Assembly (NCBI GenBank): GCA_031362565.1
Contig: JANLSU010000030.1
Location: forward strand, 1-30,085
Direction of reading: 5' to 3'
Source of the DNA: a bacterium
Lineage (GTDB): Bacteria; Krumholzibacteriota; Krumholzibacteriia; G020349025
Length of the DNA stretch: 30,085 nucleotides
Each line of letters opens with the position of its first letter. Position 1 is the stretch's first letter. The notes beneath the pieces were generated by a model. It was not told where the DNA came from. It was given only the letters and a program-made list of their open reading frames with translations, and did not search any database. A program made the position numbers and the translations under genes. Positions 1-30,085 of the stretch are shown here, one piece after another.

Positions 1-43
1 GATCCGGGAACAGCACACACGGTGTCGTGGTATGGTCGCGCAT
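1..43 (-). CDS. N-terminal fragment of a probable IS1380-family transposase
   Basis: MRDHTTTPCVLFPD resembles the TTxCVLFPD N-terminus I recall for an IS1380 transposase subgroup. GGAGG lies upstream. Only 14 codons are visible. Confidence 0.65.
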   Translation of the reverse strand, partial: MRDHTTTPCVLFPD

Positions 44-138
44 GTCGAAGGCCTCCGTCCTTGGAGAAATGGTCCTGAACAAGCCCTTTCTACCATGCGG
101 AGGTCTTCGCGTTTGTTACGTTTCACGAATAATGCGGG
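1..138 (-). mobile_element. Left end of a probable IS1380-family insertion sequence, truncated by the window edge
   Basis: The minus strand from 138 reads CCCGCATTATTCGTGAAA, resembling IS1380-type CC-starting termini. An imperfect inverted repeat (46-57 / 98-109) follows, then an ATG at 43 opening MRDHTTTPCVLFPD. Confidence 0.7.
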
Positions 139-217
139 CTAACAAGGGCGGGTGCCGAGCAATATGCCCCGGGGCATGCTGGACCGCGAGAGCAGGTGCA
201 TGAGCCCGCGCGCGCAC

Positions 218-257
218 AAAAAATCGGCGCCCCACTCCACTCCGGGAAGGGGCGCCG
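218..257 (-). terminator. Intrinsic terminator downstream of the SPOR gene
   Basis: Minus strand: CGGCGCCCC...GGGGCGCCG stem followed by ATTTTTT, about 45 nt after the stop at 300. Confidence 0.8.
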
Positions 258-299
258 CTGTTGATCTCGGTATCGCGCCGCGATCGACGCGTTGGAATG

Positions 300-992
300 C
301 TACTTCCGCTTGAGCGCCACCACGCGGCTTTCCTTGACCGTGCCCGCGCCCAGCAGTTCGGCGCCCTTCGCCTCGGCTTCGGCGCGGCTGTCGAACGAGC
401 CGAGCACGACCTGGTAGGTGCTGGTACCGCCTTCGACCTTCTCGACGACGCTGCCGTCGAGTGATGTTGCGACGGCCAGGCGATCCTTCTCGGTGCCTGC
501 CTTGTCGTCAAACAGGTAGCTGCCGACGACAATGCCGTAGCGCGCCGGGGCCGCCGCGGGCGCCGGAGTCGACGGAGCCTCGGTGCCCGAAGCCAGCGGC
601 GTGGCAGCCGGTTTGGGAATTGGCTTCGCCGCGCTCGTCACTGACGGAGTCGTGGGGGTTGAAGCGAGGCGCGCCATGCTGTCGGCCGCGGCGAGTGCCG
701 CGAGCGAGTCCGCGGTCGCCGCGGAATCGGAGATGGCGCCGGCGCCGGATTCCGGCGTCTGGCCGGCTTCAGCGGTCTGGCCGGTTTCGGCCTTCTTCGC
801 CCGGCTGCTGAGCAGGAACAGGCCGCCGCAGATCACGATCACGGCGACCAGCCCGATCACGGCGATCGTCGCGCCCGGACCCTGCTCTTTCTCGTCCTCG
901 TAGCGGTCGGCCATCTTCGAGCGCAGGCGCGCGGAGATGTAGGGGGCGGGTTCGTTCGGCGTCGAATCTTTCGGCGTATCGTTCTGATCCAT
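300..992 (-). CDS. Membrane-anchored SPOR-domain (peptidoglycan-binding) protein
   Basis: One TM helix (IAVIGLVAVIVICGGLFLL), an Ala/Pro/Thr linker and a C-terminal SPOR-like region (YGIVVGSY...YQVVLGSFDSRAEAEA). Start set at ATG 992 after AAGGA. Confidence 0.8.
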   Translation of the reverse strand: MDQNDTPKDSTPNEPAPYISARLRSKMADRYEDEKEQGPGATIAVIGLVAVIVICGGLFLLSSRAKKAETGQTAEAGQTPESGAGAISDSAATADSLAALAAADSMARLASTPTTPSVTSAAKPIPKPAATPLASGTEAPSTPAPAAAPARYGIVVGSYLFDDKAGTEKDRLAVATSLDGSVVEKVEGGTSTYQVVLGSFDSRAEAEAKGAELLGAGTVKESRVVALKRK

Positions 993-1090
993 GTCGAATT
1001 CAGTCCTTTCGGGCACGGCAGATCGGCATGAGCCGGCCTGCCCCCGCAGAGGAGGTTGATCCCAGTCGTACGGTCACGAGGCCAGAGAGT

Positions 1091-1993
1091 CTACCGCTTT
1101 AGCCGGTCCGCCGCGATACCCAAAGCGAGCCCGGCAAACACCATCCCCGCGCCCAGCAGGCTCGCAGCCGGGAAGCGTTCGTGGCGGACCAGGGTGCCCA
1201 GCGCGAGTGCCACGATCGGGACGATCACCGCGATGAAGCTGATTCGTGACACGATCCAACGATTGACCAGCCATGCATAGAGGACGAATGCCACGACCGA
1301 TCCCGCGACCGTGAGGTAGAGGATCGGCGCCCACGCCGCCATCGTCGTTGGGATCACGTGCGCCTCGCCCGAAAGAAAGCTGCCCGCGAGGCACACCGGC
1401 AGCCCGACCATGCAGGCGATCGCATTGGCGCCGAACGGTGCCTGGCGCGGCCCGCGCTTGAGCATGATGCCCGAGAGGGCGGCGCTGATCGCGGCGATGA
1501 CCACGGCGAACATCGGCGCCGGGGGAACGGCGGCCTGAAGCTGGCCCGAGAAGATCGCCACCACACCCGCGAAGGCGACAAGAGCAGCACCGATCTTGAG
1601 CGCATTGAGCCGCTCGAGCCCGAACATACGAGCGAACAACGCGGTGGCGAGCGGGATGATTCCGTAGATCACCGCCGTGAGCCCCGATGGCACGGCCGTC
1701 TCTCCCCAGTACAGCAGGCAGAAGCTGAGACCGAAGTTGAGGAATCCGAACTGGGCCGCCGCGGTGAGCGCGGCCCCGCGCGGCAACCCGGTGCCGGTCG
1801 CGAACGCGAGAATCGTGAGGAGGATCCCCGCGAGCGCGAGCCGGATCGAAGCCGCCCACATCGGCGGCACGGATTCGTTGCCGATGCTGATGACGAGGAA
1901 CGTGCTGCCCCAGATCGCCGCACACCCAATGAAGGCGAGCCAGCTCTTGAGCGAGGACGTCTGCCGGGGCGCGGGAGGCGTGGCGGGATTCAT
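1091..1993 (-). CDS. EamA/DMT family transporter
   Basis: IWGSTFL motif, about 10 hydrophobic helices in two EamA repeats, VPSGLTAVI and GSVVAFVLYAWL. Start trimmed to MNPATP at 1993. Confidence 0.9.
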   Translation of the reverse strand: MNPATPPAPRQTSSLKSWLAFIGCAAIWGSTFLVISIGNESVPPMWAASIRLALAGILLTILAFATGTGLPRGAALTAAAQFGFLNFGLSFCLLYWGETAVPSGLTAVIYGIIPLATALFARMFGLERLNALKIGAALVAFAGVVAIFSGQLQAAVPPAPMFAVVIAAISAALSGIMLKRGPRQAPFGANAIACMVGLPVCLAGSFLSGEAHVIPTTMAAWAPILYLTVAGSVVAFVLYAWLVNRWIVSRISFIAVIVPIVALALGTLVRHERFPAASLLGAGMVFAGLALGIAADRLKR

Positions 1994-2260
1994 GGCGGCC
2001 GCCAATGTACGCGCGCGCCGCGAGGTGAGCCAAGCGGCGGCGGCGCGCGGGCGATCGTGCATCGTGCGGAGAGCGCGAGCGAATCTTCGGCGTTTCGACG
2101 GGGCGCCGCGGCTCGTTGCCTCAGCGGATGCTGTCGTTCCGAGCGCGCCCCGTCGTCCGCCGGCCCGCTCCATCCACCACAATCCCTGCATTGTTCGCCG
2201 CGCAATCGTCGCAGTAGACTCCGCCCGTCCATCACCTATACACCCGCCACGGAGGACCAA

Positions 2261-3853
2261 ATGAACCCGACCACGACCCGTCTTGCTCCGGTGGATCCGA
2301 AATCGCTTCCCGCCTACTCGCCGACCACCTACGTCGACTTCAGCCAGCCCGAACATCGCGCGGCGTTCGAAGCGGCGCTGGCGAAGGTGCGCGGCGAGCT
2401 GGGGCGCGAGTATCCGAACGTGATCGGCGGCGAGCGCGTGAAGGGCGACGGCACCTTCGACTCGATCAATCCATCGCGGCCGGGCGAACTGCTCGGGCGT
2501 TTTCAGGTGGGCAGCAAAGAACAGGCGACCCAGGCGATCGAAGTCGCATTCAAGACCTTCGCGTCATGGAGCCGGGTGCCCGCCGCGGAGCGCGCCGCGT
2601 ATCTGATCGAGGCCGCCAGGCGCATGAAGGAGCGCCGTCATGTGTTCTCGGCGTGGATGGTGCTCGAAGTCGGAAAGAGCTGGGCCGAGGCCGACGGCGA
2701 TACCGCGGAGGCCATCGACTTTCTCGAGTTCTACGCGCGCGAAATGCTGCGCTACGACAATCCCGAGCCGCTGGTGCAGATGCCGGGCGAGCGCAATCAG
2801 TTGGTCTATCTGCCGCTCGGCGTGGGCGCGATCATCCCGCCGTGGAATTTTCCGCTCGCGATTCTGGTCGGCATGACCACCGCCGCGATCGTCACCGGCA
2901 ACACCGTCGTTTTGAAACCGTCGAGCGATGCGCCGGCGATCGCCTGGCAAGTGGTGCAGCTCCTGCGTGAAGTCGGAGTGCCCGGTGGGGTGCTCAATTT
3001 CGTCACCGGATCGGGCGGGGCCATCGGCAACCGGCTCGTGGAACATCCGAAGACGCGCTTCATCGCCTTCACGGGTTCCAAGGAAGTCGGTCTCGGCATC
3101 AACGAACGCGCCGCCCGCCCCCAAAAGGGCCAGATCTGGATCAAGCGCGTCGTCGCCGAAATGGGCGGCAAGGATTCGATCATCGTCGCCGCCGATGCCG
3201 ATGTCGACAAAGCAGCGGAAGGCGTCGTCGCGTCGGCGTTCGGATTCCAAGGGCAGAAGTGTTCCGCCTGTTCGCGTGCCATCGTCGACGCCAAGGTCTA
3301 CGATGCCTTCGTCCAAAACGTCGCCGAGCGGACCCGCAAGCTGGTTGTGGGGCCGCCCGAGGACCGCGCCAACTCCATCGGACCGGTCGTCAATCGCAAC
3401 GCGCAGGAGAAGATTCTGCAATACATCGCGACCGGCAAACGCCAGGGCCGCCTCGTAGCCGGCGGCGAAGCCGGTTCGGGTGACGGATTCTTCGTCCAGC
3501 CGACGGTGATCGCCGACGTCGAACCCGACGCCATGATTTCGCTCGAGGAGATCTTCGGGCCGGTGCTGGCCATCATCAAGGCGCGCGACTGGGAGCATGC
3601 GCTCGAAATCGCCAACAACACCGAGTACGGACTCACCGGTGCCCTGTACACCCGCGACGAAGCCAAGATCGAGGACGCCAAGCGACGCTTCCATGTCGGT
3701 AACCTGTATTTCAATCGCAAGTGCACGGGGGCGCTCGTCGGGGTGCATCCGTTCGGCGGCTTCAACATGAGCGGCACCGATTCCAAGGCCGGCGGCCGCG
3801 ATTACTTGCTGCTGTTCTTGCAGGCGAAAGCGATGTCGCGCGCCCGACAGTGA
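2261..3853 (+). CDS. pruA: L-glutamate gamma-semialdehyde (1-pyrroline-5-carboxylate) dehydrogenase, RocA/PruA type
   Basis: ALDH motifs PWNFP, FTGSKEVG, AEMGGKD, FGFQGQKCSACSR, EEIFGPV, PFGGFNMSGTDSKAGG. GGAGG RBS precedes ATG 2261. Confidence 0.95.
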   Translation: MNPTTTRLAPVDPKSLPAYSPTTYVDFSQPEHRAAFEAALAKVRGELGREYPNVIGGERVKGDGTFDSINPSRPGELLGRFQVGSKEQATQAIEVAFKTFASWSRVPAAERAAYLIEAARRMKERRHVFSAWMVLEVGKSWAEADGDTAEAIDFLEFYAREMLRYDNPEPLVQMPGERNQLVYLPLGVGAIIPPWNFPLAILVGMTTAAIVTGNTVVLKPSSDAPAIAWQVVQLLREVGVPGGVLNFVTGSGGAIGNRLVEHPKTRFIAFTGSKEVGLGINERAARPQKGQIWIKRVVAEMGGKDSIIVAADADVDKAAEGVVASAFGFQGQKCSACSRAIVDAKVYDAFVQNVAERTRKLVVGPPEDRANSIGPVVNRNAQEKILQYIATGKRQGRLVAGGEAGSGDGFFVQPTVIADVEPDAMISLEEIFGPVLAIIKARDWEHALEIANNTEYGLTGALYTRDEAKIEDAKRRFHVGNLYFNRKCTGALVGVHPFGGFNMSGTDSKAGGRDYLLLFLQAKAMSRARQ

Positions 3854-3882
3854 AGGCCCGGCTCGGGAGGGCCGACCCCAGA

Positions 3883-5961
3883 ATGGCATCCGAACCACCG
3901 CGTTTCGGCGTCACCGGCATGCTGGCGGAAGCCCGCCGGTTCCCGGAGGGTACGGCGCGTGGCTTCGTAGCATTCGTACGCGACGAGCAGACCCACTTCT
4001 TCATCATTACCGCCATCGTCGGCCTCGGTGCCGGCGGTGTGGCGCTCGGCGTCCGCTACCTGTCGCAATTCATCACCGAGATCGCCTATCACGGTTGGCA
4101 CGGCAACGTCGTCGCGACGATCGAGGCGGCGCCGTGGTACCTGCGCCTGTTCGCGCCGGCGGTGGGCGGCGTCATTGCGGGACTCATCGGCCATCGCCTG
4201 GTGAGCCGCGGCGGCGGCATCGGCGCCATCATGGAAGCCGTGACGCTCAAGCACGGTTTCTTGAGCCTGCGGCGCGCCTCGTGGATGGCGCTCGCCTCCA
4301 TTATTGCGATCTCCACCGGCGGTTCCGTCGGCCGCGAAGGCTCGATCATTCAAGTCGCGTGTGCGATCGGATCGCGGCTCGGGCGGTCGTTCCATTTGAC
4401 CGAGGCGCGCATCCGGCTCTTGGTGACGGCGGCGGCGGGTGCCGGTGTCGCCGCCGCCTACAACACCCCCATCGCCGGCACGCTGTTCGTTCTCGAAGTC
4501 GTAGCCGGGAGCTTCGCGACCGACATCATCGGCCCGACGGTGATCGCCGCGGTGGTTGCGACACTCGTCGCCCGCATTTATCTCTGGCACGGCCCGATTT
4601 ACGAAGTGCCGGAGTTCGTCTTGCGCACGCCGCAAGAATTGGTCGCCTATGCGGCGCTCGGCATTGCGTGCGGCTTCATGGCGGCGAGCTTTCTCGGCTT
4701 GATTCGCCTCGGTGAAGGGGTCTTTCCGCGCGTCGCCAAAACCCGTTGGGTGCGCGGCGGCCTGGGCGGATTGCTGGTGGGCATCTTGGCGCTCAAGCTG
4801 CCGGCGGTGTGCGGCAACGGCTACGAGACCCTGGTTGGAATCTTGAACGCGCGCATTGGCTGGATCGCGCTCGCGGTGCTGCTCCTGGGCAAGATGTTGG
4901 CGACGACCGCGTCCGTGACCTCGGGCAGCCCGGGCGGCGTGTTCACGCCGACGCTGTTCTTGGGCGCGGCGCTGGGCGGCATTGTCGGCCATTTGCTGCA
5001 CTTCGCATTTCCCGAGTGGACGGGTGGCGCCAGCAGCTACGCGTTGGTGGGCATGGGCGCACTGCTCGCCGCCACGACCCATGCGCCGATCACCGCCACG
5101 GTGCTGGTCGTGGAACTGACCGGCGACTATTCCGTGGTTCTGCCGCAGTTGCTCGCCTGCGGCCTGGCGGCGACGATGACGCACCGCATGGATTCCGTGT
5201 ATACGCGCGAGCTGCGCCGGCGCGGCATCAGTTGGGACGGCACTCTCGAGCAAAAGATCGTGCGCTCGATCCGCGCCCGCGACATCATGCGCACCGACAT
5301 GACGCTCCTGGCGCCCGACACCCCTTTCCAAGAAGTCGTGCGCTTGTTCACCACGACCCGGTCGCCCTGCCAATACGTGGGGGACGGGCACGGCAACTTG
5401 CTCGGCGTTATCGAACTGCATGCGGTGAAAGAAGTCCTGGGCTCGCAGGATCTGTCGAAAATCGTCATCGCCCAGGACCTCGTGGAACCCGCCCGGCCGG
5501 TGCCGGACGACGCGTCACTGGCGGCGATCAATGAAAAACTCTGGTTCATCGATACCGGGGAAGCACCGGTCGTGGAGGCCGGCGGGTCGCGCTTCCTGGG
5601 CATCGTGACGCAGCGCGATTTGCTCGGCTACCTGGACCGCGAAATCCTCAAGCGCAACCTGCTGCTCTCGGAAGTGCGTTGGCGGGATGGACTCGACAAG
5701 GGCGTCGAATATCTGGAACTGCCGGAGGGCTATAAGCTGGAAGCGCTGACGGTGCCGGGATGGCTGGTGGGCAAGACAGTCGAGCAGTCGGAGCTGCGAA
5801 GCCGGCACGGACTCAACGTTATCGCCATCGCGACTTCGGACGGCAACGGCAACGAACGGCGCGATGCACCGTCCCGCGACTACCGATTGGGTGCGGCCGA
5901 CCGGCTCATCGTGGTGGCGTCGAGCGAGGATGTCGACGCGTTCGAGAAACTGCGTTCGTAG
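3883..5961 (+). CDS. ClC-family chloride channel/antiporter with CBS pair and C-terminal TrkA_C (RCK_C) domain
   Basis: GGSVGREGS, AAAYNTPIAG and GGVFTPTLF motifs; CBS pair beginning RARDIM; C-terminal LVGKTVEQSELRSRHGLNVIAI. Start could alternatively be GTG 3850. Confidence 0.9.
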   Translation: MASEPPRFGVTGMLAEARRFPEGTARGFVAFVRDEQTHFFIITAIVGLGAGGVALGVRYLSQFITEIAYHGWHGNVVATIEAAPWYLRLFAPAVGGVIAGLIGHRLVSRGGGIGAIMEAVTLKHGFLSLRRASWMALASIIAISTGGSVGREGSIIQVACAIGSRLGRSFHLTEARIRLLVTAAAGAGVAAAYNTPIAGTLFVLEVVAGSFATDIIGPTVIAAVVATLVARIYLWHGPIYEVPEFVLRTPQELVAYAALGIACGFMAASFLGLIRLGEGVFPRVAKTRWVRGGLGGLLVGILALKLPAVCGNGYETLVGILNARIGWIALAVLLLGKMLATTASVTSGSPGGVFTPTLFLGAALGGIVGHLLHFAFPEWTGGASSYALVGMGALLAATTHAPITATVLVVELTGDYSVVLPQLLACGLAATMTHRMDSVYTRELRRRGISWDGTLEQKIVRSIRARDIMRTDMTLLAPDTPFQEVVRLFTTTRSPCQYVGDGHGNLLGVIELHAVKEVLGSQDLSKIVIAQDLVEPARPVPDDASLAAINEKLWFIDTGEAPVVEAGGSRFLGIVTQRDLLGYLDREILKRNLLLSEVRWRDGLDKGVEYLELPEGYKLEALTVPGWLVGKTVEQSELRSRHGLNVIAIATSDGNGNERRDAPSRDYRLGAADRLIVVASSEDVDAFEKLRS

Positions 5962-5965
5962 CCGG

Positions 5966-8900
5966 TCAGTGCACGAGCACGATGCGGCCTTGCCGCCGCG
6001 GTGTGCCGGGCCCTTCAATGCGATACCAATACACGCCCGGCGCCACATGCCTGCCGCTCGCCCCCCGCGCGTCCCAGTGGAACTCGCCCGAGCCGTCGAC
6101 GGTGCGGCGGCAAACGATGCGGCCTTCGACCGAATAGATCTTCACGGCCGCCCCCGGTTCGGCGTTGGCGAAGTGCACGCCTTCCTGATCGACGACGACT
6201 TGCAACTTGTTCGGCAGGCCGCGCGGGGCGCCGGGATTGCCGCGCGGACCCGTGGCCGGCGCCGGCGAACTCGGCAGCCCGGATGGCACGAGCGGCGGCC
6301 CGTCGAACTGGAGGCGCGGCTCCGTCGATGCCTGCAACGGCCGGTCCCCGAAGACACGCAACGCGAAATTCCACGTCCCAGGCGGCAACACGGGCGTCGT
6401 CCAGGTTTGCGGCATGCCGGCAAGGCCCGGCAGCGGTTCACCGCTCAGGTTGGTCGCCGCCCAGAAATTCATCGCGGTCGCGGGATCGATGCTGAACGTG
6501 CGGGTCACAGCGTCGAAGCCGAGGCTCTCGACCAGGGGTTTGGCACCATATTTCACCGCATACGAGCGTGCGCCGGCGGGTGCCCGCCAGTAGAGCGTCC
6601 AGGTTCCATCGGCGTTCGGCCGCGCGTCGGGATGCAACAACAGGGCACCGGTTTCGTCGCGATGCAGCCAGCGGTAGATCCGTGCGTGAGTCGAGAGTTC
6701 GGACGCACGCAGCGGATGTTGGTACTCGGCCACACGCCAGGTGAAGTCGCGAGCGCGGCGGATGAACTCGCCGTCACCGGTTGTTTCGTACCCATGCGTA
6801 AGTACGAGACCCGTCTGATCGCCACGCACCCCGGGTTGAGTCGGCGCGGCCGCGTAGTAATCGTACGGGTAGCCGATTGCAGTGGGCGTGATCTGCGCCT
6901 CTTGCAGCGTGAACCAGGCGAGCCCGGTCATGTAGTCGCGTAACTCCTCACGCAGCGGGTCGTCGGCCGGCAGTACGCGCATCGCCTCCTGAGTCCCGAT
7001 GCCGTTCATCTCGGTCAGGAAGAAGAGGTGCACGGTGCGCAGTGGATCCGCGGGATCACCGAAGTAGAAGTATCCATGCTCGAGATTACGCCCCAAGCTG
7101 CCGTTGATCTCGAGCGTCGCCGTCAGCCAGGTCGCCATGCGGCGCACGGCGTCGATGTACTTCGGGTCGCCGGTCAGTTCCCAGAGGAGGGCCACATCGC
7201 GGAAACTGCGCGACCACAAGCGCATGTGGTGCAAGCCGCCGCCATTCAACACGCCGTACAGCGGATTCCCGCCGCGATAGCAGCGCCATTCGCCATAGTC
7301 CTGAATGGCTTCGCGCACATGCTCTTCGCCGGTCAGGTGATAGTAGTGCGCCATGCTGACCCAATGCGGGTGCTCGTCGTCGAACAGGCTGCCGGCGCCT
7401 TTGCCGTTGAACGTCGATGGTTGCGTCAGCTTGATGTCCGTAACGCCGAGCTGGCGGTTGGAATAGTCGAAATCATCGGAATGCGGCACCGCCTGATCGG
7501 CCTTCCATTCGGCGCCGAGACGGCCTTGTAGGAAAAGTCCGCCGGCACCGGTGCGGAGAAAGTCCAATAGCAGGCACTCGTCTTGGTCGAACTGATTGCC
7601 ACCCCCGGTGGTGCCGAAACTGTACTTGCGCCGCAGCCGCAGAGCATTCCGGCCGATGATGGGTGGTGCCCACGTTTCGCCCATCGCAGCGAGAAACTGC
7701 TGTTCCTCGCTCACAGTGACCAGACGATGCTCGCCGCAGAGCGCCCCGGTGACGCGGTAGCGTTCGAACTCGCAGCGCCCGATCTGCGGCGTCCGCACGG
7801 CCGCATCGAAGCCGGCCGGATCGGCGCCGCTGGAGGTGAACTCGAGGAGAATCTCGCGCGTTTCGTGCGCCCCCCACGAGAAGACCAAAGCAGTTTGCGG
7901 GTTGTGGCGCGAGAACAGTTCGACAGCGAGCCGGCTGCCTTGCAGGTCGAAACCGCTCGGGAACAGCGCCGCCATATCGCGCATGCCGGCCAGGACCGCA
8001 TGTTGGCCGTCGTCGACCCGCATCCAGCCCGGTGCCACGTCAGCGGCAGAACCGAGAGCATGCCGCGGCACGCCGCCGATCGCGACCTCGAGCCCGACAG
8101 CGGGAGTCAGCAGCGGCACGAGGTCGACGGTACGCGAATCCCGCTGGTCTTGGTTATCGCCTTGGAAGAGATAGGCCGTCCCCGCCGTGCCGACATGGGC
8201 GGCGAAGTCCCCGCCCGATGACCCGAACCGCACTTCGCGATCCGCGCCGAGTGCGAGCGGCATCTCCAGCCACGCAGCATCGAACGTGCGCGCCGCGACG
8301 GTCGCCAGGTCGGCGTTTCGAAGCGTCACGAAGGCGCGGCACGAACTTGGGCCGCGACCGAACTGCAGCCGCACGGTGTAGGCAAACGACGGCGCGCCGT
8401 CAGTCGCACGCAGAACACCGCGCGCCCGTACGACGGCCCGCACCGGGCCGTTCTCTTCGAGGACGACATCCGAAGCGGGGTCGAGTCCGGATTCGAAGCG
8501 CCGGCCGCCCGACTGGACGACCAAGCCGCCACCAGTGTGCGGGGCAACGAGTGTCACCCCGTCGCGCTCGACGCTCGCCAATCCGTTGAAGCCGCTCTTG
8601 TGGACCGTGAAGCGCGCCGGTCCACTGACAATCTCGATGTCGGTGGCCAAGTCCCGGCCGAGCGGCGGGGCGCCGAATGCACCAGCGCCTTGGGTGACCG
8701 CGTAGGGCCCGCCATCCGCCATGAACGTCGCCAGCACCCAGGAGATTCGGCCGGTGCGGGCATCGCGCTCGAGGACCCGGAACTGTGCGGCACTCGTGCC
8801 GGTCATGCCGAGTGCATCGACATCGTTTGGCGCGTCTTCAGGCGCGAACGGCACGCCGACGGAAACCGGTTCCGCGGCGCGGCTGCGGGACGGAACGCCG

Positions 8901-8998
8901 TCCGGCAGCAATTCTTGAACGATGACCGGCACATTCAGTTCAGCGGCCGCCGTCGATGCGCTGACGAGAAGCACACTCAAGATCGCGATACTGCGCAC
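5966..8998 (-). CDS. Large secreted protein, PcRGLX/YetA (PL26 lyase)-like, with C-terminal FlgD-Ig-like domain
   Basis: Signal peptide. EPVSVGVPF...QFRVL...ISWVL and VVLEENGPVRAVVR resemble PcRGLX/YetA N-terminal and beta-sandwich regions. Aromatic helical core. C-terminal IYSVEGR...WDARGASGRHVAPGVYWYRI. Confidence 0.6.
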   Translation of the reverse strand: MRSIAILSVLLVSASTAAAELNVPVIVQELLPDGVPSRSRAAEPVSVGVPFAPEDAPNDVDALGMTGTSAAQFRVLERDARTGRISWVLATFMADGGPYAVTQGAGAFGAPPLGRDLATDIEIVSGPARFTVHKSGFNGLASVERDGVTLVAPHTGGGLVVQSGGRRFESGLDPASDVVLEENGPVRAVVRARGVLRATDGAPSFAYTVRLQFGRGPSSCRAFVTLRNADLATVAARTFDAAWLEMPLALGADREVRFGSSGGDFAAHVGTAGTAYLFQGDNQDQRDSRTVDLVPLLTPAVGLEVAIGGVPRHALGSAADVAPGWMRVDDGQHAVLAGMRDMAALFPSGFDLQGSRLAVELFSRHNPQTALVFSWGAHETREILLEFTSSGADPAGFDAAVRTPQIGRCEFERYRVTGALCGEHRLVTVSEEQQFLAAMGETWAPPIIGRNALRLRRKYSFGTTGGGNQFDQDECLLLDFLRTGAGGLFLQGRLGAEWKADQAVPHSDDFDYSNRQLGVTDIKLTQPSTFNGKGAGSLFDDEHPHWVSMAHYYHLTGEEHVREAIQDYGEWRCYRGGNPLYGVLNGGGLHHMRLWSRSFRDVALLWELTGDPKYIDAVRRMATWLTATLEINGSLGRNLEHGYFYFGDPADPLRTVHLFFLTEMNGIGTQEAMRVLPADDPLREELRDYMTGLAWFTLQEAQITPTAIGYPYDYYAAAPTQPGVRGDQTGLVLTHGYETTGDGEFIRRARDFTWRVAEYQHPLRASELSTHARIYRWLHRDETGALLLHPDARPNADGTWTLYWRAPAGARSYAVKYGAKPLVESLGFDAVTRTFSIDPATAMNFWAATNLSGEPLPGLAGMPQTWTTPVLPPGTWNFALRVFGDRPLQASTEPRLQFDGPPLVPSGLPSSPAPATGPRGNPGAPRGLPNKLQVVVDQEGVHFANAEPGAAVKIYSVEGRIVCRRTVDGSGEFHWDARGASGRHVAPGVYWYRIEGPGTPRRQGRIVLVH

Positions 8999-9227
8999 GT
9001 TGCATCTCCGGGCAACCAGGGAGGGATGGGCGGCCGCGTTTACGGACGACGCGTTGCAAGAACCGAGAGCAAGAATCGGGGCGAATTCCCGGCAGCAAAC
9101 CGCCCACAGGGGGCACGTGACGGACGCCGCGGCCCGGTTCGGCGCACGCCTGGGTCAACCCACTCGATCCGTCGGAGTTGGGCTATACTGGCGGCGCGTT
9201 TTTTCCCAGCTTCTTTGTGGAGGGCCG

Positions 9228-10667
9228 ATGTCGGAGTTTCGAGCCCGGGTCGCGGAATTGGCGCAGCGAACGGTGCAAAACAACCGCTGGCGCCAGTCAC
9301 AGTGCTTCAACCTCATCCCTTCGGAAACCACGCCCAGCCTGCTCGTCAAGCTGTGCGAGATTTCCGATCCGGCCGGCCGTTACGCCGAACACCGGACTCT
9401 GAAGGGCCAGGAGGTCTACTACTACCAAGGCACCGATTTCATCCGCGACGTCGAAAATGAAACGCGCACCGAAATGTGCAAGTTCTTCGGCAGCAGTGAA
9501 GCCGAGTTGCGCCCGGTGAGCGGCCAGATGTCGAACGAAGTCGTCTTCAAGGCGATGCTGAAGTACTTGGCCGAACGGCCCGGGAACCGCCGCTTGCACC
9601 GGGTCCTCAACAACGACCTGACGAAGGGCGGCCACTTGAGCGCGCAGTTCATGGGCGCGCTGTTCAATTTCGTCGACGTCGATGCGGCGACCGGCAAGGA
9701 GAGCGTCGTCAACTTCCCGCTGCACCCCGACAATCCGTACCGGCCCGACGTGTCGCGCTTGCACGACATCCTGCACGAGAACCGCCCGGAACTCGTCATC
9801 TTTGGCAAGAGCATGTTCCTGTATCCGGAGCCGGTGCGGGAAGTCGCGGCCATCGCGCGTGAACTCGAGCCGCGCCCGGTGCTGATGTTCGACATGGCGC
9901 ACGTGCTCGGGCTTTACGGCGCCTTCCAGGAGCCATTGGCCGAGGGTGCCGATCTGGTGACCGGCAGCACGCACAAGACGTTCTTCGGTCCGCAGCGCGG
10001 TGTCATTCTGTCGAACCTCGACAAGGACTCACCGCACCGCAAACTGTGGCTCGAGATCAAGAGCCGCGCCTTCCCGGGCTCGACCAGCAATCACCACTTG
10101 GGGACACTGCTCGGCCTCTTGCTGGCGAGCATCGAGATGAACACGTTCAAGGCCGAGTATCAGGCGGCAGTGATCGGCAACGCCCGGGCCTTCGCACGCG
10201 CGCTGCATGACGCCGGGGTGCATGTCGAAGGCGATGCACGCGATGGCTGGACCCACACGCATCAGGTCGTCATCCGGGTACGCGAACACGGCAGCGGCGA
10301 GGATATCGCGCGCCGGCTCGAAGAGAACAACATCCTCACCAACTACCAAGCGCTGCCGGATGACGAGTCGTTCGTGAACACGAGCGGCGTGCGGCTGGGC
10401 GTCCAAGAAATGACGCGCTTCGGAATGCAGGCGCGTGACTTCGGGGTGTTGGCGGGCCTCATTGCCGATTGCGTGGTGCGCAACAAGCGTGTCGTCGATG
10501 CGGTGGCCGCCGAACGGCAGAAGTTCCTCGTCATGCAGTACTGCCTGCCGGCCGCCGAAGCGTTGCCGATCGCCGCCGATATCCTGGCGTCAATTCTGCC
10601 GGGCGATGGCTACGTGGCGCGGTTTGCCGATGCGCTGGGACTCGCGGCGCGCGCGACGCGAACCTGA
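9228..10667 (+). CDS. glyA: Serine hydroxymethyltransferase, archaeal-like subtype
   Basis: NLIPSE, RYAE, GGHLS, DMAHVLGL, PLP-lysine motif GSTHKTFFGPQRG, FPGSTSNHH and SGVRLGVQEMTRFG. GGAGG RBS before ATG 9228. Confidence 0.85.
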   Translation: MSEFRARVAELAQRTVQNNRWRQSQCFNLIPSETTPSLLVKLCEISDPAGRYAEHRTLKGQEVYYYQGTDFIRDVENETRTEMCKFFGSSEAELRPVSGQMSNEVVFKAMLKYLAERPGNRRLHRVLNNDLTKGGHLSAQFMGALFNFVDVDAATGKESVVNFPLHPDNPYRPDVSRLHDILHENRPELVIFGKSMFLYPEPVREVAAIARELEPRPVLMFDMAHVLGLYGAFQEPLAEGADLVTGSTHKTFFGPQRGVILSNLDKDSPHRKLWLEIKSRAFPGSTSNHHLGTLLGLLLASIEMNTFKAEYQAAVIGNARAFARALHDAGVHVEGDARDGWTHTHQVVIRVREHGSGEDIARRLEENNILTNYQALPDDESFVNTSGVRLGVQEMTRFGMQARDFGVLAGLIADCVVRNKRVVDAVAAERQKFLVMQYCLPAAEALPIAADILASILPGDGYVARFADALGLAARATRT

Positions 10668-10671
10668 AGCA

Positions 10672-10998
10672 CTATTTCGCGGCTTCGCCGCGCAACGTGT
10701 CGAGGATCCAGGCACGGCCGGCCGTCGCGTGCGGCCACCCGAGGGTCGTGACGCCGAGCAGTGCCACCTGCAACAGGTCGGCGCGGCTCGCGCCCTCGCG
10801 GAGCGCCCGGCGCGCATGCGAATGCACGGCGCCTTCCTGGCGCGCACCGAGTGCCAACGCCAGTTTGATCAAGCGCTGGGTGCGCGCATCCAACGGACCG
10901 GCTTCGGCAAGCGCTTTCTCGAGCGCTTGGTAGTGCTCCCACACCGCGGGGTGTTCAGCGCGCAGTTCCTCGACAATGTTCGGCAGCTTGTCGCTCAT
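10672..10998 (-). CDS. Carboxymuconolactone decarboxylase (CMD/AhpD-like) family protein
   Basis: GPLDARTQRLIKLALA, AVHSHARRAL and TLGWP motifs; 108 aa. Confidence 0.9.
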   Translation of the reverse strand: MSDKLPNIVEELRAEHPAVWEHYQALEKALAEAGPLDARTQRLIKLALALGARQEGAVHSHARRALREGASRADLLQVALLGVTTLGWPHATAGRAWILDTLRGEAAK

Positions 10999-11014
10999 GG
11001 ACGCCTTGCCCTTC

Positions 11015-11818
11015 TCACGCGAAGCCGCGTTCTTCCAACTCGTCGTCGTCGTAACCCAAGTAGTGGCCGATCTCGTGGAACACCGTCACGGCGATCTCCT
11101 CCACGAGTTCCTCGCGACTTTCGGCGACGTGCTCGAGATTGTGATGGAACAGATAGACGACGTCCGGCAGACGCGACGTGGAGAGCGAGTCGCGCTCCGG
11201 CAACGGCGTACCGGTGTAGAGCCCGAGCAACTCGGGATCGAGCGGCGGATCGTCGCTCCGCAAGACGTCGAGCGGCGGCACCGGCTGCACGAGGACCGCG
11301 ACCTCACCCTCGAGCGCGGCGTGGAATTCCTCCGGCAAGCGGTCGAGCGCTTCGGCGACGGTGTCGCGGAACTCGGCCTCGGAAATTCGATACGGCAAAG
11401 GATAGGCTTCGGCGTCGCTCTTGTGGGCCCGGCGGGCACAACGATCGGCTTCGTCCATGCGATCGTCGCGTTCGGCGAGCCGTCCGAGGAGCGCCCAGGC
11501 TCCCGGCGAGTCGCCGAGCGTGTTGGCGCGCGTCGCGGCGCGGTGGGCGGCGTCGAAGTCGAGGAGAGCGAAGTCCATCCAGGCCAGCGACTCCCACGGT
11601 TCCGGCGCCTCCGGCGCCAGTTTTGTCGCCGTTTGGAACGCCGCGTGCGCCCCACGCACGTCATCGTCTTCGCACCGCACGTCGCCAAGACGCATGTGCA
11701 AGTCCGGGTCGTCCGGATACGCCTTGAGAGCTTCCCGCACGAGACCGAGCGCGACGTCGATTTCGTCGTCGTCCAGGGCGGAATCGATGGCGTCGAGACG
11801 CTCGTCCAGATCGGACAC
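11015..11818 (-). CDS. TPR-containing Zincin_1-type (minimal zincin) metallopeptidase
   Basis: N-terminal TPR-like helices; LLGLYTG, EEIAVTVFHEIGHYLG (HExxH) and DELEERG C-terminus. AAGG/GGAGG RBS. Confidence 0.88.
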   Translation of the reverse strand: MSDLDERLDAIDSALDDDEIDVALGLVREALKAYPDDPDLHMRLGDVRCEDDDVRGAHAAFQTATKLAPEAPEPWESLAWMDFALLDFDAAHRAATRANTLGDSPGAWALLGRLAERDDRMDEADRCARRAHKSDAEAYPLPYRISEAEFRDTVAEALDRLPEEFHAALEGEVAVLVQPVPPLDVLRSDDPPLDPELLGLYTGTPLPERDSLSTSRLPDVVYLFHHNLEHVAESREELVEEIAVTVFHEIGHYLGYDDDELEERGFA

Positions 11819-11977
11819 GGTGCAACCTCCAAGGGGCCCGGACCCGCATTCTGGCCGCGCGCCAGCCCGGGCGCAACCCTCCGGCCTGCGCCTCCCCCTT
11901 GCGAGCCGTGCAGTGCGACCCTAGGCTTGATGCAGCGCCGGGCCACCGCTTCACACCGCCGCCGCAGGGAGAACCGC

Positions 11978-12709
11978 GTGTCGTACCGTTCGGTGTTCGG
12001 ATCGATTCTCGTCGCCGCCGCACTGGTGGCTGCGAGCGCCGGTGCGAACGCCGCCACCGCGGCCCCGGCAGCCACGAAACTGCATGCCGCCAATCCGCCG
12101 GCCGCTGTCAAAGCCAGCGCTTCGGCACCCGTCGCGGCGCCGCGCGAGGCCGAAGTGGCACCGGCACCGCCGAGGACGACGGCGCCGGCGGCACGGCCGG
12201 CAGTCGTGCAGGAACTCAAGGAACGCCTCGATCTCCGCGGTCCATTCAACGTCGGGCGCGGTAAGGTGCGTCTCGTCGCCTTTTTCTCGCCGACTTGCAT
12301 TCATTGCATCGAGAACGCGGCACGGCTCCAGGCCCAGTTGTTCGACAAGAACAAGAATCCGGATCTCGAAATGCACGTGGTGTGGGTCAAGGCCATGCAG
12401 ACCGATACCCGGTCGGCGGTCGATCGCGCCACGACTGTCCTGCCCGATCCTCGCGTCCAGCATTACTGGGATTCGGCGCATCTGCTGAATGCCCAACTCC
12501 TGGATGCGGTGCAGTTCGACGTGCAGGTGCGTTTCTTCGACGTCGTTCTGCTCTACGATCGCAAGGCGTCGTGGGATACGCGCTTGCCGCGGCCCAACTA
12601 CTGGATGCACGAATACCGTGGCGCTCCCGGTCCCGCCTTCGATGCCGAGGTGTTCGCATTGCAAGTACAACGTGCGCTCGACAACGAAACGATCACGCCG
12701 CCGCAGTGA
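11978..12709 (+). CDS. Exported thioredoxin-fold protein with CxxC (SPTCIHC)
   Basis: GTG after GGGAG; signal peptide; Ala/Pro linker; FN.GRGKVRLVAFFSPTCIHC; DPRVQHYWD; DVVLLY. Confidence 0.75.
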   Translation: MSYRSVFGSILVAAALVAASAGANAATAAPAATKLHAANPPAAVKASASAPVAAPREAEVAPAPPRTTAPAARPAVVQELKERLDLRGPFNVGRGKVRLVAFFSPTCIHCIENAARLQAQLFDKNKNPDLEMHVVWVKAMQTDTRSAVDRATTVLPDPRVQHYWDSAHLLNAQLLDAVQFDVQVRFFDVVLLYDRKASWDTRLPRPNYWMHEYRGAPGPAFDAEVFALQVQRALDNETITPPQ

Positions 12710-12876
12710 CCCGCGCCGGAATTCCACACTGCGTGCGGACACCCGGTCCATGCGCTCGTACGCACATTCCACGCGACTTCCACGCGAGTTCCGCGCGTTA
12801 CAACGCACAAGTGTCGAATTATTTGCCAGATCACCGACGCGCGTCCGCGAAGCACGAATAAAAATCGATTGCTCGC

Positions 12877-12905
12877 TTGACCGTGTGTGACCTCATCCAG
12901 AGAAT
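12877..12905 (+). promoter_or_regulatory. Putative sigma70 promoter (TTGACC-N17-GAGAAT) with AT-rich upstream tract
   Basis: -35 at 12877-12882, 17-nt spacer, -10 at 12900-12905; AATAAAAAT tract just upstream. Confidence 0.45.
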
Positions 12906-13025
12906 GCGCAACTCGATGGGCGTCGTTGCGTGACATCGGTCACGCGGCGCAAGGCACCAAGGAAGTCCGCCGCGAAACACCGAGCCGCGGTGGACGTCTG
13001 TGCCGAGCGCAACGCCTGCCGAATC

Positions 13026-13057
13026 GCGAGCGGGGGAGGTCGCCCTCCCCCGTTCGC
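13026..13057. terminator. Strong GC hairpin between convergent units
   Basis: GCGAGCGGGGGAGG-tcgc-CCTCCCCCGTTCGC, a 14-bp stem with one G-U pair on the + strand. No clear U-tract. Confidence 0.5.
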
Positions 13058-13094
13058 TCGGCCCAACGCCTGCCGGCCCCAAACGTCCGTGCGG

Positions 13095-14981
13095 CTAGTG
13101 GGCTGCAGCCGCCGCGACCGTCCCCTCGCCATCCGGCGCAAAGCAGACGGGGACGGTGCTTTCGTGTCCGTGCTGGGTAATCGTCACGGTTCCGCAGCCG
13201 CTGCCGTCGCGATCGATTTCGACCGAGCCATGTACGGTCAGATCCTCGGACGGATCCCGGAACGAGAACGTCAGCAGCCAACCCTCTTCCTCAACGCGGC
13301 GTTCGATGGCGAACTCCGCCGTCTCGTCATCGGGGCCACTCGTCGAACCGGTCAGTTCGCCGGTCGCAACGTTCTGCTGCATTTCAAAATCGACGTGCCC
13401 GGCACTTCCGGACGTGTAACCGGACAGGGTGCGCGTGCTGTCGTTTGGCGCTTCGCCGTGCACGACCAGCGAGTCGACGCCGGCGTCGGCGTGCGTCGCG
13501 GTCCGCACCCAGTCGATCGTATGTGCGCCGGGATCCCCGGTGCCGTCAAAGTGGGTCGAAACCGGGTCCCGGCCACTCGGATACGACGTGTCGACCACGA
13601 TGCGCCGCGTCGCGGCCGTGTAGGTGCCGGTCACGACGGCGCCGTCGCGGCGCGTCGTCGTCCACGTGGCGTCGTGTGCCACGGTCCAGGCAGTCGTGCG
13701 GTGAGTCGCCGTGCCGTCCGAGTAATCGATGTCCAGTTGGGCGGTGCCGCCGCCTTCGCAGACGCGGTCGACCACATGATCCACCGAACGCACCGCCCGG
13801 CTGCTGGCGAACGTCGCATGCCGTTCGAAGTGCCCGCCACAAGGTTCGACGCCACGCTGCACCGGAACGGTCGGGGTGAATTCGACATGTGACGCGGGCA
13901 TCCCGCCATTCACCGTCACGCCGTCGAACTCCACGTCGCGCTCGACGTGTTCGACGCGGTCATCGGCCTCGTTCTGCAGAATGCCGACAAGAATCCGGAT
14001 CGAGGTCGTAACGCTCTGCACGCGCGTGTCACTGGGCGGGGCTGTCAGGACCGACGTCACGGTGACCTCGTCACCATCGGCGAATCCGTCGGCCAGGTCG
14101 CTATCGACGAACGCCAGCGTAGCCGAAGCGCCGTTCCGGAACACGACTTCGGATCCAACGCTGTGAATGACTTCGTCGCCGTCCAGCGCCACCAGGCCGA
14201 TATCGAGGGTCATGGCATTCGTTTGGGAGAGCACCCGGCCGTGCGCCGGGCGCCGGATCTCCGTCGCTGCAACCGATCCACCGTCGGCCAAGAAATCGCT
14301 GCCCTGCGGCAGGAATGAAACGTCGAGCGTGCTGCCGTCGCGCAGCGTCACAAGAGAGTGATAGCTGCGGAACCGGTCGTCGACGATCTCCAGAGGCGTA
14401 CCGTTGTCGTTGACCGCGAAGCGCTGTACCTGCTGCGCGAGCGGCCCGTCGGGCCAGGTGCGAGTCAGGGTCACGACCGCTTCGCCGGGCCCGGTGCGAT
14501 CGACGCAAGTCACGAGCGTGCCGCCGCCCGGCTCCTCCTGAGTGCGACAGCTGTCAGCGAACGCCGCCCGCTTCCCCACTGGCGCCAGCGCGGCCCGCAC
14601 CGCCGCGTTCGAACGCCCGAGCGCGGCAGTGGTGTGAAGGTCGGCAAAGGGTTGCGCCACGAACAGGCTCACGCCGCCGTAGTCCCCGAGGCCGCCACCC
14701 GTTTCGACGCCACCGATGCCATCCACATCACCGACGGCCGACGTCAGTGGATTTTCCACCGCATCGATCTGAGACTGGTCGGTCGCGACCTGCCCAATTC
14801 CAGCCGCCTGGTTCGCCGCCGTGGCTGCCAGCACAGGGTCGAGCGGCACATTTGCCGACGGCACCTCACCGCAGCCCGCGAGGGCCGCAACTGTGAACAA
14901 GGTTGCGGCGAGGGCCGCACCACGTCGACACCACAAATGCGACGCCAAGGCGCGCCAGTCGGACCGGAGAATGACTTGCAT
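13095..14981 (-). CDS. Uncharacterised beta-rich lipoprotein
   Basis: GGAG RBS before ATG 14981; hydrophobic stretch ending in lipobox LAGC; Thr/Asp/Gly-rich beta-strand pattern; no recognisable family. Confidence 0.7.
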   Translation of the reverse strand: MQVILRSDWRALASHLWCRRGAALAATLFTVAALAGCGEVPSANVPLDPVLAATAANQAAGIGQVATDQSQIDAVENPLTSAVGDVDGIGGVETGGGLGDYGGVSLFVAQPFADLHTTAALGRSNAAVRAALAPVGKRAAFADSCRTQEEPGGGTLVTCVDRTGPGEAVVTLTRTWPDGPLAQQVQRFAVNDNGTPLEIVDDRFRSYHSLVTLRDGSTLDVSFLPQGSDFLADGGSVAATEIRRPAHGRVLSQTNAMTLDIGLVALDGDEVIHSVGSEVVFRNGASATLAFVDSDLADGFADGDEVTVTSVLTAPPSDTRVQSVTTSIRILVGILQNEADDRVEHVERDVEFDGVTVNGGMPASHVEFTPTVPVQRGVEPCGGHFERHATFASSRAVRSVDHVVDRVCEGGGTAQLDIDYSDGTATHRTTAWTVAHDATWTTTRRDGAVVTGTYTAATRRIVVDTSYPSGRDPVSTHFDGTGDPGAHTIDWVRTATHADAGVDSLVVHGEAPNDSTRTLSGYTSGSAGHVDFEMQQNVATGELTGSTSGPDDETAEFAIERRVEEEGWLLTFSFRDPSEDLTVHGSVEIDRDGSGCGTVTITQHGHESTVPVCFAPDGEGTVAAAAAH

Positions 14982-15406
14982 TGCAACTCCACACAGAAAT
15001 ACACGGGACTTTTCACATGGCGGGCGAGAAGCCAAACGCCTCTCGCCACTCAGGCTCGAGAAGAGTTGCAATCAATGAACATTCCAAGTCGGTGCCTGGA
15101 ACGCGATCCGCACCGAGAGCCACCGCGCCTGGAGGCGGGCCCGGTCGCCTCACTTCCCGGGATGGAAAACATCTGCGCGCCAACGCGAAGCCGCTCGAGT
15201 CGCCGGACGGATAACGTCGGGACAGTCATCCTCGGACCCGACTCCCTTGCATCGAAATCCCTAGGCCGCGTTCCGATGGAAAACATCTGCGCGCCAAGTT
15301 CGCGAGACGGATCACGTTGGGACTGGGATGTTTGACCGCGCAGGGTTGCCGGCACCAACCCGCGCCGGCTCCTTGTTCTCTTGCGAACACTCGTTCCGGA
15401 ACGAGT

Positions 15407-15422
15407 TGTGACAGGTTTCACA
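15407..15422. promoter_or_regulatory. CRP/FNR-family-like palindrome TGTGA-N6-TCACA
   Basis: TGTGA CAGGTT TCACA matches the CRP consensus core exactly. Confidence 0.45.
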
Positions 15423-15722
15423 AACCTTCGTTCGGCTTCCATGTGTCGACAACGTTGACGTTGGGCCCGCCCGTGTCGTGCGACGGATAACGTCGGGACA
15501 GTGATCATCGAATCGGATTCCCCCTCGAGACGACGCCCACCCTTCGTCGACCACAACGACTGACAGGTGTCGACCACGTTGACACTGGCCCGATCCGGGA
15601 CGAACTCCGCTCTCCGCCTCGTCGTCTTGCGACGGGCTCTTGCCCAGAACGAGTTTTGTGGGGTTCTGCCATTGGCGGCCTGCCCTGATTTTCAAACAAC
15701 ACATCGACACTCGGAGGCGCCG

Positions 15723-15839
15723 ATGGCCAAACGCTCGAAGCAGCTTCGCAATCGGCGGGCCACCCACGAGGCGCGCGAAAAATGGCTCTACGGCTGGGTT
15801 TTTCCGAAATCGACGCGCCTCGTTCGCCCACCGCAGTGA
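15723..15839 (+). CDS. Putative 38-aa basic small protein
   Basis: GGAGG five nt before ATG; MAKRSKQLRNRRATHEAREKWLYGWVFPKSTRLVRPPQ. Confidence 0.35.
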   Translation: MAKRSKQLRNRRATHEAREKWLYGWVFPKSTRLVRPPQ

Positions 15840-15905
15840 CGGTGAAGCGTCGACGGCGTTGACACTCGCGCGAAGCACTGGAGGTTCAGGGCCGGGTTTC
15901 GCCGC

Positions 15906-16553
15906 CTAGCGGCGACGCCCGCGCGCCGTCGACCGGGCCGGCGCCGGTTTCTTGCGCGGCGTGCGCTTGGGCGCCGCCGCGACTCCACCGGGCTGCCACA
16001 GAATGTCGCGCCGGCCGCGACCATTCGCCCAACGCGCCATGACGAAGAGGAGATCCGAGAGGCGGTTCAGATACACGAGGGTTTGGTCGCCCTCCACATG
16101 GGGTTCGTCCTCCCACAAGCGGACGACATCCAGTTCGGCGCGCCGGCAGACCACTCGCGCCACGTGCAGCCACGCGGCCGCTGGTCGCCCGCCCGGCAGA
16201 ATGAAACTCTCGAGGGGCCGCAATTCAGCCGTGTACGAATCGATGGCGCGTTCGAGTTTGGTCGCTTGGTCGGCGGTCGTGCGAAGCCGCGCCCCCGGCG
16301 CTTCGTCCCTGGAACGCGGCACGCAGAGATCTGCACCAAGGTCGAAGAGCTCGTTCTGAATCCCGCGCAAGAGCGCCCGCTCGCGGCTCGAAACGCCCGT
16401 CTGCCCCACGACCACACCAAGAATCGAGTTCAGTTCGTCGACGGTGCCGTAAGCCACAACGCGTGGATGCGTCTTGCGAACCCGCGAGCCGTCGCCCAGT
16501 GACGTCATACCTTCGTCGCCGCCACCGGTATAAATGCGATCGAGACGAACCAT
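15906..16553 (-). CDS. pduO: PduO-type cob(I)alamin adenosyltransferase
   Basis: IYTGGGDEGMTSL, AYGTVDELNS, IQNELFDLGADL, FILPGG, CRRAE and YLNRLSDLLF motifs. Confidence 0.93.
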   Translation of the reverse strand: MVRLDRIYTGGGDEGMTSLGDGSRVRKTHPRVVAYGTVDELNSILGVVVGQTGVSSRERALLRGIQNELFDLGADLCVPRSRDEAPGARLRTTADQATKLERAIDSYTAELRPLESFILPGGRPAAAWLHVARVVCRRAELDVVRLWEDEPHVEGDQTLVYLNRLSDLLFVMARWANGRGRRDILWQPGGVAAAPKRTPRKKPAPARSTARGRRR

Positions 16554-16646
16554 GACGCTCCTTGGCGAATCGCGCTCGACGCGCTTGCGAGTTGCACGCG
16601 CGACGTATCGCGCCCGAGGCTAGCCGACCGCACCGGCGCGATCAAG

Positions 16647-17309
16647 TCAGACGAGCGTTTCCCAAACGCCCGGCACCGGCGCCGTGACCTCGATGCGTTC
16701 ACCGCGGGTCGGATGGGTGAACGCGACGCGGCTCGCATGCAATGCGATCCATTGCCCCAAGGGCCGCGTCGAACCATATCGCATGTCGCCGACGATCACG
16801 CAGCCGATCGCCGCCAATTGAACGCGAATCTGATGCGCGCGCCCGGTTTCGAGGTGCACTTCGAGCAACGTACCGCCCGACCGCGGACCGAGACTCACAT
16901 AGTGCAGCCGCGCCGCACGCGCCCCCGGCTCCTGAGGATCGGCGACACGCACGGTATTGGTCGCAGGATCCTTGAGGAGCGCGTGTACGAGCACAGCCTC
17001 GGCCTCGCGTGGCGGCTTCTCGACGAGCGCCAGGTACGTCTTTTCGATGCCGCCACTCCGGAACTGCTCCGACAAGCGGGCCGCCGCCTTGCTCGTTCGC
17101 GCTAGGAGCAGCGCTCCCGACACGGGCCGGTCGAGCCGGTGCACGACACCCACATAGACATTGCCGAGTTTCTGATAGCGCTGCCGCAAGTCCTCCGTCA
17201 CCAGGTCGATGACCGTGCGATCACCCGTGCGGTCCGGTTGCACGAGCACGCCCGCCGGCTTGTCGACGACAAGACAGTGATTGTCTTCGTGGAGGATTTG
17301 CAGTGGCAC
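16647..17309 (-). CDS. RluA-family RNA pseudouridine synthase (no S4 domain)
   Basis: LVVDKPAG, catalytic HRLDRPVSG, LETGRAHQIRVQL, GDMRYG, LHA motifs. GTG start at 17309 after GGAG. Confidence 0.92.
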   Translation of the reverse strand: MPLQILHEDNHCLVVDKPAGVLVQPDRTGDRTVIDLVTEDLRQRYQKLGNVYVGVVHRLDRPVSGALLLARTSKAAARLSEQFRSGGIEKTYLALVEKPPREAEAVLVHALLKDPATNTVRVADPQEPGARAARLHYVSLGPRSGGTLLEVHLETGRAHQIRVQLAAIGCVIVGDMRYGSTRPLGQWIALHASRVAFTHPTRGERIEVTAPVPGVWETLV

Positions 17310-18008
17310 GTTGCGTCTCCGAAGCCCGGGACCTGCGACTGCTCGCAGGCTGCGGGTCGAAGGCGGGAGTGCGCAAGCGGTCCGCGGGGGCCGAGGGCAC
17401 CGGAATCCGGGTGGATTCGAGGCGGCGGTGCCCTCGGAGGTTCCCCGCGTCGTAACCCCGAGCCCCGCCGGCCGGGGCCACGGCCTGTCGAGCCGGGCGC
17501 TGCCTCGCCCTTGCCCGACCGACCGCGAACCCCAAGCGGCGCCGCGGGTGCGACTCAAGGCATTAGAACTCGGGATGCCCGGGGCTGCCGGCCCGGCGGA
17601 GAGCCAGCAGGCCCCGTGGCGGCACCCCTCGGGTGCGCAAACGGCGTCGGGTGCATGAAAACTGGTTGCCGGTCGTAGACTGCGTCCGCAAAGCCGCTCT
17701 TCTCGAGCGCCGTGGACAACGGCAGCCGCCGATCGAACGTGTTGGCGGAGAGCACGCTACGGGCCGATCCCAGACACCTGGGCAACATCTTGTTTCAATT
17801 GAAGTTGTGATCGTAACGGCGATTCAGGCCGATGGAGCGCCACGCAATTGATGCAGGGGCGCGCAGCTTCTGCGCGCGAATCCTGCGTAGTGCGCACGAT
17901 TGGGGTTCAGGGCCTTGGCTCTGGGCGCGCCGAAGCGCTCGCGTCTGCACCGTAGTACCGCACGCGTGCATCGGTTAGAATCCGCCCGCTGCGAGGTCCG
18001 ACCCGCAT

Positions 18009-18085
18009 GGTGGGCGTAGCTCAATTGGCGGAGCACTTGGTTGTGGTCCAAGGGGTTGTGGGTTCAAGTCCCATCGTCCACCCCA
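18009..18085 (+). tRNA. tRNA-His (GTG) with G-1 and encoded CCA
   Basis: G-1 then acceptor GTGGGCG/CGTCCAC, discriminator C, CCA; D stem GCTC/GAGC; anticodon arm CTTGG-TTGTGGT-CCAAG; T arm GTGGG-TTCAAGT-CCCAT. Confidence 0.97.
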
Positions 18086-18090
18086 TTTTG

Positions 18091-18124
18091 AAAAGGCCGC
18101 CGGAGACCCCTCCGGCGGCTTTTT
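18091..18124. terminator. Bidirectional intrinsic terminator between tRNA-His and the convergent CDS
   Basis: AAAAG-GCCGCCGGAG-accc-CTCCGGCGGC-TTTTT. Confidence 0.88.
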
Positions 18125-18163
18125 GTTGCGGGGCGAGATCGTTGTCCGCACCGGCGCTACGAG

Positions 18164-20203
18164 CTAGCGAACCAGCACGACGCGCCGGCTTACTGCTTGA
18201 TCTCCGCCAGTAAGGCGGCACACGTACACTCCCGATGCGGACGGTCTGCCGGCAGAATCGCGCCCATCCCAACGCGCCACATGCGCGCCGGGCGTAACCT
18301 CACCAGCGAACAATGTCCGGATGTGCCGCCCCGCGACATCGAGGATCTCGAGCGATGCGCTTCCGAAGCGCTCCACGGTGTACTGGATTGTAGTACTCGG
18401 GTTGAACGGATTGGGCACGTTTTGCTGCAACGAGATCCGCTGCCGATGTACCTCGGGAGCCACATCCGAAGGAAGCACGCCGCGGATCTGGATATCGTCG
18501 ATGTACCAGCCCAGGTTTTCGGTGGGACCGCACGTTCCACATCGGGCCGTGGCGAAGTAGAACGCCAACCGAATGGTTGAGTTCGCAAAGGACGCAAGGT
18601 CTTCCGAGCAGTATGGCGTCCAGCCGGCGGAATCGCCGACGAATGTCTGTGAGTTCAGGTCCTGCCAAGCCCCCCAAACGCCATTCTGAAGGGTCGACAC
18701 CTGCACGCGAGCGACATCATCGCCTTCGATCAAGTACCAATGCCAGAAGCACAGGCGCAGGTCGGCGACTGCAGCGCCCAGGTGGATCGATGGGCTGATG
18801 AGGCGCGATACGAGGTTGTTATAGTAGTTTCCGCCGAGAATCGTTCCGGCACAAAGGCTGTCCGAATGCGCCCTCACCTGCGGGCTCGGTCGACCGATTT
18901 CCCACTGCCCACCTTCAACGCTCCAACCTCCCTGGCCACCGGAGAAGGTTTCGTAATTCGGGAATTCCAGCGCCGTCCACGGTGGGGTTCGCACAATCTC
19001 CAAGTCGTCGATGTACCAACCGGCGTCTACGGTTGGGCCACACGTTCCGCATTGGCTAGTCGCGAAGCGGAACGCCACGCGGACCGTGGAATCGGCGTAG
19101 GTCGAGATATCCAGGACGGGTCTCGACCAACTCGGGTTCCAGCCAGAATAACCGTCTTGACCAGTGTCGACACTCGCGTTCGTACCACGTAAGGGAAGGA
19201 AGGGGCCCCAGCCGCTGGGGCGCAAGGTCGAGATCTCGACCGTCCCGACATCGTCCGCCCAGACGCGGAACCAGTGCCAGAACCGCAACTGCAGAGATTC
19301 ACAGGCTTCGATCGCCGGTAACTGGTAGGGTGGACTGATCAGGCGAGAGTCGAGTGCGTTGAAGTAGTTCCCGCTCAACACGGTCCCGGCGCACGCCGGA
19401 CCGGAATGCCCGGAATTGGGACCTGAAGTGGCGGCGCCGATCTCCCACTGGCCCTGCGTTACCGACCAACCGCCCCACCCGTTCTCGAACGATTCAACGA
19501 CCGGACCCGCCGGCGGCGCCGACATGCGCACCACGGATACATCGTCGATATACCACCCGAGATCCTCCGTCGGACCGCACGTCCCGCAGCGTCCCGACTG
19601 GAACCGGAACCCGACGCGGACCGTGGAATCCGCGTAAGAAGACAAATCCAGCGACGCCTGCGTCCAAATCGGACTGAAGCTTCCATAGGTTGCGCTTGCT
19701 CCACGCACCGCGAGCCAGGGCCCCCAGCCTGTCGGCCGGAGAGTCCGAATCTCAATCGATGCCGTGTCGTCAAGCCAGATTCGGTACCAGTGCCAGAAGC
19801 GGAGCTGCAAGCTTTCGCACCCGCTGAGCGGCGGGAGCGCAATCGAAGCGGAACTGAGCCGGGTATTGGCGCCATTCGGGTAATTGCCGTTCAGCACGGT
19901 TGCGGCGCACCAGAAGCCGGAGTGGGCTGCCGGCTGCGGGGTCGGCTGCCCCAATTGCCACACACCCTGGTCGATCGACCATCCACCGCAGCCGCCCAGA
20001 CCCGACTCGAAGTCGCATTGAAAAACTGTGCTACCCACGGCCGAGCACGGAGCGTACCCCACGCTGCCCCGACTACCGCACGACGCCAGGCCCGGCTCGA
20101 GCGGGCTGATCCTCACATCGGACTCGCCGTATGCACGGCTGAGACCCAGGGTAAGAACCGACGCAAGTCGAATGAACTGTATAGCCAAGCCTGCGCATCG
20201 CAT
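18164..20203 (-). CDS. Secreted protein with three tandem cleaved-adhesin/MAM-like (immune inhibitor A-type) beta-sandwich domains and a C-terminal FlgD-Ig-like domain
   Basis: AAGGAG RBS before ATG 20203; signal-like N-terminus. Three repeats of FE.G.GGWS...WQ/EIG.P...HSG...L.GNY...L.S...L.FWHW...GWYIDD. C-terminal LQQNVPNPFNPSTTI...WDGRDSAG...SGVY. Confidence 0.85.
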   Translation of the reverse strand: MRCAGLAIQFIRLASVLTLGLSRAYGESDVRISPLEPGLASCGSRGSVGYAPCSAVGSTVFQCDFESGLGGCGGWSIDQGVWQLGQPTPQPAAHSGFWCAATVLNGNYPNGANTRLSSASIALPPLSGCESLQLRFWHWYRIWLDDTASIEIRTLRPTGWGPWLAVRGASATYGSFSPIWTQASLDLSSYADSTVRVGFRFQSGRCGTCGPTEDLGWYIDDVSVVRMSAPPAGPVVESFENGWGGWSVTQGQWEIGAATSGPNSGHSGPACAGTVLSGNYFNALDSRLISPPYQLPAIEACESLQLRFWHWFRVWADDVGTVEISTLRPSGWGPFLPLRGTNASVDTGQDGYSGWNPSWSRPVLDISTYADSTVRVAFRFATSQCGTCGPTVDAGWYIDDLEIVRTPPWTALEFPNYETFSGGQGGWSVEGGQWEIGRPSPQVRAHSDSLCAGTILGGNYYNNLVSRLISPSIHLGAAVADLRLCFWHWYLIEGDDVARVQVSTLQNGVWGAWQDLNSQTFVGDSAGWTPYCSEDLASFANSTIRLAFYFATARCGTCGPTENLGWYIDDIQIRGVLPSDVAPEVHRQRISLQQNVPNPFNPSTTIQYTVERFGSASLEILDVAGRHIRTLFAGEVTPGAHVARWDGRDSAGRPSASGVYVCRLTGGDQAVSRRVVLVR

Positions 20204-20561
20204 GGAACGGCTCCTTCTCGCAAACCGGCGAACGGCGAAACGGCCTGCCACGGCCTTTCGGGCGCTGGATCGTACGATGCGTAGGATTTGTCTGGTGGGG
20301 CGGGTCATGAACTTTCTCCGTTTCTCGAACCGCGTGCTGGAGCGTTGTCGAATTTGTCTAACGCGGGCCCCGGGTGGGTGACCTGCGACCTCCACGAAAT
20401 CGTTTATTCCGGGGCGGTTCTCTGCATTGAAACTGATGCTGGCACTATAGGTCATCACGCTGCGGGCTACAACCCCAACGCCGAAATCGAAGTGTTCATC
20501 GGTCTTCCGCATGCGGATTTGTCCCACCGCGATGAGGCCGATAACAGCAACGCCCCAGCTG

Positions 20562-20993
20562 TCAGAAGCCGGCCGAGATTCCCACGAGCACAGATTTCGC
20601 ATTTGGATCGACCCCGACGGCGATGGGCGAGCGCACCGGTTGCCCATGCGTCGTTCCGAGATTCGGAGAGAAGAGCGGCGCGAACGCACTCGGGATCTGT
20701 GGGAGAAGCAGCGAGCCGGAGACGCTGTGCGAACTCGAACTGTCTGTGGGGACCGCCGCGGCTTTTGGGGTGTCCGACTGATGCCTCGAGTGCACAGCCA
20801 GGGCCACCACGGTGACCGCAGCCGCCGTTCCGAGGCCGATGAGCAGGATCGTGGTTCCGGATATCGTCCCGGGCAGGTCCTCCGACTGATCGTGCCATGC
20901 GGCCGCCGCCGGGCGTGGCATGCTCAGTGTCCAGAACGCGAGGCCGGCGAGTGAGACAGCGACGAGCCTGTGGTTGCGCGTGCGATGCAGCAT
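20562..20993 (-). CDS. Small exported/membrane protein of unknown function
   Basis: GGAGG RBS; signal peptide ending PAAA; second hydrophobic helix; C-terminal amphipathic strand ending in F (LVGISAGF). Confidence 0.75.
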   Translation of the reverse strand: MLHRTRNHRLVAVSLAGLAFWTLSMPRPAAAAWHDQSEDLPGTISGTTILLIGLGTAAAVTVVALAVHSRHQSDTPKAAAVPTDSSSSHSVSGSLLLPQIPSAFAPLFSPNLGTTHGQPVRSPIAVGVDPNAKSVLVGISAGF

Positions 20994-21073
20994 CGAATTT
21001 CCTCCTGGATCGTAGCGTGCGCGACCGCCATCCCGGCCTATCTGGCCTCGGTGGCCGCGGCGTGTGCCTGTCG

Positions 21074-21106
21074 CGACGAGTGTCCTTCGACCCGGCAATG
21101 TGTGAC
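21074..21106 (-). promoter_or_regulatory. Putative ECF-sigma promoter, copy 1
   Basis: GTCACA-CATTGCCGGGTCGAA-GGACACTCGTCG, about 80 nt upstream of ATG 20993; 24/33 identical to the copy at 26204-26236. Confidence 0.6.
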
Positions 21107-21206
21107 CGCCCAAGTGGCCGCTGGTCAGGCCCACCGGCGACGCGGGCCTTGTCGTTCAGGGTCCGGGGTCGATAAGCTCGTCAGGTTCCCAACCCATTTG
21201 AGGACG

Positions 21207-24200
21207 ATGACGCCGTCTGCATTCGAAATGCACCGCGCTCGCCGCCGGTCCCGCCGGCTGTTCGCGGCCGCGCTCGTGGTCGGCACGAGCCTCATGGGTT
21301 GCCGTGTCTTGCCCGCGGCACGGCCCGCCGCCGAGACGTCCGCGACGCTCGCGGATTCACTCCAGACTCTGCGGCGTGCCGGAAACCACGACGCCGCACT
21401 GCGCGTCGCGAACCAACAGCTGGCGCGATTGCGCGCCGACGCGAGCGCCAAGCCCTGGCAGATTCGGGAGGCCGAAAGCGACCGCGAGACAATGCGGTTC
21501 GCGTGCACACTCCCGCAGCGCACCCGACGCGAACTGGCCGCCGCGGATTCCCTAGAAGCACCGTTGGAGAACTTCCTGAACCGAAAAGCGATCGCGGCAG
21601 GCGAGAGCGCCGCGCGTCGCCAGCTGGAGATTCGCGCGCGCGTACTCGGCCAACGGCATCCCGATGTAGCCGCAAGCCAGCATCATCTGGCTGCCTTCCT
21701 CGCGGCCAAAGCGGAGTACGCGGCTGCCGACAGCCTGGTACGAGAAGCGATTCGCGTTACCGAAGAGACTCTAGGCAACAACCACCCCAGGGTTGCATCC
21801 ATCATGCGCACCCGTGCCGAGATTTGCGTCGAGGCGGGAAAAATCGCCACAGCGGATTCGCTCGTACGCCGGGCTCTGAACCTGCACCGCGACGCCTTAA
21901 GTTCGGACGACGCGGAAGTGCTGCTCGACTTCGGGGTCCTCGGGGCAGTGCTCGCTTACGAGGGTGAGTACTTTGCGGCCGAAGTCATCCTGCGTCGCGT
22001 CGCTGCGCTCGGACCGGCCCGGTTGCCCCACAATCAGCGCGCCTTACTCGAGGGGGTCAGCAATCTCGGGTCGGTGGTGGACATGCGTGGGGACCACGCA
22101 GCCGCGGAACCTTTGTATCGGCAGGCCACGGATTTGTCACGCACGCTCTTCGGAGAGGAGAGCTACGACTATGCCTTCAACCTCGCCAACCTCGCGATCT
22201 TGTCGTCCGAACTGGGGATGTATGCGACCGGCGAAAGTCTGTTAGCGCGCGTCATCCCTATCTACGAAAAGACGCTTCCTGCTGGCCATCCGGACATCGC
22301 GATGATGCTACAGAATCAAGCTTTGCTGATGCAGAAGCGTGGCCATTTCTCCGACGCGGAAGTGACCTACCGACGCACGCTCGCCATGGCATCCGCGGCC
22401 GGCGGGCGCGACGGTCTGAACGCGGCGCTAATCCTCAACAACCTGGGCTTATGCCTTGAAGAAGGCGGGCAAGCAGCGGCTGCCGACAGCGCCATGGCTG
22501 CAGCTCTGGCGATCCGGCGCAGGCGCCTCGGCAAGAACCATCCGGACCTGATTCTAACGCTCACGAACATGGCGATGCTGTGCAAGCAGAACGGTGCTCT
22601 CGACCGCGCTGAGCAGCTGCTCGAGGAGGCGGGACGCGCCTTCGAGACAGCGCGACTGCGCGCCGCGAGCGCTTCCGACCGGGCGTTCTTCGATCTCTCT
22701 CCGTACGAGGATCTCGCGGTTGTTCAGCTCTGGCGCGGGGAAAGGGCCGGGGCCTGGCCGAACGTCGAGAAGGCACTCGCACGCTCGCTCGGTGACCTTC
22801 TCGTCGATGCGGGCGCCAGGCCGCAGAATCCCGGCGAACTCGCGCGCGAAGACTCGCTCCTGAGCGGCATGAGCCTGGTGGAGCAGCAGATCGCGGCGCG
22901 TGCCGGCACTGCGGACGAGGACGGAAGCGACAGGCGCACCCATGGGCGCGACCGCGAGCGCCTGCAGCTCCGGATTGCCGAGGCGTCCCTGAGCGCGTTC
23001 CAGCAGCAGATGGCCACGAAGTATTCGCTGCGCTGTGGAGCCACGTTCGATCTGGCGCGCGTCCAAGCGGCGCTTGGTCCGAAGCGGGCCCTGCTCGGGT
23101 GGATCGAAGACCCGCACCCGGCCGCGGATTCCATCGGACGCTCGTGGGCGTATGTCATTCGCGACCACGGTGTGGTGCATTGGGCAGAGCTCCCCAAGCG
23201 CGCGCGCGGGCGGGATGTCGAATGGGAGCGCGTGTACCGAGATGCAATTCTACTGCACGGCGCGACCGGTCCTCGGAGCCGTATGAGCGAGGCGGCTCGC
23301 ACACTATACGAGCAACGGGTACGTCCCGTCGAAAGCGCGCTCGAGGACATCGAGGAATTGCTGGTCGTGCCATCGCGCGGCATGCTCGGATTGCCAGTGG
23401 AGGCGCTCGTCGATTCCGGCGGACGGCTGTTCGGAGAGCGGGTCCGCGTGTGCTACAGCCCATCCGCTTCTGTAGCGACCTGGCTCACGGAGGGCACACG
23501 ACGGCGCCACGCTCAGTCGCGCCCGATCACGGCATTGCTCGTCGGTGACCCGGCCTTCGATGCGGCACAAGCAGAACAGATCGCGCGTGAAACCCGCGCT
23601 GCGATGTCGCGGCCACCCCGTGCGGAGCAATCTACGGCCGAGCCACTCGCAGCAGTAACAGCGAGCGCGCTACGCTCTGGCGCTGCCCGAGGCGACGGGC
23701 CGGCGGTGTTCCCGCGTCTTGTCTTCTCACGCCTCGAGCTCGAGCGCTGCAAGCAACTGCTAGGCGATCGTGCTGTTGAGCTCTTGGGGCGCGACGCCAG
23801 CGAGCCCGCGATGGTGGCTCTCGCCGAGTCGATACATGCATTTCGCATCCTTCACTTCTCGACGCACGCTGTCATCGACGACGCGAGGCCCGAGAACTGC
23901 GCCCTCGTGCTATCGCAAGTGGACCTTCCAGACCGCTTCGCGGCCGCAGAGCGCCACGAGCGGATCTACGATGGAAGATGGACCGCGCAAGAAATTTTGC
24001 AGGAATGGCAGCTCGACGCCGACCTCGTCGTGCTGAGCGCGTGCGAAACCGCTCTCGGGCGCAAGGCTGTGGGAGAAGGCTACATCGGATTCTCACAAAC
24101 ATTGCTGCAAAGCGGTGCGCACCACCTGATCCTCAGCCTGTGGGAAGTTGACGACCATTCGACGGCGTTGCTCATGGGGTCGTTCTACAACCACCTGCTG

Positions 24201-24395
24201 GGTGACGTCGCGGAGTCGACCGCCGCGGGCAGCGCTGCCGCCCCAATTCGATCGGACCGGCTCGACAGTCGGCGCATCTCCCGCGCGTTACAGGCAGCAC
24301 AGCGCGACGTGCGCGAATACGGTGCAGGCGATCGACATCCCTACGCGCACCCATGGTACTGGGCAGGATTCGTGCTCATCGGGGCCGGCGACTAG
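21207..24395 (+). CDS. Lipoprotein TPR-CHAT (caspase-like cysteine protease)
   Basis: Basic N-region, hydrophobic core and LMGC lipobox; kinesin-light-chain-type TPRs (HPDVA, GHPDIA, NHPDLI); CHAT motifs LVVPS, LPVEAL, YSPSAS, LHFSTHA (His), VVLSACETALG (Cys), LSLWEVDD, HPWYWAGFVLIG. Start may be 21207 or 21228. Confidence 0.93.
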   Translation: MTPSAFEMHRARRRSRRLFAAALVVGTSLMGCRVLPAARPAAETSATLADSLQTLRRAGNHDAALRVANQQLARLRADASAKPWQIREAESDRETMRFACTLPQRTRRELAAADSLEAPLENFLNRKAIAAGESAARRQLEIRARVLGQRHPDVAASQHHLAAFLAAKAEYAAADSLVREAIRVTEETLGNNHPRVASIMRTRAEICVEAGKIATADSLVRRALNLHRDALSSDDAEVLLDFGVLGAVLAYEGEYFAAEVILRRVAALGPARLPHNQRALLEGVSNLGSVVDMRGDHAAAEPLYRQATDLSRTLFGEESYDYAFNLANLAILSSELGMYATGESLLARVIPIYEKTLPAGHPDIAMMLQNQALLMQKRGHFSDAEVTYRRTLAMASAAGGRDGLNAALILNNLGLCLEEGGQAAAADSAMAAALAIRRRRLGKNHPDLILTLTNMAMLCKQNGALDRAEQLLEEAGRAFETARLRAASASDRAFFDLSPYEDLAVVQLWRGERAGAWPNVEKALARSLGDLLVDAGARPQNPGELAREDSLLSGMSLVEQQIAARAGTADEDGSDRRTHGRDRERLQLRIAEASLSAFQQQMATKYSLRCGATFDLARVQAALGPKRALLGWIEDPHPAADSIGRSWAYVIRDHGVVHWAELPKRARGRDVEWERVYRDAILLHGATGPRSRMSEAARTLYEQRVRPVESALEDIEELLVVPSRGMLGLPVEALVDSGGRLFGERVRVCYSPSASVATWLTEGTRRRHAQSRPITALLVGDPAFDAAQAEQIARETRAAMSRPPRAEQSTAEPLAAVTASALRSGAARGDGPAVFPRLVFSRLELERCKQLLGDRAVELLGRDASEPAMVALAESIHAFRILHFSTHAVIDDARPENCALVLSQVDLPDRFAAAERHERIYDGRWTAQEILQEWQLDADLVVLSACETALGRKAVGEGYIGFSQTLLQSGAHHLILSLWEVDDHSTALLMGSFYNHLLGDVAESTAAGSAAAPIRSDRLDSRRISRALQAAQRDVREYGAGDRHPYAHPWYWAGFVLIGAGD

Positions 24396-25327
24396 GGCGC
24401 GCCATACTCCAAGTCGAAGACTTTCTCGTCCGCGGTCCCAGGAGTGTCCAGGCGCAGGATGCGAACGTGATACGTACCTTCCGAGAGCGCCACCGGTGTG
24501 CGCACAATGAGCATGATCTCGCCCCGCATCACATCCGCGACGGTGGCCGGAGCGCGCAGCAGCAAGGCGCCGGCCGGCGCGTACACCTCAATTGTGGCCG
24601 CTGTACCCGAGGGCCATTCGGCTGGCAACTCGACGCGGAGTACGATCGCGTGGGCTGAGCTCGGTACATGCACCACGTTGCCGCGGCCGCGTGTCAGCGC
24701 CGGTGCAACCCAGGGCAGCACTCCATCTGCCGCCGGATCGGGCGCGATCGGCGCGGAGCGGGGGTGCACGAGGAGAATCCCGGTAGCCGTGACCGCCCAC
24801 GCCGCGACCGCCCAATTCCACGATTTGAGCCGCTTCGGGCTCCAAGACGGCAGAGTGAACCATCCACGGTTCGTGTGTCGCGATGATCCGGGTGCTGACA
24901 ACGGTGGCTCGTCAGTGCGTGTCGAGGGACGCGACGCCGATGCGTCGGCGAGAGGCGTTGTGGCCACGGCGGCGCTGCGTTCCGACATTGTATTCAGCCC
25001 GGCATCAAAAGACGCTTCGGAGGCGTGCGCGTCAACGTGCTCGCGGCACTCGGGACAATGGCCGAGATGCTGATCAACCAGGTCACGGAGCTTGCCACGC
25101 AGGGTTTTCCGACGCGTCGCCCAATCAGAAAGGATCGAATCGGGAATGTGAACGTCGTCTTCGCGACCGGCAGTGTCGAACATGACGAAACTCTGCCACA
25201 GCTCATGACACTTGCCACACTGGACCAGATGCTCTTGCAGGCGGCCCTCGTCGGAATCTTCGAGGACGCCGATGTGGCGCTCGAAGAGGCGAGCGACGAA
25301 CCAGGAGTGCTCGGTCTGCGGTAGCAT
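24392..25327 (-). CDS. Membrane anti-sigma factor with two ZAS (zf-HC2) zinc fingers
   Basis: HLVQCGKC and HLGHCPEC motifs, one TM helix (WAVAAWAVTATGILLV), extracytoplasmic beta domain; directly downstream of the sigma gene with a GGAGG RBS. Confidence 0.85.
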   Translation of the reverse strand: MLPQTEHSWFVARLFERHIGVLEDSDEGRLQEHLVQCGKCHELWQSFVMFDTAGREDDVHIPDSILSDWATRRKTLRGKLRDLVDQHLGHCPECREHVDAHASEASFDAGLNTMSERSAAVATTPLADASASRPSTRTDEPPLSAPGSSRHTNRGWFTLPSWSPKRLKSWNWAVAAWAVTATGILLVHPRSAPIAPDPAADGVLPWVAPALTRGRGNVVHVPSSAHAIVLRVELPAEWPSGTAATIEVYAPAGALLLRAPATVADVMRGEIMLIVRTPVALSEGTYHVRILRLDTPGTADEKVFDLEYGAP

Positions 25328-25345
25328 GGTCCCTCCGGCTCGCGT

Positions 25346-25921
25346 CTAGAGATCGCCGAGAATAAGCGGTAGCGGGAAATCCGGATCGCCTGCAAGCTCG
25401 GCACGCAGCCGTCGCTGCAGGCGCGACCAGCGCTTGCGAGCCGCCGCCGGTTGAATGCCGAGTTCAGTAGCGGTCTCTTCGTGTGATGCACCTCGGCGCC
25501 TTGCGTCGAGCAGCGGTAGTTCCGCCGCGTCGATCCGGCGCACCGTCTCACGCACCATGAACATTGAGAGTTCAAATGCCTCGCAGAACTCGGAAGCCCG
25601 GCGTTCCGGCTCGGGCACACTCAGGACGTCATCGTCGATCGCCTCGAAGATCCGGCGCTCCCGCGCCCGGCGTTTGATGTGTGAGTATGCGATCTTGTGC
25701 GCGATGTCAGTAACCAGACCCTCGGGGTTTGCAACCACTTCCCGCCGCATGCAGTGCCAAACGCGCCGCAAGCACTCGCTGACCAGATCCTCGATTTTCG
25801 GGTCCGCGGCGTCGCCGAGCTTGGCAATCACACGCCGGTGAGCGAGGTGCCGAAGCGCGTCCCATCGCGGGTCATCGGGACCATCCGTCGTCACGACAGA
25901 CCACTTCCCATGCAAGCCCAT
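25346..25921 (-). CDS. ECF-type RNA polymerase sigma factor
   Basis: Region 2 (IEDLVSECLRRVW...NPEGLVTDIAHKIAYSHIKRR) and region 4 HTH (GASHEETATELGIQPAAARKRWSRLQRRLR). Start uncertain: ATG 25921 or GTG 25894. Confidence 0.88.
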   Translation of the reverse strand: MGLHGKWSVVTTDGPDDPRWDALRHLAHRRVIAKLGDAADPKIEDLVSECLRRVWHCMRREVVANPEGLVTDIAHKIAYSHIKRRARERRIFEAIDDDVLSVPEPERRASEFCEAFELSMFMVRETVRRIDAAELPLLDARRRGASHEETATELGIQPAAARKRWSRLQRRLRAELAGDPDFPLPLILGDL

Positions 25922-26203
25922 CAAGGGGAGCAATAGGTGGCGGGGCGGATTTCGGAACCGCAGGCATGGGCGGTCAGCCCGCGAGGGAGTCTTCCGCGCC
26001 AAGCAAACCTGCCGCCGCGGATCGGGGGCACGGCCGCCGTCGACTCCAGTACCGGTACGCGTCACAGGACGAACATGCGCGCAAGGTAGCACCGGAGTCC
26101 GCGCGGCCGCAAGGCGAAGGGCCGGGGTTGTGGAGGTCGCAAACATCGAGGGGCACCATTCGAGCAAAGGCTTCGAATCATGTGCGACCAGCGCTGGCGC
26201 ACA

Positions 26204-26236
26204 CGACGATTGTCCCGGGACCTCGGAAGATGTGAC
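26204..26236 (-). promoter_or_regulatory. Putative ECF-sigma (autoregulatory) promoter, copy 2
   Basis: GTCACA-TCTTCCGAGGTCCCG-GGACAATCGTCG upstream of the sigma/anti-sigma operon, same spacing as copy 1. Confidence 0.6.
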
Positions 26237-26424
26237 AGAGTTTCTGGGCCCGCGGCGCGCGGGTCCGTTGTGGGTCGGATCCGTCCCGAACCCGGACCAG
26301 GGGCCCAGCGCGAGGTGCCGAGCCCAGCAGCAACAGTGCTAGGAGGAGGAACGGGACCATGCAAGGCAACCTATCGCCGCCGCTGACTCGCGCGCCTCAG
26401 ACGAACGCGGCCACATCCAAGCCC

Positions 26425-27081
26425 CTACCCCCCGCACTCGAATCGCTTCGTTGCCGCCTCGAAACGGTGGCGCGCGGCTTCGATGTCGAATGGCCGTTCG
26501 CGGAGCGTCTCCGCGTCCCATTCACTGCGCGGCTTGGCGAAGAAATCGCCGCCATAGATGTGAATGGCGCCGGTGAGCCGCTCGATTGGATTGGTCACGG
26601 AATGAATCGCGGTCTCCGGGAGCGGAAACACGTCCTTCTCCGATAGCGACGCGGCGCTGGCCGCCTCGACGACCGGACCCTGGCGCTCCCAAGTGATGTT
26701 GTCCTCGCGCCCTGAATAGATACCGATCGTCGCCCACATGTTGTGGTTGTGCGGCAGGAGCAACATGAGCGGCGCCCAGATGACATTGAGAATCGTCAAG
26801 TCGTCGGCGCGATACAACGTATGAATCCCAGCTTGCATCGGTTCACCGAGTCCGTGGAGCACTGCCGCAGGTTCCGACACCGCGCGCGCGAGGACTTCCT
26901 GAACCGACTTTTGGCTGTCCGCGTCTTGGCGCGCCCGTTTCACATCGTCGAGGAATCGATCGACGTCGAACCGCGAGTTCATGGCAACACTTCCTCTCGC
27001 CTGTGCTGGAGCCAATGCAGCGCCTGCTGCCAGCAGACCTGCGGTGCCGATCAGAAACTCGCGCTGTGACAGATCGATCAT
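26425..27081 (-). CDS. Cysteine dioxygenase-like cupin (thiol dioxygenase family), possibly with a Tat-like leader
   Basis: PHNH, IHSVTNP and AIHIYG motifs. GAGGT RBS before MIDLSQREFL; an alternative start lies at 26982. Confidence 0.8.
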   Translation of the reverse strand: MIDLSQREFLIGTAGLLAAGAALAPAQARGSVAMNSRFDVDRFLDDVKRARQDADSQKSVQEVLARAVSEPAAVLHGLGEPMQAGIHTLYRADDLTILNVIWAPLMLLLPHNHNMWATIGIYSGREDNITWERQGPVVEAASAASLSEKDVFPLPETAIHSVTNPIERLTGAIHIYGGDFFAKPRSEWDAETLRERPFDIEAARHRFEAATKRFECGG

Positions 27082-27296
27082 TCGGACCTCCAGCGCCCTG
27101 CGCACCCATTGGCGGACCAGCGCATTTTACACCTCGGGCGGGGCCGCAAAAGCCCGCTTCGACCCGCGCCGAGGCCCCGTGGGGATCCTGACGCCCGTGG
27201 CGCCGTCCTTGCAACCGGCTTGCCCTCATCCGTGGGAGTGCCTAGATTCAGGCTCGTCGGCGACCTTCCCAGCACACCCACCATGGGAGATACTTC

Positions 27297-27713
27297 ATGA
27301 AGCGACGCAGAGCGGCCTCTCGTTCGAAAGTCCTGTTGATCGGGACACTGACGGCTCTCGCCACGGTCACCGTGCTGGCCGTAACACGACCGCACGCCAA
27401 CGCCGGTGAACATGCCACGGCGGCGCAAGCCGGGATGCGCGCCGTCATCGACCCGGAGACCGGCCAACTCGGCACGTCATCGGGCCTGCCGGCGCCGACG
27501 GCCGAGGAAAAGGCGCTCCTCCAACCGGCGCAGGCCCAGCCCCGCCAGGTTGTCCTGCCGGACGGTTCCGTGATGGTCGAATTGAACGGCACGGGCCAAG
27601 AATTTGCCGTGATGCACATCGACGCCGCCGGCAAACGCAGCGTGCAATGCGTGCAGGATGTCGGCAAGGCGCTGCAGACTCCGCCTCCCGCGGTCACGCC
27701 GGAGGAACGGTAA
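27297..27713 (+). CDS. Small secreted protein, post-PEP-CTERM-1-like
   Basis: Signal peptide; GMRAVIDPETGQL and LPDGSVMVEL motifs; its end carries the RBS of the next gene. Confidence 0.7.
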   Translation: MKRRRAASRSKVLLIGTLTALATVTVLAVTRPHANAGEHATAAQAGMRAVIDPETGQLGTSSGLPAPTAEEKALLQPAQAQPRQVVLPDGSVMVELNGTGQEFAVMHIDAAGKRSVQCVQDVGKALQTPPPAVTPEER

Positions 27714-27715
27714 TC

Positions 27716-29425
27716 ATGAACTTCTTCAACTTCGTTCGTTCGCGCGCTACGCTGCTGCTCCTGCTCGGAGCGTCGATGGCTGCGGGATCCCGCACCGCAG
27801 ACGCCGCCACCATTGTCATCGTCAACAACGACGGCGCCGGCGAAGGATTCAACGATCCCACGCCGCGGGCGGCCGTACCCGGTAACCCGGGCGTTACACT
27901 CGGCCAGCAGCGGCTCAATGTCTTCCAGGCCGCCGCGAACATTTGGGGCGGCATCCTGACCAGCAGCGTCACTATTACAGTGCGGGCGCAGTTCGACCCA
28001 CTGACTTGCGCCGCGTCGAGCGCCGTACTCGGCAGCGCCGGTCCCACGACGATCCACCGCGACTTTCCGGGTGTACCGCTCGCTGGACACTGGTACCACC
28101 AGGCACTCGCGAACAAACTGACCGGGTCGGATCAATCGGCAGCAAATCCCGATATCAACGCGACCTTCAACTCCAACATCGACGCCGGGTGCTTCGGCCC
28201 CGGCCTGGTGTGGTACTACGGCACGGACGGGAACGAGGGCGCGAACATCGAACTGCTCCCCGTCGTTCTGCACGAGTTGGGACACGGCCTGGGTTTCAGC
28301 ACGACAACGAACGGTGCCAACGGGGCGTTCAATAGCTCGTTCCCGGGTGTCTGGGATCACTTCCTGATGGACAACACCAACGGACTCCACTGGGATCAAA
28401 TGACGCCGGCGCAACGTGTCGCGTCTGCGATCGCCCTCGACCACTTGGTCTGGGACGGACCCTGGGGCATCGCCGAAGCGACCACGCTCGCCTTCCGCGC
28501 CAAGATGGTGATCAACACGCCGGCCGGCATCGCCGGCCAGTACCAAGCGCAAGCCGCCTCGTTCGGTGCGGCGCTCACGCTCGCGGGAGTGACGGATGAC
28601 GTCGTACTCGCGACCGATGGGACGGCGCCGGTCAACGATATCTGCGAACCGATCACCAACGCGGCGGCGATTGCCGGCAAGTTCGCGCTCGTCGATCGCG
28701 GCATTTGCTCGTTCGTGGCGAAGGCTTTGGCGGTACAGGCGGCGGGCGCGACCGGCCTGATCGTCGTCAACAACGTCGCCAGCGGATTGCCGGGGATGGG
28801 TGGTGTCGATCCTTCGATCACGATCCCCTGCATCGGCATCTCACAGGCCGACGGCAATGCGATCAAAGCCAATCTGGGGTCCGGCGTCACCGTGACGATG
28901 GGGCTCAACTCGGCGCTGAGAGCCGGCGCCGACGCCAGTGGCCGGCCGCTCATGTACTCGCCGAACCCATTCGCGGCCGGTTCGTCGGTCTCGCACTGGG
29001 ACATCAGCCTGGCACCGAACGCGCTCATGGAACCGGCGATCAACGCCGACCTTCACAACACGATCGATCTCGCACATGGGCTCTTCGTCGACATCGGGTG
29101 GTTCCGGGACGCGACGGACGCGGGCCCGGACGAAATCGCCGCGTCGCGGGCGATCACGATGGAGGCCCCGGTCCCGAACCCGGCCACGAGCAGTACATCC
29201 GTGGCATTCCGGATTGGTACGGCAGGCCGCGTCAAGCTCACCATCACCGACGTCAGCGGCCACACGGTTCGCCGGCTGCACGACGGCTTCTTGACCGCCG
29301 GCGGCCACCAGCACAACTGGGATGGCCGAACGGAACGTGGCGGGATGGCGCCCGCCGGCGTCTACTTCATCCGCCTGCAGACGTCCGCTGGGGCGAGGAC
29401 CCAGCGCGTCACATTCGTGCGCTGA
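27716..29425 (+). CDS. Secreted PA-domain zinc metallopeptidase with C-terminal FlgD-Ig-like domain
   Basis: Signal peptide; HELGHGLGF; PA domain (LVDRGICSFVAKALAVQAAGA); GSSVSHWD...LMEP; PNP...WDGR...AGVYFIRL. Confidence 0.9.
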   Translation: MNFFNFVRSRATLLLLLGASMAAGSRTADAATIVIVNNDGAGEGFNDPTPRAAVPGNPGVTLGQQRLNVFQAAANIWGGILTSSVTITVRAQFDPLTCAASSAVLGSAGPTTIHRDFPGVPLAGHWYHQALANKLTGSDQSAANPDINATFNSNIDAGCFGPGLVWYYGTDGNEGANIELLPVVLHELGHGLGFSTTTNGANGAFNSSFPGVWDHFLMDNTNGLHWDQMTPAQRVASAIALDHLVWDGPWGIAEATTLAFRAKMVINTPAGIAGQYQAQAASFGAALTLAGVTDDVVLATDGTAPVNDICEPITNAAAIAGKFALVDRGICSFVAKALAVQAAGATGLIVVNNVASGLPGMGGVDPSITIPCIGISQADGNAIKANLGSGVTVTMGLNSALRAGADASGRPLMYSPNPFAAGSSVSHWDISLAPNALMEPAINADLHNTIDLAHGLFVDIGWFRDATDAGPDEIAASRAITMEAPVPNPATSSTSVAFRIGTAGRVKLTITDVSGHTVRRLHDGFLTAGGHQHNWDGRTERGGMAPAGVYFIRLQTSAGARTQRVTFVR

Positions 29426-29447
29426 TTCCAGGAACAGCGTTCGCAAC

Positions 29448-29484
29448 ACCTCCCCGCTCTGCAAAGGGCGGGGAGGTTTTTTTT
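29448..29484 (+). terminator. Intrinsic terminator
   Basis: ACCTCCCCGCTCT-gcaa-AGGGCGGGGAGGT followed by a T run. Confidence 0.92.
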
Positions 29485-29584
29485 GGCCGAATGGGTGCCG
29501 CAAGGACTGCGGCCCGGGCCTTGCCGCCAAGCACTGCCGGTGCTAGCGTTCTAGATGGATGGTGGCAACGAAAAGGGGGCCCGC

Positions 29585-29998
29585 ATGACTCGCACCCATG
29601 GAGTTCGCGGCGTACTTCTCGTTCTTCTGGTCTCGCTCTGCTCAGTGGGCGCCGTGTGCGAACTTCCCGAGTCGCCGCGACCCTCGAACAAACCCGGTGC
29701 AATTCACATTACCGCCCGAACACTCCAGGGCGTGCCGGCGTCCGCCGTGCAAATACGCCTCGACCGTTGGAGCAGCTGTGCGACCTTGATGCAGTACTTC
29801 TGCAGCCAATTGATGGAAACCAGAACAGTATCTTCCAACGCGTCGGGCGAGGTGCCGGCGCAGAGTGCGGCGCCAGGCCGGTGGACGTTGACGGTGCTCG
29901 ACACCGACCTGTGGTCGCATTTCAGCGGCGGCGGTGACGTCCAGGTTTCCGCCGGCCACACAGTGGACATCAGCGTTACGGTGCAACCGCATCCGTGA
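29585..29998 (+). CDS. Small secreted protein with a carboxypeptidase-regulatory-like beta-sandwich
   Basis: Signal peptide; G.I.ITA...GVPA...SNASGE...PGRWTLTV...VQVSAGHTVDISVTV pattern. Confidence 0.55.
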   Translation: MTRTHGVRGVLLVLLVSLCSVGAVCELPESPRPSNKPGAIHITARTLQGVPASAVQIRLDRWSSCATLMQYFCSQLMETRTVSSNASGEVPAQSAAPGRWTLTVLDTDLWSHFSGGGDVQVSAGHTVDISVTVQPHP

Positions 29999-30085
29999 AC
30001 GATTCGTTCACCAAGCAACGACCTGCAGCATCAGCTCATGGAAGGGCGCGAGATGTATCTCGAGGTCGGCAAGATCCCGGTGCAT

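Follow-up and report, generated by a model that had tools for sequence, protein, structure and literature searches.

Does an exported caspase-like protease encoded tail to tail with an ECF sigma factor and its membrane anti-sigma release that sigma factor, and which genes would then be switched on? All five open reading frames of the module described by the first-pass annotation are present in the window, the whole stretch of 30,085 nucleotides that was analysed:

18164..20203, minus strand: 679-aa secreted protein with three MAM/InhA-like repeats and a FlgD-Ig C-terminal sorting-type domain; possible output
20562..20993, minus strand: 143-aa exported or membrane protein of no known family; predicted direct output
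21207..24395, plus strand: TPR-CHAT (caspase/separase-like) protease, 1062 aa, recognized by Pfam, AF2 model and fold match; export predicted
24392..25327, minus strand: single-pass anti-sigma, 311 aa, with tandem zinc (ZAS) domains, a TM helix, a disordered linker and an Ig-like outer domain
25346..25921, minus strand: divergent ECF sigma factor, 191 aa, recognized by Pfam, TIGR02937 and its relatives

We read the locus as a protease-gated ECF switch, the two-gene (“split”) counterpart of DdvA/DdvS, and assign this reading a probability of roughly 55%. Craspase had been named as the nearest precedent; DdvA/DdvS of Myxococcus xanthus, in which a periplasmic TPR-CHAT part is fused to a zinc anti-sigma, is closer.

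The protease begins with a signal peptide, followed by a KLC-like TPR array and the CHAT domain (Pfam: CHAT, E 1e-51, plus TPR_12/TPR_10 matches). Its reading frame stops at 24395 on the plus strand and probably starts at 21207, because the extension upstream shows no codon-position bias. Three features define it as an exported enzyme candidate:

21207..21302, plus strand: signal peptide, from sequence, with a basic n-region containing SRRLF, an h-region and the imperfect lipobox LMG-C32
23865..23867, plus strand: catalytic His887, invariant in alignments and aligned with the ATHG motif of DdvA
24042..24044, plus strand: catalytic Cys946 (LSAC), invariant and aligned with the LAC/GAC motif of DdvA and Csx29

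The AF2 model of residues 199-1062 (pLDDT 91.5) matches Csx29, DdvA and separase in a fold search, with Csx29 on top (8eey, E 9e-14), and by sequence the solved structure that the CHAT profile matches best is DdvA (E 3e-6). The protease had been annotated as carrying a lipobox and an intact dyad: the dyad is intact and invariant in 111 of 111 aligned CHAT relatives, whereas the lipobox (LMGC at 21291, Cys32) is imperfect. Among 91 related CHATs a lipobox occurs in five and a heuristically called hydrophobic signal-like stretch in 86, as compared with a signal-like N-terminus in 19 of 119 sigma open reading frames used as control. Predicted export is kept across the relatives; predicted lipidation is not. 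The SRRLF stretch is presumably Tat-like, and TatC is encoded in the same genome.

On the opposite strand, the sigma factor gives a Sigma70_r2 match (E 0.002, Pfam) and a TIGR02937 score of 29 bits, under the cut-off; it is 27-30% identical to two relatives and probably starts at 25921. The anti-sigma matches zf-HC2 (Pfam, E 1e-5), and three of its parts can be placed:

25046..25309, minus strand: two zinc motifs, H7/H33/C37/C40 and H60/H87/C91/C94, conserved among the subfamily
24767..24823, minus strand: predicted TM helix, residues 169-187 (KD 1.31), weakly hydrophobic here and clearly so in relatives
24395..24676, minus strand: seven-stranded Ig-like beta-sandwich outer domain, from the AF2 model

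The earlier description of a single-pass ZAS anti-sigma holds for the single, if weak, TM segment, but there are two zinc motifs rather than one, and all eight ligands are invariant or present in at least 90% of 12 subfamily anti-sigmas. The overlap of the protease and anti-sigma stop codons at 24392-24395 was confirmed, and both the protease and the anti-sigma C-terminus are predicted to lie on the same, outer side of the membrane, as had been supposed. A specific family for the outer domain was sought by fold search, which gave generic Ig-like matches (best Z 8.3, rmsd 3.0, 92 residues aligned). Single-protein homolog search with the anti-sigma returned only itself, and single-protein locus search with the CHAT protein gave no match.

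The proposed linkage of protease, sigma factor and anti-sigma proved to be conserved. An ECF sigma gene lies within 2.5 kb of 48 of the 91 CHAT genes sampled in the phylum (6% expected), the gene after the sigma encodes a TM segment in 38 of these 48 loci, and ECF sigma linkage recurs in 26 of 51 CHAT loci mostly from other phyla. In the phylum, 154 of 181 genomes contain at least one CHAT gene. The genome of the window (100% complete, 133 contigs) has nine, seven of them beside an ECF sigma gene, so the module is not unique. It also fits the claim of CRISPR independence: no cas1 was found in this genome, the scan of 20 window proteins revealed no cas genes, and PADLOC matched none of eight window proteins. 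Four loci with the CHAT gene directly after the sigma gene were considered as DdvA-like fusions and rejected; a signal-like N-terminus is present in three of the four, a zinc motif there in none.

Linkage is incomplete, however. For 43 of the 91 CHATs there is no sigma gene within 2.5 kb, two of the nine CHATs in the window genome adjoin secreted-protein genes only, and five of the 13 sigma pairs of the subfamily described below have no adjacent CHAT gene. All three observations would suit a protease that processes or matures exported proteins, or attacks foreign ones, as part of the same surface programme, with the anti-sigma being cut by a housekeeping site-1 protease or left uncut. We consider this unlikely, on evidence from promoters, gene neighbourhoods and the anti-sigma linker that is given with each of them below.

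The sigma factor belongs to a subfamily of 13 copies in 11 of 208 genomes. A tandem-zinc membrane anti-sigma follows in 13 of 13 cases, and a CHAT gene adjoins seven. Two subfamily loci have the convergent layout of the window, one of which (L266) also has the same 4-nt stop overlap. The CHATs beside subfamily sigmas come from two clades (AU p 1e-5), and pairing is therefore not strictly co-inherited. Such partner exchange raises the question whether the general scheme applies while this particular pair is non-exclusive or non-cognate: the locus would be a mosaic at a tRNA hot spot, and any of the nine CHATs of the genome could cut at the short Arg site. The module does adjoin tRNA-His, the nearest relatives of the window CHAT mostly accompany TPR-type anti-sigmas or none, and no exact peptide match exists between the protease loop and this anti-sigma. 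Against it, at locus L086 a sigma of this type likewise has a CHAT of this clade as its partner (46% identical), both genes are intact with their stops overlapping as in L266, and a search for a duplicated tRNA end as attachment site came up empty; we give a non-cognate pairing little credence. The tRNA is the only Rfam match in the window; a tRNA-Gly called by ARAGORN at 27772-27868 is taken to be spurious, lying inside a protein gene and without Rfam support.

What is new here is the predicted promoter, GTCACA-N16-GAC, for which two sites were found in the window:

26204..26236, minus strand: predicted autoregulated promoter, GTCACA-N15-GGACA-N-TCGTCG, 315 nt before the sigma start
21074..21106, minus strand: second promoter copy, 113 nt before the 143-aa gene (20993)

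The motif occurs within 450 nt upstream of eight of the 13 subfamily sigmas and, outside the defining set, of six of 11, with a chance of 0.003 each. In a relative's genome (G082), 27 of 38 motif sites fall in 117 kb around three sigma copies, where 0.36 would be expected. With a matrix built from other genomes only, the 26236 site is the top site of the window. The 21106 site is identical to it at 24 of 33 positions (matched by 9 of 1500 random stretches), and at two relatives' loci (L264 and L266) a second motif copy likewise faces a divergent secreted-protein gene. Both window sites have the variant GGACA; CGAC is found in 41 of 42 sites of relatives. Two results speak against the 21106 site: it scores 12.0 with the other-genome matrix, under 86 genome-wide sites at 13 or more, and, although it is the best match in a locus-wide blind search, it does not beat the null (28.8 vs 30.0). 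The motif is, as judged by genome comparison, subfamily-specific. No promoter common to all CHAT-linked sigmas was found, three to nine of 102 upstream regions being matched, near shuffle level, and a blind within-locus repeat search of 69 loci yielded no clear shared promoters (medians 28.6 vs 27.9).

The window scan found no motif ahead of the protease gene or directly upstream of the 679-aa gene. The protease is therefore not an obvious output of the sigma factor, which counts against a role in processing exported proteins within the same programme. It also bears on the first-pass annotation, which had the sigma factor inducing itself and a two-gene operon of the 20993 and 20203 genes. Induction of itself and of the 20993 gene is supported by a motif conserved in relatives; the 20203 gene has no motif and follows after a gap of 358 nt, with a weak terminator-like hairpin at 20569-20552. 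Because the motif precedes neither the protease nor the 679-aa gene, the output operon is half supported.

Each candidate output gene is preceded by a good ribosome-binding site and encodes a signal-like N-terminus. The 143-aa protein has a signal peptide, a hydrophobic segment and a C-terminal Phe; it has no sequence relatives among 245 candidates, a homolog search returned only itself, and its look-alikes are unnamed Atlas clusters at 0.95, 0.92 and 0.90. In the 679-aa gene a DNA repeat occurs three times, at spacings of 510 and 537 nt. The presence of secreted-protein neighbours, earlier taken as a sign of output, carries no weight by itself: such neighbours lie within 5 kb at 52 of 91 loci (57%), as compared with 47% at random positions in the genome. 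This absence of enrichment again argues against a protease that serves to process its exported neighbours.

If the protease does gate the sigma factor, its substrate should be the anti-sigma, and one residue of the linker qualifies:

24689..24691, minus strand: Arg213 (ALT-R-G), candidate P1 residue of a site-1 cut, from conservation and disorder

Arg213 is present in all members of one set of 27 and in all of 88 profile matches, and it lies in a stretch predicted to be disordered (pLDDT below 50, AF2) within a linker predicted to be periplasmic. The linker Arg is kept in 89% of 27 anti-sigmas with TPR-type outer domains, in 22 of 22 of the Ig type and in five of seven of a third class. The pattern [LVIMTFQ]R[GS], chosen after inspection of the data, is present in eight of eight held-out CHAT-linked anti-sigmas vs nine of 23 unlinked ones; this test is modest, and its matrix version gave p 0.03. 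A linker Arg that tracks CHAT linkage across unrelated folds is not what a housekeeping site-1 protease would predict. Other observations weaken the assignment: after training on the Ig class, a matrix failed to tell TPR-class anti-sigmas from controls (p 0.34), Arg213 itself scores 4.7, below the control median of 5.2, and it is kept in at least 11 of 12 aligned subfamily anti-sigmas although five of the 13 copies have no adjacent CHAT. Arg213 is thus a candidate cut site, proposed from its conservation across unrelated outer-domain folds, and the exported protease probably frees the sigma factor by cutting there.

How the protease would recognize Arg is less clear-cut. In Arg-specific clan CD enzymes an S1 acid is described at the start of the first core helix (PMC4626109), and the invariant Glu844 opens the first helix of the CHAT core; we infer that the two are equivalent. 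The P1-Arg-binding Asp2151 of separase corresponds to Lys670 of Csx29 (PMC9729208), and this position, mapped indirectly via Lys670 by sequence profile, is Ala987 in the protease; a separase-type Arg pocket is therefore not kept. The Asp of a W-x-V-x-D motif, conserved in 167 of 184 CHATs, was considered as separase's Arg-binding residue and dropped because D2151 maps four residues later.

RseB shields RseA, and the protease might similarly bind the Arg motif uncut and shield the anti-sigma until a signal, or self-cleavage in its own R[GS] loop, removes the shield. The missing separase-type pocket residue would fit this, as would an R[GS] in the loop that leads into the first core helix in seven of seven CHATs beside this sigma type, and the TPR-CHAT part of DdvA blocks RseP cleavage (PMC11506125). 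A shield would not account for a dyad that never varies among the aligned relatives, and the folded outer domain of the anti-sigma could already block site-2 cleavage by itself, which makes shielding, in our estimate, quite improbable.

As in DdvA/DdvS, an ECF sigma factor is followed by a single-pass membrane anti-sigma with a cytoplasmic zinc domain, the TPR-CHAT part with its His-Cys dyad is extracytoplasmic (here predicted from the signal sequence only), and a site-1-like cut in a linker outside the membrane has been proposed there too (PMC11506125). For DdvA (PDB 8rot, 8rw5), self-cleavage is a proposal only (PMC11506125). The window differs in that the TPR-CHAT part, fused to the anti-sigma in DdvA, has its own gene on the other strand; the anti-sigma bears two zinc motifs, and its outer domain is small (124 aa) and Ig-like. 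Whereas DdvS drives the CBASS and CRISPR genes of a defence island (PMC11506125), the predicted targets here are exported proteins. Craspase (Csx29, Csx30, CASP-sigma) resembles the window in having sigma motifs within its own locus and a TPR-CHAT that cuts a separate sigma inhibitor (PMC10028731, PMC9729208), a cut that is predicted here. It is, however, cytoplasmic and RNA-triggered via Cas7-11, while here the predicted place of contact is outside the inner membrane, and its soluble inhibitor is cut after Met or Leu, in contrast to a TM and zinc-bearing inhibitor with Arg as candidate P1. The proposed division of labour is that of DegS/RseA/RseP, in which the anti-sigma crosses the membrane once, site 1 is cut by a separate protease and site 2 by an M50 protease (PMC11506125, PMC10028731), except that DegS is a PDZ serine protease and site 1 would here fall to a cysteine protease of clan CD that has a TPR sensor.

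Two ECF groups come near. ECF54 sigmas lie near CHAT-TPR genes, with a suggested role in regulation or response, and occur in Actinobacteria only, with no anti-sigma, with subtilase and carboxypeptidase-regulatory neighbours and with the promoter GTATCAG/CTCC (PMC7826278); in the window an anti-sigma is present and the promoter motif differs. ECF41 shares the -35 element TGTCACA but carries a SnoaL-like domain fused on as an extension and reads CGTC at the -10 element (PMC7826278), whereas here GAC follows after 16 nt and the sigma factor, at 191 aa, ends after region 4 with no such extension. A split sigma, anti-sigma and exported CHAT system was not found in the literature searched, which was mostly open-access; later ECF groups may describe such contexts.

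We therefore propose the following course of events. At rest, the tandem zinc domains would hold the sigma factor at the inner membrane, as ZAS family knowledge and the fixed gene pair suggest. The TPR-CHAT protease, predicted to be exported, would serve as a standing sensor; since its gene does not carry the sigma's promoter, its production is probably independent of the switch. An outer signal would align the His-Cys dyad, and the protease would cut after Arg213, as conservation suggests, and shed the Ig-like domain. An RseP-type site-2 protease and cytoplasmic proteases would complete the degradation, as demonstrated for truncated DdvA (PMC11506125); here, M50 peptidase genes are present in the genome. 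The freed sigma factor would transcribe its own operon and the 143-aa gene from GTCACA-N16-GAC, a motif derived by comparison, perhaps reading on into the gene of the 679-aa secreted protein, and the response might remodel the cell surface or secretome.

More tentatively, and with rather less confidence than for the locus itself, exported TPR-CHATs may be site-1 proteases of a kind that is widespread yet undescribed. With an S1 pocket that differs from separase's, they would recognize one short Arg-Gly/Ser tag carried by membrane regulators that can stand in for one another: anti-sigmas whose outer domain is TPR-type, Ig-like or of another fold, and probably also Ser/Thr kinases. Bacteria such as this one would thereby have several parallel caspase-gated surface-signalling circuits, with outputs in this subfamily marked by GTCACA-N16-GAC promoters. 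The study of DdvA left open whether its periplasmic CHAT is a site-1 protease, with validation possible only once its signal is found (PMC11506125). The split system separates enzyme from substrate and offers a candidate bond at Arg213, catalytic mutants and a defined promoter, so that this cleavage step becomes testable. If true, it would give a role and natural substrates to a large bacterial family of caspase-like proteases, so far known chiefly through CRISPR research.

All five ORFs described in the first-pass annotation are present in the window, an entire contig (30,085 nt) out of a 5.4-Mb genome. The two convergent genes at its centre are:

21207 (most likely start) to 24395, + strand: TPR-CHAT protease gene
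25327-24392, - strand: anti-sigma in which two zinc motifs are followed by a weak TM helix, then a disordered linker and finally an Ig-like outer domain of seven strands

The His/Cys dyad of the protease (His887 and Cys946) is indeed intact, and it is invariant across 111 aligned relatives. The protease's best named relatives are in records of Krumholzibacteriota, Latescibacteria and Eisenbacteria. The AF2 model of residues 199-1062 (pLDDT 91.5) matches the folds of Csx29, DdvA and separase. The ECF sigma is divergent, scoring below the TIGR02937 cut-off, yet shares 27-30% identity with two relatives, from which we place its start near 25921. The leader from the predicted promoter to this start (25922-26203, - strand) is unusually long at ~280 nt; motif-to-start distances in relatives range from 58 to 412 nt. 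A tRNA-His(GTG) with a terminator-like hairpin (18010-18125) adjoins the 3' end of a gene for a 679-aa secreted protein, so the module may lie in an integration hot spot at this tRNA; no attachment-site duplicate of the tRNA end was seen. GC is slightly lower over 18-21 kb (0.61-0.64).

The CHAT-sigma linkage, for which a survey of gene neighbourhoods had been proposed, proved to be conserved. Across 181 genomes of the phylum there are 552 CHAT matches, which fall in 154 of them. From 150 of these matches that were listed, 99 new loci were taken with preference for long contigs, and eight with short flanks were dropped. In 48 of the resulting 91, representing 35 of 60 genomes, a sigma lies no more than 2.5 kb from CHAT, against 6% of random positions in the window's genome; because kin are not independent, these figures are descriptive counts. 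A second set of 77 loci, mostly outside the phylum, contained 51 with sufficient flank, and CHAT and sigma are linked in 26 of those; two further loci that duplicated ones already included were left uncounted. The gene after the sigma in the 48 linked loci encodes a TM protein (38, 26 with CxxC), a kinase (5), CHAT itself (2) or nothing recognised (3), and CHAT and sigma share a strand in 30, diverge in 15 and converge in three. By a heuristic survey, 86 of 91 CHATs carry a signal-like stretch (19 of 119 control sigma ORFs) and only five a lipobox. The window's genome holds nine CHAT genes. For seven of them an ECF sigma lies no more than 2 kb away, accompanied at five by a zinc TM anti-sigma and at two by a TM Ser/Thr kinase. 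The eight outside the window (contigs C14, C43, C66, C85, C93, C104, C130 and C131) all have a signal-like N-terminus; four adjoin sigma plus anti-sigma, two sigma plus TM kinase, and two lack a sigma. Related-type sigma or anti-sigma-like genes without an adjoining CHAT (C78:19831; C46:23424-24787) are possible targets in trans.

A sigma profile built from three sequences retrieved a subfamily with 13 copies, spread over 11 of the 208 genomes, each followed by a tandem-zinc anti-sigma of one type (12 aligned). CHAT adjoins seven copies (the window, L063, L086, L263, L264, L266 and L269); five lack one, and one contig stops within the anti-sigma. The convergent layout recurs in L266 and L269, with an identical 4-nt stop overlap in L266. 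In a test on 31 selected rows the seven CHATs split over two clades, the window and L086 versus the other five (AU p 1e-5), and since they do not form one clade, partners have been exchanged. We regard a mosaic locus of non-cognate parts as very unlikely.

The pattern GTCACA-N15-GGACA-N-TCGTCG lies upstream of two genes, the sigma (26236) and the 143-aa exported-type gene at 20993 (21106), a match that is no test because it was from these sites that the pattern was derived. They are identical at 24 of 33 bases, which 9 of 1500 random stretches equalled or beat. Relatives back the motif independently: GTCAC[AG]-N16-GAC occurs within 450 nt of eight of the 13 subfamily sigmas, and of six of the 11 outside its definition (chance 0.003 each). 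In G082, a relative with three sigma copies, 27 of 38 motif sites fall in 117 kb around them; a reversed-motif control gave 15 matches genome-wide. The window's own genome shows no enrichment of the short motif over control (28 vs 27), which suggests a small regulon. At both window sites the sequence is GGACA, and at 41 of 42 sites of relatives it is CGAC; the shared variant fits a single diverged sigma reading both. With a matrix from other genomes, 26236 is the top site in the window (score 16.6), and 21106 scores only 12.0, under 86 genome-wide sites; in a blind search across the locus, 21106 came out best but did not exceed the null. Upstream of the sigma, a gene at 26425-27081 (- strand) has no Pfam match and what we take to be a twin-arginine-like leader (RREFL-like motif); a partial motif, TGTCACA (score 12.0), at 27070 within its 5' end is probably due to chance. 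The -35 element of the motif is that of ECF41, according to excerpts of PMC7826278.

The predicted two-gene output operon is supported only in part: the motif precedes the 143-aa gene, but motif and matrix scans of the window found none before the 679-aa gene (20203) or the protease, and a weak terminator-like hairpin follows the 143-aa gene. At L263 a second motif copy is followed by a small exported-type gene and a FlgD-Ig gene, an arrangement as in the window, and at L264 and L266 the second copy points towards a divergent gene whose product has FlgD-Ig as its C-terminal domain. Genes behind the G082 sites mostly have signal-like N-termini (by eye); lipoprotein-like proteins are among their products, as are two M48 peptidases, a caspase-domain and a CsgG-like protein. 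Two G082 islands (C4:178000-265200 and C9:38000-67600; L270-L276, L281) hold the three sigma copies and 27 motifs. The first is rich in genes for RNA repair and signalling (two RtcB, RNA ligase, Thg1, RlaP, NADAR, FHA, kinases, PP2C, an M48 pair), and the second has a caspase-domain, a CsgG-like and a cREC-domain protein; together they resemble a regulon for conflict or damage response. The FlgD-Ig C-terminal sorting-type domain occurs in ~220 ORFs of the window's genome, a very large secreted repertoire. At 27297-29425 (+ strand), a small exported-type gene precedes a 592-aa ORF that combines an HExxH motif with a PA domain and ends in FlgD-Ig, likely a secreted metalloprotease; a matrix scan found no motif of the window's sigma scoring >12 there.

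When the outer domains of the linked anti-sigmas and kinases (89 in all) are clustered, they fall into unrelated folds. A linker Arg followed by Gly/Ser/Ala/Asp is found in 89% of 27 TPR-type, 22/22 Ig-type and 5/7 third-class proteins; in the class we presume to be DUF4384-like, it forms no majority column before the outer domain. Arg213 of the window's anti-sigma, in a stretch with pLDDT <50, is invariant in 27/27 aligned sequences and kept in 88/88 short profile matches, the profile itself favouring Arg. As control, 50 zf-HC2 proteins were taken, 10 of them encoded in the window's genome and 40 in 16 relatives, and filtered to the 31 whose TM helix is followed by 90 or more residues; [LVIMTFQ]R[GS] occurs in 8/8 CHAT-linked vs 9/23 unlinked proteins (Fisher p 0.003, the motif having been chosen after the data were seen). 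Matrix tests gave p 0.03 for linked versus unlinked proteins and p 0.04 and 0.34 across folds, and Arg213 itself scores 4.7, below the control median. In seven CHAT-linked kinases (L011, L013, L027, L074, L087, L121, L126) an LR[GA][IV]-like motif stands after the outer domain, not before. As an alternative to cutting the anti-sigma, a processing role for the protease seems unlikely.

Enzyme-side evidence for Arg cleavage is mixed. Separase Asp2151 binds the P1 Arg, with Lys670 as the Csx29 equivalent (excerpts of PMC9729208), and its position maps to Ala987 in the window's protease. Two residues could be alternative acids: Glu844, which is invariant and opens the first core helix, and Asp983; helix-1 acids are described in an excerpt of PMC4626109. 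An R[GS] motif lies in the loop before that helix in 7/7 subfamily-linked CHATs. We consider a non-cutting shield distinctly improbable. Our preferred reading, at a probability of roughly 0.55, is that the protease would be exported and act as the site-1 enzyme, cutting the anti-sigma, which would bind the sigma, after Arg213; an M50 protease, a type encoded in the genome, would follow as site-2 step, and the freed sigma would transcribe its own gene and exported-protein genes.

DdvA/DdvS of Myxococcus xanthus appears to work alike, and CHAT self-cleavage has been proposed there, without demonstration, as the site-1 step (excerpts of PMC11506125). In DdvA, however, the protease is fused to the anti-sigma, whereas it is a separate gene here, and the predicted regulon of the window's system is not the CBASS-CRISPR one found there: the genome search gave no cas1, and 0 of 8 window proteins match PADLOC. 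The window's system is thus not a member of DdvA/DdvS. The Craspase comparison draws on excerpts of PMC10028731 and PMC9729208. CHAT genes are also reported in the vicinity of ECF54 sigmas (excerpts of PMC7826278), but those sigmas lack an anti-sigma, in contrast to the window's. Literature searches on the system brought up no description of a split sigma/anti-sigma/exported CHAT form; the split module is a real, conserved variant and apparently undescribed. The first-pass model of protease-driven sigma release is plausible, and it now has a testable site, Arg213, and a testable promoter.
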